From an uncultured Candidatus Saccharibacteria bacterium (GTDB taxonomy: Bacteria > Patescibacteriota > Minisyncoccia > Phycocordibacterales > CAYSCM01): a DNA stretch of 64,000 nucleotides. Made by a program: the position numbers and the translations under genes. The notes beneath the pieces were generated by a model, which saw only the letters and a list, made by a program, of their open reading frames with translations, was not told the origin of the DNA and did no database searches. Positions 1-64,000 of this stretch are shown piece by piece. The stretch covers positions 416,001 to 480,000 of the forward strand of contig CAYSCM010000001.1 in the NCBI GenBank assembly GCA_964429815.1, in the 5' to 3' direction. How positions within the stretch are numbered: the first letter of the stretch is position 1; every line of letters begins with the position of its first letter.

Positions 1-529
1 GCTCAGCGAGACAGTCGAAGCAATCGTCGCGGATGAGCGCGCGCGCCGCCGCGGGGAGCTCGTTGATATTTTTGCGCAAGTAGACTTGGAGCTCGCGGGC
101 AAAGCGCGCTGCCGAATCGCGGTCGCCGACGCTGTTGAGACGGATAGATATGTTCTTGACCCCGAGTTCGTCGAGTATCGCAAGCGAGGCCTTCATAATG
201 AGCGCTTCCGCGACGCTCTTACCGTTCCCCACTATGTCGAGGGATAGGCGTGTGGTATCGCGCTCGGCGCGAAGCGTATAGAGAAGGAGCGGGTTGGGGC
301 TCTCCGTGCGAGGCAAATCCGAGAAATGGACGAGCGCAGCGAGAGCTTCCTGGGTAAGCGGGGCGAAACTGCGCGGCAAATCCTTGAGCGCGCGCACGCC
401 GAACTCGCGCGTTTTCTTTTCGACGTCGTGGACGACCGCCTCGAGGGGGGAAAATCCGAAGTGCCGCGCGGCGAGGAGCGCGCGCTTCACGGACGCTGCC
501 GAGGGAACTTCGAAAATGGTTTCTGGCAT
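1..529 (-). CDS. histidyl-tRNA synthetase-like protein, N-terminal part (runs off window; truncated/degenerate class II aaRS core)
   Basis: Minus-strand ORF starting at ATG 529 and open to position 1, with an in-frame stop just upstream at 536-538. Translation MPETIFEVPSAASVKRALLAARHFGF...LDIVGNGKSVAEALIMKASLAILDELGVKNISIRLNSVGDRDSAARFARELQVYLRKNINELPAAAR aligns with the HisRS region after motif 2 (E. coli CEVFGL..DAELIML..LGI..LELNSIGS..AR..YR..L..FL). Only about 100 aa precede that region, and motif 1/2 arginines are not recognisable. Confidence 0.4.
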   Translation of the reverse strand, partial: MPETIFEVPSAASVKRALLAARHFGFSPLEAVVHDVEKKTREFGVRALKDLPRSFAPLTQEALAALVHFSDLPRTESPNPLLLYTLRAERDTTRLSLDIVGNGKSVAEALIMKASLAILDELGVKNISIRLNSVGDRDSAARFARELQVYLRKNINELPAAARALIRDDCFDCLAE

Positions 530-535
530 CCCGAC

Positions 536-1120
536 TTAGAGTGATGGCGTCGGCGTGACTTTACCGGGAAGAAGTTCAATGGAGGAAAGAGGGAAGAGGC
601 GTACCAGTGCGCGACCCACGAGGTCGCGTGCGGGAAGCGTTCCCCAGTAGCGAGAATCGGAACTTGCCTTGCGGTTGTCACCGAGAACGTAGTACTCGTT
701 GGGACCGAGCGTGACGCTCAAGTGGTCATTGCTTTGACGCTCTGGCGCAATGAAAGACTGGTTGAAGGCGGCCCCTTCGGGGTGTTCCTTGTTCACGATG
801 ACGATAGAAGAACCGTTTATCTTCAGCGTATCTCCGGGGAGCCCGATGATGCGTTTTATGAAAAATTTACTCCTGTCTTTTGGGTAGCGGAAAATAACCA
901 CGTCGCCATACGCCGGCTGCCCCAGCCGGTAGGAGAGCTCGTCGACGATGAGGTAGTCGGCATTCTCGAAGGTCGGCTCCATAGAAGCGCCGGAGACGAT
1001 AAAGGGCTGCGCGATGAAAGTGCGGATAGGAGCCACGATAATGAACGCGAGCACCGCGAATTTGATGAGCTCCCAGAGAAAGTTTCCTTGCTGCTTCGGG
1101 ATCTCAACGAAAGGTTCCAT
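536..1120 (-). CDS. lepB: signal peptidase I
   Basis: 194 aa with an N-terminal TM segment. Contains the S26 catalytic regions IVSGASMEPTF and YYVLGDNRKASSDSRYWG. Stop is 4 nt before the downstream hisS-like start. Confidence 0.85.
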   Translation of the reverse strand: MEPFVEIPKQQGNFLWELIKFAVLAFIIVAPIRTFIAQPFIVSGASMEPTFENADYLIVDELSYRLGQPAYGDVVIFRYPKDRSKFFIKRIIGLPGDTLKINGSSIVIVNKEHPEGAAFNQSFIAPERQSNDHLSVTLGPNEYYVLGDNRKASSDSRYWGTLPARDLVGRALVRLFPLSSIELLPGKVTPTPSL

Positions 1121-1217
1121 ACGACTTGGGCACCATTATAGGCGCGTGGCTTCGTTGACGCAATAGATTTTCTCGTGTCGTAGCGCGTCCGTGGCGATTT
1201 TTGGTACAATCGCACGC

Positions 1218-1808
1218 ATGCAGCCGATACTGGTGGGACTTGGAAATCCCGGGGAAGAGTACGAATCGACCCGTCACAACTCAGGGCGCGACTTTTGCGC
1301 GTACGTTTTGCGCAAGATGGGCGCGGGTGAGCCCGAGGCTCATAAAAAGAGCAACGCGCTCTTAGGTGAGACCAAGATCGGGAAGAAGAAGGTGCTCGTC
1401 GCCATGCCTCAAACGTACATGAACAGCTCTGGGAAGGCCGTGAAAGCGTTGGTGAAGAGTAAAAAGGCGGCCCAAAACCTCACCGTTGCCTACGATGACC
1501 TCGATTTACCGCTCGGCGCCATAAAAATATCCTATGGGCGCTCCTCGGGAGGGCATAACGGGGTGGATTCTATAATAAAGAGTCTCGGCACGAGGGAGTT
1601 TGTGCGCATCCGCATCGGCGTGTCGCCGGGAACTCCCTCCGGCAAAACAAAAAAGCCCTCCGGTGAGAAGGCCATACTCGACTTTTTAATGGGGAAGCGC
1701 CGCCCAATGGAAGAAGAAGTTCTTAAAAAAGTTTTCAAAAAGGCTCTCGAAGCTTTCGAGACAGTCGTTAACGAGGGCCGCGATGTCGCGATGAGCAGGT
1801 TCAATTAA
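1218..1808 (+). CDS. pth: peptidyl-tRNA hydrolase
   Basis: MQPILVGLGNPGEEYESTRHNSGRDF is the classic Pth N-terminus. The track ORF begins at 1191; the internal ATG at 1218 matches the family start. Confidence 0.85.
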   Translation: MQPILVGLGNPGEEYESTRHNSGRDFCAYVLRKMGAGEPEAHKKSNALLGETKIGKKKVLVAMPQTYMNSSGKAVKALVKSKKAAQNLTVAYDDLDLPLGAIKISYGRSSGGHNGVDSIIKSLGTREFVRIRIGVSPGTPSGKTKKPSGEKAILDFLMGKRRPMEEEVLKKVFKKALEAFETVVNEGRDVAMSRFN

Positions 1809-1816
1809 GAATGAGA

Positions 1817-1848
1817 AAACCCGATTCGCGCTTGCGCGAATCGGGTTT
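1817..1848. terminator. bidirectional intrinsic terminator between convergent pth and rpsA
   Basis: Perfect 14-bp stem aaacccgattcgcg/cgcgaatcgggttt with loop cttg. A-tract upstream and T-tract downstream. Confidence 0.6.
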
Positions 1849-1860
1849 CAGCAGACCAGC

Positions 1861-3000
1861 TTACTTCTTTCCAGCAAACGAGAGCGTCATACGATGCTCT
1901 TTCGGCTCGAATACGTTGATGGTGAAGGGGTAGGATTTGCCAAGCTCGAGCGCGGAACGCAATTCTGCCTCACTTTTGAACTCGGAGATGTGCACCAAGC
2001 CTGCAACACCCTCTTCAATAGAGGCGAGCGCGCCGTGCTTGTTGTACTTGATGATCACAGCGTTCACGGTTTGGCCCTTGGCATACTTCCCAGCTGCCTC
2101 AACCCACGGATTCTGCTTGAGCGCCTTGATGGAGAGAGAAATCTTTCCGTCCTTTATTTCGATGACTTTCACCTTCATCTTATCGCCGACACGGAAGAGC
2201 GCCTTCGGGTCTTCCACAAGACCCCAGTCAATTTCCGAAATATGCACGAGCCCCTCGAGGCCCTCTTCGAGCTTCACGAAGATGCCGAAGTCGACGGCGC
2301 CGGTCACCGTGCCCGTTACCTCATCGCCCACGCTGTAGCGGTCGATGAGCTTCGCTTTCTCTTTTTCGGCTTCACCTTTCTCGGAAAAGATAAGTTTTCC
2401 CTCCCGCGGGTCTGCGGTGATGATCATGACCGAGAGTTTCTCTCCGACGAGCTTTCGGAGTTCATCAAGAATCTTATCTTTGTCGGCATCCGGCACCCGT
2501 GGGTAGTGCTCGGCCTTGAGCTGGGAGGCGGGCAGGAACCCCGGGATGCCCTGCCACTCGAGAATGAGCCCGCCCTTGTTTGCCTCTTTGACCGGAAGCT
2601 CGAAGACTTTCTTTTCCTTGATGGCGCTGTCGGCCTCGCCCCAGATGACCGCTTGACGTGCCTCTTTGAGTGAGAGCTCGATATAGCCGTCTTTGTTTTC
2701 CGTCTCGACAACTTTCGCAGCGATCATGTCACCGGGGTTTACCTTGCGCAAAATCTCGCGCGCGTTCATGTACTCGCGTCCGTAAATGACGCCTGTGCCA
2801 AAAGGCGCGAGGTCTATGTAAATGCGAGCGCGGTCGATCGCGATGACGGGACCCTCGACGAGCTCGCCCACTTTCGGCGGCTCGTTGGTTTCGGCCAAGA
2901 GACGGCCCATGAGGCTCTCGTCTTTCTGTTTTTGCTCGGCCTGTGCGAGGAGTTCCTCCTCGGAAAGCTCGACCGGCGCTTTGGTTGCTGCTTCTGCCAT
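1861..3000 (-). CDS. rpsA: 30S ribosomal protein S1 (short 4-domain form)
   Basis: 379 aa with repeated S1 domains (GDKMKVKVIEI, VGDEVTGTVTGAVDFGIFVKLEEGLEGLVHISEI, GELVEGPVIAIDRARIYIDL). Confidence 0.85.
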   Translation of the reverse strand: MAEAATKAPVELSEEELLAQAEQKQKDESLMGRLLAETNEPPKVGELVEGPVIAIDRARIYIDLAPFGTGVIYGREYMNAREILRKVNPGDMIAAKVVETENKDGYIELSLKEARQAVIWGEADSAIKEKKVFELPVKEANKGGLILEWQGIPGFLPASQLKAEHYPRVPDADKDKILDELRKLVGEKLSVMIITADPREGKLIFSEKGEAEKEKAKLIDRYSVGDEVTGTVTGAVDFGIFVKLEEGLEGLVHISEIDWGLVEDPKALFRVGDKMKVKVIEIKDGKISLSIKALKQNPWVEAAGKYAKGQTVNAVIIKYNKHGALASIEEGVAGLVHISEFKSEAELRSALELGKSYPFTINVFEPKEHRMTLSFAGKK

Positions 3001-3219
3001 GTTTCTTAAAAATTAAAGGCCGCAGAGATTTCTCTCATGCGAGCCGTCCGCACAGTTTCTCCAGAATTCTCCCGTGACCGTCTCCGAAGGGGTTACTGCA
3101 CGCGCTCTAATAAGATATGTGACTTGTTTGCCCGGCATCGAAGATGCTTAGGGTTATCCGACGCCCGAAGGGCGTTTAGGATCCCGGCGCCCGGGCTCCC
3201 AGGACTATACACCAACGGG

Positions 3220-3276
3220 GGAAATAGAAAAGGCCCGTCCTTCCGTTTGCGCTGTAACGCAAACTTAGGACGGGCC
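3220..3276 (-). terminator. intrinsic terminator-like nested hairpin upstream of rpsA and downstream of small ORF
   Basis: Outer 9-bp stem ggcccgtcc/ggacgggcc (3232-3240 / 3268-3276) encloses an inner hairpin gtttgcg-ctgtaa-cgcaaac. On the minus strand it is followed by UUUUCUAUUUCC. Confidence 0.45.
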
Positions 3277-3298
3277 CGCCCACCGCCATGGGACTCGG

Positions 3299-3433
3299 TC
3301 AAATCTCGGTACCGCCGTCACCGTTGGTGTGGCCGCCGATGAGCATGGAGCCGCCGTCGATATAGCCGAGGTCTTTCTCGATGCCGCCCCAGCCCTCGCT
3401 GATATCGTCGCCGATCGGTCTGAAGAACAACAT
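3299..3433 (-). CDS. hypothetical small Gly-rich protein (44 aa), possible leader peptide
   Basis: ATG at 3433 is preceded by a consensus SD (minus-strand AAAGGAGGAAGUC-AUG). Peptide MLFFRPIGDDISEGWGGIEKDLGYIDGGSMLIGGHTNGDGGTEI. Flanked by terminator-like hairpins on both sides. No family recognised. Confidence 0.35.
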   Translation of the reverse strand: MLFFRPIGDDISEGWGGIEKDLGYIDGGSMLIGGHTNGDGGTEI

Positions 3434-3464
3434 GACTTCCTCCTTTCGTTTACGTAAGCGTAGC

Positions 3465-3500
3465 AATAAGGAGAAAAGCCCGCCACAGGGGGTGGCGGGC
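3465..3500 (-). terminator. terminator/attenuator-like hairpin immediately upstream of the small ORF SD
   Basis: Stem gcccgcca/tggcgggc (3478-3485 / 3493-3500). The minus strand is followed by UUUUCUCCUUAUU, which ends about 18 nt before the SD of the 3433 ORF. Confidence 0.4.
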
Positions 3501-3565
3501 TTCCACTGATCAACGGGTACGTTTGTGACCGAATCGAGCCTCCCTGGTAGTTTGCTGCTGTGGGT

Positions 3566-3616
3566 ATACAAAAGAAAGCCGCCCCGTCGCGCATTTGATT
3601 GCAGCTGACGGGGCGG
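3566..3616 (-). terminator. terminator-like hairpin (third in series) in rpsA upstream region
   Basis: 10-bp stem ccgccccgtc/gacggggcgg with an 18-nt loop. The minus strand is followed by CUUUCUUUUGUAU. Confidence 0.35.
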
Positions 3617-3991
3617 GGGCTCGACGGCACATCCTCGGAGGATATGCGAGAGCGCGTTCATTTTTTCCCGCGCGTACGCGGAGTAAGACTCAGTAACTAT
3701 GTCAATCTCGGGCGAGGCATGTTTCATCCCCGCTTGCTAGCGTCGATTTGCGGACCGATTAAGACCCGTGCCGGGGCCTACTTCCGGCTGCGCCTACGTA
3801 GGCTTCATATCCCCTCTTTGGCGCCACGAGCGCGGTCGGGTGGCGGGCCTGCCCCCCAGACTTCTACCCGAATGGTAGCATATAGTTACTACATTGTCAA
3901 TGTACCCCTATGGAATCTATACGTCACCTAATTTGTCCACATTTTAAGCCATTTTTCAGATATTTTAAGCCGTGCATTCACCGGTTGTTTA

Positions 3992-4000
3992 TGCTAGAAT
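3992..4000 (+). promoter_or_regulatory. extended -10 element TGCTAGAAT
   Basis: tgcTAGAAT lies 44 nt upstream of ATG 4044. The same (T/A)GCTAGAAT / ACTAGAAT -10 recurs at 29733-29738, 49651-49656 and 51615-51620. Confidence 0.4.
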
Positions 4001-4043
4001 GGCCCTACAAGCGGCATACGCTTTTTTCGTTAAACTACCCCTC

Positions 4044-4676
4044 ATGGTCATCAGCTACCACGGCGCAGAATTCATAAAAGCCTCCTTCGGCAACACGACG
4101 CTCGCCTTTAACCCTGTCTCGAAAGATTCTAAGCTCGCTAAAACCCGCTTCGGCGCCGATCTGGCGCTTGTTTCCCTCGACGATCCGGACATGAACGGCA
4201 TCGACCAGGTGACCCACGGGACGACGGTGCCCTTTCTCATCGACGGAGCAGGGGAATATGAAGTGAAGGGCGTTACGGTACGGGGCTATCCAAGCGTCTC
4301 CAAATACATGGGCGATGAGCGCCCCAACACCATTTACTTTGTCGAGCTCGAGGGGATGAACCTTTGCTTTCTTGGCGCGCTTGGCGATAAAAAACTCCCT
4401 GTCGAGGCGAAAGAGGGCAGTGCCTCCGTCGATATTCTCTTCGTCCCTATTGGGGGAGAGGGCGTGCTCACCCCGGCGGAAGCTGCGGAAGTAGCCGCCC
4501 AGATAGAACCCTCTCTCGTCATCCCCATCCACTTCGGCGACATCGGAAAAAGAGATGTCCTCAAAGCGTTCCTTAAAGAAGAGGGGGAAGAAGGACTCAA
4601 GCCGATCGATAAGCTCACCCTTAAAAAGAAAGACCTTGAAGGCAAGGAAGGAGAGGTCGTCGTACTTCAGGCATAA
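4044..4676 (+). CDS. metal-dependent hydrolase, MBL fold (UPF0173-like)
   Basis: MVISYHGAEFIKASFGNTTLAFNP...DILFVPIGGEGVLTPAEA...VIPIHFGD matches the UPF0173/MBL hydrolase family. Track ORF starts at 3972; the start is moved to ATG 4044, downstream of the putative -10 and matching the family N-terminus. Confidence 0.65.
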   Translation: MVISYHGAEFIKASFGNTTLAFNPVSKDSKLAKTRFGADLALVSLDDPDMNGIDQVTHGTTVPFLIDGAGEYEVKGVTVRGYPSVSKYMGDERPNTIYFVELEGMNLCFLGALGDKKLPVEAKEGSASVDILFVPIGGEGVLTPAEAAEVAAQIEPSLVIPIHFGDIGKRDVLKAFLKEEGEEGLKPIDKLTLKKKDLEGKEGEVVVLQA

Positions 4677-4678
4677 CC

Positions 4679-5083
4679 ATGTTCGAGCTTATCGCGAGAC
4701 TGCAAAAGAAATCCGAGCACGAGCGTCAGGCGATCGCTTTTTGGGTCGCCGCAAGCGTGACCGGCGTCATCGCGCTTGGCTGGTTTGTCTCCGTCATGAC
4801 GCTCCGGAGTGCACCGGCGGCGAATACCGCAGCCTCGGATTCATCGCTTCCCGGTACCGGGCAACTTCAAAATATCGGGACATCCGCCGTGAATTTCTAC
4901 GAACAATTCAAACAAAATCTTGACCAGGTCCGCTCGGGCCTCTCGGGCCAGACTCAAACTGAAGGTAGCGTACAGCCGGCACCCCCAGGGGGGAGTGTCA
5001 CTGATACGACCTCATCAAATAACGAGCCCCCGCCCGCGCGAGCGCCCTCTCAGCCTATATGGGAGGGGAATGGAGGGCAATAA
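4679..5083 (+). CDS. hypothetical membrane-anchored protein (one TM, low-complexity C-terminus)
   Basis: 134 aa. ATG overlaps the upstream stop (TAACCATG). TM segment [22 protein letters not shown]-terminus is S/T/P rich. Confidence 0.5.
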
Positions 5084-5085
5084 CC

Positions 5086-7554
5086 ATGGCTGACGATAAA
5101 AAAACGAACTACGAGCACCAAAGCATCCTTCCGCGCAGCATCAGCGCGGAGATGAAAGAAGCGTACCTCGACTACGCGATGAGCGTTATTACGAGTCGCG
5201 CACTCCCTGATGCACGTGACGGCTTAAAGCCGGTGCACCGCCGCATTCTCTACACGATGCATCGACTCGGACTCGCCTCGACCGCGAAGGCACGCAAATC
5301 AGCGACCGTCGTCGGCGATGTGCTCGGTAAGTTCCATCCGCATGGCGATGTGGCAGTCTACGATGCGATGGTGAAGATGGCCCAAGATTTCGTCATGCGC
5401 TACCCGCTCATCGTGGGGCAGGGCAACTTCGGTTCGATAGACGGCGACTCCGCCGCAGCCATGCGCTACACCGAGGCAAAAATGTCGCGCATCGCCGTCG
5501 AGCTCCTGCGCGACCTCGACAAAGAAACGGTCGAGTGGCGTCCCAACTACGATGGCACGCTCAAAGAGCCCGTCGTGCTGCCCTCTGCGGTTCCGAACCT
5601 TCTCTTAAACGGCACTCTCGGCATCGCGGTCGGCATGGCAACGAACGTTCCCCCGCACAACCTCGGTGAGGTGATCGATGCGACCATCCACCTCATTGAA
5701 AACGACGAAGCGGGAAATGAAGATCTTCTCCAGTTCGTCAAAGGCCCCGATTTTCCAACCGGCGGCATCGCGTACAACCAAAAAGATATTTCGCACGCCT
5801 ATGCGAGCGGGAAGGGGGGCGTGGTTGTTCGCGGCGAGACGGAAATTTCTGAAGATAAGAAAGGGCAGTTCCGCATCGTCATTTCCTCCATCCCGTACCG
5901 CGTTAATAAAAGTGATCTCATTGTAAAGGTTGCCGATCTGGTGCGCGAGAAGAAGCTCGAAGGCATCCGCGACATCCGCGACGAATCGACCAAGGACATC
6001 CACATCGTCGTTGAACTGAAGCAGGGTGCTCAGCCGCAGAAGGTACTCAACTATCTCTTCAAGCACACGCCGCTTGAGGAAACCTTCCACTACAACATGC
6101 TCGCACTTGTCGACGGCGTACCGCAGACGCTCTCGCTCAAGGGCATTCTCGAGGAATTTATCAAGCATCGTCGCGAGGTGGTAAAGCGCCGCACGGAGTT
6201 TGACCTCAAGGTCGCCGAGGATCGCGAACATATTTTGCTCGGTCTTTCCAAGGCGCTTGATCATATCGATGCCATCATAAAGATCATAAAGGCGGCTAAA
6301 GACGTGCCGACCGCTAAGGTGGATTTGATGAAGAAGTTTAAGTTTTCTGATCGCCAGGCGGATGCGATCTTGGAAATGCGACTTTCAAGGCTTGCGGGGC
6401 TTGAGCGCAAAAAGATCGAGGATGAACTCACCGAGGTACAAGCGCTCATCAAAAAGCTCAAAGATATTCTCTCGAGCCCGAAGAAAATCCTTGCCGTCGT
6501 CAAAGAGGAGCTCGTCGCGATTCGAGAAAAGTACGCGGACGACCGAAGGACGAAAGTCGTGAAGGGCGGCGTGAAAGAGATATCCGATGAGGATCTCATT
6601 CCGGATGAGGAGAGTGTGCTCGTTCTCACCGCTGGCGGCTACGTGAAGCGCACCAACCCTTCTGAGTACCGCAAACAGAAGCGCGGCGGTGTCGGCGTCG
6701 TCGACCTCGATACGAAAGAAGAAGATTTTGTCACGACCTTCCTCACCACCTCGACCCATGCGGACCTTCTCTTCTTCACCGACCGCGGCAAAGCCTACCA
6801 AATAAAAATGTACGACATTGCGGAGGGGCGCCGCGCGACGAAGGGGAAGTCCATCATGAACTACCTGCCGCTCAGCGACGGTGAAAAGGTCTCGTCCATC
6901 CTCGCGATGCCAAAATCAGCAAAGAAAGCCGAGGGACTCGCACTTCTCATGGTCACCAAAAACGGTGTCGCGAAAAAGGTGAAGGCCCAGAGCTTCTACG
7001 ACGTGCGCCGCTCAGGCCTCATCGCCATTACCCTTAAAGAAAAGGGTGATGAACTCATTTCCGCAAACTTTGTCGAGAAGGGGGACCATGTGATCGTCGC
7101 CACCAGCAAGGGCCAATCCATCCGCTTTAAGGAAAGCGATATTCGCGAAATGGGGCGCACCGCCGCAGGAGTGCGCGCTATGAAACTTGGGAAGAAGGGA
7201 GACGCGGTTGTCGCTGCAGAAATCATCAAAAAAGGTGACAACACCGCGGAGCTCCTCGTGCTTAGTAAAAAAGGCTACGGTAAAAAAACCAAAGCGAGCG
7301 AATACAAAGTACAGCACCGTGGCGGCTCGGGCATTAAGACTTCGAAAGTCACGGACAAAACAGGAGAAATTATTGCCTCGCGCATCGTGACCCCGGAAGA
7401 TGTCGCGGAGGGTGAGCTTGTCGTCATTTCTAAGAAGAGCCAGGTTATCCGCACCGACCTCAAGGCCGTGCCGACACTCTCTCGCGCAACGCAGGGGGTG
7501 CGTATTATGAAGCTTCGCGAGGGAGACGCGATCGCAAGCTTCGTCTGTCTGTAG
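5086..7554 (+). CDS. gyrA: DNA gyrase subunit A
   Basis: [30 protein letters not shown] and the full GyrA length. Start taken at ATG 5086 (MADDKK) right after the upstream stop, again a TAACCATG junction. No gyrB in the window. Confidence 0.92.
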
Positions 7555-7588
7555 TGGATTAAGAAAGAACACTCCCTCCTACTCGCGC

Positions 7589-7594
7589 TATACT
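7589..7594 (+). promoter_or_regulatory. -10 hexamer TATACT 8 nt before ATG (leaderless start)
   Basis: tatact at 7589-7594, then aattctgt, then ATG at 7603. Confidence 0.35.
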
Positions 7595-7602
7595 AATTCT
7601 GT

Positions 7603-8130
7603 ATGGCCTTTTTAGAACCGAAGAAGGCGGTGAAGTTCTTTGGTGTTAACGAAGGCATGAAGGTTGCCGATTTTGGTGCGGGTATCGGCGCATTTGCGCT
7701 CGCGGCCGCCGAAGCGGTCGGGGGAAGCGGCATTGTCTTCGCCATCGACCTCCAGAAAGAACTCCTCGCAGGGCTCAAGAAAGAGGCTCGACGCAGAAAA
7801 CTCAACCTCGAAGTGCTCTGGGGCGACCTTGAGAAAGAAGGCGGAAGTCATATCAAAGATGATCTTCTCGACCTCGTCATTGCGACCAATATTCTTTTCC
7901 AGCTCTCCGAGCGACCGGCGTTTTTGCGCGAGGGGAAGCGTATTCTCCACCCCAAGGGCCGTCTCATTCTCATCGACTGGAGCGATTCTTTCGGAGGACT
8001 GGGGCCGCGGCCGGAGGATGTTGTCACCGATACCCACGCCCGCAAGCTCGCCGAGGAAGCGGGCTTCGTTTACGATAAAGATATTCCTGCGGGGGACCAC
8101 CACTGGGGAGCTATTTTTAGAAAACCATGA
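7603..8130 (+). CDS. class I SAM-dependent methyltransferase
   Basis: Motif I VADFGAGIGAFALAAA, then IDLQKELL and a post-motif II region. 175 aa. Confidence 0.7.
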   Translation: MAFLEPKKAVKFFGVNEGMKVADFGAGIGAFALAAAEAVGGSGIVFAIDLQKELLAGLKKEARRRKLNLEVLWGDLEKEGGSHIKDDLLDLVIATNILFQLSERPAFLREGKRILHPKGRLILIDWSDSFGGLGPRPEDVVTDTHARKLAEEAGFVYDKDIPAGDHHWGAIFRKP

Positions 8131-8256
8131 ATCCCGTAGTAGAATTTTTGCTTGCGCGAAGCGCGATACGAAACCTCAAACCATGAGCGGCACGATCATC
8201 AGCTTCTCGTTACGAAATGCTATTTTTAGTTTATCTAGCCGAAATCTCACCACAGG

Positions 8257-9552
8257 ATGAAGACCTTTCAAACCGCCATTTTGCTTATTTTTGGGGCGCT
8301 CGCGCTCATCGGGGTGCTTGTCTTTGCGACCGTGAGCAACCAGAGCTCCGGCGGTATCGGAGCGGTTGCCGTTTGGGGGACGCTCCCGAAGGATTCCGTC
8401 GACTCGCTCCTCGCGCAAATAGAGACAAACCGTCATGACTTCGACCAGGTGCGCTACACTTACATCGACCCGGCGCTCTATGAGCAAAAGCTTCTTGAGG
8501 GGTTTGCCTCCGGCACAGGCCCCGATCTTTTCCTCGTACCGCAGGAGTCCCTTCTTGCACAAACGTCCCATATCGCTCCGATAGGTTATTCAACACTCTC
8601 GCAACGGGCGTTCAAGGACCGGTTCGTCCAGGAAGGGGAGCTCTACCTCAAGGACTCCGGCGCCCTGGCGCTTCCTCTTACGATCGACCCGCTAGTTCTC
8701 TATTGGAATCGGGACATGCTGGCGAATGGAGGCATCGCCAAACCGCCAAGCTTTTGGGATGAGCTCGTGACGCTCGCGCCGAAGCTCTCCGTGCGCGACA
8801 GCAAGGGGACCGTAACGCAATCGGCTATTGCACTTGGCGAGTACCGCAATATCACCAACGCAAAAGCCATTCTCTCCGCTCTTTTCATGCAGGCGGGGGA
8901 TTCTATCGTTTCTCGTGATGCGGACGGCAACCCCTACGCGTCGCTCGCGGCGGAAAATTCCTCGCTTACCTCCGCGGGACCCTCGGCGATTCGCTTCTAT
9001 ACGCAGTTCGCGAACCCCATCAACACCATCTATTCCTGGAACCGCGCGCTTCCCGAATCGCAAAAAGCGTTTTTGGCAGGGAGTCTGGCGTTTTATGTGG
9101 GGTTCGCGAGCGAAGCGGCAGGACTCCGCGCCCAAAATCCCAACCTAAACTTTGATGTCGCTCCATTGCCGCAAACGCGCGACATAAAAAATAAGCTCAC
9201 TTACGGCGCGATGCAGGCCATTTCGGTCCCCAAGACGACGCACAACCTCTCCGGCGCCACAGCGGTCGCGCTCGAGCTAGTGTCGGACGCCAACCTCGCA
9301 TATCTCGCCGACAAGCTCGGACTTCCGCCAGTGTCCCGCGCAGATCTTTCCTCACAGCCCCCCAGTGCCGCTCAGCAAGTGTTTTATGCGAGTGCGCTCA
9401 TAGCACGTGGATGGCTCGATCCGGCTCCGGAAAAAACGAATACTATCTTCCAGGATATGATCGAGGGGGTGACGAGCGGGAAGTTTGAAATTTCCGACGC
9501 ACTCTCTCGTGCATCCCTTGCGCTCGATGAGCTTTTACGAGGTAATCAATAG
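8257..9552 (+). CDS. extracellular solute-binding protein (ABC-type, family 1), orphan
   Basis: N-terminal TM/signal, then a DLFLVPQESL...LPLTIDPLVLYWNRDML...FLAGSLAFYVGFASE pattern typical of SBP_bac_1. No permease or ATPase genes adjacent. Confidence 0.6.
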   Translation: MKTFQTAILLIFGALALIGVLVFATVSNQSSGGIGAVAVWGTLPKDSVDSLLAQIETNRHDFDQVRYTYIDPALYEQKLLEGFASGTGPDLFLVPQESLLAQTSHIAPIGYSTLSQRAFKDRFVQEGELYLKDSGALALPLTIDPLVLYWNRDMLANGGIAKPPSFWDELVTLAPKLSVRDSKGTVTQSAIALGEYRNITNAKAILSALFMQAGDSIVSRDADGNPYASLAAENSSLTSAGPSAIRFYTQFANPINTIYSWNRALPESQKAFLAGSLAFYVGFASEAAGLRAQNPNLNFDVAPLPQTRDIKNKLTYGAMQAISVPKTTHNLSGATAVALELVSDANLAYLADKLGLPPVSRADLSSQPPSAAQQVFYASALIARGWLDPAPEKTNTIFQDMIEGVTSGKFEISDALSRASLALDELLRGNQ

Positions 9553-9553
9553 T

Positions 9554-9964
9554 ATGTTTCGCAAAAACCGTATTGCCTTATCCGCTCTTGCACTACTTTT
9601 AGCACCGGCCCTTACACTTGCGCAGCAAGGCAGTTTTTCGGGAAATGGCGTTCAATTTTCATTCCGAAACCCCCTTGGTCCAAATGTGAATGATCTCGGC
9701 ACCTTCCTTAAGCTCCTCCTTAATTTTGTGACTGAGCTAGCGATCCCCATAATTGTCCTCATGCTCATCTACACCGGCTTTAAATTCGTCGCGGCACAGG
9801 GGAATTCAGACAAACTCGCGGAAGCGCGGCGCATACTCTTGTGGACTCTCATCGGCGCGGGCATTATTCTCGGGGCCAACGCGATACTCCTTGCCATTCA
9901 AGGCACGGTGACCCAAATACGGGGGGCAACGGGGCTTGTCGATATCTTCTCGCACCTCACGTAG
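9554..9964 (+). CDS. TrbC/VirB2-like (T4SS-type) pilin-like protein, paralog 1
   Basis: 137 aa: signal peptide (ALTLA-QQ), then two hydrophobic helices (LAIPIIVLMLIYTGFKFV; ILLWTLIGAGIILGANAILLAI). ATG overlaps the upstream stop (ATAGTATG). Track ORF 9485 start is moved to 9554. Confidence 0.55.
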   Translation: MFRKNRIALSALALLLAPALTLAQQGSFSGNGVQFSFRNPLGPNVNDLGTFLKLLLNFVTELAIPIIVLMLIYTGFKFVAAQGNSDKLAEARRILLWTLIGAGIILGANAILLAIQGTVTQIRGATGLVDIFSHLT

Positions 9965-9967
9965 CCC

Positions 9968-10306
9968 ATGAAGCGACCACTTCGAACGCTTGTCCTCACA
10001 CTGCCACTCCTCGCGCCTTCCGTAGCGCTCGCGGCGGCGCGGCCGCAAAATTTCGCCGACTTCGTCCACCACCTCACGAGGCTCCTTAACCTTACGATCC
10101 CCATCGCATTCGCTATCGCACTTCTTGCGTTCTTCTGGGGGCTAGTGAAATTCATATACCTCTCCTCCGAGAGCGATTCGGCCCGTGAAGATGCCAAAAA
10201 CATCATGCTCTACGGAGTGCTCGCGCTTTTCGTCATGCTCTCGGTGTGGGGCTTCGTGCGGATTCTCCAGGAGACTATCTTTGGTACCTCGGGCATTCTT
10301 CCGTAG
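9968..10306 (+). CDS. TrbC/VirB2-like pilin-like protein, paralog 2
   Basis: 112 aa: signal peptide, then IPIAFAIALLAFFWGL...EDAKNIMLYGVLALFVMLSVWGFVRILQETIFG. Two-TM topology shared with paralogs 3 and 4. Confidence 0.6.
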   Translation: MKRPLRTLVLTLPLLAPSVALAAARPQNFADFVHHLTRLLNLTIPIAFAIALLAFFWGLVKFIYLSSESDSAREDAKNIMLYGVLALFVMLSVWGFVRILQETIFGTSGILP

Positions 10307-10405
10307 AGAGCTTGTCCACATTGACCCTTTTACGCTCCGAGAGCGAGGGCGTACTATAAGCTCGTACAACAATTAGCAAACCTTAGCCCATAAATCGACA
10401 TTTTC

Positions 10406-10759
10406 ATGCGTAAATACGCTTTACTCGCAACCGCCTATCTTCTCCCCGTCGTTGTATTCGCGCAGGGGAGCGGCGTTGAAGGGCTTCTCAACAAGCTCTC
10501 CCGCTGGATAAACATCGCGACCCCGATAGTTTTTGCGCTTGCACTCCTAGCGTTTTTCTGGGGCCTCGCGGTCTATGTTTTTAACACCGGTGATGAAGAA
10601 AAGCGCAAGCAGGGCAAGGACATCATGATCTGGGGCGTCATCGCGCTTTTCGTCATGGTCTCGGTCTTCGGCATCGTGCGCATTATTCGCGAGACTTTCG
10701 GCATTAGCGCCAACGAAACCGCTCATATCCCGACCGTTCAAGGGACGAACGCTCAATAG
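10406..10759 (+). CDS. TrbC/VirB2-like pilin-like protein, paralog 3
   Basis: 117 aa: signal peptide, then TPIVFALALLAFFWGL...GKDIMIWGVIALFVMVSVFGIVRIIRETFG. Clearly homologous to paralog 2. Confidence 0.6.
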   Translation: MRKYALLATAYLLPVVVFAQGSGVEGLLNKLSRWINIATPIVFALALLAFFWGLAVYVFNTGDEEKRKQGKDIMIWGVIALFVMVSVFGIVRIIRETFGISANETAHIPTVQGTNAQ

Positions 10760-10768
10760 CGTTGGCCA

Positions 10769-11032
10769 ATGACCGCGGCCACCACTTTCGTCAGGGCGAT
10801 AAACGACTACATCATCAACCCTATCATCGGGCTCCTCTTTGCTGCGGCCATGGTCCTTTTTATCTGGGGCGGCGCGCAAATGATTTTCTACCCTGGCACC
10901 GAAGATAAGCGCGAGGACGGCAAGCGTCACCTCTTTTGGGGCATCATCGGGATGTTCATCATGGTCTCGGTCTACGGACTCCTCAATCTCATCACGAGCA
11001 CATTCGGCCTCCCGCACGTCGTCAGCCACTAA
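10769..11032 (+). CDS. TrbC/VirB2-like pilin-like protein, paralog 4 (short N-terminus)
   Basis: 87 aa: IIGLLFAAAMVLFIWGG...GKRHLFWGIIGMFIMVSVYGLLNLITSTFG. Same core motif as paralogs 2 and 3. Confidence 0.55.
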   Translation: MTAATTFVRAINDYIINPIIGLLFAAAMVLFIWGGAQMIFYPGTEDKREDGKRHLFWGIIGMFIMVSVYGLLNLITSTFGLPHVVSH

Positions 11033-11037
11033 AAGAA

Positions 11038-11065
11038 AACGGGCCGCACTTGCGTGCGACCCGTT
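11038..11065. terminator. intrinsic terminator shared by convergent genes
   Basis: Stem aacgggccgcac/gtgcgacccgtt (1 mismatch), loop ttgc. On the minus strand it is followed by UUUCUUUUAG. Lies between the pilin-4 stop (11032) and the minus-gene stop (11081). Confidence 0.5.
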
Positions 11066-11080
11066 GGTCGTAAAGAACAG

Positions 11081-12109
11081 TTAGAGCTTGTTGTACCAAT
11101 ACTTGAGTGGAACCGGTTCACCCACGATCGAGCGGAACCGAATGCACTTAGTGGGCTTCATTCCTTCGTTGAAGAAGCCCTGATACACCTTGATGGTACC
11201 GTCGTGGAAGTATGCTGCGGCGACTATCTTCAAAATGCCCGGATTCTCCGTCCGGTACATCAAGTTGTAGCCGTCAGGAATGGGCACGCAGCGTGACCAC
11301 TCGGTCGGTACCAGGAAGGTTGAACCTTCAGCCGTAAAGGCAGGGTGGACACGTGGTTGGACCCGCGTTGGTGCCGCCTTGGCCTCCTGGAAGTAGTGGG
11401 GGAACATCTTCGGTGCGGTGTAGATCGCAATTGCGATTGCGAGCAGTGCCGCGAATCCGCCGGCGAAATAGTGACCGACTTCCTGCTTCGTCTTTCCCTT
11501 GCGCGACCCGAGGATGACCACCAACGCAACGGCCGCCACGAATGCGTAGTAAAACGCGAGGTAGGGCTTGAAGTTGTTGATCCACCAGAATTTAAGCTCG
11601 GGGTCGCCCTTCCAGTAGGCAAAAAAGTAGAGGATCGCTGGGATGAAGATCCCCATGAAGGCGATCCATACCATTGTGCCACCCGTGAGGTTGCCCTTAA
11701 TGAACTTGCCGATCTTCGGCAGGGTCCAAAGAAGGATGAACGCAACAAACAGGATGATGCCCGCTTGCATCAGGAAGTCGACGAGTGGCTCACCGGTGAG
11801 GGTGAGTAGGTCGAGCTCCTCCATAGTGTTGTACGTCCAGAGCGAAAGCACGGGGTAGTAGGCGTAGACGAGCAGGCCCACGATCGTCGCAAAGATGATC
11901 GCGAGGATTACGATGCGACGCCGTTGCTTTTTCGGCGCAGTGGTTGTGGTTTGGGTCGTCGTGGTCTGCTGAGCCTGCTGCGATTGTGCGGGCGGTTGAG
12001 CGGAAGCTTGCGCTTGCCCACCCTTGACGGTAGCGATGGTGCCCGAGGCGACCGCCCCGGTCATTTTCATTGCCGCCGTGCTCGCTGAGTAGCGTTGTAC
12101 GGCCATCAC
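11081..12109 (-). CDS. polytopic membrane protein (5 predicted TM + about 100-aa C-terminal soluble domain), function unknown
   Basis: 342 aa. Q/T-rich N-terminus, TM helices (IVILAIIFATIVGLLVYAYY, MVWIAFMGIFIPAILYFFAYW, others), C-terminal domain with two Cys. Start overlaps the upstream SPFH stop (ATGA). Confidence 0.5.
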   Translation of the reverse strand: MMAVQRYSASTAAMKMTGAVASGTIATVKGGQAQASAQPPAQSQQAQQTTTTQTTTTAPKKQRRRIVILAIIFATIVGLLVYAYYPVLSLWTYNTMEELDLLTLTGEPLVDFLMQAGIILFVAFILLWTLPKIGKFIKGNLTGGTMVWIAFMGIFIPAILYFFAYWKGDPELKFWWINNFKPYLAFYYAFVAAVALVVILGSRKGKTKQEVGHYFAGGFAALLAIAIAIYTAPKMFPHYFQEAKAAPTRVQPRVHPAFTAEGSTFLVPTEWSRCVPIPDGYNLMYRTENPGILKIVAAAYFHDGTIKVYQGFFNEGMKPTKCIRFRSIVGEPVPLKYWYNKL

Positions 12110-13299
12110 TTATCTCCTTCTTTTGGCTTGAGACCTTGGGGGACGGCTTTGATCACCGCCCCGAGCGTGGCCGCGGGGGATGCGAGACCGTCGGCGCCGA
12201 CGGCGATGAAGGTATCGACTTCCTTAGCCACTTGGACTGCAGTGTCGCGTGCGAAGATGAGTTCGAGCGCACGCGGCTTGTCGCCGCCTTGCGCCGCGAG
12301 CTTTTCGATCGCTTGTGCGTCTCCTTCCGCCTCGTACGAGGTAGCATCTCCCTTCGCCCGACCAGCAATACGGGTGGCCTCACCCTCGGCAAGCGCCTGA
12401 GCGGGCTTCTGTATCGACGTATTGAGCGCGTGAGAGAAATTGAAGAGCTTGATGTTGGCGGTATCGACTTCGACGCCGCCCTTGCCAAGTTTCTCTTCAA
12501 TGAGTGTTCGCAGGTCTACGTTGATAGTCGACGTGCCCCGAAGGGCCTCGGCTGCCGTCCTCGACGGAAGTGTTTCGCTCAGCCCCGTCACGATTGTGTC
12601 TTCAGCTTGCTTCATGGCGGCCGCAAGGTCGCCATTGTACAGGACGAAGAACTCTCGCAAATTTCCTTTTTCGGGTCTGATCTTAAGGATCGCAGCGACC
12701 TCCGCAGTGATGCGGCGGTCGAGCGGATCCTGACCATCCTTGCCGGCGAACGTGATACGCACCGGCGGGTAGTACCCCTCAGCGACGGTGTCTTTGTCGC
12801 CACGATCAACGAGTTCCGGCTCGCTCGGGATCTCTTTTTGCAGCAGCTCGAGATCGGTGATCCGGAGCATGCTGAGAAAGAGGGGAGCATAAACGGGCCC
12901 GTTGGGAAGTTCGCAAACGACCCAGCCGAAGATGCTGAGCACTGCTCCTTCGTTGATATCTACCTCCTCGAAGCTCTTCCACGTGTAGAGTGTGAAGAGC
13001 ACAAGAAGGATCGGGATCACGGGAATGTTGAGCTGGCCGAGCTTGATTGAACTTGCCCCGAGGTTGGAGTAAACGACCAGCAAGGCAAAACTAAGAAGGA
13101 GGATGTTGGCGAAGAGTGCAGCAAGGTGCCAGACGAACCAATTTCTGGTCAAGCGCCCCATCACCGAAGCCTTGTGCCGTTCCTCGTCGGAACCGCCTGA
13201 GGCGGGACCTGCAGGGGGCGTTGGTGGGGTGGGAGGGGCTGGAGGTGTTGGAGTCCCAGCGCCGTTTGGCGGCTGGGTTGGCGTTGCTGTCTGTTGCAT
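12106..13299 (-). CDS. SPFH/band-7 (stomatin/prohibitin-like) domain protein with Pro-rich N-terminus
   Basis: 397 aa. PTPP repeats, one TM, then a band-7 core (VDLRTLIEEKLGKGGVEVDTANIKLFNFSHA...AEGEATRIAGRAKGDATSYEAEG). Confidence 0.7.
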   Translation of the reverse strand: MQQTATPTQPPNGAGTPTPPAPPTPPTPPAGPASGGSDEERHKASVMGRLTRNWFVWHLAALFANILLLSFALLVVYSNLGASSIKLGQLNIPVIPILLVLFTLYTWKSFEEVDINEGAVLSIFGWVVCELPNGPVYAPLFLSMLRITDLELLQKEIPSEPELVDRGDKDTVAEGYYPPVRITFAGKDGQDPLDRRITAEVAAILKIRPEKGNLREFFVLYNGDLAAAMKQAEDTIVTGLSETLPSRTAAEALRGTSTINVDLRTLIEEKLGKGGVEVDTANIKLFNFSHALNTSIQKPAQALAEGEATRIAGRAKGDATSYEAEGDAQAIEKLAAQGGDKPRALELIFARDTAVQVAKEVDTFIAVGADGLASPAATLGAVIKAVPQGLKPKEGDK

Positions 13300-13392
13300 A
13301 ATGAACCTCTATGCAGTTGTGTGGGAACGGGATACTGCCTGGAATTCAAGCATAAAATTTCAAAAAAGTCAAGGATTGCGCGGCGGAATGGC

Positions 13393-13419
13393 AAAAAAGC
13401 CCTCAAAATGGGCTTTTTT
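13393..13419. terminator. bidirectional intrinsic terminator
   Basis: aaaaaagccc-tcaaaat-gggcttttttg. A-tract and T-tract flank a GC stem. Downstream of the tRNA-Leu(TAG) 3' end on the minus strand. Confidence 0.5.
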
Positions 13420-13434
13420 GCGTAGAGCACAATG

Positions 13435-13516
13435 TGGGCGAGAGAGGACTTGAACCTCCACCCCTTGCGGGACGCGGTCCTAAGCCGCGCGCGTATACCA
13501 ATTCCGCCACTCGCCC
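13435..13516 (-). tRNA. tRNA-Leu (anticodon TAG), type II
   Basis: Minus-strand cloverleaf: acceptor GGGCGAG/CUCGCCC, anticodon loop CUUAGGA, long variable arm UCCCGCAAGGGGUGGAG, T-arm GGAGG-UUCAAGU-CCUCU. No encoded CCA. Confidence 0.8.
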
Positions 13517-13568
13517 GTATGTGTATTCTACATCCTTGCCGTCACGAATAATTTGATTGCCGTCGAAG

Positions 13569-13678
13569 AGGACTCGGTCCTTACAGGACCAGTACCCCGA
13601 TTGGATAGTTTGCTTCGGCTCCTCGCAAACTATACTCAATCGGGCTTCGAGTCCTGCACGCAAACGCACCGCGTTTGC
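13569..13678. other. structured spacer between tRNA-Leu and tRNA-Lys (multi-hairpin element)
   Basis: 8-bp enclosing stem aggactcg(13569-76)/cgagtcct(13648-55). It contains hairpin ggtcc-ttaca-ggacc and a 16-bp hairpin cgattggatagtttgc/gcaaactatactcaatcg. Followed by hairpin gcaaacgc-acc-gcgtttgc. Confidence 0.3.
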
Positions 13679-13703
13679 TCGGGCGGCACTCGCTGCGCTC
13701 GTG

Positions 13704-13776
13704 TCCGCCCAGCAGGACTCGAACCTGCGACCAATTGCTTAAGAGGCAACTGCTCTACCAACTGAGCTATGGGCGG
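13704..13776 (-). tRNA. tRNA-Lys (anticodon CTT)
   Basis: Minus-strand cloverleaf: D-arm GCUCAGUUGGUAGAGC, anticodon stem GUUGC/GCAAU with loop CUCUUAA, T-arm GCAGG-UUCGAGU-CCUGC. Acceptor begins with a C1:G72 pair. Confidence 0.75.
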
Positions 13777-13818
13777 AAAAACAGAAACGATAGTAGCACG
13801 CTCTTCCGTATGAATGAA

Positions 13819-13838
13819 GCCCCGCATTGCTGCGGGGC
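13819..13838. terminator. intrinsic terminator after 13845-14186 gene
   Basis: gccccgca-ttgc-tgcggggc hairpin, followed on the minus strand by UUCAUUCAUAC. Confidence 0.4.
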
Positions 13839-13844
13839 TTTAGC

Positions 13845-14186
13845 CTAGGCGGCCATGAGGTTTTCGATGAGGACGACACCATCCCGGTAGCGTGGGTGTG
13901 TGCTTTCGAGTCCCCAGGCATGTACCGGCGTCGAGTTCTGGTTGTCGCTCTTGAGGACGATTTTCTTCCCGGATTCGTCGGTGAGCGTAAGATGCCACTG
14001 GTCGACGATCCAGAACTTGATAAAGTTGATCTTCTGTTCCTTCGCGAACCGAACAAAGGCCTTGGGATCGCGCGAGGTGAATTCGAGGCGATTCTCGTGA
14101 ACGGCTCGATCCTCGTATTCGCCTTCCCAGCGCTGGAAGATAACGACATGCTTCAGCTCCGGTGCACCCACTTCCATATTCGGCAT
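13845..14186 (-). CDS. hypothetical protein (113 aa)
   Basis: Start moved to ATG 14186, which has a consensus SD (AGGAGGCUAAC-AUG). MPNMEVGAPELKHVVIFQRWEGEYEDRAV...KINFIKFWIVDQWHLTLTDESGKKIVLKSD. No confident family. Track ORF start at 14270 lies inside a tRNA-derived repeat. Confidence 0.45.
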   Translation of the reverse strand: MPNMEVGAPELKHVVIFQRWEGEYEDRAVHENRLEFTSRDPKAFVRFAKEQKINFIKFWIVDQWHLTLTDESGKKIVLKSDNQNSTPVHAWGLESTHPRYRDGVVLIENLMAA

Positions 14187-14245
14187 GTTAGCCTCCTGTT
14201 TCTTGTTCCTGCCCGACTCTAGCAGGAAGCATTCTTTTTTCAATA

Positions 14246-14270
14246 GTGCCGGGGGTGGGGGTCGGCACAT
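14246..14270 (+). repeat. partial direct duplicate of the tRNA-Leu(TAA) 3' end (att-like)
   Basis: gtgccgggggtgggggtcg (19/19) plus cacat matches plus-strand 15813-15840, which is the 3' half of tRNA-Leu(TAA). Same orientation, 1.55 kb away. Confidence 0.6.
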
Positions 14271-14339
14271 CCGGCTTCCAAAATGCCGAACACGGCGCCT
14301 GCCCGTCCGAAGCTTTAGCGAAGGAGGGAGGCCGCTTCG
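14263..14339. repeat. 77-bp inverted repeat, left copy (IR-L)
   Basis: Reverse complement of 15543-15619 with one mismatch (76/77). Abuts and overlaps the tRNA-derived repeat by 8 nt. Confidence 0.8.
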
Positions 14340-14470
14340 TTGACAATATAAAATTTTTCTTTGGCGGACTAATTCGAGAATGCGCGGAGCGTATACAATA
14401 TTGTTCTTTGAAAAAATAAAGAGCGCCCCATCGCTGGAGCGCTCTGTGTCGAGTTGAACGGCGCGAGCCG

Positions 14471-14809
14471 CTACTTGTCGGACTTTTCGGCCCCTTGCAG
14501 CTTGCAGTCGGCGTAGGCCCAGACGTAGCGGGTGCAGGTGAATGCGCCGGGTTTCTGGAGATATGCCGAGATGAACTTCGGCTCCTTGGTCTCGTCCTCC
14601 TTGCCGCCGCAGTCGAGCTTCATCACCACTTTGGTATTGGTGGCATCGTAGGATTTCGCGGTGCAGATCGCGTCACGAGCGACGACGGTATTGCTGACGA
14701 TAGCCGCGTGGACGCCCCACTGAATGCCACCGCTGACGGCGATGACGATGCCGAAGCCGAACAGCTGCTTCCACGTCATGACGAAGTTGCCGACGAATCG
14801 GTTCCTCAT
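14471..14809 (-). CDS. hypothetical small signal-anchored protein with 4 Cys (112 aa)
   Basis: ATG 14809 overlaps the upstream stop (ATGA). N-terminal hydrophobic LFGFGIVIAVSGGIQWGV, then a domain with C-x-n-C-x-n-C-x-n-C (CTAKSYD...LDCGG...FTCTRYVWAYADC). Confidence 0.45.
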   Translation of the reverse strand: MRNRFVGNFVMTWKQLFGFGIVIAVSGGIQWGVHAAIVSNTVVARDAICTAKSYDATNTKVVMKLDCGGKEDETKEPKFISAYLQKPGAFTCTRYVWAYADCKLQGAEKSDK

Positions 14810-15309
14810 GACACCGCTCCCTGTGCTTGGTGGTTGAAGGTGATGATCGGGCAGACCTTCTGCTTGGCCGCCACGATGTATTGCCACACGACCTGCCAGA
14901 AGCCGGGACCCGTCGGCGCCGGAGCGGCGACCTTGGGCGGTTCCTTCTTCTTTTCAGGCTTGGGCGCGGGAGAAGGTTGCCGCCCCCACTCCTTCAGCCG
15001 TCGGAACAGCGCCTTCAGACCGATGATAACGCCGACGACGATTGCGAGTGCGCCGACGACATACGCATAGCCGGTGCCGCCCCAGAAGTAGATGGGTAGC
15101 GCCGTCAGTGCGGCGACACCCGAGCCGTACACCACTGCGTTGAGCAGCAGCACGAGCGGGCACCAGACCAGCATAACGCGCAGGAAATGGCACAAGTTTG
15201 TGCCGTCCCGATAGTGCCACGAGTCGTCGCCGCGGTCCTTGAACTCGTCCCAGACCGTCAAAGACCAGAAGAACCAACGGACGTACCACTGGCGTTTGTC
15301 CAACTCCAT
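14806..15309 (-). CDS. hypothetical membrane protein (167 aa; 2 TM, Pro/Lys-rich linker)
   Basis: Start set to ATG 15309 with SD AAGGGGAG-7nt-AUG. The track M at 15342 is a TTG codon. W-rich N-terminus, TMs VMLVWCPLVLLLNAVVYG and YAYVVGALAIVVGVIIGL, then PSPAPKPEKKKEPPKVAAPAP. Confidence 0.45.
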   Translation of the reverse strand: MELDKRQWYVRWFFWSLTVWDEFKDRGDDSWHYRDGTNLCHFLRVMLVWCPLVLLLNAVVYGSGVAALTALPIYFWGGTGYAYVVGALAIVVGVIIGLKALFRRLKEWGRQPSPAPKPEKKKEPPKVAAPAPTGPGFWQVVWQYIVAAKQKVCPIITFNHQAQGAVS

Positions 15310-15542
15310 GATGTTTCTCCCCTTGAAAATTGGCCAAAACAAGCCAAGGATTGTGTACCACTTCCAAGCATCAGTGTCAAGTTGTGGCGAACTGTCGCAC
15401 CGAAAGAGTGTTTAGTAGCTAATCGTTCTGTATGCCAAAAAGTTTTCTTTTTCCTGACATAGATTCAGAGCGGGCTTCGCCCGCACCGAGTGAGAATGGT
15501 TTGCACCGATGTTTTTCTCCGGGCTCTTTTGCGGTTTTCGAG

Positions 15543-15619
15543 CGAAGCGGCCTCCCTCCTTCGCTAAAGCTTCGGACGGGCAGGCGCCGCGTTCGGCATT
15601 TTGGAAGCCGGATGTGCCG
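15543..15619. repeat. 77-bp inverted repeat, right copy (IR-R)
   Basis: cgaagcggcctccctccttcgctaaagcttcggacgggcaggcgccgcgttcggcattttggaagccggatgtgccg is the reverse complement of 14263-14339. Confidence 0.8.
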
Positions 15620-15810
15620 CGCCGCCGCCCTCGCCACCGACGGCGCGGCTGGTTCGAGTTATTTCTAGTATTCTGCACTATAGCAGGCAACTGCTTGCCT
15701 GCGTGTGGGCATCGAAGGCCGCAGTGATGTTTCGTTAGGAGACGAAACCGCGGGGCGGGGTCGCGACCGAGGCGAGCGGCGGCGAGCTCTGATTTGTAGT
15801 TTCAAACTTG

Positions 15811-15897
15811 GTGCCGGGGGTGGGGGTCGAACCCACATCTCTTGCGAGGCACGATTTTAAGTCGTGTGCGTATACCAATTCCGCCACCCCGGCGTTC
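15811..15897 (-). tRNA. tRNA-Leu (anticodon TAA), type II, CCA encoded
   Basis: Acceptor GCCGGGG/CCCCGGC, anticodon stem CACGA/UCGUG with loop CUUAAAA, long variable arm, T-arm GUGGG-UUCGACC-CCCAC, 3' ACCA. 5' end is 2 nt from the NUDIX stop. Confidence 0.85.
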
Positions 15898-15899
15898 GT

Positions 15900-16295
15900 C
15901 TATTGTAAAACCTTTTCGAGTTTACTCGGAAGCGCGGGGTATGCAAACGGATAGTTTTGAAGCTCAGCGATCGAGACAAATGCATACTCCTGGTGCTCGT
16001 GGCTAAGTTTTAGTTGCGATAGGTCTTTGATTTGAACATCAAACACGACCGCGTACGTAAGCCCTGATGTACTAATGTCGACATCCACAATTTTATTCAT
16101 CCCGCCCACTTCGAGATCGGTCTCTTCTCGCGTCTCTCTCTGTAGTGCTTCAAAACATCCCTTATCGCGATGCTCCATGCGGCCGCCGGGCAGCATCCAA
16201 CCGTTTTTATTTTTCAAAATCAAAATTTTACCGTCCCCACTTCGGATGATTGTCTGCTGGCTGATGAAATGAGGTTTGTGATCGGTTTGATTCAT
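15900..16295 (-). CDS. NUDIX hydrolase
   Basis: Nudix box GGRMEHRDKGCFEALQRETREETDLEV. Start set to ATG 16295 because the track ORF N-terminus overlaps tRNA-Cys; the AUG lies 5 nt after the tRNA-Cys 3' end. Confidence 0.7.
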   Translation of the reverse strand: MNQTDHKPHFISQQTIIRSGDGKILILKNKNGWMLPGGRMEHRDKGCFEALQRETREETDLEVGGMNKIVDVDISTSGLTYAVVFDVQIKDLSQLKLSHEHQEYAFVSIAELQNYPFAYPALPSKLEKVLQ

Positions 16296-16299
16296 GTAG

Positions 16300-16374
16300 T
16301 GGAGGCCCAGACCGGAATCGAACCGGCGCATCGCGGTTTTGCAGACCGCTGTGTTACCACTTCACCACTGGGCC
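16300..16374 (-). tRNA. tRNA-Cys (anticodon GCA), CCA encoded
   Basis: Acceptor GGCCCAG/CUGGGCC, anticodon stem GCGGU/ACCGC with loop CUGCAAA, T-loop UUCGAUU, 3' UCCA. Confidence 0.85.
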
Positions 16375-16379
16375 AAGTA

Positions 16380-16712
16380 TTACTTTTCGCTATCTTCCTC
16401 GACAAGGCGATCTAGACGTTGCCGATTCCTTTCGCCCTGGTCAAGTGTAACACTAAGCGACGGTACCCTCGCGATGCGGGATTCCTTGGCAACGTACGTG
16501 CGAAGGTCGCCGAGGTTGCGCTTTAAGAATGCGAGTGCGGGTTTTTCTTTTTCCGTCGGAAACACGGTGACAAAAATAGTCGCGTACTTAAGGTCGGGGC
16601 TAAGTTGTATGCGCGTCACCGTAATAAGCGACGTGCGGTTGCTCTCCGAGGCTATATAACGACCGATAACGGTTCGAAGCTCCTCGCTCACTTTTTCCTG
16701 GCGCTCGCTCAT
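16380..16712 (-). CDS. rbfA: ribosome-binding factor A
   Basis: 110 aa. SLITVTRIQLSPDLKYATIFVTVF matches the RbfA KH-like core. TAATG overlap with the infB stop. Confidence 0.75.
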   Translation of the reverse strand: MSERQEKVSEELRTVIGRYIASESNRTSLITVTRIQLSPDLKYATIFVTVFPTEKEKPALAFLKRNLGDLRTYVAKESRIARVPSLSVTLDQGERNRQRLDRLVEEDSEK

Positions 16713-18214
16713 TAGCGTTTGACGACGACAAAGCTCTGGAGTTCGTCTCCGGGCATTATTTCAATCTTTGATTGCACTTCGGCGCCGAATTCTCCATCGG
16801 TTACCTTCTTTACATCAACTTTCTGCTGCTGGAGGTTGGTGATTTTACCCTTGCCGACCTCGAGCTTTTGGCGAATAATCTTTACCTGATCGCCGAGCGC
16901 GATGGCTCCTTCCTCCATCCGCGCGCCGATAACGTGCTTGTCCTTAGTCGTATTGAATTTTCGCAGCACTTTGAGACGAGCAGAGCTTTCTTCGACGTCG
17001 ACCTTCGGCGCGGCCGTGGTCAGTTTTTCAGCGAGCCACTCGGAGAGTTTGTAGATGATATCGAAAGTCGCTACTTCGACGCCATCGCGTTCCGCCAAAA
17101 TTTTCGCCGCCGACTCGACCGGGGAATTGAACCCGACAATAATGCCCTTTTCCGTACCAAGGGCCTTTACGTCGGCCTCGGAGACGGGTCCGACACCGCG
17201 CTCTACGATCTTCATAGTGATGCGTTCGTGGGAGAATTTCGCAAGCTCATGCTCGATGGCTTCAAGCGAGCCCGCGGTGTCCGCTTTTATTACGATAGGC
17301 AGCCGAAGTTTTTCACCCTCCGACGCGCTCACCGGAGTTTTCTTTTTCATGGCGAGACGTTCGGTCTTGGTTATTTCCTCGGCCTCCTTTTTCTTTTCGA
17401 CCGCTGTGAAGGGCGAGCCGACCTCGGGGAGTTCGCTCCAGCCGATGATGCGCGCGGGGGTGCCTGCAACGATCTTCTTTGCGGGCTTTCCCAAAAAATT
17501 TTCCATAATACGAACGGGGGAGTATGCCGCCCCCGCGATCACAAAGCTGCCGCTCGCCAAGGTACCGTCTTTGACGATAAGGGTCGCTGCGATGCCGCGC
17601 TTGGGGTCGCGGTGCGCTTCGATGACAACCCCGGAGGCAGGCGCGCGCGGATCTGCTCGAAGCTCTGCGAGGTCGGCGACGAGGAGAAGAATGTCGAGAA
17701 GTTGCGGAATACCCTCGCCCGATTTCGAAGAAATGGGAACGTACGGTACATCGCCACCCATGCCTTCAAGATAGATTTCATTCTCAATCAAATTTGCTTT
17801 GACGCGTTCGACGTTGGCGTTTGGCTTATCGATCTTGGTGATAGCGACGACGAAGGGACGCTTAGCGTCTCTGATCGATTTGAGCGCTTCGAGCGTCTGC
17901 GGTTTTACGCCGTCCTCTGCGGATACCACAAGGATGGCAATGTCGGCAGCATCCGCGCCGCGCGAGCGCATTTTTACGAACGCCTCGTGGCCGGGCGTGT
18001 CGAGGAAGGTGATCGTGCGCAAAGCGCCTTTCTCACCCTTATGCGTGACCTCGTACGCAGAGAGGTGCTGCGTTATGCCACCCGCCTCTTTTTCGACGAC
18101 GTTTGTTTTACGAAGGTAATCGAGAAGTGTCGATTTGCCGTGGTCGATGTGTCCCAACACGGCGATAACAGGAGCTCGCGTTGAAAGGGAAATAGCTTGT
18201 GTCGTTTTTTCCAT
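16712..18214 (-). CDS. infB: translation initiation factor IF-2 (short form lacking the long N-terminal region)
   Basis: GTP-binding [29 protein letters not shown], and the C-terminal IF2 domains. 500 aa. Confidence 0.9.
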
Positions 18215-18231
18215 ACAAAACGTGATGAAAT

Positions 18232-18711
18232 CTACTTGTCGCCGAGATACTCTTTAGCATCTTTGATCGCTGCCTTCTCTTCGTCGGTAAGCTCGTAGGA
18301 GGAGCTGCCTTTTTGGAGCGGCTTTCCAAACACACTCATACGATCCCTACTCCAGAGTGTCGAGAGGATCATGCCGTCTCCATCTTCGTTGAGGAATGCG
18401 GTAGCAAAGCTCTGAAATCCTCCCTCGCCGGTTCCCTTAAAAGGATTGAAGCGGATGGTTTTCACACCCTGCACGGCACGTCGGAGTCTTCGCTCGACGC
18501 GCGAGAGATATTTCTCCATCTCATCCTGCCACTCCCGCATCTCGATGAGCGACTTACCATGCTCGGCGATCGCGGACTCAAGGTCGGCGCCTTTCTTTCC
18601 GCGCGTGAGGCGATGAAGTCGCATTTCGAGGCGAATGATCCACAGCGTCGCGATGATGAGTGCGCCCGTAAGAATAAGAAGAAGCGTCGTGGTTTCAAAA
18701 GGAGCGGTCAC
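18232..18711 (-). CDS. DUF4446-like membrane-anchored protein
   Basis: N-terminal TM, coiled segment, then IRFNPFKGTGEGGFQSFATAFLNEDGDGMILSTLWSRD, the DUF4446 signature region. Confidence 0.55.
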   Translation of the reverse strand: MTAPFETTTLLLILTGALIIATLWIIRLEMRLHRLTRGKKGADLESAIAEHGKSLIEMREWQDEMEKYLSRVERRLRRAVQGVKTIRFNPFKGTGEGGFQSFATAFLNEDGDGMILSTLWSRDRMSVFGKPLQKGSSSYELTDEEKAAIKDAKEYLGDK

Positions 18712-18776
18712 GGCATAGCCATACTACACGCGGGGGACGCTTTTGCAAAACGGCACTCCCTGCGTAGAATGGCGCA

Positions 18777-19982
18777 ATGGTTTGGTTTCTGCGCCGAAAA
18801 GCGCCAGCATTGAAGCGAGTATACCTCGACTACGCATCGACTACGCCGGTCGACCCGCGCGTCAGCGCGGCCATGGCGCCATACCTTTCGGAGACCTTTG
18901 GGAATCCGAGCTCGCAGCACGAAGAGGGATTCGCGGCTCGCGACGCGCTCGCTATATTTCGCCGATCCATCGCGCGCACGATAGAGGCGCACGCGGACGA
19001 GATAACGTTCACCGGAAGCGGCTCGGAAGCAAACAATCTCGCCATTCTCGGTCTTGCGCGCGCGCTTGAGAGGAAGGGAAGAAAACTCTCCGACATGCAT
19101 GCCGTCGCCTCGGCCATCGAGCATCCCTCCGTGCTCGAGTGCCTTGCCAAGCTTCGTCGGCGGAGTCTCTCGGTCACTTTGGTGCGCCCCACCAAGGAGG
19201 GCATCGTAACGGCAGAGGCGATCGTGAAAGAGCTTACGGAGAGGACGGTGCTCGTTTCGGTTGGGCTCGTAAACGGCGAGATAGGGACGATCGCGCCATT
19301 GCGCAAGATCTCTCAGGTGCTCAGGGCCCGGAAGGGGGAGACGATCTACCTCCATACGGATGCGTCACAAGCGCCGCTCTACCTGTCGCTTCTTGTCGAT
19401 TCCCTTGGCATCGACCTCATGACGGTTGATGCACAAAAAATCTATGGACCCAAGGGCGTAGGGTTCCTCTACCACAAGCGCGGCGTGCCGCTCTCGCCAC
19501 AAACTCTCGGCGGTTCGCAAGAGTCGGGGCTACGCGCCGGCACTGAGCCGCTCTCGCTCATCGCGGGGCTCGCGACGGCACTTCGCCTCGCTCAGGAAGG
19601 GTGGAAAGAGCGTCGCGAGAGTACCATGTCGCTGCGTGACTATCTTATAGAAGGGTTGGAAGCGCGCATTCCCAAGGCTGTTCTCAACGGAAGCCGCAGC
19701 AAGCGCGTCGCGAACAACGTCAACATGTCGTTTCCAGGGATGGACGGAGAGTATCTGGCGGCGCTTCTCAATGCCGCGGGCTTTGCGGTCGCGACCAAAA
19801 GCGCATGCCTTAACAGAGAGCGTGTCTCCTACGTTATCGAGGCGTTGGGAGCGGACGAGGCCCGCTCTTCATCGGCGATTCGCATCACTCTTGGTATACA
19901 TGTAGGTCATGGGGAGCTCAATGCGTTCCTCAAATCACTCGCGACGATCGTTGCAAAATTTGACAAATCGCCTCAAAAGTGA
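18777..19982 (+). CDS. cysteine desulfurase (class V aminotransferase, IscS/NifS-like)
   Basis: VYLDYASTTPVDPRV...TGSGSEANNLAI...HTDASQA...MTVDAQKIYGPKGVGFLY (PLP-Lys region) and a C-terminal Cys loop (ATKSACLNRE). Confidence 0.85.
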   Translation: MVWFLRRKAPALKRVYLDYASTTPVDPRVSAAMAPYLSETFGNPSSQHEEGFAARDALAIFRRSIARTIEAHADEITFTGSGSEANNLAILGLARALERKGRKLSDMHAVASAIEHPSVLECLAKLRRRSLSVTLVRPTKEGIVTAEAIVKELTERTVLVSVGLVNGEIGTIAPLRKISQVLRARKGETIYLHTDASQAPLYLSLLVDSLGIDLMTVDAQKIYGPKGVGFLYHKRGVPLSPQTLGGSQESGLRAGTEPLSLIAGLATALRLAQEGWKERRESTMSLRDYLIEGLEARIPKAVLNGSRSKRVANNVNMSFPGMDGEYLAALLNAAGFAVATKSACLNRERVSYVIEALGADEARSSSAIRITLGIHVGHGELNAFLKSLATIVAKFDKSPQK

Positions 19983-20059
19983 CACGATGACGACATCGGT
20001 GCGCACTCCGTAAACGCTAGCAGTTGTAGAGGGAAGCGGCCCGGCTTACAATATTTCCA

Positions 20060-20905
20060 ATGAATATCGAAGAACTCACGAAAACCCAGCTCATTCTCCT
20101 CACGCTCCTCGTGGCCTTCGTGACCTCGATCGCGACCGGCATCGTGACCGCTTCGCTTCTCCAGGAAGCCCCGCAAACTCTCACCCAGACCATCAACCGC
20201 GTCGTTGAGCGCACGGTAGAGCGGGTCGTTCCCGACACCTCGACCGCTGCGGCGACCGTCGCCAAGGAAAAAGAGACGACCGTGGTCGTCAAAGAGGATG
20301 ACCTTGTGACGAGTGCCATCGCTAAAAACAGCGCCTCGCTCGTGCGCCTCACGCGCCACATTCCAAACGGCGGCACGGAGGAGTTCTCCTTTGCCGCGAT
20401 CGGCGTCATTCTCACGAAAGACGGGCTCGTGGCGACCGACGATGCGCAAATAAGCGCCGGCGGCTCCTATATAGCTTTGCTTCCGGACGGAACCCAGGTG
20501 AACGCTAAGGTAGTTACGGAGGGTGCGGGCCCGATAGCCCTTCTGTCCCTCGATATGACCTCCGCGACGACGACCAAGCTCACGCCCATCACGATCGGCG
20601 GCTCGGATTCGCTCAAACTCGGACAATCCATCGTCGGGCTCTCTGGGCGCGAGCGCACCACAGTCGCGACCGGCATCATTTCGGGCATCATCTCCGGAAA
20701 GGGCGGTACACCGGCCTTCATCGAAACCACAGTCGGGGGGCTCGCCGCCGGCGCGCCCGTCATAAACGTCTTCGGTGACGTTGTCGGGCTTTCGACCGGA
20801 AATTCACGCGAACACGACCCGTCTACGTTCACACCGGGCTCGGTCATCAGTGCCGAGCTCAAGAGCCTCTCCGGCACGGCGACGAGCACCCAAACAGGGA
20901 CTTAG
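20060..20905 (+). CDS. trypsin-like (S1C/DegP-fold) domain protein, apparently lacking catalytic His and Ser; N-terminal TM
   Basis: Fold-level resemblance to HtrA proteases (AIGVILTKDGLVATDDAQI; TVGGLAAGAPVINVFGDVVGLS). The canonical TNxHV and GNSGGP motifs are replaced. Confidence 0.4.
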   Translation: MNIEELTKTQLILLTLLVAFVTSIATGIVTASLLQEAPQTLTQTINRVVERTVERVVPDTSTAAATVAKEKETTVVVKEDDLVTSAIAKNSASLVRLTRHIPNGGTEEFSFAAIGVILTKDGLVATDDAQISAGGSYIALLPDGTQVNAKVVTEGAGPIALLSLDMTSATTTKLTPITIGGSDSLKLGQSIVGLSGRERTTVATGIISGIISGKGGTPAFIETTVGGLAAGAPVINVFGDVVGLSTGNSREHDPSTFTPGSVISAELKSLSGTATSTQTGT

Positions 20906-20923
20906 CACGTAAAAGAAATTACC

Positions 20924-23602
20924 ATGCCTCCATTCAGCAATTTCACAACTAAAGCGCGGGAAGCTATCCGGAAAGCACACGAACTCGCCATCGAGCGGGG
21001 GCAAAACCATGTGAACCCGCTCCACCTCCTCGCGGCCCTCGCTCTCCAAGAGGAGTCGATGGTCTTTTCCATTCTTGAAAAACTCGACATCGATACGATA
21101 CTCCTCACTGACTCCGTGCTCGAAGCGCTCGAAACGCCCGAAAACGCCTCGGTGCTCTCACCCTCTTACCAACTCTACCTGACGCCGGAGTTCGCACAGG
21201 TGCTTGAGAGCTCGACCAAGATCGCAGGGAACCTCGGGGAGAATTTCGTCTCGACCGAGCACCTCTTCGTCGGCATCATCGACAATCCGGGCCCGGCCCG
21301 CGACGTCCTTTCGCGCTTCAAGCTCGACCGCACCAGTGTCCTTAACGTTCTCTCGGAGCTTAAAAACAGCAAGGTCGCTGAGACGAAAGAGCCCAAGCGC
21401 TTCCGTGCACTCGGCAAATACACGCGCTCGCTCACCAAGCTCGCCGCGGAGAATAAGCTCGACCCGGTCATCGGCCGCGACAGTGAAATAAACCGCGTCA
21501 TTCAGATAATTTCCCGCCGTACGAAGAATAACCCGATCCTCATCGGCGAGGCCGGCGTGGGAAAGACGGCCATCGCGGAGGGTCTCGCTCAGCGCATCGC
21601 GAGCGGCGACGTTCCGGACTCTATTCGTGAAAAAGAGCTTCTCTCGCTCGATCTCGGGCTCCTCATCGCCGGCACTAAGTATCGTGGTGAGTTCGAGGAG
21701 CGTCTCAAGAATGTTATGAAAGAGGTGGAACGCGCGGAAGGGAAGGTCATTCTCTTCATCGATGAGCTTCACACGATCGTCGGTGCTGGGGCCGCTGAGG
21801 GCGCCATGGATGCTAGCAATATGCTCAAGCCCGCTCTTGCGCGCGGCGAGCTTCGTGTTGTCGGGGCGACGACTCTCAAGGAGTATCAAAAGCACATCGA
21901 ACGCGATCCGGCGCTTACGCGACGCTTCCAGCCGATCTACGTCCAAGAGCCGAGCCTCGACGATGCTATCGCCATTTTGCGGGGTCTCAAGGAGAAATAC
22001 GAGCTTTTCCATGGCGTGCACATCACCGATGACGCCATCGTCGCGGCGGCACAGCTCAGCTCCCGCTACATCAGCGATCGCTATCTCCCCGACAAAGCCA
22101 TCGACCTCATCGACGAAGCCGCTTCCGGACTGCGCATATCGCTTGAGAACAAGCCTCCCATCCTCGAAGAAGCCCATCGGAAAATCTTGCGCCTCGAAAT
22201 AGAGAAGGAAGCGCTCAAAAAGGATGTCGAAGCAGGCACCAATTCCGCCAAAAATCGCGTTAAGAAAATAGACAAAGAGATCGCCGACCTCAAGGAGAAA
22301 ACTTCCGAGCTCTCGCTCAAGTGGAGCAACGAAAAGGCGACCCTCGGGGAAATAAAGGAGGCAAAAAAGACGCTCGAGAGTTTGCGCGTCGAAGCGGACG
22401 CTGCGGAAGCGCGCGCCGACCTCGCCCGTGCGGCCGAGATCCGTTACGGCCGCATCCCGAACCTCGAAAAGGACCTCGATGCAAAAAGCAAGCGCCTCAA
22501 GAAGCTCCAGAGCTCGCGTCGCATACTTAAGGAAGAAGTCACTGAGTCCGATATCGCCTCGGTCGTCGCGCGTTGGACCGGCATTCCGGTCGCCCGCATG
22601 CTCGAGGAGGAGGCCGCGAAGCTCTCTCGCATGGAGGAGGAGCTCAGGAAGCGCATCATCGGCCAGGACGATGCCGTGAAGCGCGTCGCGGACGCCGTGA
22701 AGCGCTCACGTGCCGGCATCTCCGACCCCCACCGCCCCATAGGCTCTTTTCTCTTCCTTGGCCCCACCGGAGTGGGAAAGACCGAGCTCACCAAGGCGCT
22801 TGCTGAGTTTATGTTCGACGACGAGAAAGCTCTCATCCGCGTCGATATGTCGGAGTATATGGAGCGCCACGCGGTCTCTAAGATCATCGGGGCTCCTCCG
22901 GGCTACGTCGGGCACGACGAAGGAGGCTCGCTCACGGAGATGATCCGTCACCGACCGTACTCGGTGGTCCTCTTCGATGAGATAGAGAAGGCTCACCCGG
23001 AGGTCTTCAACATCCTTCTCCAAGTGCTCGACAACGGCCGCCTCACGGACGCAAAAGGACGCGTGGTGAACTTCAAAAACACCATAATCATCCTCACGAG
23101 CAACATCGGTGCCGAATTCATGGACAAAGGGAGCTCTATCGGCTTTGCCGCGAAGGGGGGCGAGGTTGCCGAATACGAGCAGATAAAAGAGAAAGTGACG
23201 GGCCGCCTCAAGGATTACTTCCGTCCCGAGTTCATCAATCGCCTCGACGAGATCATCAACTTCAACATTCTTTCGCAGGAAGCTATAGCCAATATCGTAA
23301 AGCTTCAGGTCGAGGTCGTGCGCAAGCGGCTCCTCGAAAAAGAAATCGAGCTCGAGATTGCGCCGGAGGTTTATGCCTACCTCGGCAAGGAGGGCTATAA
23401 CCCGCAGTATGGTGCTCGACCACTGAAGCGCTTGATCCAGAACAAAATTCTCACCCCCATTGCCTCACTTATGGTGTCCCACGGAGTCATGGAAGGAGGT
23501 CTTATCTCGATCGGCCTCAAGGGCGAAGAGTTTACCTTCGAGGTAAAGAAAGGGAAGATCCGCTCGCACTTCTCGGCAAAGAAGCAAAAAGCCACAGCAT
23601 AG
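20924..23602 (+). CDS. clpB: ATP-dependent chaperone ClpB
   Basis: Clp N-domain repeats, two AAA+ modules ([15 protein letters not shown]; [15 protein letters not shown]), long coiled-coil middle domain. 892 aa. Confidence 0.92.
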
Positions 23603-23664
23603 GTGGGGTTTGTAAAAAGAAAGCCGCCCAATGTGGGACGGCCTTTAGTCGGTCATCACGATGC

Positions 23665-24156
23665 CTAAAGTGGTACAGCTTCGTGAGCGATGTTCTCCAT
23701 GAAGTTTGAATCGCGGTGGGGGAGTAGACATTGGAGTGTCGACAGATTCTGCCTCCAGTTTGGAGGAAAGCAGAATATATCGAGGACTCCACAGTAGTGA
23801 GCGCTCAGTTTGTAAATGAGGTCATCGGCCGTGGGGCCAAAGGTATCACGAAGAAGTTCTCTCCAGGCCCCGAAGTCTTCATGTTGGAAGGTGGGATCTT
23901 GGTTGTCGTCGTAGTCATCGAGATCGCTGATTTCAAACGAGGTCCATCGCGTCTCGACCCCAGCTGCTATGTGAGCAGCTTCCTGGCGTTTTGCGACAAA
24001 AAAATGGGCAGCGATAAAATCTGGGACGGTCAGGATGATGTCAATATCGCCACCCCTTCCTTCGCGCGCGATGCTACCGAACAACTCTACCGATTGCACG
24101 TATGGACAACTGCGCAGTACCTCGGCCACCTTTTTTGCGTCCGCAAGTGTAGGCAT
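23665..24156 (-). CDS. nucleotidyltransferase-domain protein (Pol-beta superfamily, MNT-like) with about 100-aa C-terminal extension
   Basis: VELFGSIAREGRGGDIDIILTV is the GS-x9-DxD NTase motif. Strong SD (AAGGAGGCUAGC-AUG). No HEPN partner adjacent. Confidence 0.6.
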   Translation of the reverse strand: MPTLADAKKVAEVLRSCPYVQSVELFGSIAREGRGGDIDIILTVPDFIAAHFFVAKRQEAAHIAAGVETRWTSFEISDLDDYDDNQDPTFQHEDFGAWRELLRDTFGPTADDLIYKLSAHYCGVLDIFCFPPNWRQNLSTLQCLLPHRDSNFMENIAHEAVPL

Positions 24157-24263
24157 GCTAGCCTCCTTACATGTTCATTCTCTGAAAAATATTATATCAA
24201 TAAAAATTTAAAATGTCAAAGCTCGCCAGCGAGGGATTTTAAAAAGACAAAAAAAATGCTAGC

Positions 24264-24347
24264 CTAGCTTCGCGCGTCGGTGGCGGAGTGGTCAATCGCA
24301 CCTGACTGTAAATCAGGCGGCTTTATGCCTACGGGGGTTCGAATCCC
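24264..24347 (+). tRNA. tRNA-Tyr (anticodon GTA), type II
   Basis: Acceptor GCGUCGG/CCGGCGC (one U-G), anticodon stem CCUGA/UCAGG with loop CUGUAAA, long variable arm CGGCUUUAUGCCUAC, T-arm GGGGG-UUCGAAU-CCCUC. No encoded CCA. Confidence 0.8.
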
Positions 24348-24489
24348 TCCCGGCGCACTACGTGACAAGTACTCTAAATAAGAGTACTGTTAAGAGCAGA
24401 GTACCTGTAGCGCGACGCTGCAGGTGCGTTCCTAGGGCAAGCGTGATGCTTGTCTAACAATACGGCGCGATGCCGTAAGGAGTAGTACC

Positions 24490-24915
24490 ATGAGACGTTC
24501 GAATGTTGACGCAATTTATGCGGAAAATCCCTTTCTGTCGAAAGTGATCGCGAGAGTCAAGGTTCCAGATGCGCAGGTGAAGCGCTGGAACGAAGATTTC
24601 CTCGGCAGCACACCCGACACCTACCCTGATTCAGGAACTGAAAAGATTTACCTGATCGACGGACAAGGCAACAAGATCGTACGCGTGGGAAGTCTTTCTG
24701 ATCGAATCACTGGATTCTTTGGACTCCACCAGAACAGCGAAACGGTCGGACAGGCCTTAGCGCGTATCGGCGACAAAACTCGCCAGGTGCAGTACGCGGT
24801 CGGAGAGTGGAACGGGAGGGTCATTTTGTGGAAACTCCCGAACGGCTACAACAACGCAGCCGATTGGTTGAGGTCGCGGATTGCGGAAGCTCGGGCTGAG
24901 CTGAAAGCATCCTGA
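24490..24915 (+). CDS. hypothetical protein (141 aa), lower GC than neighbours
   Basis: Strong SD (taAGGAGtagtacc-ATG). Followed by two intrinsic terminators. No recognisable domain. Confidence 0.45.
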   Translation: MRRSNVDAIYAENPFLSKVIARVKVPDAQVKRWNEDFLGSTPDTYPDSGTEKIYLIDGQGNKIVRVGSLSDRITGFFGLHQNSETVGQALARIGDKTRQVQYAVGEWNGRVILWKLPNGYNNAADWLRSRIAEARAELKAS

Positions 24916-24940
24916 TCAACCTACCAGAATAATTGTTTGA

Positions 24941-24973
24941 CCCCAGGCAATCCGGCCTGGGGTTTTATGTTTT
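24941..24973 (+). terminator. intrinsic terminator
   Basis: ccccagg-caatccgg-cctgggg, then ttttatgtttt. Confidence 0.65.
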
Positions 24974-25013
24974 CTGATCTAAAACCATTCCGATATCGTT
25001 CCATACGGCGCAC

Positions 25014-25055
25014 CAAAACAAAAACCCACAGCGAAAGGCTGTGGGTTTTTGTTTT
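25014..25055. terminator. bidirectional intrinsic terminator
   Basis: A-tract, cccacagc-gaaag-gctgtggg, then tttttgtttt. Confidence 0.6.
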
Positions 25056-25073
25056 GGCTCTATACTTAACTCA

Positions 25074-26366
25074 ATGAGCAAAAAGCTCGCCTTCTTTATA
25101 TTTATTGTGTCTGTCGTTGCCGTGTTGGTCGCGACAGCAGTGCAGACATCCGCGGCTCCCATCGTGCCGCAGGTATCCGCCCAGCCCGGCTCTGTTGAAG
25201 GCGGTCCGCTTCGCGCCTGCGACCTCCTCACCCTCTACAACAACATCCTCCGGTTCGGGATCTATGCTGCGACGGTTATTGCGACCCTCATGCTTACCTA
25301 CGCGGGCTTCCTCTACATCACCTCCTCGGCCAAGATAGGAAACATTGAAAAGGCACACGGGATTTTTACCAATGTCATCATCGGCTTCATCATTGTCCTC
25401 GTCGCGTGGCTTATCGTCTCGACTCTTTTGCGCGTGTTTACCGCGCAATCGAACTACAATCCGTTCGCCGCGATACAGTGCAATGTTGAAACACCGACGA
25501 CGACGCGCAACGTCACCCCTGCCGGATTTGAAACACAGTCCTATTCTGACTATCCCACCGGTCTTCCCGCCGGAGAGGTTCCGGTGTGCCTCACCGCCGA
25601 TAGCGACAGCAATTGCACCACCTACGCTTCCATCGGGCTGCAAGACTCGACCCTTCTTGAGTGCCAGGATCCCGGAGCAACCGGCGAGCAGTACTGTTGC
25701 TCGATGACTAACGCCGACGGCTCATGTAAGCTAGCGGTCACGGTCGGGCCAAATGGCCAACCTTCCTACAACAACGATGTGGGTGAGAATCTCTACGTAA
25801 ATCCGAATGTGGGGCTCACTGGCGTTGCCCCGACAGAAGGTATTTGCTCCCCGGATGCGCTCCAGAGCGTGTGGGGAGATAACGCCGCAACCGCTGGGTG
25901 CATATGCGCTTCAGAAAGTGGTGGGGGGCTCTACAACGGCATTACGGGCCCGCGCACGGACGTCATGCTCATCGATCAACAGCAGCCAGATGGTTTTTAT
26001 CCAGGTTTTTCGGCATGCCCATTCCAGCTCAACGTCACGAGCCTTCCGGCACAATATGGTGGATGTGGCGCGTATACCTGCAATACCAACACACAGGCGT
26101 GTATGATAAACGGTGTATTAACGCCACCCAATCCCACGAAATGCGATACAAATGTATCAGCCTATGAGCAAACCCTTGGATACAAGGAAGGGGCTCTGAG
26201 TCGAAACGGAGGCTATTGCCATGTGATAACCAATCAACCCGCCTTTAACTCCTGCGTGCAAAACCTTCTTACACCCGGGGGATGTGCCAAGGGAGCTCAA
26301 TATCTTCTTGCCAATGGCGGCTGGGCGCACTGGAGTACGAGCGCTAAAAAATGCCGAGCTATATGA
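25074..26366 (+). CDS. pilin-like (TrbC/VirB2-type two-TM domain) N-terminus fused to a large Cys-rich extracellular domain
   Basis: Start set to ATG 25074 (MSKKLAFFIF); the track start 25041 lies within the terminator. Signal peptide, then LRFGIYAATVIATLMLTYAGFLYITS...NVIIGFIIVLVAWLIVSTLLRVF, then about 300 aa rich in Cys/Gly/Thr/Asn. The N-terminal domain is paralogous to 26920-27813. Confidence 0.5.
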   Translation: MSKKLAFFIFIVSVVAVLVATAVQTSAAPIVPQVSAQPGSVEGGPLRACDLLTLYNNILRFGIYAATVIATLMLTYAGFLYITSSAKIGNIEKAHGIFTNVIIGFIIVLVAWLIVSTLLRVFTAQSNYNPFAAIQCNVETPTTTRNVTPAGFETQSYSDYPTGLPAGEVPVCLTADSDSNCTTYASIGLQDSTLLECQDPGATGEQYCCSMTNADGSCKLAVTVGPNGQPSYNNDVGENLYVNPNVGLTGVAPTEGICSPDALQSVWGDNAATAGCICASESGGGLYNGITGPRTDVMLIDQQQPDGFYPGFSACPFQLNVTSLPAQYGGCGAYTCNTNTQACMINGVLTPPNPTKCDTNVSAYEQTLGYKEGALSRNGGYCHVITNQPAFNSCVQNLLTPGGCAKGAQYLLANGGWAHWSTSAKKCRAI

Positions 26367-26923
26367 GAAAACTATTACTCACCATCGTGCTCCTTCTTGT
26401 AGCGGTTGTCATCGGTGGTGGAATCTACGTATTCCTCGTTTCGCGCAGCACCCAGCCGGCAAGCGTACAAAACGAAACGGGAACTTCGCCTTTTGGCAGC
26501 GGCGCAGGAGCTATTCCTTCTGGCGGCAGCGGGCAAGGAAATACCACGTCCAGCCAAACCTCGGAGCAATTCATCGTCCTGGGAGCTGACGGTAGCATGA
26601 TTTCGGTAGCTGACTTCCGCTCAGAGCCGGGAGTGCAAGAGCTTTCTGACGGGAGCTATCGGCTCGGTCCATTCACCGGAAGCTCGACGTATCAAATTCT
26701 CTACTATGCCGCCGACAAGAGCTTCACGGTGACTCTTCTCGAGGAGCCACTGGGAGCCACGAGAGAGAGCGCAGAGCAGTACCTCATGAATGCTCTCCAA
26801 ATCGGCAAACCCCAGATGTGCAGATTGCGCTATGGTGTCTACGTGCCCATCAAGATCAGCCAGTTCTATGCGGCCACCAATCTCGGATTTAGTTTCTGTC
26901 CTCGCGCGATAAAACTACCATGA
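26351..26923 (+). CDS. hypothetical membrane-anchored protein (N-terminal TM, extracellular domain)
   Basis: 190 aa. Overlaps both neighbours; an alternative ATG at 26363 forms an ATGA overlap, and its 3' end forms ATGA with the next gene. TM LLLTIVLLLVAVVIGGGIYVFLV. Confidence 0.45.
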   Translation: MPSYMRKLLLTIVLLLVAVVIGGGIYVFLVSRSTQPASVQNETGTSPFGSGAGAIPSGGSGQGNTTSSQTSEQFIVLGADGSMISVADFRSEPGVQELSDGSYRLGPFTGSSTYQILYYAADKSFTVTLLEEPLGATRESAEQYLMNALQIGKPQMCRLRYGVYVPIKISQFYAATNLGFSFCPRAIKLP

Positions 26924-27813
26924 TACGCACCGCCGCAATCGCGCTCATTCTCTTGTGCGTCTTTGTCGTGACACCCTTTGCGCACGCGCAGAGTTTTGCT
27001 GGTCCCATAGTCCCCGATTGTGGTGGTGGCCCGTGCCAAGCCTGCCACCTCGTAAAGCTTGCGGACAACCTCCTGCGTTTCGGCATCTATCTGGCGACCG
27101 TCATTGCGACTCTAATCCTTGTCTATGCGGGTATTCTCTACATCACCTCAGCGAGCAACCCCAGCAATATTTCGAAAGCACACAGTTTATTTGGGAATGT
27201 CATTCTCGGTTTTATCATCATACTCATCGCTTGGATCGTCGTTGCTACGCTGCTGCGGGTTTTTCTCGGACAGGGCAAAGCTCTTCCGTGGGAGCAGCTC
27301 ACCTGTAACGTCACGGCGAATCCTGGCCCGACACCCTCGACCACGCCTCCAGGACTAACCGTAGCACCCCTTGCAGCTCCGCCAGGGGAAGGACAGCTCA
27401 CTGATCCGCAGGCGCGCCTTTCAATTGCCGCCTATAATGAGTCTCATCCTGACGCGCAGGTGTTAACTTGTGGTGATACAGCTTCCTGCCCGGCAATTCG
27501 CGACCGCGTCCTGTACGGCGGTATTGATAACGGCCTTCTCCAAAATGTCCTTGATACTACCTCTGCGGCCAATAGGGGGAACACCATTGTTACCTCCGCG
27601 GCAAATGAGCGTACTTCAGCTTCCAATCACCCAAGCGGCAATGCAATTGATATATACGGCACAAGCGCTTTCAATGCCTATGTTCAAAGCTTTCCGGCGG
27701 TCCCAGGTCTTTCAAACACATACCAGGTCGGGAATTATCGATACTGGTGGGAGCCATCAGGCACGGCTAATTCAACAGGGGACCATTGGCATATCTCAAA
27801 GACCGGACGTTGA
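26920..27813 (+). CDS. pilin-like (TrbC/VirB2-type) N-terminus fused to a peptidase-M15-like (Zn D-Ala-D-Ala carboxypeptidase/cell-wall hydrolase) C-terminal domain
   Basis: N-terminus LLRFGIYLATVIATLILVYAGILYITS...NVILGFIIILIAWIVVATLLRVF parallels 25074. C-terminus carries SNHPSGNAIDIY and GDHWHIS, matching the M15 S-x-H-x-x-G-x-A-x-D and D-x-x-H zinc-ligand motifs. Confidence 0.5.
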   Translation: MIRTAAIALILLCVFVVTPFAHAQSFAGPIVPDCGGGPCQACHLVKLADNLLRFGIYLATVIATLILVYAGILYITSASNPSNISKAHSLFGNVILGFIIILIAWIVVATLLRVFLGQGKALPWEQLTCNVTANPGPTPSTTPPGLTVAPLAAPPGEGQLTDPQARLSIAAYNESHPDAQVLTCGDTASCPAIRDRVLYGGIDNGLLQNVLDTTSAANRGNTIVTSAANERTSASNHPSGNAIDIYGTSAFNAYVQSFPAVPGLSNTYQVGNYRYWWEPSGTANSTGDHWHISKTGR

Positions 27814-27873
27814 CGCCTTCCTCGCGGTCTTGTATATTCTCCTTCACAGGGCAAGGCCCTTATTTTAATTTTC

Positions 27874-28032
27874 ATGTCACAAGATAGGCTTCTCAGGCTC
27901 AATTGCAGCGTCTGTAAGAACACCAATTATTGGACGAGCAAAAATAAAAAACTTGTCGAGCGCAAACTCGAGTTTAAAAAGTATTGCAAATTCTGCCGCA
28001 AGCAGACTATCCACAAGGAGGCAAAGAAATAA
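27874..28032 (+). CDS. rpmG: 50S ribosomal protein L33
   Basis: 52 aa, absent from the ORF track. MSQDRLLRLNCSVCKNTNYWTSKNKKLVERKLEFKKYCKFCRKQTIHKEAKK has the L33 CxxC...C..C zinc-ribbon and KLE-KK-C pattern. Confidence 0.8.
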   Translation: MSQDRLLRLNCSVCKNTNYWTSKNKKLVERKLEFKKYCKFCRKQTIHKEAKK

Positions 28033-28034
28033 TC

Positions 28035-28067
28035 AAAACACCGCCCCCAGGGGCGGTGTTTTGATTT
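28035..28067. terminator. bidirectional intrinsic terminator after rpmG
   Basis: aaaacaccgcccc-cag-gggcggtgtttt. Confidence 0.7.
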
Positions 28068-28098
28068 GAGGAGGGGAGTAAGGTAATTTAGATACGTT

Positions 28099-28170
28099 GG
28101 GCCTATAGTTTAATTGGTAAAACAGCGGTCTCCAAAACCGCCATTCCCCGTTCAAGTCGGGGTGGGCCCG
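28099..28170 (+). tRNA. tRNA-Trp (anticodon CCA)
   Basis: Acceptor GGGCCUA/UGGGCCC, anticodon stem GCGGU/ACCGC with loop CUCCAAA, T-arm CCCCG-UUCAAGU-CGGGG. The classic rpmG-tRNA-Trp linkage. Confidence 0.85.
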
Positions 28171-29071
28171 CCTGGAATTTATACGAGAGCGCTTTCTTCG
28201 CGGACGAAAACCAACGTATGCCGTTGTCACGTTTCCACCACGTCATCTGTCGACGCGAGAACTGCCAAATGGCAGCCTCAAGCCGCGTGAGCATCTCCTC
28301 TTTGGATAGTTTCCCCTCAAGGTAGTCGGCGAGATAGCGATACTCAAGTCCAAGCTCACGCATGCGCTTCAAGCGGAGCCCCCTTCGTCGTAGGCGCTTC
28401 GCCTCAGCGACCATTCCCTCTCGTATACGGGCATGAAGACGTTTCGCAATGTTGGCTCGGAGTTGCGAGTCTTTTGGCCGTATCCCGATTGTTACTGCCT
28501 CGTAGCGTGGTTTCGGGAGCTCTGCGGTTTTTTCTGCTGCGAGTGCGACCTCGATGGCGCGAATGAGACGCACGGGATTTTGCTTGTCGATAGTGAGATA
28601 GCGACGCGGGGCGAGCTCTTTAAGGAGTGTTTTGAGTTCTGGGAGCGTCTTCTTTCTTAAATGATGTCTGAGAGCGGCGTCTGGCCGGACATTGGCAAGC
28701 TTTGTCTTACCGAGTGCGGCATCGATGTAAAACGCCGAGCCGCCGACCATGATGGGCAGTTTACCGCGCCGCGCTATATCCTCGATAGCGGCGCGGGCAG
28801 CGATAGCGAAATCATACGCAGTGAAGACCCGCTTAGGGTCAGCGATGTCGAGGAGGTGATGGCGGACACCTTTCATCTCACGTTTCGTAATTTTGCCCGT
28901 GCCAATCGTGAGACCGCGATATACCTGTCGAGAATCCGCGGAAATTATCTCGCCGTTAAGTTTTTTTGCCAGTCGCACACCCAGGCCGCTTTTCCCAGAG
29001 GCTGTGGGGCCGACTATAACGAGCACTTTTGTTCTTACGGACCTGTTTTTGTATACTTCTTTCGTACTCAT
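28103..29071 (-). CDS. miaA: tRNA dimethylallyltransferase
   Basis: VLVIVGPTASGKSGLGVRLAKKLNGEIISADSRQVYRGLTIGTGK and the RRQMTWWKRD C-terminal motif. The last about 22 codons overlap tRNA-Trp on the opposite strand. Confidence 0.85.
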   Translation of the reverse strand: MSTKEVYKNRSVRTKVLVIVGPTASGKSGLGVRLAKKLNGEIISADSRQVYRGLTIGTGKITKREMKGVRHHLLDIADPKRVFTAYDFAIAARAAIEDIARRGKLPIMVGGSAFYIDAALGKTKLANVRPDAALRHHLRKKTLPELKTLLKELAPRRYLTIDKQNPVRLIRAIEVALAAEKTAELPKPRYEAVTIGIRPKDSQLRANIAKRLHARIREGMVAEAKRLRRRGLRLKRMRELGLEYRYLADYLEGKLSKEEMLTRLEAAIWQFSRRQMTWWKRDNGIRWFSSAKKALSYKFQAGPPRLERGMAVLETAVLPIKL

Positions 29072-29084
29072 TAACTACATACTT

Positions 29085-29663
29085 ATGGAAACCATCACAC
29101 CGATCCACATCGGACAAAAAGTCCCAGATCTAGCCTTCAATGTCTACCACAATGATAAGGAGAAGAAAATGAGCCTCTCTGATTTCAAAGGGAAGTGGCT
29201 TATCCTCTTCTTCTATCCAAAGGACTTTACCTTCGTGTGCCCGACCGAGCTCGAAGAGATGGCCGGCCTTTATGATAAGTTCAAAAAAGAGGGGGCAGAG
29301 ATCGTCTCGGTCTCAACCGATACCGTGCAGGTGCATAAAGCCTGGCATGACACGTCCGAAGCTATCAAAACGATAACCTTTCCGATGGCTGCGGACCCAA
29401 CGCACGCCCTCACGCACACCTTCGGTGTCCATATCGAGGAGGAGGGTGTGGCACTACGCGGCTCATTCGTGGTTGACCCTGAGGGAGTGCTTCAGGCGCT
29501 TGAGATAAACCCCGATGGGGTAGGGCGTAATGCGAAGGAACTTTTGCGCAAGGTGCAGGCGCTCAAATTCGTCCGGGAGCACGGGGACAAAGTGTGTCCG
29601 GCGAGCTGGGAACCGGGGGACGAGACTCTTACTCCCGGAATGGACCTTGTCGGGAAAATATAG
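29085..29663 (+). CDS. peroxiredoxin (typical 2-Cys, AhpC/Prx1 family)
   Basis: FTFVCPTELEE (peroxidatic Cys) and KVCPASWEPG (resolving Cys). Start set to ATG 29085 (METITPIH); the track ORF start at 28893 overlaps the miaA start. Confidence 0.85.
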   Translation: METITPIHIGQKVPDLAFNVYHNDKEKKMSLSDFKGKWLILFFYPKDFTFVCPTELEEMAGLYDKFKKEGAEIVSVSTDTVQVHKAWHDTSEAIKTITFPMAADPTHALTHTFGVHIEEEGVALRGSFVVDPEGVLQALEINPDGVGRNAKELLRKVQALKFVREHGDKVCPASWEPGDETLTPGMDLVGKI

Positions 29664-29707
29664 CCGCTAGAGAAGTACCCTCTCCGGGTCTTCTGATCTA
29701 CTAACTC

Positions 29708-29741
29708 CATATTCTAGTTTTTTGCAAAAAACTAGAATATG
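29708..29741. promoter_or_regulatory. 34-bp perfect palindrome catattctagttttttgcaaaaaactagaatatg (operator-like; contains symmetric ATTCTA-N16-TAGAAT)
   Basis: Exact reverse-complement symmetry over 34 bp. Related copies at 49628-49657 and 49931-49960 flank an ArsR-family gene. Confidence 0.55.
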
Positions 29742-29770
29742 AGATTTCTATTATATATAGCGTCGCGGTC

Positions 29771-29808
29771 GGGGAATAAAAAGAAAAGCGGCGGCTCGTG
29801 AGAGCCGC
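29771..29808 (-). terminator. intrinsic terminator of 29816-30559 gene
   Basis: gcggcggctc-gtga-gagccgccgc, followed on the minus strand by UUUUCUUUUUAUU. Confidence 0.65.
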
Positions 29809-29815
29809 CGCGGCA

Positions 29816-30559
29816 TTACCGGCGGTACAAATCCGTGTACTTGGTGATTATCTCAAGGGGTGACTTTTCATACCTTGGGTGAAAGAGCATTCGTCCCAAA
29901 ATATGATTCACCACTCGACCGTCCATGAGTGCAATAAGTTCTTCGGGCGTGATGGTATGGATTTGGTCGTCCTCCGCGATCCACGTGACCCACGTCGGGC
30001 GAATAGCGGGGATCCAAAAGATAACCTTATCGAAGCGAGGCTTTTCGAGCAGTGTCGGCAGATCCCTTCCCGAACAAACAATGTCATTGATACCGGCGTT
30101 GACTGCCTCGGTCGCGAGGAGTTCCACCGCCTCAGCTCGTGTCTCGACCTTGTGAAGTCGTCTGGTCTCAACAAGGGGCTGCGTCGTCGGAACCGTGACT
30201 GCAATCAGGGTAAGGTCGTGAGCTTTGGCAAGTGCGGCTCGCATCATGTGCTGCCCACCGACGGCAGCGACCGTGAGGTACTTCGCTCCAGCAAAGCGCG
30301 CTTTTTCAACGCGCTCCACCACGTCACTGTCGGCGCCATATCCTTTGTCGTCAACGAACACTCCTAGTGGGTCGAGTGGTCTTGCCGAGTGGATCGCGTT
30401 GACACCTCCTTTTAGGTTATGAGAGCGAAAGGGTCCGTGGATCTTGATACCCCGAACATGTGGATTCCTCGCGAGTTCAACTGCGAGGTTTTCATGCGTG
30501 TCTGGGAGCGGATGACCCAATCGCTCGTCAAGCGCTGGCCAAATTCTGAGTTCCTGCAT
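29816..30559 (-). CDS. OMP-decarboxylase/HPS-like TIM-barrel family protein (possible orotidine 5'-phosphate decarboxylase)
   Basis: 247 aa with a weak family-level resemblance (KYLTVAAVGG, C-terminal NHILGRMLF). Not confidently assigned. Confidence 0.3.
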   Translation of the reverse strand: MQELRIWPALDERLGHPLPDTHENLAVELARNPHVRGIKIHGPFRSHNLKGGVNAIHSARPLDPLGVFVDDKGYGADSDVVERVEKARFAGAKYLTVAAVGGQHMMRAALAKAHDLTLIAVTVPTTQPLVETRRLHKVETRAEAVELLATEAVNAGINDIVCSGRDLPTLLEKPRFDKVIFWIPAIRPTWVTWIAEDDQIHTITPEELIALMDGRVVNHILGRMLFHPRYEKSPLEIITKYTDLYRR

Positions 30560-30625
30560 TTCTCACCTCAGATGAACAGAGAATCTCGCGGTATAGTACG
30601 CTCCAAGAAAGGAAATGCAAGTTTG

Positions 30626-30709
30626 TGCCGGGGGAGAGAATCGAACTCTCATGACCGTGAGGTCGCACGATTTTGAGTCGTGTGCGTCTACCAATTCCGC
30701 CACCCCGGC
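30626..30709 (-). tRNA. tRNA-Leu (anticodon CAA), type II
   Basis: Acceptor GCCGGGG/CCCCGGC, anticodon stem CACGA/UCGUG with loop CUCAAAA, variable arm CGACCUCACGGUCAU, T-arm GAGAG-UUCGAUU-CUCUC. Confidence 0.8.
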
Positions 30710-30810
30710 AATTGGCTCCAATCTACACCACGCTGGATATTAAAGAAAATTCTTGCCGGCAGCGATAAGTTCGTGTAGATTCGGCGTAGCAGCTCTTAAG
30801 GGAGATCAAG

Positions 30811-31620
30811 ATGTCAGAGTCACTCACTAAGCGGCTCCGATTCGTGGAGACGTTTCAACGTCAAGCTGAACGAGAAAGTGAGAGGGACGAGTTTCAAATC
30901 GGGCGCCTCAAAGAACAACAGAGGCGGCGCAAGGAACGTGTCTATCAAATCCTTCGTCGCCTGAAGAGCGATCTGTCGACTGGAAGAATCCCGGTTCACA
31001 ACCGATTTCTCGCGTACGCCGCGCAGACGACCCACGCCGAAGGTCTGCACAATATTCCCTATCATTCCGCAGCTCTGAAGGCTCTCCACGGCGACTTATT
31101 GAAAAAGGAAGGGGAGTTGGCACTGGTAGCCACACTCTACATGCCCGAGTACCGACCGAGCGTCATAGTGGGTGTAATTGCTGCCGGCGGGTTACTAATC
31201 GGAGTAAACTCGCGAGGCGATCGCACCTGCTTCATTGATACTTCAAAACTCTCTCTCTGCTTCGGCGAGGAGGCTCATGATATGCCGGACGGACCGATGG
31301 CGATTGATGTTCCCCTTAGTCCCAGGTGGAGCAAGGATGACGGTCCACGACCTGAAGCGGGGTTTAACTGGCACTTTAAATTTTTCTTGGAGAACCACTT
31401 TGGTTGGCCAAAGCGGCGTGGGATTAAGGCGTTCGTCGCCGAATTACGTCGGGTGTGGTCCGGAGAAGGGATGCCGGAGAAAGGGTCTCAGTACCTTCTT
31501 TTGGGAAATGACGCCATCCGTAAAGCACAATACTTACTACAGCGTAGTGGAGTTGATCTTGGTCAGGTCAAAAAACTTTTTGGAGTCGATCTGAGCAAAT
31601 CAATTTCGGCGGCAGCCTAA
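30811..31620 (+). CDS. hypothetical protein (269 aa)
   Basis: Good SD (taAGGGAGatcaag-ATG). Charged coiled N-terminus, central hydrophobic patch, no recognisable domain. Followed by a terminator. Confidence 0.5.
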   Translation: MSESLTKRLRFVETFQRQAERESERDEFQIGRLKEQQRRRKERVYQILRRLKSDLSTGRIPVHNRFLAYAAQTTHAEGLHNIPYHSAALKALHGDLLKKEGELALVATLYMPEYRPSVIVGVIAAGGLLIGVNSRGDRTCFIDTSKLSLCFGEEAHDMPDGPMAIDVPLSPRWSKDDGPRPEAGFNWHFKFFLENHFGWPKRRGIKAFVAELRRVWSGEGMPEKGSQYLLLGNDAIRKAQYLLQRSGVDLGQVKKLFGVDLSKSISAAA

Positions 31621-31630
31621 TTCACCTACA

Positions 31631-31659
31631 AGCCCAGTGCGCAAGCGCTGGGCTTTTTG
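31631..31659 (+). terminator. intrinsic terminator
   Basis: agcccag-tgcgcaagcgc-ctgggct, then ttttt. Immediately followed by tacaat and the parB ATG. Confidence 0.5.
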
Positions 31660-31672
31660 TTACAATATCGAA

Positions 31673-32590
31673 ATGACCCCCTACGTCGGAGACTCCATTT
31701 TTTGGGTCGAGCTCGATCGCATCAAGCCCAACCCCTACCAGCCGCGGCGAGAGTTCGACGAGGGGAAACTTTCCGACCTCGCTGAGTCGATACGGCAGTA
31801 CGGCGTGTTGCAGCCCATCGTCGTTACGCGCAAAGAGGTCCGCAAGGAGGACGGTGGCATCGTAAGCGAGTACGAGCTCATCGCTGGCGAGCGTAGGCTC
31901 CGCGCCAGCAGGCTTGCTGGCCTTTCCCAAATTCCGGCCATTATTCGCAACGAAGCGGAAAGTGATCGGATGAAGCTCGAGCTCGCCATCATCGAAAATT
32001 TGCAGCGCGAAGACCTCAATCCCATGGACCGCGCTCGCGCGTTCGAGCGCCTCGTGAAGGAATTCGGCTTCAAGCAATCACAGATCGCGGACAAGGTGGC
32101 CAAGAGCCGCGAATATGTCGCCAACACCGTCCGCCTCCTCATGCTTCCCGCGCATATGCAGCAAGCCCTCTCGGAGGGGAAAATGACCGAGGGTCACACG
32201 CGGCCGCTTCTCATGCTTATCGACCGTAAAGACGAGCAGGAGGTCCTTTTCAAGGAAATACTCCTCAAGAAGCTTACCGTGCGCGAGGCGGAGGGTATCG
32301 CACGCCGCATTGCGGTCGACCGCGTCCGCAAGCGCGAGCTAGAGCCGGAACTCATTGAGCTTGAAAAAGCCCTCACCGAGCGTCTTGGCACGCGCGTGAA
32401 GATAGAAAAAAAGGAAGTTGGCGGCAAGCTTGTTATCGACTACTTTGACGCCAAGGACCTCCAGAGCATCGCCGATACGCTTTCGGCTAAAACCAGTTCT
32501 TCCGGTGGGGCGGAACCCGAAGTTCCGATCAATGACAAGCCGGAAAACGAGGAGGACGGCCTCTACTCGATAAAAAACTTCAGCGTTTAG
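31673..32590 (+). CDS. parB: ParB/Spo0J-family partition protein (orphan, no parA adjacent)
   Basis: IKPNPYQPRREFDEGKLSDLAESIRQYGVLQPIVV and GERRLRA ParB box. Start set to ATG 31673, 7 nt after tacaat. Track ORF begins at 31637. Confidence 0.8.
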   Translation: MTPYVGDSIFWVELDRIKPNPYQPRREFDEGKLSDLAESIRQYGVLQPIVVTRKEVRKEDGGIVSEYELIAGERRLRASRLAGLSQIPAIIRNEAESDRMKLELAIIENLQREDLNPMDRARAFERLVKEFGFKQSQIADKVAKSREYVANTVRLLMLPAHMQQALSEGKMTEGHTRPLLMLIDRKDEQEVLFKEILLKKLTVREAEGIARRIAVDRVRKRELEPELIELEKALTERLGTRVKIEKKEVGGKLVIDYFDAKDLQSIADTLSAKTSSSGGAEPEVPINDKPENEEDGLYSIKNFSV

Positions 32591-34157
32591 TCGAGACCTT
32601 CCCGCCCGCGGCTTCTTTACGTGCGATGGCGGCACGGATATGCTTCTGCGCGAACGACGTTTTGGCGACGTCGAGCCATTTGGCGTTCGGATGGGCCGAT
32701 TCTTTTGTCATGATTTCGACAATGTCGCCGTTATGAAGAGGGGTGTCGATGGAGACAAGCTTGCCGTTCACCTTGGCACCTGTGAGGTGATCGCCGATGT
32801 CGGAGTGGATGGCGTAAGCAAAGTCGACGGGAGAGGCGCCGATGGGGAGGTCGACGACGTCACCCTTGGGGGTGAAAGCAAAAACGCGGTGGCTGAAAAA
32901 GTCGGTTTTGAGCTTATCCATGAATTCTTTTCCTTGACCTGCTTCGTCCACTCCAGCCAGGTCTTCGACCCATCGGGGCACGGTCGAGATGCTGTACTTC
33001 GTACGTGATGCATGAGGCAGGTCTTTTTTTGGGTTTGCTTTTGGAGTCACTGCGGTTTTGCGTGAGCCCACGAACGGGATAAGGCTCCGAAGCCAGTTGA
33101 TGCTTTGTCGCTCGATCGTCCCGCCCGGCCGCTCTTTGTAGAGAACGTGCGAGGCGATACCATACTCGGCCTCCTGATGCATTTTTTCGGTCCGTATCTG
33201 TATCTCGACAAGGGAGCCATCTCCGGTAAAAACCGTGGTATGGATAGATTGGTAGCCGTTCGGTTTCGGAAACGCGATATAGTCCTTGATCTTGTTTGGA
33301 AGCGGGCGAAAATTGGCGTGCACGATGCCGAGCACTTTGTAGCAATCCTCGACGGAGGGCACAACAATGCGCAGCGCAGCAAGATCGTATATCTTGTCGA
33401 CATCCCCATCCTTGCGCTCGAGCTTTCGGTAGAGGCTGTAGAGCCCTTTTATGCGGTAGTCTGTTTTGAAATTCGTGATGCCGCCCGACGCAAGTTTTTT
33501 CTTAAGGTCCTTGAGAACCTTCGCGAGCCGCTCGGTCGTTGGGGTCGCGCGCTCTTTGCGTAGCTTCTCCGTCTCCTCGTACTCTTTTGGTTGAACATAT
33601 TTAAACGAAAGATCCTCAAGCTCGCGACGGAGGAGTCCCATACCGAGCCGATGAGCGATAGGCGCGAATATCTCGAGGGTCTCAAGTGCTATACGCCGCT
33701 GTTTGTCGGAGGGCACATGCTCGAGCGTCTTCATGTTGTGGAGCCGGTCCATGAGCTTGATGAGGAGGACCCTGATGTCCTGTGAGGTCGCGACCATAAG
33801 GCGGCGCAAGCTCTCGGTATGGCGCTCTAGGCCGCGGTACTTGAGATGCCCAAGCTTGGTGACCCCGCGGATAAGGAACAATATTTCATCCCCGAACTCT
33901 TTCTCAATAGTCTCCTCGGTCACCCCGACGTCCTCGATGGTGTCGTGGAGGAGCCCTGCGGAGATGGTGCGTGGACCGAAGCCCAGTTCTGCGAGGCTTT
34001 TTGCGGTTTCGAAAAGGTGGTTGAAGTAAGGCTCCCCGGAGAAGCGCTTATGGTCCTTGTGGGCGTTTTCAGCAAACGAGTAAGCTTTTTCAACGAGTTT
34101 TATATCCTCGGCGGAGGGGTCGTGCATCAGGGATGTGATGTCTTTGACAGATGCCAT
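32580..34157 (-). CDS. rel: bifunctional (p)ppGpp synthetase/hydrolase (RelA/SpoT homolog)
   Basis: HD domain (LLHDTIEDVG), synthetase region (YRIKGLYSLYRKL...DLAALRIVV), TGS and C-terminal domains. Start set to ATG 34157; the track M at 34175 is a GTG. Confidence 0.88.
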   Translation of the reverse strand: MASVKDITSLMHDPSAEDIKLVEKAYSFAENAHKDHKRFSGEPYFNHLFETAKSLAELGFGPRTISAGLLHDTIEDVGVTEETIEKEFGDEILFLIRGVTKLGHLKYRGLERHTESLRRLMVATSQDIRVLLIKLMDRLHNMKTLEHVPSDKQRRIALETLEIFAPIAHRLGMGLLRRELEDLSFKYVQPKEYEETEKLRKERATPTTERLAKVLKDLKKKLASGGITNFKTDYRIKGLYSLYRKLERKDGDVDKIYDLAALRIVVPSVEDCYKVLGIVHANFRPLPNKIKDYIAFPKPNGYQSIHTTVFTGDGSLVEIQIRTEKMHQEAEYGIASHVLYKERPGGTIERQSINWLRSLIPFVGSRKTAVTPKANPKKDLPHASRTKYSISTVPRWVEDLAGVDEAGQGKEFMDKLKTDFFSHRVFAFTPKGDVVDLPIGASPVDFAYAIHSDIGDHLTGAKVNGKLVSIDTPLHNGDIVEIMTKESAHPNAKWLDVAKTSFAQKHIRAAIARKEAAGGKVSTKR

Positions 34158-34164
34158 GTTTTCT

Positions 34165-34199
34165 AGTATAGTCACTTTCGGAATTTAGGCAAAACAACC
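34165..34199 (-). promoter_or_regulatory. putative sigma70-type promoter of rel (TTGCCT-16-TATACT), leaderless configuration
   Basis: Minus strand reads TTGCCTaaattccgaaagtgacTATACTagaaaacAUG, so the -10 lies 7 nt before the AUG. Confidence 0.35.
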
Positions 34200-34214
34200 T
34201 TAAGGGAGGGCAGT

Positions 34215-34508
34215 ATGCCCCTATGTAAGACGAAGGGGATGAAAACGCCTTTCTCCGCGACGCCCCCCGAGGGCGAGAAGGACGGTGTGCATCCGGCGGA
34301 GCTTCCGGCCAACGCGAATCTCCCAATCGGTCAAACGAGTTTCTCGACCGACAAGGAGTCGATCGAGATAGCTGCACAACGCAGCCTCGTCGAGAACTCC
34401 GGGGGCATCTTCAATGCTCCGACGACCTGTTCATGCCGTCCGCCCAAATCGCGCGTCAGCAAGGACGGCGGCGGCCGCCCGGGGGATACGGAAGACCCCG
34501 AATGCTAA
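34215..34508 (+). CDS. hypothetical small low-complexity protein (97 aa)
   Basis: Consensus SD (tAAGGGAGGgcagt-ATG). Intrinsic terminator at 34527-34560. No domain recognised. Confidence 0.4.
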   Translation: MPLCKTKGMKTPFSATPPEGEKDGVHPAELPANANLPIGQTSFSTDKESIEIAAQRSLVENSGGIFNAPTTCSCRPPKSRVSKDGGGRPGDTEDPEC

Positions 34509-34526
34509 CTAATAAGCCTCGCACGA

Positions 34527-34560
34527 ACGACCGGTCCAAGGCGCCCGGTCGTTTTCTTTT
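34527..34560 (+). terminator. intrinsic terminator
   Basis: acgaccgg-tccaaggcgc-ccggtcgt, then tttcttttc. Confidence 0.65.
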
Positions 34561-34663
34561 CGTTCAAAGGGCCACTTCGAGCAAAATAAATCAATCCTTT
34601 TGCCGCCCCTTCGTATCGATCCCGTCGTCGCTTACTGTCCATACTTCCTCTCGCACGCTCCGA

Positions 34664-36841
34664 TCACTCCGCGAGTTTCGAGAGCTTATGTGGGTTGTGC
34701 ATTTTGCAGGCTTTATTTGAGCATCTCTCAGGTATCGTTTTCGTGCCTTCCATCATGAGGGAGCCGCACTCTTTACAGATATTGCCGGTCGGACGCGCCT
34801 TGATGGCGTTCTTGCAATCAGGATAGTTGCTGCAGGAAAAAAACGGTCCAAAACGACCGCGACGCTCCACCATCTCACCCTTGCCGCAGGTGGGGCACTT
34901 CACGCCGGTTGAGTTGAGGAGAGCATCGCGCTTTATGTACTTGCACTTTGGATAGTTGCTGCAAGCGATGAACTTACCGAAGCGTCCTTCGCGCTCGATG
35001 AGCTTTCCATCTTTGCACTGCGGGCAGGGCTCCCCGGTGTCCTTGGGAGGCTCGAGTTCCTTACCCTCCGCTGTGCGCGCGCCCTGGCACTCAGGGAAGC
35101 GCGAGCAGCTCATGAATTTGCCGCCCCGCGAGAGCTTGTAGACCATGGGGCCGTCGCAGATAGGGCAGGGGAATTCCTTCGGCGCGTTCCCGATGTTGGT
35201 GAGCTTTTGTGCCGTTTTGTCCTTACTCTTCACTTCCTTGCGAAAGGGCGTATAGAAATCCCTGAGCGTTTTCTCATAGTCGCGCTTTCCCTCGGCGATC
35301 TGATCGAGCTCATCCTCCATCTCCGCGGTGAACGTGTCGCTTATGTAGTCGGTAAAATTTTTTTCGAGAAACGTTGAAACGACGTCGCCCACATCCGTGG
35401 GGAAAAGAGTCTTTCCTTCTTTGGTGACGTAGCCGCGGTCCGCGAGTGTCTTCATGATGGACGCGTACGTCGAGGGACGTCCGATCCCGCGCTTCTCGAG
35501 CTCCTTGATGAGCCCCGCTTCGGTGTAGCGGGAGGGCGGCTGCGTTTGCTTTCCTTCAGCATTTGCATCGATAAGCGCGAGCGGCTCACCCCCTGCGACC
35601 TTGGGAACCTCGACGTCCTCGCCGCGCGCCGCTGGGTCTGCCTTGAGCCACCCCTCAAAGAGCACGCGCGAACCAACAACGGAAAAGTCCGGAATTTTTC
35701 CCTCTGAAACATTTGCCGAAATTTTGGTCTTGAGCAGTTTCGCATCCGCCATTTGAGAGCTTATGGCTCTCTGCCAGATGAGGCGGTAGAGCTTTTTCTG
35801 CTCCTCGGTCGAGCCGGCGTTTCTGACGTTCGGATTGCTCGGTCGGATGGCCTCGTGCGCTTCCTGGGCAGATTTGCTCTTGGTCTTGTAGACGCGACTC
35901 TCCGCGTACTCTTTGCCGTACTCCTTCTCTACTATAGAGAGCATAGTGCGGCGGGCTCCCTCGGATAGATTCGTGCTATCAGTGCGCATGTAGGTTATGT
36001 GACCCGCCTCATAGAGTTTTTGGGCTATGGACATCGTGCGAGAAGGGGCGAATCCGAGTCGGCTGGAGGCGGATTGCTGAAGCGTTGAGGTTGTATAGGG
36101 GGCTCGCGCCGAGCGCTTCGTCTCGCTCTCCGAGACCTCGGTAACGCTCCACGAGCCCGTACGGACGATTTTGAGAATGCGTTCTACCTCCTTCTCGTCT
36201 CGCGGCTCTTCCTCGCAAATAAGGGTGAGCGCGTCGCCCTTCTTGGTTTTGACGTTCACGGTAAGCACCCAAAAATTTTCCGGCACGAATGCGCGTATCT
36301 CGCGCTCGCGCTCCATGAGAATGCGAAGCGCAGGGGACTGGACGCGTCCTGCCGAAAGGCCGTAACGCACCTTCTTCCAAATGAGGCCAGAGAGATCGTA
36401 CCCAACGAGTCTATCAAGGACGCGCCGCGCTTCCTGGGCGCGCTTAAGGTTCTCATCTATGGTGCGGGGGTGTTTCATCGCTTCCTGGACCGCCTCCTCT
36501 GTTATCTCGTGGAAAACGATGCGTTTCGGCCGCTTGAGCTTGAGCGCCTGTGCAAGATGCCACGCGATGGCCTCACCCTCGCGATCGGGGTCGGTCGCAA
36601 GGACCACCTCGTCGGCTTTTTCGGCAATGTCGGTGAGCTCGTCGATGACGTGCTGTTTGCCCTTTACGATCTCGTAGTGCGGCACAAAACCGCCCTCGAT
36701 GTCGATGGCTTTTTTGTTGCTCTTCGGAAGATCTCGCACGTGCCCCACGGAGGCTTTGACCGTGTACTTGTTGTCGAGATATTTCGAGATGGTCTTCGCT
36801 TTTGCGGGCGACTCAACTATGAGAAGTTTCGCCATAGTCAA
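34664..36841 (-). CDS. topA: DNA topoisomerase I
   Basis: Toprim N-terminus (MAKLLIVESPAKAKTI), catalytic Tyr region, multiple C-terminal C4 zinc ribbons. 725 aa. Confidence 0.92.
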   Translation of the reverse strand: MTMAKLLIVESPAKAKTISKYLDNKYTVKASVGHVRDLPKSNKKAIDIEGGFVPHYEIVKGKQHVIDELTDIAEKADEVVLATDPDREGEAIAWHLAQALKLKRPKRIVFHEITEEAVQEAMKHPRTIDENLKRAQEARRVLDRLVGYDLSGLIWKKVRYGLSAGRVQSPALRILMEREREIRAFVPENFWVLTVNVKTKKGDALTLICEEEPRDEKEVERILKIVRTGSWSVTEVSESETKRSARAPYTTSTLQQSASSRLGFAPSRTMSIAQKLYEAGHITYMRTDSTNLSEGARRTMLSIVEKEYGKEYAESRVYKTKSKSAQEAHEAIRPSNPNVRNAGSTEEQKKLYRLIWQRAISSQMADAKLLKTKISANVSEGKIPDFSVVGSRVLFEGWLKADPAARGEDVEVPKVAGGEPLALIDANAEGKQTQPPSRYTEAGLIKELEKRGIGRPSTYASIMKTLADRGYVTKEGKTLFPTDVGDVVSTFLEKNFTDYISDTFTAEMEDELDQIAEGKRDYEKTLRDFYTPFRKEVKSKDKTAQKLTNIGNAPKEFPCPICDGPMVYKLSRGGKFMSCSRFPECQGARTAEGKELEPPKDTGEPCPQCKDGKLIEREGRFGKFIACSNYPKCKYIKRDALLNSTGVKCPTCGKGEMVERRGRFGPFFSCSNYPDCKNAIKARPTGNICKECGSLMMEGTKTIPERCSNKACKMHNPHKLSKLAE

Positions 36842-36886
36842 ACACTAGTACGTTAGTTCAAATTATTTGTCAAATTCTTCGCTCCC

Positions 36887-37741
36887 TCACGCGCGGCGGA
36901 TTTCGCCCATTTCTTCTTTGATAAGACCGCGAAGTTCTAGCCGTGCGAGCGTGACTTGTATCTCGCTAGTGGGTAGCGATAGCGTATCGATAAGTTCATC
37001 CCGTGAGAGGGGATTTTCGAGGCTCGCGAGGATTTTCTGCTCAAGCTCGGAGAGGTTCTCGACGCTCGCCTGTCGCGCTTCACTCTTGAGACCAAGCGCG
37101 TCAAGAATCTCCTCGCTTTTTATCACTGGTGTGGCACCGAGTCGCAGGAGCATGTGCGGTCCAAACGAATTTCCGGAAAAAATAGAACCCGGTACTGTGA
37201 GCACGTCGCGATTGTAGTCAGTTGCGAGTTTGCTCGTGATGAGCGTTCCTGATTTTTCACTGGCCTCGACGACAAGGACCGCATGGGAAAGTCCGGCCAT
37301 AATACGATTGCGCAGCGGAAACGAGTAGGGAGTTGCCTTAAAATCATCGGGGAAGGGAGAAAGAAGGCAGCCGCCGGCCTTGAGGATGCGCTTCGCGAGG
37401 GCGCGGTTGCTGGCGGGGTAGAGGACGCTCCCGCCAAGTCCGGAGCCGGGCACGGCTACCGTCGTAAGACCCGCCTCCAGAGCTGCCTCGTGAGCGATGG
37501 CGTCTATGCCGAGGGCGAGTCCGGAGACAATAACGATTGGATAGCCGGCAAGTCCCGCGATAAGTTTTTGCACAGCCTGCTTGCCATAGGGGGTGTATTT
37601 GCGGGAGCCGACGACCGCGAGGAATTTATTCTCCGCTTTAGGAAGGGTTCCACGCGCATAGAGCTTCTCGGGTGGATCTGTAATCTCTCGCAAAAGCGGC
37701 GGAAATTGGGAGGGTTTGAGGACTATGGAGCCGCTATGCAT
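36887..37741 (-). CDS. dprA: DNA processing protein DprA (Smf)
   Basis: LAVVGSRKYTPYGKQAVQKLIAGLA...IVIVSGLALGIDAIAHEAAL...TVAVPGSGL is the DprA Rossmann core. C-terminal winged-helix-like tail. Confidence 0.85.
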   Translation of the reverse strand: MHSGSIVLKPSQFPPLLREITDPPEKLYARGTLPKAENKFLAVVGSRKYTPYGKQAVQKLIAGLAGYPIVIVSGLALGIDAIAHEAALEAGLTTVAVPGSGLGGSVLYPASNRALAKRILKAGGCLLSPFPDDFKATPYSFPLRNRIMAGLSHAVLVVEASEKSGTLITSKLATDYNRDVLTVPGSIFSGNSFGPHMLLRLGATPVIKSEEILDALGLKSEARQASVENLSELEQKILASLENPLSRDELIDTLSLPTSEIQVTLARLELRGLIKEEMGEIRRA

Positions 37742-37796
37742 ACCGTGATACTACTGTAAAAGAAAACAGGCCGCACGAAGCGACCTGTTCTATCCC

Positions 37797-37992
37797 TTAC
37801 GCGTTTAGGGGATCATCGTCGTAGAGCTGTTCGGCTCGCTTACGACTCATTTGGGGATTTGAGAGCATCAGTTGGCCGATGACGTAGGAACGACGTTGCG
37901 CCCTACGCTCTTCCGGAGTCATCTGGTGCTGCCGTGCGCTCTCGAGGAGTGCATCGAGTGCAGGACGCTTCGGGCTCGAGGGAATACGCATA
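37797..37992 (-). CDS. hypothetical small basic protein (about 65 aa)
   Basis: MRIPSSPKRPALDALLESARQHQMTPEERRAQRRSYVIGQLMLSNPQMSRKRAEQLYDDDPLNA. SD-like AAGGAUGG lies 7 nt upstream. Located between dprA and divergent serS. Start uncertain. Confidence 0.3.
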
Positions 37993-38069
37993 GGAACCAT
38001 CCTTTCTGGCCTCACTATACTAGTGAAGCGACGCCTATAAAAATCAAAAAAGCCGGCTATACTGTAGCT

Positions 38070-39338
38070 ATGCTCGATATTAAGTTCATCCGAGAAAACC
38101 TTGATCTCATCAAAGAAGGAGCTCGCAAAAAGCGCATTAAAGTCGATTTTGACCGGCTGACCTCCGTCGACGATGAGCGCAAAAAACTCCTCGCGGCGGT
38201 TGAGGAAAAACGCAGCAAGCAAAATGCCGCCTCCGAGACCATTACCCGGGCCTCTTCAGGGGACCGAGTTGTTCTCCTTAGCGCTATGAAGGTGCTCAAA
38301 GAGGAGCTTCGAAGGGAGGAGGAAAAGCTCAAAGAGATTATGAAGGAATGGCAAGGGCTCATGGTGCAGGTTCCCAACATTCCGGATATGTCAGTCCCGG
38401 AAGGGGATTCGGATGCAGATAATAAGGAAGTTCGGACTTGGGGAAAGCCAACGAAATTTTCTTTTAAGCCCAAAAGTCACATCGAACTCATGGAGGGGCT
38501 CGGGATGGTTGACCTCGAGCGCGGCACCAAGGTAGCTGGTTTCCGAGGGTACTTTCTCAAGGGTGCTGGCGTCGAGCTTAACTTTGCTATCTGGAATTTC
38601 GTCAATGAAATGTTCCGTGCGCGTGGTGACTTCACGCCTATCATCGCGCCCTCACTCGTGAAGCGCGAACCGTTCCTCGGCACCGGGTACCTCCCGCAGA
38701 GCGAGGAAGATCTCTACAAAACGCAAGACGGCGAATACCTCGCGGGTACCGCGGAGGTGGGGGTGATGGGCTACTACATGGACGAGACACTCGAGACAAA
38801 AGACCTTCCGGTAAAATTTTTCGGTTTTTCCCCATGTTTTCGCCGAGAAGTGGGAAGTCACGGCAAGGACACCAAGGGCATTATGCGGGTCCACGAGTTT
38901 TTCAAGTTCGAACAGGTGGTGCTCTGTGCCGCCTCGCACGAGGAGTCGGTGAAGCACCATGAAGCGCTCACGGAAAATTCTGAGAAGCTTCTTCAGGCGC
39001 TCGAAATACCCTATCACGTCGTCATCAACTGCGGCGGAGACTTAGGGCTCGGCCAGGTGAAAAAGTATGACATCGAGGCGTGGGTGCCCTCGGAAAATAA
39101 ATATCGCGAGACGCACAGCTCCTCCTACTTCCACGATTTCCAGACGCGTCGCCTCAACATCCGCTACCGCGACGAGGAGGGGAAGTTGCGTTTCGCCCAC
39201 TCGCTCAACAACACGGCCCTTGCGACCCCGCGCATTCTCATTCCGCTTATTGAAAACAACCAGCAGGAGGATGGCTCCATCATGATCCCGAAAGCGCTCC
39301 AGAAGTATCTTGGCCGCGAAAAAATAGCGGCGACATAG
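38070..39338 (+). CDS. serS: seryl-tRNA synthetase
   Basis: MLDIKFIRENLDLIKEGARKKR N-terminal coiled-coil and class II core (FRREVGSHGKDTKGIMRVHEF; GLGQVKKYDIEAWVP). Start moved from the track 37872 to ATG 38070. Confidence 0.9.
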   Translation: MLDIKFIRENLDLIKEGARKKRIKVDFDRLTSVDDERKKLLAAVEEKRSKQNAASETITRASSGDRVVLLSAMKVLKEELRREEEKLKEIMKEWQGLMVQVPNIPDMSVPEGDSDADNKEVRTWGKPTKFSFKPKSHIELMEGLGMVDLERGTKVAGFRGYFLKGAGVELNFAIWNFVNEMFRARGDFTPIIAPSLVKREPFLGTGYLPQSEEDLYKTQDGEYLAGTAEVGVMGYYMDETLETKDLPVKFFGFSPCFRREVGSHGKDTKGIMRVHEFFKFEQVVLCAASHEESVKHHEALTENSEKLLQALEIPYHVVINCGGDLGLGQVKKYDIEAWVPSENKYRETHSSSYFHDFQTRRLNIRYRDEEGKLRFAHSLNNTALATPRILIPLIENNQQEDGSIMIPKALQKYLGREKIAAT

Positions 39339-39339
39339 C

Positions 39340-40176
39340 ATGATCGAGAACCGCTGGCGCAAAAAGGCTAAGCCGGCGAAACTGGGCCGCCGCCGCCGCC
39401 GCCTCTTCTACATAAGAAGCGCGCTTATAACTACTGCAGCTCTCACGCTGGTAGCCAGCTCGATTCTCCTTTCGCACACCCCGGGGCTTCAGGTAAAGGA
39501 ATTTTCGGTTTCAGGCAACAGTACGGCGCTTACGGACGATATCGTCGCTCTTGCTCGTAAGATTGGGCGAGGAGCATATTTGTTCGTATTTCCGAAAATG
39601 AACATCGCATTGTATCCGCGCGAAGCGCTTGCCTCCGCGATTCTCTCCGAATTTCCCCAGCTCAAAGCCGCGAACATAAGCGAGCGAGGATTCACCGGAC
39701 TTTCGATCGCAGTCACTGAGCGCACCCCGATCGGGCTTTGGTGTGGACGGCAGACGTCGGAAGGGAGTCCGGCAGCGAACGATTGCTACTTTCTCGATGA
39801 GGATGGCTATATTTACGGCAAGGCGCCCGGCTTTTCTGGCCCCGTCTTTGTGCGCTTCTATGGACTTGATTTTGATGGCGAGGCAGTGGCAACACAGTAC
39901 CTTCCGCCCGGCACCTTCAGGTCTCTTGAGGCATTTTTTTTGCAGATGCGCCGCCTTGGTCTTACGGTGAGTTCGTTCACGATAAAAGACCGCTACGATT
40001 ACGAGGTCGATTTCAGCGAAGGGCCGTACCTCCTCTTTGCGCGCGCGAGCGACCTTACGGCGGTGCTCCAAAACCTGGAATCTGTCGCCGACTCCGATGC
40101 GCTCCGAGGCAAACTGAGTACGCTCGAATACCTTGACCTGCGTTTCGGCAATCGGGTCTACTACAAGGAACGATAA
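39340..40176 (+). CDS. FtsQ/DivIB-like cell-division protein (POTRA domain)
   Basis: Basic N-terminus, TM (ALITTAALTLVASSILL), POTRA-like VKEFSVSGNS...IAL, C-terminal beta domain. Confidence 0.6.
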   Translation: MIENRWRKKAKPAKLGRRRRRLFYIRSALITTAALTLVASSILLSHTPGLQVKEFSVSGNSTALTDDIVALARKIGRGAYLFVFPKMNIALYPREALASAILSEFPQLKAANISERGFTGLSIAVTERTPIGLWCGRQTSEGSPAANDCYFLDEDGYIYGKAPGFSGPVFVRFYGLDFDGEAVATQYLPPGTFRSLEAFFLQMRRLGLTVSSFTIKDRYDYEVDFSEGPYLLFARASDLTAVLQNLESVADSDALRGKLSTLEYLDLRFGNRVYYKER

Positions 40177-40202
40177 GAGGCGGTCCGTCGAGGACCGCCT
40201 CT
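40177..40202. terminator. bidirectional hairpin between convergent genes
   Basis: gaggcggtcc-gtcga-ggaccgcctc, a perfect 10-bp stem. Confidence 0.45.
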
Positions 40203-40358
40203 TCACTTGTTGCTCCTGCGTATGCGCTTGAAATTTTCTCTGCGGCGCTCTTCTCGTTCGATTTCCTCGAGCTGGCCGCGAAGAGACCCGCTTTTGAATA
40301 TGTCGAGCGCCACTTTCGGCAATCGAACGATGAGAGCGAGCATTCTGCGTATGCCCAT
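40203..40358 (-). CDS. hypothetical small basic protein (51 aa)
   Basis: Consensus SD (GAAAGGAGuucuucc-AUG). MGIRRMLALIVRLPKVALDIFKSGSLRGQLEEIEREERRRENFKRIRRSNK. Lies in the ftsQ-dus intergenic gap. Confidence 0.35.
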   Translation of the reverse strand: MGIRRMLALIVRLPKVALDIFKSGSLRGQLEEIEREERRRENFKRIRRSNK

Positions 40359-40426
40359 GGAAGAACTCCTTTCACGGTCATAGTAGCGTCTTCCAAAGAA
40401 GGCAGGCAAGTGTTACGGTCATAACC

Positions 40427-41395
40427 GTGCAGAAAAACTTTTGGCTTACGCTCCCACGACCGTTTTTCCTCCTCGCGCCGATGGCGGACGTCACCGACGC
40501 GGCGTTTCGGCGCGTCATAGCCCGCTATGGCAAGCCCGATGCGATGTTCACCGAGTTCGTCTCCGCTGACGGACTCCTTCTGGCGGACGAGGAAAGCAGA
40601 AACAAGCTCATGAAGGACCTCATCTTTACGCAAGCGGAGCGGCCCATCGTCGCCCAGTTTTTCACAGCGACCCCGGATCATTTGGAACAGGCGGCCGCAC
40701 TTGCCCGGGATATGGGCTTTGACGGCGTCGATATCAACATGGGGTGTCCCGATCGTGCTATAGAAAAACAAGGCGCCGGGGCGGCGCTCATAAAAAATCC
40801 CGCGCTCGCGCGGCAGCTCATCCGCGCCGCTAAGCGCGGCGCGGCCCCTCTTCCCGTCTCAGTGAAAACCCGCATCGGCTTCAATAAGAATGAGCTCGAT
40901 ACATGGCTCCCTGAGCTTCTTGCCGAGGAGCCGGTCGCCATTACCCTCCACGCGCGCACGCGAAAAGAAATGTCCAAAGTTCCGGCACAGTGGGATCAAG
41001 TTAAGCGCGCGGTCGAGATTCGCGATTCGCTCAATTCCAAAACGTTCATTGTGGGGAATGGCGATGTGCTTACACTCGCGCAAGCTCGGGAAAAAATTGA
41101 ACATACCGGCTGCGATGGGGTCATGATAGGCAAGGGAATCTTCGGTAACCCATGGCGATTCAATCGAAAACGCGATGAACCGACCCGACAGGAGCGACTC
41201 TCCGCGCTCGTCGAGCACGCAAGACTCTTTGAAGAGCTTCTCGGCGACACCAAAAGTTTTGCGGTCATGAAAAAGCACATCAAGGCGTACGTTGAAGGAT
41301 TCCCCGGGGCGAAAGAGCTTCGCATGCGCCTCATGGAGGCGGCGGACGCTGCAACGGTCGCGCGCGCGATTGAGGAAACCCCGATTGCTCCGTAG
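40427..41395 (+). CDS. dus: tRNA-dihydrouridine synthase
   Basis: LAPMADVTDAAFRRV and the FMN-binding TIM-barrel motifs (VDINMGCP). Confidence 0.88.
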   Translation: MQKNFWLTLPRPFFLLAPMADVTDAAFRRVIARYGKPDAMFTEFVSADGLLLADEESRNKLMKDLIFTQAERPIVAQFFTATPDHLEQAAALARDMGFDGVDINMGCPDRAIEKQGAGAALIKNPALARQLIRAAKRGAAPLPVSVKTRIGFNKNELDTWLPELLAEEPVAITLHARTRKEMSKVPAQWDQVKRAVEIRDSLNSKTFIVGNGDVLTLAQAREKIEHTGCDGVMIGKGIFGNPWRFNRKRDEPTRQERLSALVEHARLFEELLGDTKSFAVMKKHIKAYVEGFPGAKELRMRLMEAADAATVARAIEETPIAP

Positions 41396-41450
41396 CGCGA
41401 CTGGTGTTAGCGTGGCGTCAGAAATCAGGGAAATCCAGACAGGAGGTCTT

Positions 41451-42323
41451 ATGTCACAGATCCCCGTTCATGCAGTACGGCTCGTGAGCCGCTGCTCGGG
41501 CGTCGAGAGTGGTGGCAACGCGTACGCGACCATCCTCGTATCGGTGCACGAAAAAGAGTATACCCCTGCGTATGCGTGGATTCTCTACCGCGCGTACGGC
41601 AGTTCAACTAAGTCCGCGGAGAAGTACCTTATGCAGTGCTTCACGGACCAGGGCGAAGCGCTACGAAGCTTTCCGTGCGGCTATCCGGATCGACCATGGG
41701 AGGCGCAGAACGCGTGGCTCGCCGAGGTCGCATTCGACGAAGATCCGACTGTCATGCAGCGCACGTACTATCGCAAGATACCGGATTGGCTGTTTGGCCA
41801 AGAGCGAACGCTCGTCACACACCGGCCGTCTCTTTCTCCGGAGGAACCGATCGTGTGGCACTTTCCCGACTTCACGAAGGAAGAGAGCCGAATGCTCGAG
41901 GAGCTTGATATCGTTGTGCACGCGGCGTGTCGTGTCGCGATGGATGAACGTGCTCAAGAGCTTTCGGAGGAAGGGAAGCAGGAACACATTCTGGTCTTTT
42001 CCTCTCCAGAGCCGTTTGCCATCACAGAAGAGGCCCTGACGCGCGTATGGCTTCTCGAAGCTCGCAGTACGGTCGCACAGGACTACCGCAGTGCACGTTA
42101 CTTCGATCCCGGTGATACGCTCTTTCTGGTTTACGTCGAGTACACGGCAATGCGAGAGGAGTTTCGTAAAAAGCATGTCCTCTACGCATGGAGGGACGGA
42201 TTCCCGAGGGCGGCGCGGAAACAACTCATCAAAGGCGTTCGCGCCTGGGCGCGAACGCACGGGTTCAACTCTTCGTTCAAGCACTTCGGCCTTATCCTCA
42301 GGAGCGTTCACCGCTCGTCATGA
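41451..42323 (+). CDS. hypothetical protein (290 aa)
   Basis: Start set to ATG 41451 with SD CAGGAGGtcttATG. The track ORF begins at 41292, inside dus. No domain recognised. Confidence 0.45.
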   Translation: MSQIPVHAVRLVSRCSGVESGGNAYATILVSVHEKEYTPAYAWILYRAYGSSTKSAEKYLMQCFTDQGEALRSFPCGYPDRPWEAQNAWLAEVAFDEDPTVMQRTYYRKIPDWLFGQERTLVTHRPSLSPEEPIVWHFPDFTKEESRMLEELDIVVHAACRVAMDERAQELSEEGKQEHILVFSSPEPFAITEEALTRVWLLEARSTVAQDYRSARYFDPGDTLFLVYVEYTAMREEFRKKHVLYAWRDGFPRAARKQLIKGVRAWARTHGFNSSFKHFGLILRSVHRSS

Positions 42324-42329
42324 TCTATC

Positions 42330-42363
42330 AAGGCGCGCCTTGCGGCGCGCCTTTTTGTTTTTT
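42330..42363 (+). terminator. intrinsic terminator
   Basis: Palindromic ggcgcgcc-ttgc-ggcgcgcc, then tttttgtttttt. Confidence 0.7.
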
Positions 42364-42369
42364 CACCTA

Positions 42370-42375
42370 TATAAT
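42370..42375 (+). promoter_or_regulatory. -10 hexamer TATAAT 7 nt before dnaX ATG (leaderless configuration)
   Basis: cacctaTATAATgagagccATG. The -35 region would fall inside the preceding terminator. Confidence 0.4.
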
Positions 42376-42382
42376 GAGAGCC

Positions 42383-43423
42383 ATGTCGGAAAATCTCGCG
42401 CTCTACCGTAAGTACCGTCCGCGCTCCTTTACGGAAGTGCTCGGTCAGGATCAGGTCGTGAAGGTGCTTCAAGGGGCCATCAAGAAGGGTAACATCGCGC
42501 ACGCGTACCTTTTCGCCGGCTCGCGCGGCACGGGGAAGACTTCCATCGCGCGCATTTTCGCTCGAGAAATAGGCACTTCCGATAAGGATCTCTACGAGAT
42601 AGATGCGGCAAGCAATCGCGGCGTCGATGACATTCGCGAACTTCGCGAGGGTGTCCATGCCCTCCCATTCGGTTCCGCTCACAAGGTCTACATTGTTGAT
42701 GAGGTACACATGCTCACGAAGGAGGCGTTCAACGCGTTTCTGAAAACACTCGAAGAGCCTCCGAAGCATGCGGTATTCATTCTCGCCACCACCGAGATGG
42801 AAAAACTTCCCGAGACTATTATTTCGCGCTGCCAGGTATTTACCTTCAAAAAACCGACGCAGAAGATCCTCAAGGACATGGTGAGTGTGGTCGCCAAAAA
42901 AGAAGGCTTCAGCATAGAGCCGGCCGCAGCAGAGCTCATGGCATTGCTCGCTGACGGTTCGTTTCGCGACGCGCTGGGAGTTCTCCAAAAGATCCTGAGC
43001 TCCTCTAAAGACAAAAAGGTAAGCCTCTCTGAGGTCGAGCTCGTGACCGGCGCGCCCAAAGCAGGGCTCCTCGTCGGAGTCCTTTCCTCCATCGGCTCCG
43101 GCGATGCATCCGCAGGCCTCAGGGCGGTCAAACGAGCCGCCGTGGAGAACATTGACATGAGGGTTTTTCTCACGATGCTCCTCGAGCGCGTCCGCACTGT
43201 ACTTCTCTTGCGCTTCGCGAAAGATATGGAAAGCGCTCTTGCCGAAGAATTTAACGAAGACGAGTTCGCAACGTTAAAAAAAATCGCTGCGACGAAAGAC
43301 TCCAAAATAAACGCCGCAACCCTAAAACGCCTCCTCGAGGCGTACACGGAATCCGCTCGCGCCTACATCCCCGAGCTGCCGCTCGAGCTCGCGCTTATCG
43401 ACCTTGCGGGGGAAGAGAATTAG
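42383..43423 (+). CDS. dnaX: DNA polymerase III subunit gamma/tau (short gamma-like form)
   Basis: YRKYRPRSFTEVLGQDQV...AYLFAGSRGTGKTSIARIFAREI...VYIVDEVHML...FILATTE clamp-loader motifs. 346 aa, no tau extension. Confidence 0.9.
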   Translation: MSENLALYRKYRPRSFTEVLGQDQVVKVLQGAIKKGNIAHAYLFAGSRGTGKTSIARIFAREIGTSDKDLYEIDAASNRGVDDIRELREGVHALPFGSAHKVYIVDEVHMLTKEAFNAFLKTLEEPPKHAVFILATTEMEKLPETIISRCQVFTFKKPTQKILKDMVSVVAKKEGFSIEPAAAELMALLADGSFRDALGVLQKILSSSKDKKVSLSEVELVTGAPKAGLLVGVLSSIGSGDASAGLRAVKRAAVENIDMRVFLTMLLERVRTVLLLRFAKDMESALAEEFNEDEFATLKKIAATKDSKINAATLKRLLEAYTESARAYIPELPLELALIDLAGEEN

Positions 43424-43462
43424 CCTGATGTGACACTCGCACTTTTTCACACGCCGTAGGGT

Positions 43463-45325
43463 ATGCATAAGACTTCGCTGCAAACGGGATTCGAAATAGT
43501 ATTGAGCGCGGCTCTTGGCGTTATACTGCTCCTCCACTACCTACACCATCTCTCGGATCTGCCCGCGCTCATCATGTACGCGGCACTTGCCGGCACTGTG
43601 CCGGTCATCGTCGGCGCAGTGCTCGACCTCTGGAGAGGGGAGTGGGCATCGATGGACATGCTCGCCTCCATCGCCCTTATCTTTTCGCTCGCCGATCATG
43701 AGTGGGGGCCTGCTGCGTTCATCGCGCTCATGCTCGCAACCGCGCGTCTCCTCTCCCTCTACACGGCCACCCGCGCAGAGAAGAGTATCGACAGTCTCTT
43801 CAAGCTGCGTCCCGAGTCGGCCAGGATCGAGCGCGCCGGAGCGATAGAGATTGTGCCGCTTGAAAAAGTGGTACCTGGCGACACCGTCCTCCTCGACGTG
43901 GGCGAGCGCATACCTGTTGACGGCGTTGTCGTCTCGGGGGAAGCCGCTGTCGACGAGTCCTCCCTCACCGGGGAGTCGCTCCCAGTCGATAAGGAGAAAG
44001 ACTCGCAGGTCTTCAGCTCGACCCTCGTTTCCTCTGGCGGTCTCCGGGTGCGCACGGAGCGGGTCGGCAAGGACACGACGCTCGAGAAAATCATCGAGCT
44101 TGTAAAATCCGCCCGCGCCAAGCGCCCCGCGATCGAAACAGCCGCCGAGCGCTTCGGCAAAGCCTATCTCGTGGGCATGATAGCCCTCTCCGCCAGCCTC
44201 CTTTATCTCACGCGCGACATTCATCTGGTGCTCTCCGTCGTCCTCGTCGTCTGCGCGGACGATGTTGCGGTCGCCATACCGCTTGCGTTCATGGGTGCCA
44301 TCGGCTCGGCCGCCAAGCGCGGAGTAGTCGTAAAGGGAAGTGCCCACCTCGAGGCGCTGCGGCGCGCGACGACGTTCGTCTTCGACAAGACCGGCACCCT
44401 CACGACGGGCAAACTCACTGTCTCAGGCATTTCCTGCACGAAGGGCTGCGACGAAGGAGAGCTCCTCAGCTACTCCGCGCTCGCCTCGCGCGGCTCGAAG
44501 CACCCGCTCTCCCGCGCCATTACCGCCTACGCAAATGAGCGCGGCATTCCCCCGCTTACCCCCGATGAATCGCACTCGGTCGGCGGCAAGGGCGCGATCG
44601 CGACCTACCAAGGTTCGCGTATACTCATCGGGCGCCGCGCATTCATGCGCTCAGAAAAAATTGAGATACCGGAGGAAATAGAAAAAGCCATCGCCTCCTA
44701 CGGCGATGAGGGCAAGAGCATTTCCCTTACCGCCAAGGACGGAAAAATCCTCGGTATCATTGCGCTCCACGACGAGATACGCCCCGAGGCCAAAGACTCC
44801 CTCATGGCGCTCCGAGAGCTCGGCGCGAAGCGCCTCGTGATGCTCACGGGAGATAATGAGCACGTCGCGCGCGTCGTCGCGCGCGAGCTTAGCATCGACG
44901 AGTTCCACGCGGGACTTATGCCGCAGGACAAAGTCGCTCGCATCGAGTCTTTCGTAAAGGAAGGGTCGGTCGTCATGGTGGGGGACGGGGTGAACGACGC
45001 GGCGGCCCTCTCCGCAGCCACGGTGGGTATCGCGATGGGCGCCATCGGCTACGACACCGCCATCGAGTCGGCAAGCATCGTCCTTATGACCGACGATCTC
45101 GAGCGCATGGTGGAGACAGTGCGGCTCTCGCGGCGGGTCCAGCACATCGCGACAGAGGATTTCTGGATATGGGGCGCCACCAACGCGCTCGGGCTCGCGC
45201 TTGTCTTTCTGGGCTTTATCGGGCCGGCGGGTGCGGCGGCCTACAACTTCATTTCAGACTTTTTCCCGCTCGGGAATTCCGTGCGCGCGTGGTTCCCCGC
45301 GCGCCTCTCTACGAAAACGAGATAA
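43463..45325 (+). CDS. cation-transporting P-type ATPase (no N-terminal metal-binding domain, no CPC motif)
   Basis: VFDKTGTLT phosphorylation site, GDGVNDAAAL hinge, TGDN, about 6-8 TM helices. Specificity not assignable. Confidence 0.8.
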   Translation: MHKTSLQTGFEIVLSAALGVILLLHYLHHLSDLPALIMYAALAGTVPVIVGAVLDLWRGEWASMDMLASIALIFSLADHEWGPAAFIALMLATARLLSLYTATRAEKSIDSLFKLRPESARIERAGAIEIVPLEKVVPGDTVLLDVGERIPVDGVVVSGEAAVDESSLTGESLPVDKEKDSQVFSSTLVSSGGLRVRTERVGKDTTLEKIIELVKSARAKRPAIETAAERFGKAYLVGMIALSASLLYLTRDIHLVLSVVLVVCADDVAVAIPLAFMGAIGSAAKRGVVVKGSAHLEALRRATTFVFDKTGTLTTGKLTVSGISCTKGCDEGELLSYSALASRGSKHPLSRAITAYANERGIPPLTPDESHSVGGKGAIATYQGSRILIGRRAFMRSEKIEIPEEIEKAIASYGDEGKSISLTAKDGKILGIIALHDEIRPEAKDSLMALRELGAKRLVMLTGDNEHVARVVARELSIDEFHAGLMPQDKVARIESFVKEGSVVMVGDGVNDAAALSAATVGIAMGAIGYDTAIESASIVLMTDDLERMVETVRLSRRVQHIATEDFWIWGATNALGLALVFLGFIGPAGAAAYNFISDFFPLGNSVRAWFPARLSTKTR

Positions 45326-45611
45326 GAAGATAGCTAAGGTAAAGGCCGACCAAGAGCGCAAAGGAGCCGACGGTCCTGCCGAAGAAGACGAGTGCCTCAG
45401 GGCGCTTCTCATCGAGGTAGAGCTCGATGGGCACGGCAAGAAATAGGTAGCCCATGACCACCGCGGAGAGGACGAAAAATCCCAGTAAAAGTATGGGGAG
45501 AAAAAGCGTTTGCTGGAGCGCGTGCATCGAGGAGATAAGGTTAATTATAAAGACGATGCCGACGATATAGAGGCCGGCTAGGAGCGTGCGCACATAGGGG
45601 TTTCTGCTCAT
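45309..45611 (-). CDS. hypothetical small membrane protein (3 TM)
   Basis: 100 aa, strongly hydrophobic (LLAGLYIVGIVFIINLI...). Overlaps the ATPase 3' end by 17 nt. Confidence 0.4.
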   Translation of the reverse strand: MSRNPYVRTLLAGLYIVGIVFIINLISSMHALQQTLFLPILLLGFFVLSAVVMGYLFLAVPIELYLDEKRPEALVFFGRTVGSFALLVGLYLSYLLISFS

Positions 45612-45797
45612 GGTCTTTACAACTGTGCCGATAACTAAAAGTTATTTCTTGAACCTAAGAGGTATCTAGGCTTTCACTTTCATCATAGGGCCTGCCGCAA
45701 GCGCTTTACACAAATCCATAGGTGTCTTTCCCATCAGGAGTTGTAGCAAATCGACTGCTACGCCAGGCGCGCTGCTGAAGTCCCTGAAAAGGGTGTA

Positions 45798-47021
45798 TCA
45801 GGGATTATTGAGCGCCGTCAAAAGTGTCTGCAAGGCCACTTTGGCGGTTTGTGCGTTCGGATTCACTGCGCGAATTTCGCGCAGCACTGTATCGATCGCT
45901 CCATCTATATGTGTCCAAGCGGTCGGGTCCAACGGCTTCATTTGAGCCTGCGCATGGTCCCAATCGTACTCGAGGTCGTTGGCATGGCCATTTGCGCCTG
46001 GCCAATCCGCGGCATTCACGGAATCAAGAATGGCCTGCGTGACAGACTTCAACATAGATAGATCGCCGAGCGGTGAAAGGGTAGTATTTCCTAAAGCCAC
46101 GGCGGTTGATTTTGCAGCTTGCTGCTTGGTTTGGAGCTCATGGGTTCGCCAGATGTATCCGCCTATAGCCGCAATCGCAAGGAGCACAGTCACGATGACG
46201 ACTTGAATGAAAATGCGTCCCCCAGGCTCTCCCGAGGGTTTCTCCGCCGCAACGGTCTCACTGGTTATGTCTGGCTTGGCGATGATGAGGTAGAGGACAG
46301 TGAGCGCTATGGCGGCCGTAAAGATACCGGTCGTAAGAGTCGCACCGAACCCAAGGCCTCCATGCGCCTGTGTTTGCGTGAGAAAATCGCCGATCGATGC
46401 TCCTAGGGGCCGCGTAAAAATATAGATTATCCAAAACGCCAGTATCGAGTTGAGTCCCGCTCGCCAGGCGACGGCAAAAACCGCGATGAGAAGGGCGACG
46501 ATGACCCCGGTCGTGAAGTAGCCAAGCCCGAGCGCCTCGGCGTACAGATCGCCTGTTGCAGTACCAAGTGCAAATGTGAATAGAACCGCAAGCCAATAAA
46601 ATGCTTCGCGCTTAGTAGTAAAGATCGAATGAATCGAGAGTGTCTTTTCCTGCCAATACCAAACGGCAAAAGTAATAAGCAGGAGCGCACTAAAGATCAT
46701 TGTGCTGTACTCGAGCGGGAATCCGAGCGCGTCGGTGAGGTTGTCGGTCACCAGCGTGCCAAAGACGCTGATGAGGACGACGTTGAGCCAGTAGACGACA
46801 GGTATATATCGCTTGGCGCGGAATTGAACGGCGAGCGCTATAGCAAGCACTATGCCCATAACAAACGACGTGCCGCGGAGACCGAAATTCAGACTGACGT
46901 TGAGGAAATCCGACGCCGTTTCCCCGACCGTCGTGCAGAGGACCTTAATAATCCAGAAATACAGGGTGATTTCCGGAACCTTATTGAGCATCTTGCGTAT
47001 TATTTGAGCGTTCGTCGGCAT
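45798..47021 (-). CDS. hypothetical polytopic membrane protein
   Basis: About 10 TM helices, C-terminal soluble tail. Start moved to the internal ATG (MPTNAQIIRKMLNK) because the track N-terminus, a TTG start, runs through tRNA-Gln. The displayed line numbering near 47020-47040 looked off by one against the ORF track, so this end coordinate may be off by 1 nt. Confidence 0.5.
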   Translation of the reverse strand: MPTNAQIIRKMLNKVPEITLYFWIIKVLCTTVGETASDFLNVSLNFGLRGTSFVMGIVLAIALAVQFRAKRYIPVVYWLNVVLISVFGTLVTDNLTDALGFPLEYSTMIFSALLLITFAVWYWQEKTLSIHSIFTTKREAFYWLAVLFTFALGTATGDLYAEALGLGYFTTGVIVALLIAVFAVAWRAGLNSILAFWIIYIFTRPLGASIGDFLTQTQAHGGLGFGATLTTGIFTAAIALTVLYLIIAKPDITSETVAAEKPSGEPGGRIFIQVVIVTVLLAIAAIGGYIWRTHELQTKQQAAKSTAVALGNTTLSPLGDLSMLKSVTQAILDSVNAADWPGANGHANDLEYDWDHAQAQMKPLDPTAWTHIDGAIDTVLREIRAVNPNAQTAKVALQTLLTALNNP

Positions 47022-47057
47022 AGGGGAGATGCTATCACGGCGATTGTGCAGAATTTG

Positions 47058-47128
47058 CTGGGGGACAGGGATTCGAACCCCGATTAATGGCTCCAAAGGC
47101 CACTGTCCTACCGTTAGACGATCCCCCA
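47058..47128 (-). tRNA. tRNA-Gln (anticodon TTG)
   Basis: U1:A72 acceptor (UGGGGGA/UCCCCCA), anticodon stem GUGGC/GCCAU with loop CUUUGGA, T-arm CGGGG-UUCGAAU-CCCUG. Coordinates may be off by 1 nt because of the same local numbering discrepancy as 45798-47021. Confidence 0.8.
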
Positions 47129-47209
47129 ATGGAGAGATACTAACCCGTGAGTGGTGTCGAGGCAAAGTTGTAAAAAATCTTCAAACGGGTAGATTCGGGA
47201 GAGGAACGT

Positions 47210-47695
47210 ATGAGGAACAAGATGACGCTCGAGTATCTCTTGGTGCTACCCGTCGACCCGATGCCGGTCGGGGCAACCTATCGACGCAATGAGTCGCTGC
47301 CGCTTCACTGTACGCTGATGCCGTGGTTTCCGCTGAGCCTTGAGACGAGCTTTCAGATGCTCGAGGAGGTCTTGGGGCAGATCGCGCTTCGCACACCTCC
47401 TCTTGCGCTGGTGTCGGAGCGAAGTGAACTTTTCGGGCCCAACAAGAACGTGCATGTCCACACACTTCGGATGCCCGACGCGCTCGAGGACCTTCACTAC
47501 CGCGTTTGTGAGAAGCTCCTGGACTTTGGCAGTCTGCCGAAGAGCCCGTGGATAGGCGATGGGTACCGCCCGCATGTCTCCGACCACAATGGAAGGACGT
47601 ATCTCCCGGGCACGGTCACCATCGCCAAAAGGATTACACTTCTTTCGCGCAATGCCGTCGAAAAGAGCGTCATTCGAGAATTTGCCCTCGATTGA
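47210..47695 (+). CDS. 2H phosphoesterase superfamily protein (LigT/2'-5' RNA ligase-like)
   Basis: Two H-x-T/S-x motifs (PLHCTLMPW; RPHVSDHN). 161 aa. SD GGGAGAGGaacgtATG. Confidence 0.55.
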   Translation: MRNKMTLEYLLVLPVDPMPVGATYRRNESLPLHCTLMPWFPLSLETSFQMLEEVLGQIALRTPPLALVSERSELFGPNKNVHVHTLRMPDALEDLHYRVCEKLLDFGSLPKSPWIGDGYRPHVSDHNGRTYLPGTVTIAKRITLLSRNAVEKSVIREFALD

Positions 47696-47702
47696 GTACG
47701 CT

Positions 47703-47736
47703 GCGCCGCCCAGGGAACCTGGGCGGCGCTTTTTCT
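47703..47736 (+). terminator. intrinsic terminator
   Basis: gcgccgcccagg-gaa-cctgggcggcgc, then ttttt. Confidence 0.7.
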
Positions 47737-47774
47737 ACACTGGCGCTTCAGGCTCGCGGCGGTACACTACTCTC

Positions 47775-48374
47775 ATGCGCAACATTATCGTTCTCTCGTT
47801 TATCAGCCTTGATGGTATCATGCAAGCCCCCGGCGGACCGCAGGAGGATACCTCGGGCGGATTTACATATGGCGGTTGGACCGTGCCGTACTTTGACGAG
47901 GTAGCAGGACAGATGATGGGAGAGCAAATGAAGGAGCCATTCGAGCTTCTCCTTGGCAGGAAAACGTTTGATATCTTCGCCGCCTACTGGCCGCAGCATG
48001 AGAGTACATGGCCCGGCATCAATAGTTCAAAAAAGTATGTTGCTTCAACTATAAAAAGCTCGCACACGTGGGAGAACTCCATTTTCCTTAAAAATCCGGT
48101 CGTCGAGGAAGTAAAGAAACTTAAAGAGGGAAGCGGCCCCGATCTGCAGGTTCACGGCAGCGGCAATTTTATCCAAACGCTCCTCAAAAATGACCTCGTC
48201 GATGAGCTTTGGCTCAAAACATTTCCCCTCACCCTAGGCTCCGGCAAGCGCCTCTTTGCGGAAGGCACCATCCCCGCCGCCTTCTCGCTTGTAGAGACCA
48301 AAGTGACCCCGGCTGGTGTTATCTTTGCCAACTACAAACGCGCGGGCGAAGTCAAAACCGGTTCATTCGAATAG
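47775..48374 (+). CDS. dihydrofolate reductase-like (RibD C-terminal domain) family protein
   Basis: MRNIIVLSFISLDGIMQAPGGP...LLLGRKTF...LQVHGSGNFIQTLL...DELWLKTFPLTLGSGKRLF. Start moved from the track 47559 to ATG 47775, downstream of the terminator. Confidence 0.7.
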   Translation: MRNIIVLSFISLDGIMQAPGGPQEDTSGGFTYGGWTVPYFDEVAGQMMGEQMKEPFELLLGRKTFDIFAAYWPQHESTWPGINSSKKYVASTIKSSHTWENSIFLKNPVVEEVKKLKEGSGPDLQVHGSGNFIQTLLKNDLVDELWLKTFPLTLGSGKRLFAEGTIPAAFSLVETKVTPAGVIFANYKRAGEVKTGSFE

Positions 48375-48380
48375 TGCGGG

Positions 48381-49556
48381 CTATTTGAGCGCCAAGAAGG
48401 CGTTCAGGTAGTGGAGCGAAATGCCGCCGAAGTCGGAAGCGCTTGCAAACGCTTTTTCGACGGCGGCAATCTGCCGTTCGTAGCGAGCCCGTGAGGTATT
48501 GAAGTAGGTGGTATAGGGAGGGGGAACATCGCCAAACTCGCTTGCAATGACTATTTTTGCGGTATGTCCCTGCGCTTCACGCAGCTCGCCCTGCGAGATA
48601 TCTATGGCGCCATCGTGTCCTTGCGCAAAATTGCGGTACGCCATGACGATTATCGAGCTGCCCGGCCGGCGGTCGAGGAGTCGCACCAGCTGGTTGATGG
48701 TGTCGCCACGATGGAAACCGTAGAAAAATTTTCCGGCTGAGAGTGTGTCATAAAAATCAGGAACGACCACCGCAAAACGCAAATCCGAGCCGTAGAGCCA
48801 CTCGAGGCTCTGGTCAACAAGTGCTGTAAAACGCCGCAAGACAACGCGCGGCTGACTCTGGTACTCTGAGAGAAGGTAGGGTTCGACATCGTACTGAAAA
48901 CCGCGCAGTTTTTCCGTATTCATTTTATTGAAGTCGATGGCGTAGGCGACAACAGCCGCAGGTTTGTAGGTGTGGCCGGGCTCAGCCCAATTGCGCCAGC
49001 CCCCCTCTGCATCGACCGCGATGCCGGCCGCATGGGCGTGCGTCACGAAATCCTCAAGCGTTTCATCAAACTGTTTCTTCAAGGCACTCTTTTGCGACCC
49101 CTCAGGCATGATGAAAATATCGAGATACGAATCGATCGAAAGATAGATAGCCTTGATGCCCTCCTGTTTTGCCCCAGCGATTACGGTGTCGCGGTAGGTC
49201 GGCGTAATCTCGAGCACAGGAGTCCACAGCCACGTGCCTTTTTCAGCTGCCGTGTCGGTAGGGAGGATTTGCGTATGTCGCGGTGCAAAGGCGCTCAAAA
49301 TGCTGGCGATTTGTCCGCCGCCTTCGATGGTGACCGAGTCGGCGAAGTGCGGATCGGAGAGCTTGGCGTTTTCCGTGATGTGAGTATCGGAGTACAGATG
49401 GGGGAGGACCGCAGGGAGGGAGAGAGTGAGCGCGGAGGAGCTCGGGGAGCTCGAACGCACCACGTAGTAGTACGCGCCGACGACGAGCCCGACGAGGAAA
49501 AGGGCGACGTAGAGTTGGTGCTTTGGACTGCCCCGAGGATGTCGAGCTTTGTGCAT
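48381..49556 (-). CDS. hypothetical secreted protein, possibly glycoside-hydrolase-like TIM barrel
   Basis: N-terminal TM/signal (LYVALFLVGLVVGAYYYVV). Alternating beta/alpha pattern with acidic residues at strand ends (KAIYLSIDSY; IVMAYRNFAQGHDG). Family not identified. Confidence 0.35.
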   Translation of the reverse strand: MHKARHPRGSPKHQLYVALFLVGLVVGAYYYVVRSSSPSSSALTLSLPAVLPHLYSDTHITENAKLSDPHFADSVTIEGGGQIASILSAFAPRHTQILPTDTAAEKGTWLWTPVLEITPTYRDTVIAGAKQEGIKAIYLSIDSYLDIFIMPEGSQKSALKKQFDETLEDFVTHAHAAGIAVDAEGGWRNWAEPGHTYKPAAVVAYAIDFNKMNTEKLRGFQYDVEPYLLSEYQSQPRVVLRRFTALVDQSLEWLYGSDLRFAVVVPDFYDTLSAGKFFYGFHRGDTINQLVRLLDRRPGSSIIVMAYRNFAQGHDGAIDISQGELREAQGHTAKIVIASEFGDVPPPYTTYFNTSRARYERQIAAVEKAFASASDFGGISLHYLNAFLALK

Positions 49557-49627
49557 TCGCTCTATTTTATCCTATTTATCCTACGGCCAACCTTCCCACC
49601 CCAGCCTCCCCACCCCAGCCTCGTGTA

Positions 49628-49657
49628 TATTCCAGTATTTTGCAAAATACTAGAATG
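49628..49657. promoter_or_regulatory. palindromic operator/promoter motif upstream of ArsR gene (tattccagtattttgcaaaatactagaatg)
   Basis: 18-bp perfect palindrome agtattttgcaaaatact within an ATTCCA-N16-TAGAAT arrangement. The -10 (49651-56) is 30 nt before ATG 49686. Confidence 0.5.
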
Positions 49658-49685
49658 AGTTGTCTTCCTGGGGTACGATACAGCC

Positions 49686-49961
49686 ATGGCTCAGCACACT
49701 TTCCGTTCACTTGAGCGCATTATCAAAGGATTTGACAACCATCGACGGCTCGGGATTCTCGACCTTCTTAAGCGTAAACCTGAACTCTCCGTGGACGAAA
49801 TTGCGGAGCAACTTCGGATCGGCTACCAAAACGCCTCTGATCACATACGCAAAATGGCCATCGCAGGGTTGGTAGCTAAACGATATGAAGGGACGACCGT
49901 GCGACACAAACTCACGCCGCGGGCTGAGGATATTCTAATATTTTGCAAAAAACTGGAATAA
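49686..49961 (+). CDS. ArsR/SmtB-family HTH transcriptional regulator
   Basis: 91 aa. RLGILDLLKRKPELSVDEIAEQLRIGYQNASDHIRKMAIAGLV winged-helix region. No CxC metal site evident. Confidence 0.75.
   Translation: MAQHTFRSLERIIKGFDNHRRLGILDLLKRKPELSVDEIAEQLRIGYQNASDHIRKMAIAGLVAKRYEGTTVRHKLTPRAEDILIFCKKLE
49931..49960. promoter_or_regulatory. third copy of the palindromic motif, embedded in the last codons of the ArsR gene (tattctaatattttgcaaaaaactggaata)
   Basis: Encodes ...DILIFCKKLE-stop. Imperfect palindrome, closely similar to the copies at 29708 and 49628. Confidence 0.45.
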
Positions 49962-50076
49962 GGAAACAATAATAAGGAAACAATGAGGATACGAGAGGAC
50001 GAAAATGGAAAAACTTGAATAAAGAAGTAAGGAAAAGCGCAAAGGGGGAAACGCAGAGTCATACAAAATAAGTGAG

Positions 50077-51543
50077 CTATTTGAGAACGCTCCACATGCC
50101 CTGATCCTCGCCGCCGTCCATTTTAAAGACGGCAACGCCGCGCACGCCGAGGCCCCGTGCGAGGTCGACTTTGTCTTTGATAGCCTGCGCGTCGTTCCAG
50201 GTCATGTAGTTGAAAGGTTTGCTCGCATCGATTTGTGAGCCGAGATTTTGTGCAACGGAAGTTGTCGCGACCTCTTGCTGCGTTTGCGTGATGTTACCAT
50301 CGGCCGGCGCCTGCGGAAGCGTCGCTTTGTCGTAGATGAAACCTACCTCGTTCGCGCTTGTGCGATGCACGGCGATGCCAAGCCGCGCGGCGATGTCGGT
50401 CGCATATCCGGGGTTAAACGGCCAGAGCACTTCATACTGAAAACCCGAGCCGGAAAGTGGCGTCACGTGGTACTCGTAGCCGTAGGTCGGAATGCCGATG
50501 ATGAGCTTATTGCGGGAAATGGTTTGTGCTGCAAGACGCACAAGATCTTCAACCCAGCCGGGGTCCGCGACCGGTGCGTACGGGGCGGAGCGTGCGACGT
50601 TTAAGCGCTTATCGACCGTCGTCTGATCATAGGCCATGATCTCGACGCGATCGCAGTACTTATTGAGCGCGACGTAGTCGTTGGCGTAGTCGGTCGCGTC
50701 CGGCGGAATGGTGTCGCCCGGAAGATAGCGGTCCTCAAGCGGCATGCGGGCTTCGACGGTGCAGTACACCCACTTTTGCCCCATGCGCTGGTAGAGGCCT
50801 TTGAGGAAGGTCGAGAAGTAGTTGATGGTCTCATGCTTTTTGGCTTCAAAGTCGATGTCTATGCCGTCAAAGCCCATGCCCTTCACGGTCGCCGCGATCT
50901 CGTCTTCCAGCGCGATACGCTTTGTGGTATTGCTCAATACCGCCTGCATCGCATCTGCGTTGCCCCAGAGAATGCTCGGCACCACGCGCACCTTGGTGGC
51001 CTTTGCCTGTGCGATAAAATCGCTCCAAGGTTCAAAGCCAAGTTGTGCGGTATCGATAAGATGACCATCTGAGCTCACGTTGTAGGAGAAGGGCATTACA
51101 CTTGCTAGCTGAGGCAGGTGGGGGATGACGTCTCGGGTCGCTGTCGCTACTCGCCAGTAGGGAACCCAGCCGCTTATTTCAAATTTTCCGGTGGCAGCGG
51201 GTGTAAGAGTGAGGGAAATTTTTGCAGGATTTTTGGGGTACGTGGTCCCAAGCGTGAGAGCAGCTTGCGTTCTTGGGCCATACACACCGTAGCCGGTCGC
51301 ATCTTCTGTACAGATGACCTCCTGCGCGCACTGGAACTTTTTAATCGCTGCTTGTGTGAGAGGACCAAAGTAGCCGGAGTCTTTTCCGGAGGCAAGATAA
51401 CCCTGCGCGATGAGTTTTTGCTGGAGAGTAGCCACATCGCTTCCTGAATCGCCAAGCGATAGGGAGCGAGTCGCTGCGGAGGCCGTGGGCGCGATGAGGA
51501 GTACGAAGAAAAGCGGAAGTGCAAATAAAAAACGTCGTGGCAT
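50077..51543 (-). CDS. GH18 (chitinase-like) glycosyl hydrolase with N-terminal peptidoglycan-binding domain and signal peptide
   Basis: PG_binding_1-like LGDSGSDVATLQQKLIAQGY...FGPLTQAAIKKFQ. GH18 catalytic FDGIDIDFE. Start taken at ATG 51543 (MPRRFLFALPLFFVLL signal). Confidence 0.7.
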   Translation of the reverse strand: MPRRFLFALPLFFVLLIAPTASAATRSLSLGDSGSDVATLQQKLIAQGYLASGKDSGYFGPLTQAAIKKFQCAQEVICTEDATGYGVYGPRTQAALTLGTTYPKNPAKISLTLTPAATGKFEISGWVPYWRVATATRDVIPHLPQLASVMPFSYNVSSDGHLIDTAQLGFEPWSDFIAQAKATKVRVVPSILWGNADAMQAVLSNTTKRIALEDEIAATVKGMGFDGIDIDFEAKKHETINYFSTFLKGLYQRMGQKWVYCTVEARMPLEDRYLPGDTIPPDATDYANDYVALNKYCDRVEIMAYDQTTVDKRLNVARSAPYAPVADPGWVEDLVRLAAQTISRNKLIIGIPTYGYEYHVTPLSGSGFQYEVLWPFNPGYATDIAARLGIAVHRTSANEVGFIYDKATLPQAPADGNITQTQQEVATTSVAQNLGSQIDASKPFNYMTWNDAQAIKDKVDLARGLGVRGVAVFKMDGGEDQGMWSVLK

Positions 51544-51611
51544 GTTCACATAGTAGCAGACGAACATAAAGAGGGGCGCTTACTCTTCGGCATCGGGTAC
51601 TAGCAGCAATT

Positions 51612-51620
51612 TGCTAGAAT
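51612..51620 (+). promoter_or_regulatory. extended -10 TGCTAGAAT 6 nt before ATG 51627 (leaderless)
   Basis: caatttgcTAGAATtgacccATG. Confidence 0.4.
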
Positions 51621-51626
51621 TGACCC

Positions 51627-52082
51627 ATGCAAAAGATAACGCCGTTTTTATGGTTTGATACAGAAGCGGAAGAGGCTGCGCGTTTTTACACGTCGCTTTT
51701 TAAGAACTCAAGCATTACCCATGTGACCAAGGGGCCAGAGGGGAGAGTTGAGTGGATTTCCTTCACCCTCGCGGGAGAAGAGTTTATGGCCCTCAACGGG
51801 GGCCCTGTGTTCACGTTCACCGAAGCGATATCGTTGTTCGTTTCCTGCGAAACTCAGGAGGAAGTGGACGAATTGTGGGGAAAGCTCTCGGCAGAACCCA
51901 AAGCGGAGCGATGCGGCTGGCTCAAAGACCGCTACGGCCTCTCCTGGCAGATAATCCCGACTGCACTTTCGAGACTTCTTGCATCGAAGGACAAGGCGGC
52001 CGCAGGGCGCGTGATGCAGGCGATGCTCCAGATGAAAAAAATCGATATTGCAAAGCTACAAGAAGCCCACGACCATGCCTGA
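51627..52082 (+). CDS. VOC-family protein (PhnB/3-demethylubiquinone-9 3-methyltransferase-like glyoxalase fold)
   Basis: ITPFLWFDTEAEEAARFYTSLF...FMALNGGP...CETQEEVDELWGKLS...RCGWLKDRYGLSWQI. Confidence 0.7.
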   Translation: MQKITPFLWFDTEAEEAARFYTSLFKNSSITHVTKGPEGRVEWISFTLAGEEFMALNGGPVFTFTEAISLFVSCETQEEVDELWGKLSAEPKAERCGWLKDRYGLSWQIIPTALSRLLASKDKAAAGRVMQAMLQMKKIDIAKLQEAHDHA

Positions 52083-52752
52083 ACTGGTCAAACACACGCC
52101 GAGGTGGCAGTGGATAGCTCTTATTCTTATCATCGTCGCGTTCGGCACGTATCTGTGGTGGAACAAGATCGGAAAAGGGGCATCAAATTCCACGGGGAGT
52201 GCCTCGACAACGGCTACCATGGTCTCCGACGGTACCATTACGTTGTTCCGTCCGGGCGACTTTGGACTTGCGGTCACGAAGGAGCGGGTACTCGTGCGCA
52301 CCTACACTCCGCCTTGTGAGGAAGGCTTCGACTACTGTCTCTACTACAACGGCTCCGCGTATAAAAACACCAACTTCGAGAGTGCCGGCCTTTCTATCCG
52401 CAGGCGCACTGATCTTGCCGACAAAGCACGCTGTCTCTCGGCGCAGCCCTCCGGCTACAGCGGCGTGCCAATACGGATCCTTGACAAACCGAACTATTCC
52501 GTAAGCGTCGCGCAAACGGGGGAGGGCGCCGCAGGACACTACGCTACCGGCGAAGAATTCCGCCTCTTCACGGCCAGGAAATGCTACCAATTCGACACGC
52601 AGGTGGGGGAGTCGCAATTCGCCAACTATCCTGCCGGCTCCATAGAGGAGTTTTCCAAAGACAGTCGCACCGGAATGCTTCTCGTTCTCCGAAACCTCGT
52701 GCAGTCAGTGAAGCTCAACGCGACGGGAGAGTCGCTTACCCTCCCGCAGTAG
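52075..52752 (+). CDS. hypothetical membrane-anchored protein
   Basis: ATG 52075 overlaps the upstream stop. TM WQWIALILIIVAFGTYLWW, then a roughly 190-aa domain with 4 Cys. Confidence 0.45.
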   Translation: MPELVKHTPRWQWIALILIIVAFGTYLWWNKIGKGASNSTGSASTTATMVSDGTITLFRPGDFGLAVTKERVLVRTYTPPCEEGFDYCLYYNGSAYKNTNFESAGLSIRRRTDLADKARCLSAQPSGYSGVPIRILDKPNYSVSVAQTGEGAAGHYATGEEFRLFTARKCYQFDTQVGESQFANYPAGSIEEFSKDSRTGMLLVLRNLVQSVKLNATGESLTLPQ

Positions 52753-52837
52753 ATCTCACCCAGGCTTATTTGGTATACTTGCCTCACGGTGTCGTTCACA
52801 TTCGCATCGTCAATCGAGTAAATACTCTAAATACTCC

Positions 52838-53299
52838 ATGACGCTCAAACGCATCGGCATAGTCATTGTAGTCGTCCTTATCCTTGGATTCGGGTATTAT
52901 GCTATTTCGCCGCTTTTTATAAATGTCAAAGTAGATGAGGCGCTCCCACAGCAATCCTCATCGCTTGCCACAACCTCTCACGCCATGGCAGGAGCCGCAG
53001 CGGGAGATGTTATGGGAACCCTGGGGCACCCAGCAAGCGGAACGGCGCGCATAGTAAGCTCGGAGGGTAAAAACTATCTTCGCTATGAAAATTTCAAGAC
53101 CATTAATGGTCCGGACATTTACGTGTATCTTGCGAAGGATCTCGACGCAAAGGAGTTTGTAAGTTTGGGAAAGGTGCGGGCGACTGAAGGAAATATTAAC
53201 TACGAAATCCCCGCGGGTGTTGATCCCAAAGACTACCCGTATGCGCTTACCTGGTGCAAAACGTTTGCGGTGCTCTTCAATTCAGCAAAACTCTTTTAG
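52838..53299 (+). CDS. DM13 domain protein (membrane-anchored)
   Basis: N-terminal TM, then GTARIVSSEGKNYLRYENFKTINGPDIYVYLAKD, the DM13 signature. Confidence 0.6.
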   Translation: MTLKRIGIVIVVVLILGFGYYAISPLFINVKVDEALPQQSSSLATTSHAMAGAAAGDVMGTLGHPASGTARIVSSEGKNYLRYENFKTINGPDIYVYLAKDLDAKEFVSLGKVRATEGNINYEIPAGVDPKDYPYALTWCKTFAVLFNSAKLF

Positions 53300-53343
53300 A
53301 CGCGACGGTCTCGGCTTGGTATAGTGGGCAGAAATAATTTCAT

Positions 53344-54765
53344 ATGGCCGATTCACAAAAGTGGTACGCACTTGCATTCTTGGTTCTTGCTCAGTTTATG
53401 ATCGTGCTCGACGTTGCGATCCTCAATGTCGCCATCCCCTCCATTGAGCGCACCTTCGGCTTCAGTGTGGAAAATCTGCAGTGGCTGGTGACCGGCTATA
53501 CGCTTGCATTTGGCGGATTTCTCCTCCTCGGTGGCCGAGCTTCCGATCTCTATGGCCGCAAACGAGTCTTCATCGCGGGGGTCCTCGGATTCACGATGGT
53601 TTCCTTCCTTATCGGTGCCCTCAACTCAGGGTCCCTCATCGTTCCGATGCGGGTCTTGCAGGGGTTTTTCGCGGCGTTCATGTCACCCGCCGCCCTCTCC
53701 CTCGTGCTGACGCTCTTTAGCGACCATCGCCGACGCAGCATCGCCATATCGCTGTGGGGTGCTGTCTCCGCTGGAGGAGCCACGGTTGCGCTCTTGCTCG
53801 GAGGTCTCTTGACGCAGTATCTCGGGTGGCGATGGAATTTCTTTGTCAACGTGCCGATAGGGATCATCGTGATCGCCGCTGCATGGAGGCTGCTACCTGC
53901 GCATGTGGCGGAGGAAACGGACAAGACCCTCGACCTTCCCGGCGCTGCTCTGGTCACCTCGGGACTTATGCTCCTGGTCTACACACTCACCAAGGCGAAC
54001 GCGTGGGGATGGAGGTCGTCTCTCACGGTAGGGCTCCTGGCCCTTTCGGTAGTACTACTCGCGGGTTTTGTGGTGAACGAGTGGGTCGCGCGACATCCCC
54101 TCATGCCGCTCTCCATGTTCCGCATAGGAAATATCGCAGCCGCGAACCTCTACATGCTTCCCGTCGTCGGGAGCCTCTTTTCGGCGTTCTTTTTTCTCAC
54201 GCTCTACGCGCAGAACATACTTCACTACTCCCCGTTCGAGGCGGGACTCGCGTTTTTGCCGATGAGCCTTCTTATCGGCGTGTTCGCGATACTCGCTCCG
54301 AGAGTGTTGCGATTTATGAGCTACCGATGGCTTTTGGTCATAACACCTCTATTCCCGGCGTTCGGTCTCTTCCTTCTCACCTACATTCCGGTCGCGGGGA
54401 GCTACGCGACCCACATGTTGCCAGCGCTCCTTATCATGCCGATCGGCATGGGACTTTCATTCGTAGCGACCACCGTCGCGGCGACCTCCGGCATTCCTCC
54501 GCAGGAATCCGGACTTGCCTCGGGACTTCTCACCACATCTCAGCAGATAGGCGGATCCGTCGGCCTTGCGATCCTCACAGCCATCTCGACCTCCACGATC
54601 ACCGATGCGCTTGCGGGAGGAGCTTCTCAAGCACAAGCCGCGGTTTTCGGGTTCCATAGCGCGTTTTACACCGGGGTCGTCTTTGCGCTTCTGGCATCGG
54701 CCATGGCGCTTTTCTTTCTTAGGCGAGTCCCAACAAGCGGGGAAGTCTCTGTAGTGCAAGGATAG
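53344..54765 (+). CDS. MFS transporter (14-TM DHA2-like drug:H+ antiporter)
   Basis: LDVAILNVAIPSI, GGRASDLYGRKRVF (motif A-like), 14 hydrophobic segments. Confidence 0.85.
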   Translation: MADSQKWYALAFLVLAQFMIVLDVAILNVAIPSIERTFGFSVENLQWLVTGYTLAFGGFLLLGGRASDLYGRKRVFIAGVLGFTMVSFLIGALNSGSLIVPMRVLQGFFAAFMSPAALSLVLTLFSDHRRRSIAISLWGAVSAGGATVALLLGGLLTQYLGWRWNFFVNVPIGIIVIAAAWRLLPAHVAEETDKTLDLPGAALVTSGLMLLVYTLTKANAWGWRSSLTVGLLALSVVLLAGFVVNEWVARHPLMPLSMFRIGNIAAANLYMLPVVGSLFSAFFFLTLYAQNILHYSPFEAGLAFLPMSLLIGVFAILAPRVLRFMSYRWLLVITPLFPAFGLFLLTYIPVAGSYATHMLPALLIMPIGMGLSFVATTVAATSGIPPQESGLASGLLTTSQQIGGSVGLAILTAISTSTITDALAGGASQAQAAVFGFHSAFYTGVVFALLASAMALFFLRRVPTSGEVSVVQG

Positions 54766-54808
54766 TTCGCTTGTGGAAGAGAGGGCTTTTCGATAGCGTC
54801 AGTAGTGT

Positions 54809-55801
54809 ATGAGCGCGGATACGTGGGAATGGGTCGGCAGTGGCGTCGCACTTCTTGGGGTGCTGGCGATCGGTCTCGCCATTTATCTCGTGCCCTACGC
54901 TGCGCCTAAGCCGGTCCAGATCCCCTCTGCCGGGCCTATCTCCGTTCACGGACAGCTCGTGTGCTTACCGCACAAAAACGAGCGCGGCCCACAGACCCTC
55001 GAATGCGCGTTTGGCATTCAGGACGTCGAGAACCGCTACTTTGCGCTGCGCGATAGCGACCCTACCTACCACAACCTCACCGGCGTCCCCACCAATGTCC
55101 CCATTGTGGTCGACGGCACGTTCACCCCGCGGGAGGATCCGAAGTACCAGAGTATCGGTGTCATTGAGGTGACGAGGATTGCACGCACCGACACGGAGGA
55201 GCGCGCCACTCTTTCAGGAACGTTCGTTTGTCTGCCGCACAAAGATGGAACACCGACCGAGAGCGAAGAGTGCGCCTATGGGCTCCTCACGGATACCGGC
55301 GCCTTTTACGGCCTTGACCTCGGTATCACCAACACCGCAGTCCCGAACCTCACGGTGGGAGACCGCATATCAGCCTCGGGCGCGGTCATTCCCATCGACG
55401 AGCTTCCGGCGTCGTCGTGGGCGCGCTATCGCGCAGCCGCGATTTTTACCGTCACTGACTCGTTCACTTTTCTTAGTCCCGACGACTTAAAAAGTGGCAT
55501 ACGAGGAAGCGTACTCCTTGGTCCAACCTGTCCGGTGCAAAGGGTTCCGTCGGACCCGGCGTGCGCCGATAAACCCTATAAAGCGACCCTCTCGCTCACG
55601 AGCGCGGACGGCTCGCGGGTCATCACCACGTTCACCTCCGACGAGGAAGGCAACTTCAGCCTTTCGGTGACGCCGGGAACCTACCGCATACGGTCCGCCT
55701 CCTCTTCGTCCGTCTGGCCGCGCTGTGCCAGCGGCGATATCCTCGTCCCTCCCGACGTCTACGCCAAAGTGAGAGTCTCGTGCGATACCGGCATCCGCTA
55801 G
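54809..55801 (+). CDS. hypothetical secreted protein with internally duplicated about 90-aa domain (VCLPHK...EC) and C-terminal beta-sandwich-like domain
   Basis: Repeat 1 QLVCLPHKNERGPQTLECAFG; repeat 2 TFVCLPHKDGTPTESEECAYG. N-terminal TM. Confidence 0.45.
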   Translation: MSADTWEWVGSGVALLGVLAIGLAIYLVPYAAPKPVQIPSAGPISVHGQLVCLPHKNERGPQTLECAFGIQDVENRYFALRDSDPTYHNLTGVPTNVPIVVDGTFTPREDPKYQSIGVIEVTRIARTDTEERATLSGTFVCLPHKDGTPTESEECAYGLLTDTGAFYGLDLGITNTAVPNLTVGDRISASGAVIPIDELPASSWARYRAAAIFTVTDSFTFLSPDDLKSGIRGSVLLGPTCPVQRVPSDPACADKPYKATLSLTSADGSRVITTFTSDEEGNFSLSVTPGTYRIRSASSSSVWPRCASGDILVPPDVYAKVRVSCDTGIR

Positions 55802-55876
55802 GAATCCGCGAGCACTACGAGAGGCTAGACACAAAACACGCCCGCAGGTGTGGGCGTGTTTTCGTAATCGCTACGC

Positions 55877-56227
55877 TTAGAAGGTGAAATATTTTGAGAA
55901 CCCTCCCACTAGCGGTAACTCCTTTTCTTTTCCTTGAACGACGTTCACGATGCCGACGATAGAGAGGACCACGCAGCCCAGGTTGACGAGTTGCCAGAGC
56001 GTCCAGAGTTGCCAGAGTGTCATGCCGAGCACCCATACGATGATCTCGATGACGACGAGCACGAGCCCCTGCTTGATGTGAAATTTCACGACCGGATCGT
56101 CTTTCGCGACGATAAGGGGGACAACGACCAAAATACCAAGGTAGGCGAGGATTCCCATAAGGGTATTCGATTTTCCCTTAGCGCCCATTCCCGAGGCCGG
56201 AGCAGCCTGCTGTTTCTGTGGATCCAT
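55877..56227 (-). CDS. DUF4870-family membrane protein
   Basis: GILAYLGILVVVPLIVAKDDPVVKFHIKQGLVLVVI matches the DUF4870 core. Confidence 0.6.
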   Translation of the reverse strand: MDPQKQQAAPASGMGAKGKSNTLMGILAYLGILVVVPLIVAKDDPVVKFHIKQGLVLVVIEIIVWVLGMTLWQLWTLWQLVNLGCVVLSIVGIVNVVQGKEKELPLVGGFSKYFTF

Positions 56228-56295
56228 GAAAAAAAGTTATGTATTAAAGCTCTTTCAGTATAGCGCCTCGCTAGGTCGCGTTTCAACAGGCGGTC

Positions 56296-56640
56296 CTAGA
56301 GGTCGCGGCCATTATAGGGCTTGATGGTGAGCTTCCCGAAGTCGATGCCGTCGAGACAGCGCACGTTGATGGCCGCCTTGGGAAAGGTGACCCCTTCGGC
56401 AAAACTCTCGACGCCGCAGGTTCGGCAGAAGAGGTGGCGGATGCTTTTTTTGTTAAACCTGTAGTCGCTGAGGGCGTCTGCACCCGAGAGCAGGGTAAAT
56501 GTATCGTTATCGACGAAGAGGAGCAGGAGCCCTTTCATTTCGCAGTGGGAGCAGTTGCAGGAGAGGACCGGCACTGAAAGATTGAGCTCAACCTCGTAGC
56601 GTACTTTTTTGCAGTGACAGCCGCCCGAGTAGGATTTCAT
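56296..56640 (-). CDS. GFA-family (CENP-V/glutathione-dependent formaldehyde-activating-like) zinc protein
   Basis: GGCHCKKVRYE...CNCSHC...CRTCG cysteine pattern typical of the GFA domain. Confidence 0.7.
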   Translation of the reverse strand: MKSYSGGCHCKKVRYEVELNLSVPVLSCNCSHCEMKGLLLLFVDNDTFTLLSGADALSDYRFNKKSIRHLFCRTCGVESFAEGVTFPKAAINVRCLDGIDFGKLTIKPYNGRDL

Positions 56641-56656
56641 AGCTGTCTATGTTAGC

Positions 56657-58288
56657 ATGACGGCTCACACCCGTATCGCTATGCTGTATTTGCGCCTCAT
56701 TTGGAGACAATTGAAAATAGTCGGAGCGCACCTTAAGACCATCGGCAAAATTGTCTGGTCGTTCGCTAAATCGCACAAAATCGTGAGCTCGATCGTAGCG
56801 GCCGCCTTGGCCACAGGCCTTGGTGCGGCCGCTTATTTTGGCGCCAGCAAGGCCGCGACGACGATAGCGGAGGGTCCTGCCGTCCACCTCGTGCGCGTCG
56901 GCGACGTGTCCGCCTCAGCTCCCATTTCGCTCATCGGCATCGTGCGCGCCACGCGGGAGGCCAATGTCGCTCCGGATATTTCTGGCACGGTCTCGGCCGT
57001 GTACCGCAACCTCGGTGACTACGTGCCCGCCGGGACCATCATCGCGGAGCTTAAAAACGACACGCAGCGCGCTGCCGTGGCGGCTGCTCGCGCGGCGCTC
57101 CAAAAAGCCCAAAGCGGCAGCGTCGTCGGCGGCATCAGCGTCGAGAACGCCCAGAATTCCTACGCCGCAGCCATCGATACCGCACGGTCAACGGTACAAA
57201 GCGCATACTCGACCATTGATGACGCTATCGCACGAAAAGCGGATCAAACGTTTTCAAACCCCAACAGCCCGCAGCCGCATTTCAACGTCTCAAGCTCTAA
57301 TTCGCAGCTCGTCGTCAATGTTCAAAATGACCGTTTGGCTATGCAGGCCATTCGGGCGCGCGAGAGCACGGTAGTGGTAGCTACACTCTCTCCAGGCGAT
57401 CTCCTTGCCGAACTCTCCTTACTTGGAAGTGAAGTAAAGTCCGTTCAAAACTTCATGCAGGACCTGGTCGCCGCACTTAATGCCGCCGTTCCCACCTACG
57501 GGATCACTGAAGCGACTATCGCAGGCTATCGTGCGGACGTATCAGCAGGGCTCGCCAGCATTAATGCGCTTGCGAGCTCACTGCCGGGAGTATCCGAGAT
57601 GCTCAAAACAAAACGTGCCGCGGTCGACATCGCTCAGACGTCGCTTGCAACCGGCTCCACGGGAGAGAGCGCCGACGTTGCGGCTGCGGAGGCGAACCTC
57701 GCGCTCCAACTCGCCGGACTTGAGAAAACGCTCATCCGAGCCCCCATCTCCGGGACCGTCAATAGGCTCGATCTCGACGTCGGCTCTTTCGTCAACGCAT
57801 CGGTCCCAATCGTCTACATCACGAGCGCCGGTGGTCTTGAAGTGGTCGCCTTCGTTTCGGGAAATGACATCGCTGACATCGCCGTCGGAGCCAAAGCGAA
57901 GGTAGGCGCCAGTGTTGACGGGGTAGTCGCACGCGTCGCAAGCGCCCTCGACCCTCTGACGAAAAAGGCGGAAGTGCGGGTCTTTGTACCGCCGTCCGCT
58001 CCGCTGGTCGCAGGACAGTCGGCGACCGTCTCTGTAGAGCGCTCCGCGCCAAAGGTCCCGTCGGCAAATCCGACCCTCACCGTCCCCCTCACCGCGATCA
58101 AGATAACGCCGCAATCTCCCTTGGTGTTCACCGTGAACGACGCGCACCAGCTCGTCGGAAATCCCGTGGTTCTCGGAACCCTGCGCGGGGACAGCGTCGA
58201 CATTGTAAGCGGCGTTACCGCCACCATGCAGATAGTCGAGGACGCCCGCGGGCTTAAGGAAGGACAGGCAGTTATCGTAAATCCCTAA
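56657..58288 (+). CDS. efflux RND transporter periplasmic adaptor subunit (HlyD/MFP family)
   Basis: N-terminal TM, long alpha-hairpin region, beta-barrel/MP domains (LIRAPISGTVNRLDLDVGSFV). Directly upstream of the RND permease. Confidence 0.8.
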   Translation: MTAHTRIAMLYLRLIWRQLKIVGAHLKTIGKIVWSFAKSHKIVSSIVAAALATGLGAAAYFGASKAATTIAEGPAVHLVRVGDVSASAPISLIGIVRATREANVAPDISGTVSAVYRNLGDYVPAGTIIAELKNDTQRAAVAAARAALQKAQSGSVVGGISVENAQNSYAAAIDTARSTVQSAYSTIDDAIARKADQTFSNPNSPQPHFNVSSSNSQLVVNVQNDRLAMQAIRARESTVVVATLSPGDLLAELSLLGSEVKSVQNFMQDLVAALNAAVPTYGITEATIAGYRADVSAGLASINALASSLPGVSEMLKTKRAAVDIAQTSLATGSTGESADVAAAEANLALQLAGLEKTLIRAPISGTVNRLDLDVGSFVNASVPIVYITSAGGLEVVAFVSGNDIADIAVGAKAKVGASVDGVVARVASALDPLTKKAEVRVFVPPSAPLVAGQSATVSVERSAPKVPSANPTLTVPLTAIKITPQSPLVFTVNDAHQLVGNPVVLGTLRGDSVDIVSGVTATMQIVEDARGLKEGQAVIVNP

Positions 58289-58294
58289 ACCGCC

Positions 58295-61200
58295 ATGTCC
58301 GGCCTCTGGAACTTTTTTATTGAACGACGGCAGTTCACGATACTCGTCATGATAGCGCTCACCGCGGCAGGCCTTGTCGCGGTCATCGCCATACCCAAGG
58401 AAAACGCACCCGAGGTTAAGGTGCCGGTCGCGGTCATCGCGACGACGCTCCGAGGCGCTTCTGCCGCGGACGTTACCAAGCTCGTCACCAAAGAGATCGA
58501 GAAGGAGGTTGGGACGGTCGAAAATCTTCACAAGCTCACCTCCTCTTCGCGGGAGGGAGTGTCGGTCGTGACCGCGGAATTCGAAGCCTCCGCCAACCTT
58601 GACAAATCTATCCAGAACATCAAAGACGCGGTCGACCGCGCCAAGCCGAACCTGCCGCGCGACGCCGACGAGCCCGTCATAACCCGTGTTTCTTTCAGTG
58701 ATCAGCCCATTCTCATCATTTCGATCTCGGGCGGGCTTCCGCCGACGGAGTTTGCCTCGCTTGCGAAGGACGTGAAAGACCAACTCGAGCTCGTTGCCGG
58801 CGTTTCCTCTGTTGACGTGGCCGGGACACGCGAGCGCGAAGCGGACGTCGTCGTGCGCCGCGAGGCGCTCGACGCCTACGGACTTACGCTCTCCGATGTC
58901 GTCGGTGCGATCGGCGCCGCGAACGCCTCGCTCCCCATCGGCACCATTACCGTCGACAAGGTCGAGTACGCCATCGCCTTTCACGGCGATCTCAATGACC
59001 CTGAAGACCTCCTCGGGGTGACCGTGGGACAGGTTGGCGGGCGGCCCGTGTATCTGCGCGACATCGCGGACATCGTTAACGGCATCGAAAGGGCGAAGAC
59101 CATCTCTCGCGCGTCGGTGCACGGGTCGCCCGCCGAGCCTGCCGTGACGCTTTCCGTCCATAAGCGCGCCGGTGCAAACATTTTCCTCACCGGAAGCGCC
59201 GTCAAGAAGAAACTTTCCGAACTCAGCGCAACGACCCTCTCGGGCCTTACGACCTCGATATCGATAGACCTCGGAGCGGAAGTCTCCAAGAGCCTCGGCG
59301 AGCTCACTCGGGTCGGCGTCGAAACGGTCATTCTCGTTATTTTGTGCCTCCTTCTCACGATAGGCTGGCGGGAATCGATCGTCGCCGGACTCTCTATCCC
59401 GCTCTCCTTTGTCATCGCATTCTCCGGACTTTATCTTTCCGGCAACACCATCAATTTCGTTTCGCTCTTCTCGCTCATTCTCGCGATAGGAATCCTCGTC
59501 GACTCCGGCATCGTCGTCACGGAAGCCATCCACACGCGCCTCAAGCGTTTCGGAGAGCCGATCTTTGCCGCAAAGGAAGCGATACGCGAGTATGCCTGGC
59601 CGCTCACCGCGGGGACCCTTACGACGGTCGCGGTGTTTGCGCCTCTCTTTTTCATCTCCGGCATAACGGGGCAGTTCATCGCCTCCATCCCATTCACGGT
59701 AATTTTCGTCCTTATCGCGTCCATTTTCGTCGCGCTTGGCCTCGTGCCGCTTATTGCGATCATGTTCACGAAGACGGAGCTCAACGGCCTCGAGCGGCTT
59801 CAGGAGGAGTGGAACCTCAAGCTCCAGAGGCGCTACCGGGCGTGGCTGCTTCGCATACTCGGCGACGGAGCGTTCCAGCGGAAGTTTTTGCGCGGCATGA
59901 CCGCGGGTTTCATCATCGCCCTCATCCTGCCCATGACGGGGCTCGTCAAGGTCATCTTCTTTCCCCAAAGCGATTCCGAGTATGCGTACCTTGAAATAGA
60001 GACCAAGCAAGGGACGCCGCTTGCGCAAACCGATCTCGCCGCGCGTGGGGTCGAGGAGCTTCTCTATGGAGACCCGCGCATCGCCTCCTTCGTAACGACG
60101 ATCGGCGCCACCTCGCCGCTCTCCCAAAGCCCGACTTCGGGCACTAAGTACGCCAACATCACGATTCGCCTCGTGCCCGAAAAAAATCGCGCGCAAAGCT
60201 CAACGAAGATCGTGAACGAGCTGCGCAACAAGGTCGCAGTCTTCCACGATTTCACCGTGCGCGCGCTTGAGCCGCAGGGCGGCCCGCCGACCGGCGCGCC
60301 GGTTGTTATCACCTTCTCGGGGGAGAATCTCGATGATTTGGAGAAGGCGGCCGACCTCGGAGAGCGAACCCTCAAGGAAATCCCAGGGGCGATCGAGGTG
60401 ACGACCTCGACGAAAGATAATGGGACGCAGTTTGGGCTCACTATAGACCGAGGAAAAGCGGCGGAAGTAGGGTTGACCCCTGTCCAAGTCGCCTCCGCGC
60501 TTCGCACGGCGGTCTCCGGCACTATCGCGACTACCATCAAGAGCGATGCGCGGGACATCGACGTGCTCGTCCTTTCCAATCTCAACCCGAACTGGCGCGA
60601 TCCGACGGATACGACCGAGGCGACGATAGATTCCGTCATGAACCTTTCGATAAAGACACCGCGGGGGAGCGTGTTGCTCGGCTCCATTCTCGCCTCCGGC
60701 ATCGAGCGCAACAGCGCCATCATTAAACGCGAAGACCAAAAGAACATCGCGACGGTTTCCTCGTACTTGTTGCCGGGGAAGACGGCAGGAGAGGTTTCGT
60801 CCGCCTTTTCCACGGCGATAAAAAAGGTCGATTTTCCGAAGGGAGTGGCTATGAAGATAGGAGGCGAAACAGCAAATGTCGACCAATCGTTCCAGGAAAT
60901 GTTCTATGCCCTCATCGGCGGCATGGTTCTCATGCTCGCCATACTTGTTCTTGCATTCAACTCTTTCCGCTACTCCTTCTACCTCCTGATGCTCGTGCCG
61001 CTTGCGCTCATCGGCGTTTTTGCCGGGCTTGCGATAACGCGCCAGCCGCTCTCGTTCCCTTCGCTTCTCGGCGTCATCGCGCTCGCTGGCGTCATCATCA
61101 ACCATGCCATCATCCTTGTTGATTCAATGATCGTGCGCATGAAAAACCCGGAGGGCAGAGGGCTCCCCGAGGTCGTCGCGGACGCCGCCGTTTCGCGCTT

Positions 61201-61420
61201 CCGGCCAATAATCCTCACCACGCTTACGACCGTCATCGGCATGGTGCCGCTCGCGGGCGCGTCAGCGCTGTGGGGCCCGCTCGCGTTTGCCATTATGTTC
61301 GGCCTCGCCTTCGCGATGGTGCTCACGCTTGTATTGACACCCATCCTTATTTTCCGACATCCCGGTAAAGAGTTTTGGAAGGAGCCTCAATCTGCAGCGC
61401 ACGGTAGTGCAAACGCTTAA
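58295..61420 (+). CDS. efflux RND transporter permease subunit (AcrB/HAE1-like)
   Basis: 1041 aa, 12 TM with two large periplasmic loops, conserved TM4 region (LSLFSLILAIGILVDSGIVVTEAI). Confidence 0.9.
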   Translation: MSGLWNFFIERRQFTILVMIALTAAGLVAVIAIPKENAPEVKVPVAVIATTLRGASAADVTKLVTKEIEKEVGTVENLHKLTSSSREGVSVVTAEFEASANLDKSIQNIKDAVDRAKPNLPRDADEPVITRVSFSDQPILIISISGGLPPTEFASLAKDVKDQLELVAGVSSVDVAGTREREADVVVRREALDAYGLTLSDVVGAIGAANASLPIGTITVDKVEYAIAFHGDLNDPEDLLGVTVGQVGGRPVYLRDIADIVNGIERAKTISRASVHGSPAEPAVTLSVHKRAGANIFLTGSAVKKKLSELSATTLSGLTTSISIDLGAEVSKSLGELTRVGVETVILVILCLLLTIGWRESIVAGLSIPLSFVIAFSGLYLSGNTINFVSLFSLILAIGILVDSGIVVTEAIHTRLKRFGEPIFAAKEAIREYAWPLTAGTLTTVAVFAPLFFISGITGQFIASIPFTVIFVLIASIFVALGLVPLIAIMFTKTELNGLERLQEEWNLKLQRRYRAWLLRILGDGAFQRKFLRGMTAGFIIALILPMTGLVKVIFFPQSDSEYAYLEIETKQGTPLAQTDLAARGVEELLYGDPRIASFVTTIGATSPLSQSPTSGTKYANITIRLVPEKNRAQSSTKIVNELRNKVAVFHDFTVRALEPQGGPPTGAPVVITFSGENLDDLEKAADLGERTLKEIPGAIEVTTSTKDNGTQFGLTIDRGKAAEVGLTPVQVASALRTAVSGTIATTIKSDARDIDVLVLSNLNPNWRDPTDTTEATIDSVMNLSIKTPRGSVLLGSILASGIERNSAIIKREDQKNIATVSSYLLPGKTAGEVSSAFSTAIKKVDFPKGVAMKIGGETANVDQSFQEMFYALIGGMVLMLAILVLAFNSFRYSFYLLMLVPLALIGVFAGLAITRQPLSFPSLLGVIALAGVIINHAIILVDSMIVRMKNPEGRGLPEVVADAAVSRFRPIILTTLTTVIGMVPLAGASALWGPLAFAIMFGLAFAMVLTLVLTPILIFRHPGKEFWKEPQSAAHGSANA

Positions 61421-61565
61421 TGCGCGTGGCGTTCGATCATCACCGGGAGGGAAACCTGGGTCGCTTCTGCTCATTTCCACGACCAGCCCCTTGCCGCATA
61501 GGTACGTCGTACTCAGTAGTTGACCCGGTATCCTCCTTGGAGCAGGGAAGGTGGCGAGAGGTCTA

Positions 61566-61594
61566 TTGACCGTCGTGAATAAATATGCTTTAAT
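61566..61594 (+). promoter_or_regulatory. sigma70-type promoter TTGACC-17-TTTAAT for paralog A
   Basis: ttgaccgtcgtgaataaatatgctttaat. A paralogous promoter at 62587-62615 shares the ataaatatg spacer. Confidence 0.5.
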
Positions 61595-61629
61595 TTCCCT
61601 CAGTTCTTTGGCATTCAAGAGTACCGTGA

Positions 61630-61684
61630 GATGAGCTTTTTGTGGCTGAAAAGTCGGCCCCAAAAAGCTCGTCTCATCAGAGAC
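61630..61684 (+). promoter_or_regulatory. conserved 5'-leader stem-loop, copy A (candidate cis-regulatory RNA)
   Basis: 13-bp stem gatgagctttttg/caaaaagctcgtc encloses ggcug-aaaagu-cggcc, followed by hairpin gtctc-atca-gagac. Copy B at 62659-62702 differs by compensatory base pairs. Confidence 0.45.
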
Positions 61685-61733
61685 AGTCGCCAGTCCGAGC
61701 GCCACGGGCATCACACCACTAAGGAGGTATGCG

Positions 61734-62501
61734 ATGGAAACCATCGTGAGCCGCACCTTGTCGGTACACAAGGAACACGAAGTCCTTCTGAAGCTCGAAG
61801 CGGCGGGGTTCAGCGACGATCTCGCACAGAAGGTCATCGAATCGAGGGACAACGACCTCGCCAAAAAGGTCGTGCGCCTCATTCGGAGCGGCGGCCTCGA
61901 GCCGTCGACCTCACAGCAGAAGGCCCGCGAGATCATGGGCACGAACATGTTCGGCATCGAGGACGCGATCAAGCATTTCGACGTCAACCCGTCGAAGACC
62001 CAGCTTGCCGCACTCTGCGAAATCCCGTTCAGTGAGGAAGTGCTCGTGGCCTCTAAGGACACGCACGTTCTTGTGGCGCTGTTTCCACTTTCAATCCTCG
62101 ACGTTCGAGGCGAGGCCGACTGTAGGCTCTTCTACTTCCACGAAGGCACCTGGTACAACAAGAAGCAGGCGTTCGCGAAAGACAGGGGCGAGATCGGCTG
62201 GCAGCTCGTTCGCAAGACCCCGGTTGACAACTCGACGAGCAAGTCTTGGGGCGAGCAGCAGAAACTGCTCGGTAAGGACGAGGAGACGCCGAAGGCGCAG
62301 GTAATTGTCTATACGATCATTGCCCACTTTCTCTCAACCGGCGAGCGATTGTTCGAAAGCATCTACGTCAGATGTTCCGATCTCGGCTCGGACGGCTTCC
62401 GCATCAACGTCGGCCGTTTTAACGTCATAGGTCTCCACATCAACCACTACTGGGACGACCGCCGCCACGACAACCTCGGCTTATCCTCTGCCCGGAAGTA
62501 A
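61734..62501 (+). CDS. hypothetical protein, paralog A (255 aa)
   Basis: SD AAGGAGGtatgcg-ATG. C-terminal half is homologous to 62753-63538 (IYVRCSDL..G..VG.F...GL...YWDD.RHD.LGLSSARK). Confidence 0.55.
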   Translation: METIVSRTLSVHKEHEVLLKLEAAGFSDDLAQKVIESRDNDLAKKVVRLIRSGGLEPSTSQQKAREIMGTNMFGIEDAIKHFDVNPSKTQLAALCEIPFSEEVLVASKDTHVLVALFPLSILDVRGEADCRLFYFHEGTWYNKKQAFAKDRGEIGWQLVRKTPVDNSTSKSWGEQQKLLGKDEETPKAQVIVYTIIAHFLSTGERLFESIYVRCSDLGSDGFRINVGRFNVIGLHINHYWDDRRHDNLGLSSARK

Positions 62502-62536
62502 CCTTGAATCTTGGGGCCTCGGTCTCTTGTTCCCTT

Positions 62537-62576
62537 GAGCCCCTGCGAATTTTTTTTGCGGGGGCTCTTTGTTTTT
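62537..62576 (+). terminator. intrinsic terminator after paralog A
   Basis: gagcccctgcg...cgggggctc, then tttgttttt. Confidence 0.65.
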
Positions 62577-62586
62577 GGCACTGAGA

Positions 62587-62615
62587 TTGACTAGAGTCTA
62601 TAAATATGATAAAGT
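62587..62615 (+). promoter_or_regulatory. sigma70-type promoter TTGACT-17-TAAAGT for paralog B
   Basis: ttgactagagtctataaatatgataaagt. Confidence 0.45.
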
Positions 62616-62658
62616 GCGTCCGGCGTTCTTTTCCATTTACTACAAAGGTTACTTATGA

Positions 62659-62702
62659 GGCGAGCTTCCTGCGGCTGAAAAGTCGGCCCCAAAAAGCTCG
62701 TC
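62659..62702 (+). promoter_or_regulatory. conserved 5'-leader stem-loop, copy B
   Basis: ggcgagcttcctgc-ggctgaaaagtcggcc-ccaaaaagctcgtc. Outer-stem pairs G-U and C-G occupy the positions where copy A has A-U and U-G. Confidence 0.45.
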
Positions 62703-62752
62703 TCAATCAAGAGGTAGCCGCTCGCCCAAGCGTAGGGCACAGGAGAACGACG

Positions 62753-63538
62753 ATGACGACCGCCAGGTCTATCACGTCCGAACAGCGTACCCAGTACAAT
62801 CGCTTCGTGCAGGATGGAGGCCGCAAGGCTCTTCGCCAAGCCGGTCTCGACAGGGAGGGTCTGCAACGGCTCTTCAAACGCGGCGGCGAATTCCAAGCCC
62901 ATATCTTGGAAGGCGTCAAGCGTTTTTCGGCGAAGCAGCCGGACTACACGCTGGCGCAATCCATCCTCGGCGTCGATTTCATCACGCCGGAGGAGCTCAT
63001 GAAAGTGTCGGCGGTAATTTACGAGGACAAGCACCTCGCTTCGCTCCACGACACTGTCCCGCCGGAAGACGTTCTGCGTTGGTGCAAAGACCATAATTAC
63101 GTCGTGGTCGCGGCCCCACCCTATCCGATAAACTTGCTCAACATCCGCATGCTCGACAGCAGCCTCTTCTATTCCAAAACGGGCGGCTGGTATTCCGAGC
63201 AGAAGTTCGCGAGCGAGAACAAGACCAACACGGGCTGGCTCATGATCCGCAAGGATCCTGTGCCGAAATCGACCAGCAAGAACTGGGACGAGCAGAACCA
63301 GCTCGTCTTCGGCGTCGAGCACGTTCCGAATTCGGCCGAGGTGAGTTGGCTTGTCACGACCTATTTCAAGGTTCGCGGCGTCCGGCTCTTCGAGAACATC
63401 TACGTCAGATGTTCCGATCTCGACTCGGGCGGCAACCGCGTCTACGTCGGCTACTTCGACTCGGAGGGTCTCCGCGTCAGCTTCTACTGGGACGACTTCC
63501 GCCACGACCTCCTCGGGTTGTCCTCCGCCCGGAAGTAA
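62753..63538 (+). CDS. hypothetical protein, paralog B (261 aa)
   Basis: Start set to ATG 62753 with SD cAGGAGAacgacg-ATG. The track ORF 62606 includes the leader. Homologous to paralog A over the C-terminal roughly 150 aa. Confidence 0.55.
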   Translation: MTTARSITSEQRTQYNRFVQDGGRKALRQAGLDREGLQRLFKRGGEFQAHILEGVKRFSAKQPDYTLAQSILGVDFITPEELMKVSAVIYEDKHLASLHDTVPPEDVLRWCKDHNYVVVAAPPYPINLLNIRMLDSSLFYSKTGGWYSEQKFASENKTNTGWLMIRKDPVPKSTSKNWDEQNQLVFGVEHVPNSAEVSWLVTTYFKVRGVRLFENIYVRCSDLDSGGNRVYVGYFDSEGLRVSFYWDDFRHDLLGLSSARK

Positions 63539-63573
63539 CCTTGAATCTTGAGGCCTCGGCCTCTTGTTCCCTT

Positions 63574-63612
63574 GAGCCCCCGCGAAATTTTTCGCGGGGG
63601 CTCTTTGTTTTT
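63574..63612 (+). terminator. intrinsic terminator after paralog B
   Basis: gagcccccgcgaaa-tt-tttcgcgggggctc, then tttgttttt. Confidence 0.7.
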
Positions 63613-63644
63613 AGAGTGAAAAATTTGTTCTTAAGGAATGGTCA

Positions 63645-63673
63645 TTGACGCAATAGAAGCTATGTGTCATAAT
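63645..63673 (+). promoter_or_regulatory. near-consensus sigma70 promoter TTGACG-17-(TGt)CATAAT, leaderless start
   Basis: ttgacg(63645-50), 17-nt spacer, tgtcataat. ATG at 63680 is 7 nt downstream of the -10. Confidence 0.55.
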
Positions 63674-63679
63674 TGAGGC

Positions 63680-63856
63680 ATGACAGGCAAGCGAGCCCAT
63701 AACCCGACCCGAGGCCCCATCAAGACTTTTATGGAGAATGGCCACTGGAGCGTTAAGCGCCACAAGACGGTCATTTTGGTGTGCCGCTCATGCGGCGGGA
63801 AATATGTAAAGACGCGTGATCGGCAGACCATGTGTTTGCGCTGTCTCCTCGCCTAA
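63680..63856 (+). CDS. hypothetical small zinc-ribbon protein (58 aa)
   Basis: MTGKRAHNPTRGPIKTFMENGHWSVKRHKTVILVCRSCGGKYVKTRDRQTMCLRCLLA with CxxC-x17-CxxC. Absent from the ORF track (<60 aa). Confidence 0.4.
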   Translation: MTGKRAHNPTRGPIKTFMENGHWSVKRHKTVILVCRSCGGKYVKTRDRQTMCLRCLLA

Positions 63857-64000
63857 CGGGATCACAAACGAGCGCCGCGCATCAAAACGATGCGCGGCGC
63901 TTTGCGTTTACGACACACTCTGCCAGTATAGGAAAGCATGGACGTCTGCAGCAAAAGAAAAACGGCCGGCTTTGTGCCCTATCGGATGGGCGGCCACTCC

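Follow-up and report, generated by a model that had tools for sequence, protein, structure and literature searches.

A palindrome between convergent genes as a probable orphan copy of the box of an HlyU-like winged-helix protein in Patescibacteria

Between a peroxiredoxin gene and the gene convergent with it, the stretch of DNA analysed here (64,000 nucleotides, hereafter the window) carries a sequence at 29708-29741, CATATTCTAGTTTTTTGCAAAAAACTAGAATATG, that is exactly self-complementary over 34 bp, which confirms the palindrome reported in an earlier sequence-only reading. We consider this palindrome to be probably an orphan copy of the cognate, cruciform-prone double-stranded DNA box of a 91-aa HlyU-like winged-helix (wHTH) protein, whose gene lies in the same window together with two further boxes. 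The wHTH protein is predicted to bind these boxes, and the stoichiometry of binding, the autoregulation and the local effect at 29708 discussed below are likewise predictions. The features on which the argument draws are the following.

29085-29663, plus strand: peroxiredoxin gene (AhpC/TSA; 192-aa product; Pfam AhpC-TSA, E = 3e-40), 5' of the box
29664-29775, no strand: stretch of about 112 nt from the peroxiredoxin stop to the conserved GC-rich terminator, containing the box; absent from the relative L204
29708-29741, no strand: orphan box, perfectly palindromic over 34 bp; the 28-bp core spans 29711-29738 (position-weight-matrix (PWM) score 48.6)
29788-29811, minus strand: intrinsic terminator belonging to the convergent gene, of the canonical GC-rich kind (9 GC pairs among 10; tail TTTTCTTTTT)
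29816-30559, minus strand: OMP-decarboxylase-like gene, divergent in sequence, convergent with the peroxiredoxin gene (Pfam OMPdecase, E = 6e-9)
31637-32590: canonical ParB gene of the window, separate from the wHTH gene
49626-49659, no strand: upstream box of the regulator gene, core 49629-49656 (PWM score 53.9)
49686-49961, plus strand: gene for the 91-aa winged-helix protein, ArsR/SmtB fold, closest to HlyU (Pfam, AF2, Foldseek)
49929-49962, no strand: 3' box of the regulator gene, core 49932-49959 (PWM score 46.2)

The palindrome and the winged-helix gene with its boxes

As a background check, the 64-kb window was shuffled 100 times, and none of the shuffles yielded a match to the 34-bp palindrome with three or fewer mismatches. 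In the window itself, a position-weight scan recovers just the three boxes listed above, at 46-54 bits, with the next best site at -18; box scores in the window are all-or-none, with no gradient of weaker sites. The 29708-29741 copy is of the T5/T9 type (TTCTAGTT...AACTAGAA), and its DNA folds into a 15-bp hairpin of -12.1 kcal/mol (z = -7.2). It begins 44 nt beyond the TAG stop codon of the peroxiredoxin gene (29661-29663) and ends 74 nt short of the convergent ORF, whose own terminator is an element separate from the palindromic box. Rfam models, applied to the window at the gathering threshold, detect tRNAs alone, and hence the box is not a known RNA. Two possible origins of this copy were also considered and rejected. 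It is not readily seen as the relic of the 3' end of a paralogous ArsR gene, given an in-frame stop five codons upstream, the lack of further homology and a palindrome that stays perfect beyond the codons; nor is it part of a larger MITE-like unit, as the flanks of the window copy match nothing elsewhere.

The sequence-only reading had placed two related copies on either side of an ArsR-like gene. Both exist, and the first does lie outside the gene, in a divergent intergenic region 29 nt 5' of the regulator ATG at 49686. The second, however, lies inside it, where it constitutes the last ten codons and the stop, encoding residues 82-91 (DILIFCKKLE). The 91-aa product is the presumed box-binding protein. 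It is matched by the Pfam models HTH_20 (35.9 bits, cut-off 27) and HTH_5 (28.6 bits, cut-off 22), with the NCBIfam model HTH_metalloreg at 50 bits, slightly under its cut-off of 55. Its nearest PDB entry is HlyU (3jth, E = 5e-10), followed among solved relatives, by sequence, by CadC, CzrA, SqrR, AspA and NolR. The AF2 model (pLDDT 85) has the order α1-α2-α3-αR-β1-β2-α5, with helices at residues 2-15, 19-30, 36-43 and 47-59, strands at 63-68 and 71-76, and a last helix at 78-90; Foldseek matches it to SqrR, YgaV, HlyU, SmtB and CadC (TM 0.73-0.80), and also to AspA. The box-encoded residues form α5 in this model, the helix that mediates dimerisation in the ArsR/SmtB family. In an alignment of 20 sequences, α3 has no cysteine, and α5 has the single Cys87 with no His/Asp/Glu cluster, so the 91-aa protein does not qualify as a typical metal sensor; a redox or other signal is possible.

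Box-gene-box layout and DNA-level selection on the coding copy

The core ATTCYAGTNTTTTGCAAAANACTRGAAT occurs at no fewer than 119 loci in 69 Patescibacteria MAGs among the matches listed (species-representative genomes), as found with the search pattern TTCNAGTNTTTTGCAAAANACTNGAA, whose 22 fixed bases would be expected to give about 0.03 chance matches in the 596 Gb scanned. All listed matches are Paceibacteria-type MAGs, namely Kaiser-, Adler-, Taylor-, Lipton-, Moran- and Nomurabacteria. The box consists of the 28-bp core and is often perfectly palindromic over 34-40 bp. A relaxed rescan of the listed loci brought the set to 180 boxes, the most in any one MAG among the matches listed being 15, with 12 in another MAG. 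A collection of viral contigs contained no boxes, and a phage or att origin of the box was set aside on that count.

The wHTH family itself is very conserved, with 70-80% identity across candidate phyla. We sampled its homologues at 37 genome loci and at 80 metagenome loci, drawn from at least 599 matching stretches. About 97 of the 101 distinct homologues have one box 6-60 nt before the start codon and another at the stop codon, with a single lineage differing at the 3' end. In this lineage, of the Liptonbacteria type, the codons of the C-terminus (LTFCRSLK) do not form a palindrome, and a box lies instead 75-86 nt after the stop. This 3' shift indicates that it is the box-gene-box layout itself that is conserved.

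The coding copy of the box is under selection at the DNA level, as is seen in codon usage. Of 103 genes, 99 have CTA for Leu84, a codon that makes up 5% of the Leu codons in the remainder of these genes; TTT encodes Phe86 in 102 of 103 (48% in the remainder), and AAA encodes Lys88 in 101 of 103 (49% in the remainder). Conversely, ATC is used for Ile83 in none of the genes of the family set, against a usage of 35% elsewhere in them. The variants of residue 89 (K, T, R or I) correspond to A, C, G or T at operator position 9'. For a bacterial regulator it is unusual that the candidate operator should be formed by its own last ten codons, with frozen synonymous sites, and that a C-terminal residue should mirror an operator position; together, the frozen codons and the mirroring by residue 89 show, in a clean natural case, a protein code and a DNA code that overlap.

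The correspondence extends to the upstream box. In the AACG paralogues, with the C-terminus HVLTFCKTLE, both arms of the coding copy are altered, including a synonymous change of CTA to TTA, and the same variant appears in the upstream box. Similarly, the coding copy of L032 has an odd centre, ATTCTTGAGAAT (FLRILE), that is mirrored in its upstream box, while MFLD and JAUSHX each have two regulators and two box types. More generally, a gene's upstream box agrees with its 3' box at 24.9 of 28 positions, against 23.1 of 28 in cross pairs (permutation p < 2e-4). On the protein side, a wing-tip K/R accompanies the AAC variant in 11 of 11 arms and is otherwise found in 0 of 174, and residue 48 (E or Q) tracks position 5 (T or C; OR 3.4, p = 0.013); these two correlations would fit a direct read-out of the box, with few independent clades behind them.

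These observations bear on the suggestion that the palindrome is an operator of the ArsR-family regulator. What stands is that the box is tied to this gene family, in which some 97 of 101 homologues are box-bracketed, that boxes adjoining the paralogues vary in matching ways and that HlyU binds a similar inverted repeat, all of which would make the box a candidate operator. A promoter-operator role at 29708 is another matter, taken up below. Under the reading that we prefer, the wHTH gene is bracketed by one box just 5' of its ribosome-binding site and start and by another made of its last ten codons, and occupancy of both boxes would allow a putative autoregulation. The hexamers TTCTAG, TTGCAA and CTAGAA are spaced 10 bp apart on the same face of the helix, an arrangement that suggests two dimers per box. 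Classical ArsR/SmtB operators probably bind two dimers each.

Comparison with the operators of the nearest characterized relatives is instructive in this regard. In the exsBA region of Vibrio parahaemolyticus, HlyU binds ATATTAG-ATTTAATTTA-CTAATAT, perfect inverted repeats around a palindrome (PMC10325908). Two shifted species are seen when it binds this site, where it also attenuates a DNA cruciform (PMC10325908); the two species would fit the binding of more than one dimer. The HlyU site of V. cholerae is 17 bp long (PMC4330345). HlyU is the closest solved homologue of the 91-aa protein (Foldseek TM about 0.73). The layouts are also alike, with ATATTCTAG and CTAGAATAT flanking TTTTTTGCAAAAAA in the present box and an AT-rich palindromic spacer in both, and both sites are AT-rich and cruciform-prone, the evidence for the latter being here a predicted hairpin only. 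In contrast, HlyU sites occur at few virulence promoters and are imperfect or shorter, whereas the box described here spans 28-40 bp, is near invariant across a whole class and brackets the regulator's own gene, with one copy forming coding sequence and others lying within housekeeping genes. The classical autorepressors SmtB, CzrA and CadC, which have 12-2-12 inverted-repeat operators, likewise share with the present system a small dimeric wHTH protein with an α5 dimerisation helix and an AT-rich inverted repeat with TTC...GAA arms beside the protein's own promoter. They differ in that the 91-aa protein lacks metal-ligand motifs, and in that a second candidate operator lies here in the gene's own last codons, with many orphan sites away from promoters.

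Orphan contexts, symmetry and signs of copying

The orphan set comprises 112 boxes unattached to a regulator gene, assigned to contexts with crude ORF calls among the matches listed; perfect palindromy extends to 28 bp in 65% of them, to 34 bp in 43% and to 40 bp in 12%. Their contexts are as follows.

Tandem intergenic: 41 orphan boxes (total region length 49 kb)
Convergent intergenic: 23 orphan boxes (total region length 21 kb)
Divergent intergenic: 8 orphan boxes (total region length 17 kb)
Inside ORFs: 36 orphan boxes (about 24 in long, real genes; about a quarter)

Since the intergenic counts are roughly proportional to region length, there is no clear bias toward promoters or terminators. 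The intragenic boxes translate in frame as (Y/H)SS(I/V)LQNT(R/G)I, and the genes that bear them include, by Pfam, those for TGT, TsaD, IPPT (MiaA), TruB and TatD, among others. In MiaA the box stands in place of 'IEEVAQRGKVP' with the length unchanged. In Tgt it lies at one shared loop in four proteins that are 66-76% identical, and in TsaD at one loop in three proteins and at another loop in a fourth, the flanks diverging in both families. In-frame orphan boxes at conserved positions, with no indel, are found in tgt, tsaD, miaA and a pyrC-like gene; the last, in L002 and L100, bears that label only, as Pfam gave no confirmation of a dihydroorotase. The combination of a conserved in-frame position with diverging flanks argues for selection on at least those copies. 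Genes for tRNA modification account for 12 of the 112 orphan boxes among the matches listed, a share that is indicative only.

The arms of the boxes are complementary at position 9 in 88 of 112 boxes (39.9 expected) and at position 5 in 103 of 112 (72.5 expected), the variable positions covarying symmetrically. Such covariation is seen in both orphan and upstream boxes; the flanks from -1 to -5 also exceed expectation, no covariation was detected beyond position -6, and the coding copies show none from arm to arm. The signal survives reassortment of the arms within each genome: at positions 9, 5 and 0 to -4, none of 2000 such shuffles was as high as the observed value. On the sense strand, G·U mismatches number 51 and A·C mismatches 65; tandem contexts contribute 35 and 46 of these, respectively, and intragenic boxes 16 and 19. 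Covarying arms without a G·U bias point to symmetry at the level of DNA rather than RNA. Such symmetry could stem from selection for a cruciform or hairpin, from template switching at quasipalindromes or from the copying of whole boxes. The reach of the palindromy into non-conserved flanks, which protein binding would not necessarily need, is an observation that counts against the box-binding reading. A mimic of an anticodon loop (UUGCAAA) was also considered and discarded, as a perfect palindrome gives even-sized loops and no RNA-level signal was seen.

Other observations concern the way in which boxes multiply. Boxes are clustered near the regulator, with 33 extra boxes in the 340 kb around 80 homologues, and other small genes there are box-bracketed too, namely those for a DUF1653-like protein, an OmdA-like protein and a 131-aa membrane protein. 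Of the asymmetric boxes near the regulator, 48 share the orientation of the coding copy (direct) and 8 are inverted, and L159 has a tandem duplication of a box with its spacer (123 nt). The arrangement of asymmetric boxes as if in direct repeats and the tandem duplication point to copying by recombination, which, together with the absence of a gradient of weaker sites, likewise speaks against the box-binding reading. The regulator module is found in different neighbourhoods in close relatives, and in L208 the stretch common to the upstream and 3' boxes continues past the stop codon.

Such features invite a reading of the boxes as boundaries of cassettes or of site-specific recombination, as in integron attC or Xer pdif-like sites, with the ArsR-like gene as one cassette; a recombinase would cut and rejoin the box, and a box standing alone would represent an empty or excised site. 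The 11-nt arm, 6-nt TTGCAA centre and 11-nt arm do have a dif-like geometry; the small genes beside the regulator are individually bracketed in direct orientation; the two boxes of a gene resemble each other more than cross pairs, with the likeness in L208 passing the stop codon; and the neighbourhood of the module varies among close relatives, with the window copy itself lying at a locus of changed gene content. As with attC sites and Acinetobacter pdif modules, single small genes in co-oriented arrays are set off by palindromic sites whose arms keep their complementarity despite sequence variation, and the 11-6-11 geometry is the same. However, the core of the box is far more conserved than attC, and the box is symmetric and occurs also in housekeeping genes. 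No box-linked recombinase gene was found in a search that was not systematic, perfect symmetry deprives a site of polarity, active recombination is hard to reconcile with boxes kept in frame at conserved positions of housekeeping genes, and ordinary unequal crossing-over can account for the tandem duplication in L159. We regard recombination boundaries as a very unlikely function of the boxes.

Another alternative takes the box for a REP-, RPE- or MITE-like palindromic repeat, selfish or neutral, with the window copy a recent, functionless insertion. It would have spread by local duplication, unequal crossing-over, template switching or gene conversion, with the wHTH gene carrying or tolerating it. 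The sequence-only reading had named many unrelated sites as an outcome that would tell against an operator, and this is in part what is seen: some genomes have 12-15 boxes, including copies inside genes. Consistent with such a repeat are the occurrence at unrelated sites (at most 15 per genome among the matches listed), some of them in frame in genes; the all-or-none character of the copies; palindromy that runs into unique flanks, as quasipalindrome template switching would yield; the filling of intergenic classes in proportion to length; the 48-to-8 array orientation of asymmetric boxes with the 123-nt duplication in L159; and the location of the window copy within about 112 nt that are missing from L204. 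REP/BIME elements and Rickettsia palindromic elements (RPEs) are likewise dispersed, with some copies in frame in genes, as are RPEs. Against this, the repeated unit is the box alone, with no bigger unit and no transposase seen, and the copy number is low (15 or fewer per genome among the matches listed). The boxes in tgt, tsaD and miaA replace sequence without an indel at the same position in proteins 54-76% identical; among about 100 homologues the box-gene-box layout is nearly always present, with frozen synonymous sites in the coding copy; and viral contigs have no copies. Unlike REP, BIME and RPE elements, moreover, the boxes are few, the intragenic ones replace rather than insert, their positions are conserved between genera and they are tied to the gene of one DNA-binding protein. 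On this evidence we hold a selfish or neutral repeat to be unlikely.

The 29708 locus and the possible roles of its box

Synteny at 29708 was traced through peroxiredoxin homologues, since the search with the OMPdecase-like gene returned just that gene itself and thus no close homologue. Three relatives, with peroxiredoxins 88%, 79% and 73% identical, keep the neighbourhood miaA-prx-(PRTase)-OMPdecase-ParB-RelA, and at this syntenic locus none of the three has a box within 4 kb on either side. In L204 the orthologous GC-rich terminator follows the peroxiredoxin stop after 8 nt, and the flanks of the box in 29664-29775 have no similarity elsewhere. With no box in the syntenic relatives and about 112 nt more than L204, the 29708 copy is lineage-specific. 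Its absence from relatives and its position between convergent genes make a classical promoter-operator role there unlikely. The orphan contexts at large are also unlike those of a classical promoter-operator regulon, which counts against the box-binding reading.

The sequence-only reading had also proposed a bidirectional terminator. As a function of the box family this is not borne out: in the direction of incoming transcription no T-tract follows the boxes (3.4 T per 12 nt against 3.2, hence no enrichment) and no excess of G·U over A·C on the sense strand, so that an RNA-hairpin or terminator role across the family is unsupported. For the 29708 copy alone, the palindrome could still be an AT-rich intrinsic terminator, acting as an RNA hairpin, of the peroxiredoxin gene. 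A terminator scan picks it up on the plus strand as a 15-pair stem with a UGCA loop and the tail AGATTTCTAT; the hairpin is kept in the RNA fold of 29664-29830 (z = -6.2); there is no other plus-strand terminator between the peroxiredoxin gene and the convergent gene; and relatives end prx with a hairpin terminator at the corresponding place. Yet just 3 of the 15 stem pairs are GC, the U-tract that follows is weak, and prx could be served by the conserved bidirectional GC-rich hairpin lying 47 nt downstream. Many boxes, moreover, lie inside genes or 5' of starts. We hold a terminator role of this copy to be improbable.

The remaining claim, that the symmetric ATTCTA-N16-TAGAAT arrangement forms a -35/-10-like pair on both strands, fares still worse. 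As a bidirectional promoter driving antisense or small transcripts it would have in its favour that TAGAAT matches TATAAT at 5 of 6 positions on both strands and that the spacing between the regulator's upstream box and the ATG would suit a promoter. However, ATTCTA is a poor -35 element (3 of 6 to TTGACA), and a promoter scan of 28900-31000 made no call at the site. In many homologues in other genomes a Shine-Dalgarno-like AAGG follows directly after the upstream box, and a transcription start 7 nt past TAGAAT would remove it. There is also no conserved downstream element, a quarter of the boxes are intragenic and many lie between convergent genes. The box is, in our judgement, most improbable as a promoter. 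Two related versions were rejected as well: a general TTGCAA-N17-TAGAAT promoter class has a single instance in the window, at 18743, and a layout with the TTGCAA centre serving as the -35 and the -10 lying farther downstream, outside the box, agrees with L159 but disagrees with the window, L207 and L208.

Returning to the box as the cognate site of the HlyU-like protein, we propose that protein bound at 29708 would act as a roadblock or insulator against read-through from the peroxiredoxin gene. Alternatively, it could exert control on cruciform extrusion and local topology in place of a promoter-operator function, and this copy may also be without any function.

In their distribution the boxes recall centromere-like sites. 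Like the parS sites of ParB and those of the archaeal protein AspA, they are high-information, all-or-none palindromes present in a few to about 15 copies per genome; as with parS, in-frame copies are tolerated in conserved genes and one lies in or beside the gene of the binding protein; and AspA is, like the 91-aa protein, an ArsR-like wHTH protein and is among its structural matches. In contrast to parS/ParB, no ParA-type ATPase is seen beside the wHTH gene. A box that is a parS-type site was rejected, as the associated protein is an ArsR-like wHTH protein and not ParB, and no canonical parS was found in the 64-kb window.

A broader and more speculative reading, drawn from sequence comparison and in our estimate rather unlikely, is that Paceibacteria possess an undescribed genome-wide system in which the wHTH protein would encode its own site in the codons of its dimerisation helix and boxes would serve as marks or limits of other loci. 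The operator would then co-evolve with residues 83-91; some boxes would bound recombining cassettes of small genes and others would be conserved in-frame roadblock sites in tgt, tsaD, miaA and truB; and the window copy would be a solo box left or created by recombination between boxes.

To our knowledge, gene regulation in the CPR/Patescibacteria, which are not growable in pure culture, is almost wholly undescribed, and the literature searched held no description of the box or of the wHTH protein family in Patescibacteria. The present observations supply a near-invariant 28-40-bp box and an expressible small protein tied to it in about 100 genomes, along with concrete conserved target loci, tRNA-modification genes among them. 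A box, a single small protein and target loci together make a candidate regulator-operator pair that is testable in vitro. A further observation concerns assembly: Logan unitigs end inside the box, and this breaking of short-read assemblies by perfect palindromes matters for MAG quality.

Boxes within genes

Of the 112 boxes not attached to a regulator gene (orphan boxes), 12 lie in tRNA-modification genes or within 7 nt of them. Most of these boxes are read in frame and occupy conserved positions in loops; they are distributed as follows over individual loci from other genomes.

Loci of the 12 orphan boxes, by gene
tgt: L021, L034, L063, L081
tsaD: L055, L076, L104, L018
miaA: L107, L118, L044
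truB: L010

At locus L119, we observed a 168-aa ORF (3485-3991, minus strand) that is not an ArsR homologue. Its C-terminus, IPVFCKTLE*, is encoded by a box read in the regulator's frame. This ORF, which has low complexity, may be spurious.

The regulator gene and its boxes

At locus L159, a 123-nt unit comprising a box and a spacer is tandemly duplicated (2707-2952, 88% identity) directly 5' of the regulator's own upstream box, resulting in three boxes at a spacing of 123 nt. At the 3' end of the regulator gene in the window, we noted a perfect 14-nt tandem duplication at 49957-49984 (two copies of AATAAGGAAACAAT), which begins within the three terminal bases of the 3' box and takes in the regulator's stop codon. 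Further, in a Kaiserbacteria-like clade (L013, L020, L036, L047, L049, and L099) the regulator gene is situated directly 3' of a gene assigned by eye to the Mg-chelatase/ComM-like family, with the upstream box placed 4-13 nt past the stop of the latter.

The box downstream of the peroxiredoxin gene

The orphan box of the window is embedded in the following region:

29085-29663, plus strand: peroxiredoxin (prx) gene
29658-29664 and 29755-29761: 7-nt direct repeat, ATATAGC
29708-29741: box
29816-30559, minus strand: OMPdecase-like gene

In the syntenic relatives L204 and L206, a phosphoribosyltransferase gene is present between the peroxiredoxin and OMPdecase genes, whereas the window has none in the equivalent interval (29664-29815); moreover, the OMPdecase gene of L204 is on the opposite strand relative to that of the window. 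The ATATAGC copies, one on each side of the box and 97 nt apart, the first sharing bases with the peroxiredoxin stop codon, may be coincidental or may be the scar of a duplication.

The perfect palindrome interrupts assembly with de Bruijn graphs: in all three Logan assemblies of the same organism (L200, L201, and L202) the unitigs stop within it, as exemplified by the L201 terminus, ...CAAAAAACTAGAATA.

Other palindromes and repeats in the window

15659-15676: half-box, TATTTCTAGTATTCTGCA
18232-18711, minus strand: ORF
18718-18773: imperfect 56-bp palindrome with the centre TTTTGCAAAA
18777-19982, plus strand: ORF
25013-25057 and 28031-28066: perfect inverted repeats of 20 bp and 17 bp
28099-28172, plus strand: tRNA-Trp gene
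28103-29071, minus strand: miaA ORF

The half-box resembles one box arm plus the centre and is the third-best PWM match after the three real boxes in the window scan, though its score is still negative. The two inverted repeats, which are flanked by A-runs and T-runs, look like ordinary bidirectional terminators and bear no relation to the box. The 3' end of miaA overlaps the entire tRNA-Trp gene, and the encoded MiaA has a tail about 25 aa longer than that of its homologues.

The imperfect palindrome, lying between the divergent ORFs, contains a self-complementary TTGCAA, with TAGAAT 16 nt rightward on the plus strand and TAGTAT leftward on the minus strand. It is the sole instance of TTGCAA-N15-19-TANAAT in the window, and has the appearance of two divergent promoters with one common -35 element.

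Follow-up and report, generated by a model that had tools for sequence, protein, structure and literature searches.

An ArsR-family regulator gene bracketed by a conserved palindrome, its probable operator, across Parcubacteria lineages of the Patescibacteria

In the 64-kb stretch of DNA analysed here (hereafter the window), a small gene for a winged-helix regulator of the ArsR/SmtB fold (arsR) is bracketed by two copies of a palindrome, the second of which lies within the end of the coding sequence itself. The gene and the palindrome co-occur across the Parcubacteria/Paceibacterota as a lineage-wide module. Judging from sequence evidence, we favour with moderate confidence a reading in which arsR encodes an ArsR-type repressor of its own gene, with an operator that in addition spreads as a palindromic element of low copy number. 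To our knowledge, next to nothing is known of how the ultra-small CPR/Patescibacteria, which cannot be cultured alone, regulate their genes or of how their genomes change, and a literature search revealed no earlier description of an arsR-palindrome module in Patescibacteria. As far as that search reached, a probable operator fused to the C-terminal codons of its regulator across a large CPR lineage is undescribed, as is the presence of the same palindrome in-frame in essential genes.

A degenerate 29-mer scan of the whole 64 kb recovered three copies of the palindrome (29710-29739, 49628-49657 and 49931-49960; Table 1) against a chance expectation of 0.00 in 100 shuffles, and an independent repeat search returned the same three copies as one family, D6. 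The contig to which the window belongs occurs in the samples SRR12313480 and SRR12313479. The original prediction, made from the window alone, had given the motif sequences and their coordinates correctly, with two of the three copies bracketing arsR. The window copies are 28–31 nt long (the palindrome often reaches ~36 nt across related genomes), and their G+C content is ~25%, compared with 52-60% for the window. The solo copy, a perfect palindrome, lies between a peroxiredoxin gene and an OMP-decarboxylase-like gene and adjoins the terminator of the latter; in a Taylorbacteria MAG (L016), the palindrome is also found 3' of the homologous OMP-decarboxylase-like gene. Both arsR-linked copies are imperfect. 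As single-stranded DNA, the solo copy would form a 15-bp hairpin (-12.1 kcal/mol, z -6.4), whereas folding of the two copies at arsR is weak (z -2.6 and 0.08). It is the 3' copy that makes the poor hairpin (z 0.08), which favours recognition of the palindrome as duplex DNA.

Table 1 Coordinates of the features of the window discussed in the text
Feature	Coordinates	Strand	Basis or remarks
Solo perfect palindrome copy in convergent gap	29709..29739	.	core 29711-29738
5' palindrome copy, probable primary operator	49627..49657	.	core 49629-49656, ATTCCAGTATTTTGCAAAATACTAGAAT
3' palindrome copy inside arsR codons 83-91 and stop	49930..49960	.	core 49932-49959
-10-like hexamer TACGAT	49674..49679	+	6 nt before the ATG at 49686; begins 18 nt past the palindrome core
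arsR, ArsR/SmtB-fold winged-helix regulator gene, 276 bp, 91 aa	49686..49961	+	Pfam HTH_20 and HTH_5
Divergent ORF, 391 aa, one N-terminal hydrophobic segment	48381-49556	-	open reading frame
-10 of the divergent gene	49564-49569		
GH18 and PG_binding_1 gene	50077-51543	-	Pfam
Peroxiredoxin gene	29085-29663	+	
OMP-decarboxylase-like gene	29816-30559	-	
Terminator of the OMP-decarboxylase-like gene	29788-29811	-	
Unrelated divergent promoter	18712-18776		TTGCAA-16 nt-TAGAAT-6 nt-ATG

The assignment of the arsR product to the ArsR/SmtB fold is based on both sequence and predicted structure. The protein passes the Pfam gathering scores of HTH_20 (35.9, cutoff 27) and HTH_5 (28.6, cutoff 22), and it scores 50 bits, under the cutoff of 55, against the metalloregulator ArsR/SmtB family of NCBIfam (NF033788). 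AlphaFold predicts the canonical a1-a2-a3-a4-b1-b2-a5 topology (pLDDT 81), with helices at residues 3-14, 19-30, 36-43, 47-59 and 78-90 and strands at 63-68 and 71-76, and a Foldseek search with the predicted model returned SqrR, YgaV, HlyU, AspA, CadC and SmtB as the best matches (TM about 0.75-0.8). By sequence, the closest solved structure is that of HlyU, a remote match (E=1.5e-5). Neither the known a3 ligand sets for metals or metalloids (CXC/ELCVCDL) nor the a5 cluster of D/H/E was found in the family consensus, in which a3 reads PELSVDDIAE, without Cys, and a5 reads RAESILVFCKKLE, without a His/Asp cluster. Helix a5 is the dimerisation helix in the ArsR/SmtB family, and in the model the palindrome-encoded residues 83-91 make up most of it. 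They include C87, the only Cys of the family, which is invariant and whose codon (TGC) forms the palindrome centre; placed in the dimer helix, C87 may serve as a signal-sensing residue.

The bracket is not peculiar to the window. The arsR protein has 482 homologues, the best 120 of which (69-82% identity, 88-104 aa) belong to Parcubacteria lineages, namely Kaiser-, Adler-, Taylor-, Lloyd-, Lipton- and Niyogibacteria and other 'Paceibacterota'. When one genome per species was scanned with the exact pattern, 66 loci were recovered, all in Patescibacteria MAGs, with several MAGs holding multiple loci and several loci consisting of pairs ~300 bp apart; a relaxed scan gave the consensus ATTCTAGTATTTTGCAAAATACTAGAAT. 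The scanned loci contain 23 arsR homologues, with a two-copy bracket wherever both flanks were readable. To avoid circularity, we also searched metagenomes with queries that stopped short of the C-terminus encoded by the palindrome, and drew 80 homologue loci. Among these, 67 of 74 assessable loci have the 5' copy and 76 of 78 have the 3' copy, and the apparent 5' misses are over-extended start codons, a shifted site that overlaps the -10, hybrid sites or one mutation in the centre. Where paralogues share a contig, each has a site variant of its own, and arsR synteny is conserved within sub-lineages. A regulator bracketed by its own probable operator, as had been proposed from the window, is thus near-universal in this family.

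The position of the 5' copy relative to the promoter suggests how it may act. In the window, its core stops 29 nt ahead of the arsR ATG, and the TACGAT hexamer begins 18 nt past the core, such that the palindrome covers the -35 region of arsR. The TAnnAT-6 nt-ATG geometry implies that the arsR mRNA would be leaderless. The order 28-nt core, 4 nt, TAnnAT, 6 nt, ATG recurs in 23 distinct loci (the 16-nt class), and the longer classes keep TAnnAT-6 nt-ATG with the -10, often TGTGTATAAT, ~18 nt past the core. In one paralogue group, the right arm of the palindrome merges with TATAAT and so overlaps the -10 itself. The same local promoter grammar is matched by an unrelated divergent promoter elsewhere in the window, and a consensus promoter scan found none at the arsR locus. 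Since the 5' palindrome abuts or overlaps core promoter elements, it is placed like a repressor operator. The palindrome was also considered as a promoter in its own right, as it contains a -35-like TTGCAA and a -10-like TAGAAT; this was rejected because its spacer is 5 nt, compared with 16 nt in the real promoter of the window.

Based on the near-universal bracket and on a 5' copy that abuts or overlaps the -10 of a probably leaderless promoter, autoregulation, which the original prediction had put forward, is the best reading of these loci. That prediction had also extended control to the divergent upstream gene, and this part is not supported: the -10 and the -35 of that gene are both at least 38 bp away from the 5' palindrome, and the neighbour is not conserved.

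The 3' copy has an unusual location. In the window, its core takes in codons 83-91 (ILIFCKKLE) and extends one base into the stop codon, an overlap of nine sense codons and the stop rather than of the last eleven codons as at first described. The reading frame of this copy is fixed in every locus, with the core always ending 2 nt before the ORF end. Among 62 distinct arsR coding sequences, the palindrome codons are nearly invariant (TTT 62/62, TGC 62/62, AAA 61/61, CTA 58/62), the Ser codon just before them is TCT in 38/39, and the normalised codon entropy is 0.26 for the palindrome codons against 0.87 for the rest of the gene (p=1.5e-5). Such frozen synonymous codons indicate that the 3' copy is under selection as DNA. 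One locus (L146) is instructive in this respect: its coding copy has decayed, with loss of the right arm, and a perfect palindrome with the same locus-specific arm as the 5' copy is found 30 nt past the stop, demonstrating that a downstream copy is kept as DNA even where it is non-coding. The 3' copy is probably an auxiliary operator, a roadblock or a cassette boundary. Across 78 loci, the spacing between the 5' and 3' copies ranges from 283 to 336 bp, with a mode of 293 and clustering at 290-297 bp. Helical phasing of this spacing, as would suit DNA looping, was not significant at 10-11.3 bp per turn (Rayleigh p about 0.1).

We propose no single role for the 3' copy within the following mechanism. 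The arsR protein, as a dimer or a pair of dimers, would bind the duplex palindrome ATTCTAGTATTTTGCAAAATACTAGAAT, and protein on the 5' copy would occlude RNA polymerase, resulting in negative autoregulation. The 3' copy, about 290-300 bp off, could act as a second operator, by pairing with the 5' copy in a loop, by blocking elongation just ahead of the stop or by controlling a co-directional downstream gene where there is one. Copies of the operator would also propagate as a low-copy DNA element, probably via recombination or gene conversion, and solo copies may be by-products of this propagation or extra binding sites.

The evolution of the palindrome bears on the last part of this proposal. 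The 5' and 3' copies of the same locus differ by a mean of 2.9 mismatches, compared with 4.7 for shuffled partners (0/5000 as low). They fit each other better in direct orientation in 30 loci and in inverted orientation in 7, and asymmetric variants are common to both copies. Binding alone does not predict concerted change in direct orientation, which argues for recombination or gene conversion between the copies. Symmetric double changes are found even in the coding copy, where GCT...AGC yields ILAFCKKLE and ACG...CGT yields ILTFCKTLE. Covariation between protein and site specificity was uninformative since the recognition helix hardly varies, being almost invariant even in TAAC-variant paralogues.

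Symmetry also extends beyond the core. In 107 distinct sites, arm complementarity exceeds that of shuffled sequences at the variable inner positions (5, 7 and 9) and outside the core (-1 to -4), and is gone beyond -5, with the arms and the outer 4 nt covarying within individual sites. Flanks differ between sites of one genome, yet each is symmetric. Three orthologous loci differ at 6 of ~170 positions, 4 of which lie within 9 nt either side of the palindrome; at one of them (L066), all four flank differences increase complementarity (9/9 vs 5/9). We read this pattern as templated extension of the palindrome by a hairpin or template-switch process, which would be mutational and require no structural function. 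The core parses as ATTCTAGTATT-TTGCAA-AATACTAGAAT (11-6-11), with a 6-bp centre that is invariant in 107 sites. The central TTTTGCAAAA is the most invariant part of the palindrome, which is unusual for an operator. Taken together, the gain, decay, templated arm extension and concerted change of copies suggest that the operator also propagates as a DNA element.

Copies of the palindrome are few, with ~2-8 per genome and a maximum of ~8 per MAG in our sample. They adjoin gene 3' ends about twice as often as starts (64 vs 34), many of them 3-30 nt past stop codons, and the 62 solo sites are distributed among tandem gaps (21), convergent gaps (13), divergent gaps (5), intragenic positions (18) and unclassified positions (5). 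An arsR-like promoter geometry was found at only 12 of 67 solo sites, compared with 6% of controls. Palindromes without an adjacent regulator occur at many loci, but the same genomes carry the regulator elsewhere, which refutes a locus-specific operator and does not refute binding. Against the repressor reading, most solo copies are outside promoters and their neighbours form no regulon; the invariant centre, the covarying arms and outer 4 nt, the asymmetric variants that 5' and 3' copies share in direct orientation and the non-significant phasing also count against it.

About a fifth of the other copies are located in-frame inside housekeeping genes. Thirteen copies inside long ORFs are always translated as (Y/H)SSILQNTR(I/M); one of these ORFs is arsR antisense and 12 are genuine genes, among them those for Tgt, TsaD, KsgA/RsmA, an EndoIII-like (Nth-like) glycosylase, a D-Ala-D-Ala carboxypeptidase (DacA-like), a formyltransferase (Fmt-like), TspO and a C39 peptidase. 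Apart from the SSILQNTR frame, which is identical on both strands, no frame of the palindrome is both hydrophilic and free of stops. In four other genes, the internal TAG of the palindrome serves as the stop codon. In Tgt, the palindrome peptide occupies a hypervariable loop, which among 121 close homologues is filled in 6, decayed in 4 and empty in 111, and the nearest relatives of the filled proteins are mostly empty.

These dispersed copies raise an alternative in which the palindrome is first of all an element that moves or propagates, with arsR and its two palindromes as the master unit, resembling a REPtron with a winged helix in place of the HUH transposase. Recombination between palindromes would excise and re-insert the arsR unit and seed single copies, while the protein would bind, mark or tame the ends and regulate no host genes. 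The in-frame copies in the 12 genuine genes, always in one hydrophilic stop-free frame, the patchy filling of the Tgt loop and the use of the internal TAG as a stop codon all fit such an element, as do the concerted changes in direct orientation, the sites with hybrid arms seen among the palindrome copies, the bias towards 3' ends and convergent gaps, and the clustering of sites near arsR. Relocation of the unit itself is favoured by an orthologous junction between an ABC-F gene and a gene for an HI0933-like flavoprotein. This junction holds a lone palindrome in one locus (L008), with arsR on the opposite side of ABC-F, and the complete palindrome-arsR-palindrome unit in two others (L038 and L048), where the ATG of the HI0933-like gene overlaps the arsR stop codon. 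A remnant palindrome upstream of ABC-F was searched for in the latter two loci and not found. Moreover, two-palindrome brackets also surround an ECF sigma factor, a UPF0102 protein, a Bax1-I protein and several unknowns.

Nevertheless, we find this alternative doubtful. The unit encodes no catalytic protein, as the arsR product lacks HUH and Y1 domains; the copy number is very low, and no target-site duplication is visible. There is no viral or plasmid association, and a search of viral contigs gave no match to the palindrome. The synteny of arsR within sub-lineages is a further argument against mobility, and the filled/empty case for the arsR unit is a single example. The palindrome is also near-identical across deep lineages, which indicates purifying selection rather than selfish turnover. 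A related formulation, in which a winged-helix gene has its C-terminal helix encoded by the binding or recombination site of its own product and constitutes a previously unrecognised low-copy CPR element, its unit relocating via the palindromes and single copies being seeded intergenically and in-frame, also strikes us as unlikely. The relocatable cassette envisaged in the original prediction does have some backing, from the concerted copies in direct orientation, from the lone palindrome and the unit at the same ABC-F/HI0933 junction and from the other bracketed genes.

The genes beside the palindromes form no common set. In the window, the chitinase-like neighbour noted earlier was confirmed as a GH18 and PG_binding_1 gene, which is convergent with arsR, and the 391-aa divergent ORF has no Pfam or NCBIfam family match, which leaves its earlier TIM-barrel-like label without confirmation. 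In other genomes, the neighbours of arsR and the palindrome are different ones, including ComM, ABC-F, HI0933-like, HtrA, GNAT and cupin proteins and others. A coherent regulon was considered and rejected: when the proteins beside 108 sites were clustered and their Pfam content summarised, 90 singleton clusters resulted, and the only recurring neighbours were the immediate ones of arsR (ComM-like, ABC-F and the HI0933-like flavoprotein). The regulated cell-wall or glycan locus suggested in the original prediction is not upheld, given a GH18 gene convergent with arsR and neighbours that are completely different across genomes.

Heterogeneous neighbours would also be expected if the palindromes were chromosome-organising or segregation sites, comparable to parS, matS or AspA centromeres, bound by an autoregulating ArsR-fold protein, with chromosome position rather than nearby genes being what matters. 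The sites are few and highly conserved per genome, many lie outside promoters or within coding DNA, and one is in the gene of its presumed binder. Furthermore, the arsR model superposes on the pNOB8 centromere-binding protein AspA with an rmsd of 1.0 Å over 72 columns, and AspA is also a sequence match. However, no ParA/ParB-type partner is consistently adjacent and, unlike in the parS/ParB and AspA centromere systems, partition genes are missing among the recurrent neighbours of arsR palindromes. In a 680-kb contig with 4 exact-pattern copies, sites are found at about 365, 463 and 647 kb, without obvious clustering, and the patchy gain and decay of copies in orthologous genes argues against a conserved positional function. 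We consider this explanation very improbable. Terminus sites of the RTP/Ter type were rejected on the same contig positions and because a perfect palindrome has no polarity.

Least probable of all, and hardly tenable, is a role as a nucleic-acid hairpin (an RNA 3' end, terminator, stability element or DNA cruciform) or as an Xer/dif-like 11-6-11 site with arsR as a passenger: the covariation of arms and outer 4 nt, the terminator-like score and folding of the solo copy, the many sites just past stop codons, the 11-6-11 parse with its invariant centre and a templated flank extension that implies hairpin formation in vivo all fit it, but the arsR-linked window copies fold poorly, arsR transcription would start downstream of the 5' copy, an Rfam search of the window returned tRNAs only and no family at the palindrome sites, and the covariation is explicable by template-switch mutation. 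An intrinsic terminator in particular is unlikely, as the U-tract is missing at most copies and separate canonical terminators adjoin several of them. The 11-6-11 parse resembles Xer/dif only formally. Genomes and contigs have several dispersed copies, which does not agree with a single dif at the terminus.

We therefore return to the autoregulated repressor with a propagating operator as our preferred reading. On this basis, arsR and the palindrome represent a specific and very conserved putative protein-DNA pair for a major CPR lineage, one that is testable in vitro or in E. coli without cultivation. A single 28-nt stretch would serve as a protein helix, as a probable binding site and as a repeat whose changes go along with those of its partner, and the palindrome provides core tRNA- and rRNA-modification enzymes with an extra peptide of 10-12 aa. 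If the palindrome is mobile, it would represent a new route by which short DNA elements move through streamlined genomes. Should it be no more than an operator, its conservation across orders is rare, and its non-promoter copies are still to be explained.

One close parallel is found among the ArsR/SmtB autorepressors (SmtB, CzrA and CadC; the non-metal members HlyU, SqrR/BigR and YgaV), which have the same fold as the small and presumably dimeric arsR protein. Their palindromic site over their own promoter has the geometry of negative autoregulation, and the arsR locus appears to share it. As in HlyU, SqrR and BigR, metal ligands are absent and a Cys is present in a5; unlike in these proteins, it is a single Cys and not an a2/a5 pair. 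The arsR system also differs from the autorepressors in its near-perfect palindrome of 28-36 bp, in the second copy inside its own last codons, in the lack of a cognate efflux or detoxification gene and in the extra copies in coding DNA.

In its genomic arrangement, the module is similar to REPtrons, in which a RAYT/TnpA-REP gene is flanked by REP palindromes (PMC8266576, PMC3733652). Here too, a single-copy gene is flanked by two copies of a dispersed short palindrome, found mostly outside genes and at their 3' ends, and the module persists by vertical descent. The REPtron protein, however, is an HUH Y1 nuclease, whereas the arsR product is a predicted winged-helix DNA binder, and REPs are present in tens to hundreds of species-specific copies, compared with few copies conserved across orders for the arsR palindrome, which moreover has no GTAG/CGTC tag and has one copy within coding sequence. 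Were the REPtron-like reading true, this would be a REPtron-like system without an HUH nuclease.

The in-frame copies recall the Rickettsia palindromic elements (RPE), reportedly described by Ogata and colleagues in 2000 (cited in PMC1166351) as selfish palindromic repeats in-frame in protein-coding genes. Both are palindromic DNA found in-frame in housekeeping genes, tolerated in surface loops and read in a stop-free frame. RPE are about 100-150 nt long, whereas the arsR palindrome is 28-36 nt (10-12 aa), has a much lower copy number and is tied to the gene of a dedicated DNA-binding protein.

Finally, the conservation and the placement of the palindrome have separate counterparts among known operators and binding sites. 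The perfect inverted-repeat operator of HrcA, CIRCE, is nearly unchanged across very distant lineages at few sites per genome. The arsR palindrome is similarly conserved and similarly rare, but CIRCE marks a coherent chaperone regulon in 5' leaders, while the arsR palindromes mark no coherent gene set. Auxiliary operators in coding DNA are known from lac (O2) and gal (OI), and parS lies inside spo0J/parB. As in lac and gal, the arsR palindrome has a second copy within a gene, some hundreds of bp away from the primary site, and as with parS, this site is within the gene of its own, here putative, binder. What distinguishes the arsR palindrome from all three is that, across the family, it always occupies the final nine codons in the same frame, such that the constraints on the coding sequence and on the site are fused.

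A divergent, (near-)leaderless promoter pair in the window shares a single palindromic -35, TTTTGCAAAA (see table). This sequence occurs four times in the window, against 0.04 expected, and is confined to the promoter pair and the three copies of the palindrome that brackets arsR, the 91-aa ArsR-family regulator gene. The palindrome is thus composed of the organism's own -35-like and -10-like hexamers, set apart by 5-nt rather than 16-nt spacers.

Among the palindrome or arsR-homologue loci from Patescibacteria MAGs and metagenomes (L-numbers, each with its own numbering), the palindrome lies in-frame within genuine housekeeping genes at 12 loci, including those encoding Tgt, TsaD, KsgA, Nth-like and DacA-like proteins, a formyltransferase, TspO and a C39 peptidase, and its translation is (Y/H)SSILQNTR(I/M) every time. 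Three orthologous intergenic regions are near-identical except for four substitutions clustered in the palindrome flanks, which in L066 raise the complementary extension of the palindrome from a 5/9 match to 9/9; this looks like a single templated multi-base event. Hybrid sites were also found at four loci, with the canonical arm on one side and an alternative arm, ATTACGTAA-TTTTGCA..., on the other. In L044, two such sites lie on either side of an 87-aa ORF of unknown family that adjoins arsR.

The window carries further repeats. Between the divergent 391-aa gene's promoter and the 5' palindrome lies a perfect tandem duplication of the 14-nt unit CCCACCCCAGCCTC, and directly 3' of the arsR stop codon are two copies of the 11-nt direct repeat AAGGAAACAAT, 14 nt apart. 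Elsewhere, an 88-nt inverted repeat (93% complementary, arms 1.2 kb apart) is close to tRNA genes, a ~1 kb segment is tandemly duplicated at 83-90% identity (start-to-start spacing 1029-1037 nt) with a 50-nt hairpin-like unit in each copy, and a 94-nt coding repeat, present three times at 61-71% identity, encodes a conserved hydrophobic C-terminal segment of adjacent small ORFs.

Coordinates of promoter, palindrome and repeat features
Feature	Location	Strand or detail
Divergent promoter pair	window 18712-18776	TAGTAT (reverse strand)-16 nt-TTTTGCAAAA-16 nt-TAGAAT-6 nt-ATG 18777
Other-strand gene start of pair	window 18711	GTG
CCCACCCCAGCCTC duplication	window 49595-49622	
AAGGAAACAAT repeat	window 49962-49986	
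Inverted repeat	window 14252-14339 / 15543-15630	
Tandem ~1 kb segment	window 61627-63592	
Hairpin-like units	window 61627-61676; 62656-62705	
Coding repeat	window 10158-10977	
In-frame palindrome gene	L007:2703-3953	-
In-frame palindrome gene	L014:3-1043	-
In-frame palindrome gene	L035:3-725	-
In-frame palindrome gene	L026:5523-6731	-
In-frame palindrome gene	L050:299-1426	+
In-frame palindrome gene	L054:1335-2093	-
In-frame palindrome gene	L039:6587-7411	-
In-frame palindrome gene	L045:5331-6278	+
In-frame palindrome gene	L046:3747-4460	+
In-frame palindrome gene	L010:860-1477	+
In-frame palindrome gene	L024:6879-7442	-
In-frame palindrome gene	L058:2312-2872	+
Orthologous intergenic region	L040:7820-7990	
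Orthologous intergenic region	L065:3580-3760	rc
Orthologous intergenic region	L066:5020-5190	
Hybrid sites	L044:3636-3949	
Hybrid site	L037:2316-2343	
Hybrid site	L042:6175-6202	
Hybrid site	L055:1360-1387	
Paralogous arsR units	L128 + L131	contig Ga0155704_114
Paralogous arsR units	L099	
Palindrome-bracketed region	L023:721-1465	
ECF-type sigma-70 gene	L023:840-1391	-

On some contigs there is a pair of paralogous arsR units at a distance of 2-8 kb, and each unit is bracketed by a palindrome variant of its own; one recurrent paralogue type has the C-terminal end VLTFCKTLE and palindrome arms TAACG...CGTTA. In L023, a gene between two palindromes encodes an ECF-type sigma-70 factor, and because the upstream palindrome has the leaderless promoter geometry seen at arsR, this gene is possibly a genuine regulatory target in that genome.

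Follow-up and report, generated by a model that had tools for sequence, protein, structure and literature searches.

Two adjacent genes, p1 and p2, in a 64,000-nucleotide window of an uncultured Candidatus Saccharibacteria contig are very probably variable-protein genes of a diversity-generating retroelement (DGR); they form an ancient paralog pair of a Patescibacteria-specific DGR target family. As no TR (template repeat), RT (reverse transcriptase) or Avd (accessory protein) was found for the pair, the action of a DGR on p1 and p2 is deduced from homology and from the pattern of substitutions. In the relatives, a nearby TR-Avd-RT cassette copies the TR RNA into cDNA, with adenines as the sites of random misincorporation, and this cDNA takes the place of the gene's final ~120 nt, which make up the variable region (VR). 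Such rewriting re-randomises about 12–15 residues on a ligand-binding domain with the C-type-lectin fold.

Organisation of the two units

The two promoter-leader-gene-terminator units named in the preliminary description are present as described (Table 1). Both genes are monocistronic, and they appear to be expressed from strong consensus promoters via a conserved structured leader. The layout of the unit 1 promoter recurs in the upstream regions of orthologs as TTGAC-17-TGnTAxAAT, and the box that follows the −10 has the family consensus GTTCTTTGA. The choice of the p2 start codon is backed by orthologs. A 32-nt leader core (GGCTGAAAAGTCGGCCCCAAAAAGCTCGTCTC) and a 42-nt 3'-UTR block each occur in exactly two copies in the window, where chance would give none.

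Table 1. Coordinates of the features of both units, counted from the first letter of the window
Feature	Position	Strand	Basis or remark
Unit 1	61566–62577	+	promoter, ~130-nt leader, gene, GC-rich terminator
Unit 1 promoter, TTGACC-17-TGcTTTAAT (extended −10)	61566–61594	+	read from sequence
Unit 1 −35, TTGACC	61566–61571		
Unit 1 −10, TTTAAT	61589–61594		17-nt spacer with 3' end TGc
Unit 1 box, AGTTCTTTGG	61602–61611	+	directly past the −10; kept in most family leaders
Unit 1 5'-UTR motif	61625–61716	+	covariance-model match 72.1 bits; fold z-score −4.9
Unit 1 hairpin P1	61627–61676		
Unit 1 linker, GAGACAGTCGC	61680–61690		
Unit 1 hairpin P2	61693–61709		
p1 gene, 255 aa	61734–62501	+	helical N-terminal region and predicted C-type-lectin-fold domain; subfamily p1
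VR1, ending in ...TCCTCTGCCCGGAAG	62379–62498	+	homologous to DGR template repeats, GC-rich IMH-like end; aligned to 39 template repeats
Unit 1 small 3'-UTR hairpin, GGGGC-ctcg-GTCTC	62513–62526	+	predicted fold; two G-U pairs; 11 nt past the stop codon
Unit 1 13-bp GC-rich hairpin and T-run	62537–62577	+	hairpin 62537–62567; intrinsic terminator, candidate DGR target hairpin
Unit 2	62587–63613	+	head-to-tail after unit 1; identical part order
Unit 2 promoter, TTGACT-17-TAAAGT with upstream TG	62587–62615	+	
Unit 2 5'-UTR motif	62654–62747	+	covariance-model match 58.8 bits; fold z-score −3.4
Unit 2 hairpin P1	62656–62705		two C-A mismatches; followed by linker, then P2
p2 gene, 261 aa	62753–63538	+	predicted C-type-lectin-fold core as in p1, other N-terminal ~60 aa; subfamily p2
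VR2, ending in ...TCCTCCGCCCGGAAG	63416–63535	+	homologous to template repeats, IMH-like end; template-repeat alignment
Unit 2 small 3'-UTR hairpin, GAGGC-ctcg-GCCTC	63550–63563	+	predicted fold, hairpin scan
Unit 2 13-bp GC-rich hairpin and T-run	63574–63613	+	hairpin 63574–63603; terminator, candidate target hairpin

Paralogy and protein family

The p1 and p2 proteins are 41% identical over residues 64–255 (E 1e-46), and their first ~60 residues are unrelated. At third codon positions, identity amounts to 24–44% in the gene body versus 80–82% in the last 50 codons, and near-identical DNA is limited to about the last 150 nt of the CDS and to the UTRs, with 45/50 matches between the leader hairpins and 69/75 between the 3' UTRs with their terminators. 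Separate orthologs of p1 and of p2 occur in other Patescibacteria at 55–85% identity, with a range of 47–85% among the p2 orthologs. Since each has orthologs of its own, p1 and p2 are ancient paralogous subfamilies, and the tandem duplication of a complete unit proposed earlier is not a recent event. The accompanying picture of a conserved C-terminal half and fully diverged N-terminal halves needs adjustment: the C-terminal similarity is real and the first ~60 residues are indeed unrelated, but homology begins at residue 64 and spans about three quarters of the proteins.

Homologs of p1 (906) and p2 (152) were all from Patescibacteria, and the profile search for the family returned 3683 cluster representatives (50% identity clusters). 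Searches of Pfam, NCBIfam, PHROGs and PDB sequences yielded no match above threshold for either protein, and profile HMMs of FGE-sulfatase or other named CLec families (Pfam/NCBIfam) had no significant match; the earlier statement that no family is recognised is borne out by the empty Pfam, NCBIfam and PHROG checks. The C-terminal domain of both proteins is a predicted C-type-lectin fold with the VR at the extreme C-terminus. No signal peptides or TM segments were found in the p1 and p2 proteins.

The N-terminus of p2 is seen again in a third target family, joined there to another C-terminus, and many family relatives carry other N-terminal extensions. The suggestion of swapped N-terminal modules thus holds across the wider family, yet the diversified part is the C-terminus and not the N-terminus, and the supposedly conserved C-terminal module corresponds to a DGR variable region with its putative homing signals. 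The exchange of N-terminal modules would fit a system of the polymorphic-toxin or contact-dependent-inhibition type that swaps its domains, an explanation that we consider extremely improbable: there is no toxin/immunity pair, secretion-associated domain or small immunity ORF after either gene, the variable end is a predicted C-type-lectin fold in an architecture opposite to that of a conserved N-terminus with a toxin C-terminus, and the relatives diversify by RT-driven adenine mutagenesis. The likeness to polymorphic or diversifying systems first remarked upon is therefore sound as regards diversification, through a DGR, but not as regards the polymorphic-toxin type.

DGR linkage in relatives

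A DGR cassette with template repeat, Avd and RT adjoins the family gene in 36 of 80 related loci, and an RT is present in 23 of the 44 related loci that have at least 5 kb on both sides. Across 44 VR-TR pairs from related loci, 697 of 773 mismatches fall on TR adenines. Locus L002 is an explicit DGR-linked example, whose RT has the motif IGNLTSQ, which we take to be DGR-typical. In loci L021, L032, L034 and L037 a p1-like and a p2-like gene draw on a single TR, and in L021 and L034 the gene order is p1-like, p2-like, TR, avd, RT; L012 and L034 have two cassettes each. The identity to genes with an adjacent TR and adenine-only differences is 57–72% for p1 and 51–67% for p2. About half of the surveyed family members have no cassette in the flanks looked at (up to 10 kb on each side), for which reason a DGR-independent life of the family may exist.

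The DGR variable proteins of Patescibacteria/CPR were reportedly first surveyed by Paul et al. in 2017. The targets of the CPR-specific DGR clade 2, which lack recognisable domains (Roux et al. 2021, PMC8144416), come from the same phylum as p1 and p2 and resemble them as short proteins that have a C-terminal VR and lack signal peptides, TM segments and recognisable domains. The likeness extends to the relatives of p1 and p2, whose cassettes take the form VR-TR-(avd)-RT or VR-VR-TR-RT and whose mismatches are adenine-specific. Unlike the clade 2 cassettes, p1 and p2 stand alone, with RT, Avd and TR all missing from the 74 kb searched, and VR1 shows non-adenine drift.

Substitution pattern of the variable regions

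The IMH-like VR end ...GCCCGGAAG aligns with the TR ends ...GCCCGG(C/A)AG. VR1 and VR2 differ at 17 of the 29 columns with a TR adenine versus 12 of the 88 others (Fisher p = 5e-6), and within the final 120 nt the differences show a nine-fold enrichment at the adenine positions of the relatives' templates. A shared type of template would account for last ~50 codons that are near-identical despite ~41% protein identity and that differ mainly at the adenines of AAC codons; the conservation of the C-terminal DNA would then be only apparent, because the two copies go back to a single type of template. In comparisons with p2 relatives of 83–85% identity, the differences lie mainly at VR codons.

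These data bear on another account, in which p1 and p2 are tandem paralogs of the ordinary kind, without any DGR past in this lineage, and their ends resemble each other solely through purifying selection and gene conversion between direct repeats. The window contains no cassette, and the identity of the leaders and 3' UTRs lies outside the TR homology and needs a further explanation in any case, such as gene conversion or shared constraint. Nevertheless, the differences are enriched at template adenines, plain gene conversion is not expected to confine them to AAC codons, the closest p2 relatives vary specifically at VR codons, and the proteins are 55–72% identical to bona fide DGR targets, so that this account is very unlikely.

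The remaining columns separate the two VRs. At 42 columns that are fixed as non-A in the templates, VR1 has 7 mismatches and VR2 has 3, the latter equal to the median of 3 among DGR-adjacent VRs. VR2 departs from typical templates at adenines and hardly anywhere else, and it looks like a freshly written VR. VR1 carries ~10 ordinary non-adenine substitutions, 3 of them inside the IMH-like end; its extra changes are mostly transitions or synonymous, a type of change typical of drift. These additional changes suggest that VR1 at least is probably no longer rewritten.

Search for a cassette and the present state of the pair

The search for a cassette covered 74 kb of the 501,704-bp contig (61 kb upstream and 10 kb downstream of the pair). 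In tblastn with five CPR DGR RTs, the window and the 10 kb downstream gave no match even at E <= 10, no RVT gene was called in locus L005, and Avd had no match in the window or L005 at E <= 10. A third copy of the VR that could represent a TR was absent from the window (blastn, word size 7). Thus, no complete DGR locus with RT, TR and Avd is present within the 74 kb searched. Among the best 120 of more than 7700 matches to RT homologs, none lay on a contig of 501,704 bp. Exact protein matches were found only on short Logan contigs, and the zinc-ribbon ORF had no match. The flanking genes in the window (RND pump, MFP, zinc-ribbon ORF, NUDIX, VKOR, PMSR) recur in 0 related loci.

Among cassette architectures, VR-VR-TR-RT ranks second in frequency (PMC11661182), and p1 and p2 likewise are two neighbouring targets with VRs of one template type. 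Unlike in those cassettes, TR-avd-RT is missing 3' of p2, where an unrelated small zinc-ribbon ORF and a NUDIX gene are found instead. When a p1-like and a p2-like gene are served by a single TR, their 3' ends stay identical at every non-adenine position, and in five loci whose shared TR is active the paired VRs differ at 0–1 of ~90 non-A columns. From the 12/88 non-adenine differences between VR1 and VR2, the drift in VR1 and the missing cassette, we infer that the pair has lost its link to a shared active template. Our preferred reading, towards which the evidence leans slightly, is that the pair was orphaned by loss of its cassette; otherwise, VR2 alone would still be serviced in trans.

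A competing possibility, to which we give appreciably less credence, is that both genes are fully active trans targets of one or two cassettes elsewhere in the genome, beyond the 74 kb. It would agree with VR2, which is indistinguishable from DGR-maintained VRs at the template-invariant columns, and with the IMH-like end, small hairpin and GC-rich hairpin, which are intact in both units. Moreover, remote targets are acknowledged and are missed by cassette-based surveys (PMC8144416), and two templates, as in the two-cassette relatives L012 and L034, could explain the 12 non-adenine differences. Against it stand the contrast of these 12 differences with the near-identity in the five shared-TR loci, the drift-like extra changes of VR1 that reach into its IMH-like end and, weakly, the lack of an RT homolog on a contig of 501,704 bp among the best 120 matches. 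The single same-MAG case of possible remote targeting, the TR of L045 and the VR of L084, gave no fit.

A structured 5' leader

The leader consists of a long (~20 bp), covarying hairpin P1, a conserved linker and a short hairpin P2. Covariation is strong, the leader precedes the genes of at least three DGR-target families with unrelated VRs, and exact-pattern instances in metagenomes number at least 120. The earlier claim of identical regulation is correct insofar as the leader is common to both units, but this leader is family-wide and not a product of duplication. P1 is missing in some DGR-linked family members, and hence the leader is not needed for DGR targeting.

With its position between a strong promoter and the SD, its covarying hairpin, conserved single-stranded linker and second small hairpin, the leader resembles Rfam-type cis-regulatory 5'-UTR motifs; unlike the catalogued leaders, it matches no Rfam 15 family. 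A scan of the leader region gave only spurious, sub-threshold miRNA-like matches on the hairpin, and no family fell on the leader in the whole window and six related loci, so a known RNA was rejected as an identification. Rfam matches elsewhere were LOOT RNA and tRNAs only. Pairing of the P1 3' arm with a downstream GAGAC was also rejected, since it was 94% paired but its covariation was too weak, and no complementary partner of the conserved linker was found in DGR RNA or UTRs. A further contrast with the described clade 2 targets is that full-text literature searches found neither the conserved structured 5' leader nor the YTTGA-studded 3' UTR of the family. On a reading that we hold to be less likely than not, P1, the conserved GAGACAAGUCG linker and P2 would constitute an undescribed cis-regulatory RNA class dedicated to hypervariable-protein genes of Patescibacteria.

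Hairpins in the 3' UTR

A 5-bp hairpin was detected in the 3' UTR of 45 of 86 family genes by a heuristic scan, which missed the unit 1 copy; it usually lies 11–14 nt past the stop codon, and its stem occurs in 17 variants with covariation across the family. The GC-rich terminator hairpin is conserved across the family as GAGCCxCCGCG...CGCGGxGGCTC, and all hairpins, P1 included, are closed by UGAG...CUC. The IMH-like end, the small hairpin and the GC-rich hairpin are putative signals for target recognition and termination.

Homing in BPP-1 requires hairpins downstream of the VR (PMC3240598). As in Bordetella phage BPP-1 Mtd, Treponema TvpA and Thermus TaqVP, the VRs of p1 and p2 have a GC-rich IMH-like end followed by inverted repeats. 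In contrast to these systems, p1 and p2 have no detectable sequence similarity to the three proteins, differ in their N-terminal region (helical, ~100 aa) and lie outside any phage-tail or lipoprotein context. Their first downstream hairpin combines a 5-bp stem with a CTYG(T) loop, where the phage consensus is a 7–10 bp GC stem and GRNA loop, and the GC-rich hairpin doubles as an intrinsic terminator ~35 nt past the stop codon. On the less likely reading already given for the leader, the CPR clade would have in its two 3' hairpins an equivalent of the target cruciform of BPP-1, and all the hairpins might enable one cassette to find scattered targets in trans. The whole promoter-leader-gene-3'UTR unit could then be a portable 'DGR target cassette', with non-coding parts that work as signals of their own.

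Implications

Comparison of two VRs at non-adenine columns (0–1 of ~90 in active pairs, 12 of 88 here) provides a practical flag for targets that are no longer rewritten, and the leader offers a handle on the expression timing of these variable proteins of ultra-small symbiotic bacteria. Stand-alone targets such as p1 and p2 bear on how frequent trans servicing or fossilisation is, both of which are invisible to cassette-centred surveys. For the family as a whole, the assignment would give a mechanism-level identity to a very large group of CPR 'hypothetical proteins' (3683 clusters) that is absent from domain databases.

Paired units and their protein family

As the preliminary description had it, two adjacent promoter-leader-gene-terminator units lie head-to-tail at the right end of the window; the unit 1 leader measures about 130 nt, and the 64 kb contain exactly two copies of a 32-nt leader core and two of a 42-nt 3'-UTR block, where chance predicts none. 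The paralogous products p1 (unit 1) and p2 (unit 2) share 41% identity over residues 64–255 (E 1e-46), and their first ~60 residues are unrelated. Identity between the units is strongly non-uniform along their length: 45/50 positions agree in the leader hairpin and 69/75 in the 3' UTR plus terminator, while third codon positions are 24–44% identical in the gene body versus 80–82% in the last 50 codons.

Features of the two units and of related loci
Feature	Location	Strand	Remark
Unit 1 promoter	window 61566–61594	+	TTGACC-17-TGcTTTAAT, read from sequence
GTTCTTTGA-like boxes	window 61602–61611, 62625–62632		directly after -10
Structured 5'-UTR motif	window 61625–61716, 62654–62747	+	alignment A4 (49 related leaders), covariance model R1
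p1 CDS	window 61734–62501	+	255 aa
Unit 1 terminator	window 62537–62577	+	13-bp GC-rich hairpin, T-run
Unit 2 promoter	window 62587–62615	+
p2 CDS	window 62753–63538	+	261 aa
Unit 2 terminator	window 63574–63613	+
p3 gene	L016 6112–7008	-	template repeat at L016 5584–5715
p3 gene	L043 8171–9112	+
LOOT RNA (RF03000)	L034 9340–9471	-
LOOT RNA (RF03000)	L037 7456–7590	-

The pair had been attributed to tandem duplication. However, searches detected 906 homologs of p1 (the best 120 of the 906 are 64–73% identical over the full length), and p2 has its own orthologs at 47–85% identity. Because of these separate orthologs and the large family of homologs, p1 and p2 are ancient paralogous subfamilies instead of recent duplicates, and their near-identical ends therefore call for a different explanation. 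All named homologs are Patescibacteria MAG proteins labelled hypothetical and without Pfam domains, and searches of Pfam, NCBIfam, PHROGs and PDB sequences returned nothing significant, in line with the earlier statement that no family is recognised. Screening 1.84 billion cluster representatives with a profile gave 3683 members at E ≤ 1e-3, of which 2338 reach E ≤ 1e-10; many members keep the core (profile positions ~60–261) behind different N-terminal extensions. The swapped N-termini proposed earlier thus have counterparts in the family, but the variable part is the C-terminus, in which hypervariable columns stand at fixed positions of an otherwise conserved alignment (SDGxRVxVGxFxxxGLxVxxxWDxxRxxxLG).

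DGR cassettes in related loci

In L002, the first related locus inspected, an asparagine-codon-rich second copy of the last ~115 nt of the gene lies downstream, followed by avd and by a reverse transcriptase (RT) that carries an IGNLTSQ motif, typical of diversity-generating retroelements (DGRs). The gene differs from the downstream copy only at adenines of the latter, which is the signature of a DGR. In this long-read MAG the RT (5661–6705) is broken into two ORFs near 6200–6235, probably reflecting an assembly frameshift and not a pseudogene.

When 78 loci taken from species-representative genomes were surveyed together with the earlier loci, a DGR RT turned up in 36 of 80; among the 44 loci flanked by 5 kb or more on each side, 23 had one. 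Typically the order is target(+), template repeat (TR, +) ~350 nt downstream, avd(-) and RT(+). Across 44 pairs of TR and variable region (VR, the 3' end of the target gene), 697 of 773 mismatches (90%) fell at TR adenines; the suspected diversifying system is indeed diversifying, with a DGR as the mechanism, and the earlier interpretation as a whole is partly supported. Both the p1-like and p2-like subfamilies are DGR targets. A single TR serves a p1-like and a p2-like gene in L021, L032, L034 and L037, and two p1-like genes in L009, matching VR-VR-TR-RT, reportedly the second most common DGR architecture (PMC11661182). The family also agrees with a CPR-restricted DGR clade in whose targets no domains, transmembrane or other, are recognisable (PMC8144416). 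A third target family with the same 5' leader motif, p3, has a p2-like N-terminal ~60 aa and a different C-terminal VR scaffold, and in L016 it differs from the adjacent TR at adenines only.

Two separate RT/Avd cassettes lie within 20 kb in L012 (1791–3204 and 4947–6335) and L034 (315–1611 and 12185–13549), so more than one template per genome is possible. L034 and L037, the two closest p1–p2 loci, carry LOOT RNA on the opposite strand, 200–300 nt 5' of the p1 leader; the window contains none.

State of VR1 and VR2

The last 117 nt of p1 and p2 (VR1 and VR2), aligned to 39 TRs, differ at 17/29 template-adenine columns versus 12/88 other columns (Fisher p = 5e-6), and the closest p2 relatives (83–85% identical) differ from p2 mostly at VR codons. 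Since the differences concentrate at these positions, the supposed conserved C-terminal module would be a DGR variable region, and the DNA-level conservation of both 3' ends would reflect origin from one template type.

Neither a template nor an RT or Avd was found in the 64-kb window or 10 kb beyond. In five loci with one TR for two VRs, the VRs differ at 13–19 of 25–33 adenine columns and at 0–1 of ~90 non-adenine columns; considering this calibration against active loci, we conclude from the alignments that a shared active template is not keeping VR1 and VR2 in register. Over the 42 columns at which 90% or more of the templates agree on a non-A base (template-invariant columns), VRs next to a DGR carry a median of 3 mismatches (range 2–11), compared with 3 in VR2 and 7 in VR1. 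The extra changes of VR1 are largely transitions or synonymous, and its IMH-like end (the GC-rich 3' end) holds three of them. Two readings fit: loss of the cassette, or continued service in trans that reaches VR2 at most. A family gene pair in L010 (10001–10765 and 12299–13069) with near-identical 3' UTRs has no cassette in its flanks (10 kb upstream, 7.7 kb downstream), and each of its VRs shows just 2 mismatches at template-invariant columns, a clean state that VR1 lacks.

Directly 3' of unit 2 (63645–63901), at the position of TR-avd-RT in relatives, the window carries a strong promoter (TTGACG-17-TGnCATAAT), a zinc-ribbon-like ORF of 58 aa (CxxC...CxxC; 63680–63856), for which an exact-protein lookup in the gene-position index gave no record, and a 14-bp hairpin (63871–63901). 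On the 5' side (56657–61420), a membrane-fusion-protein-like ORF and a 1041-aa ORF look, from reading their translations, like an RND/AcrB-type efflux pair. None of the related loci shows synteny with the window's flanking genes.

Structured untranslated regions

In the family leader, a GTTCTTTGA box follows the -10; next come the long hairpin (UGAGACGAGC...GCUCGUCUCA), the conserved GAGACAAGUCG linker, a CCGAGCGAUUCGG-type small hairpin and the SD. The shared leader is a family-wide structured 5' UTR and did not arise through the duplication of these two units. Over 49 distinct sequences, 14 of the 20 long-hairpin pairs carry compensatory changes; pairing holds in 96.5% of cells (82% in shuffles, 32–52% in slid controls), with 124 double-change cells versus 35 in shuffles, and 0/500 shuffles matched these values. 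Frequent G-U pairs and the higher scores of the sense strand indicate an RNA on the coding strand.

In 1.28 Mb, every covariance-model hit lay immediately 5' of a family gene except two (L016 and L043), which lie upstream of p3 genes, and no Rfam 15 family matches the motif. An exact-pattern, orientation-blind metagenome scan yielded at least 120 stretches. Among the 80 loci listed are 82 motif instances, most upstream of DGR-target-type genes (55 directly upstream of p1-, p2- or p3-like genes). Manual inspection of 12 more instances placed three before related VR-bearing proteins (L090, L129, L097) and a few before other small proteins; the remainder mostly run into contig ends or lack a covariance-model match. 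The long hairpin is missing from several DGR-linked members (L002, L008, L021, L031, L032) and is therefore not required for targeting; the leader is a candidate cis-regulatory RNA.

After the stop, the family 3' UTR reads CCTTGA-n-CTTGAGGGCTTGTCCCTCTTGA-n-CTTGAGCCTCCGCG...CGCGGAGGCTC-T(n), with a small 5-bp hairpin, usually 11–14 nt past the stop, followed by the GC-rich terminator hairpin. The stem of the small hairpin comes in 17 variants, among them compensatory (GAGGG/CCCTC, GAGGA/TCCTC, GAAGC/GCTTC, GAGGC/GCCTC) and G-U ones. Paired genes within a genome have near-identical 3' UTRs in L009, L010, L021, L032, L037 and the window although these hairpins fall outside TR homology, which points to gene conversion, shared constraint or both. 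Homing in phage BPP-1 depends on a hairpin/cruciform located 4–34 bp 3' of the VR, its GC stem 7–10 bp long and its loop of GRNA type (PMC3240598); the family hairpins differ from it in geometry and have a putative role in DGR targeting. YTTGA repeats run throughout the 3' UTRs (window 62502–62536, 63539–63573), and all three hairpins of each unit close with UGAG...CUC(A/U).

Implications

Logan short-read assemblies of the same population (L004, 1056 bp; L005; L006) break exactly at the repeated inter-unit sequence, L005 and L006 beginning 77 nt 5' of the unit-2 ATG; MAGs will often split or lose tandem targets such as p1/p2. The p1/p2 locus is unannotated and belongs to a known category, DGR targets. 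The advance is modest and twofold, comprising stand-alone DGR targets, one VR of which is drifting, and the conserved structures in the family's UTRs.
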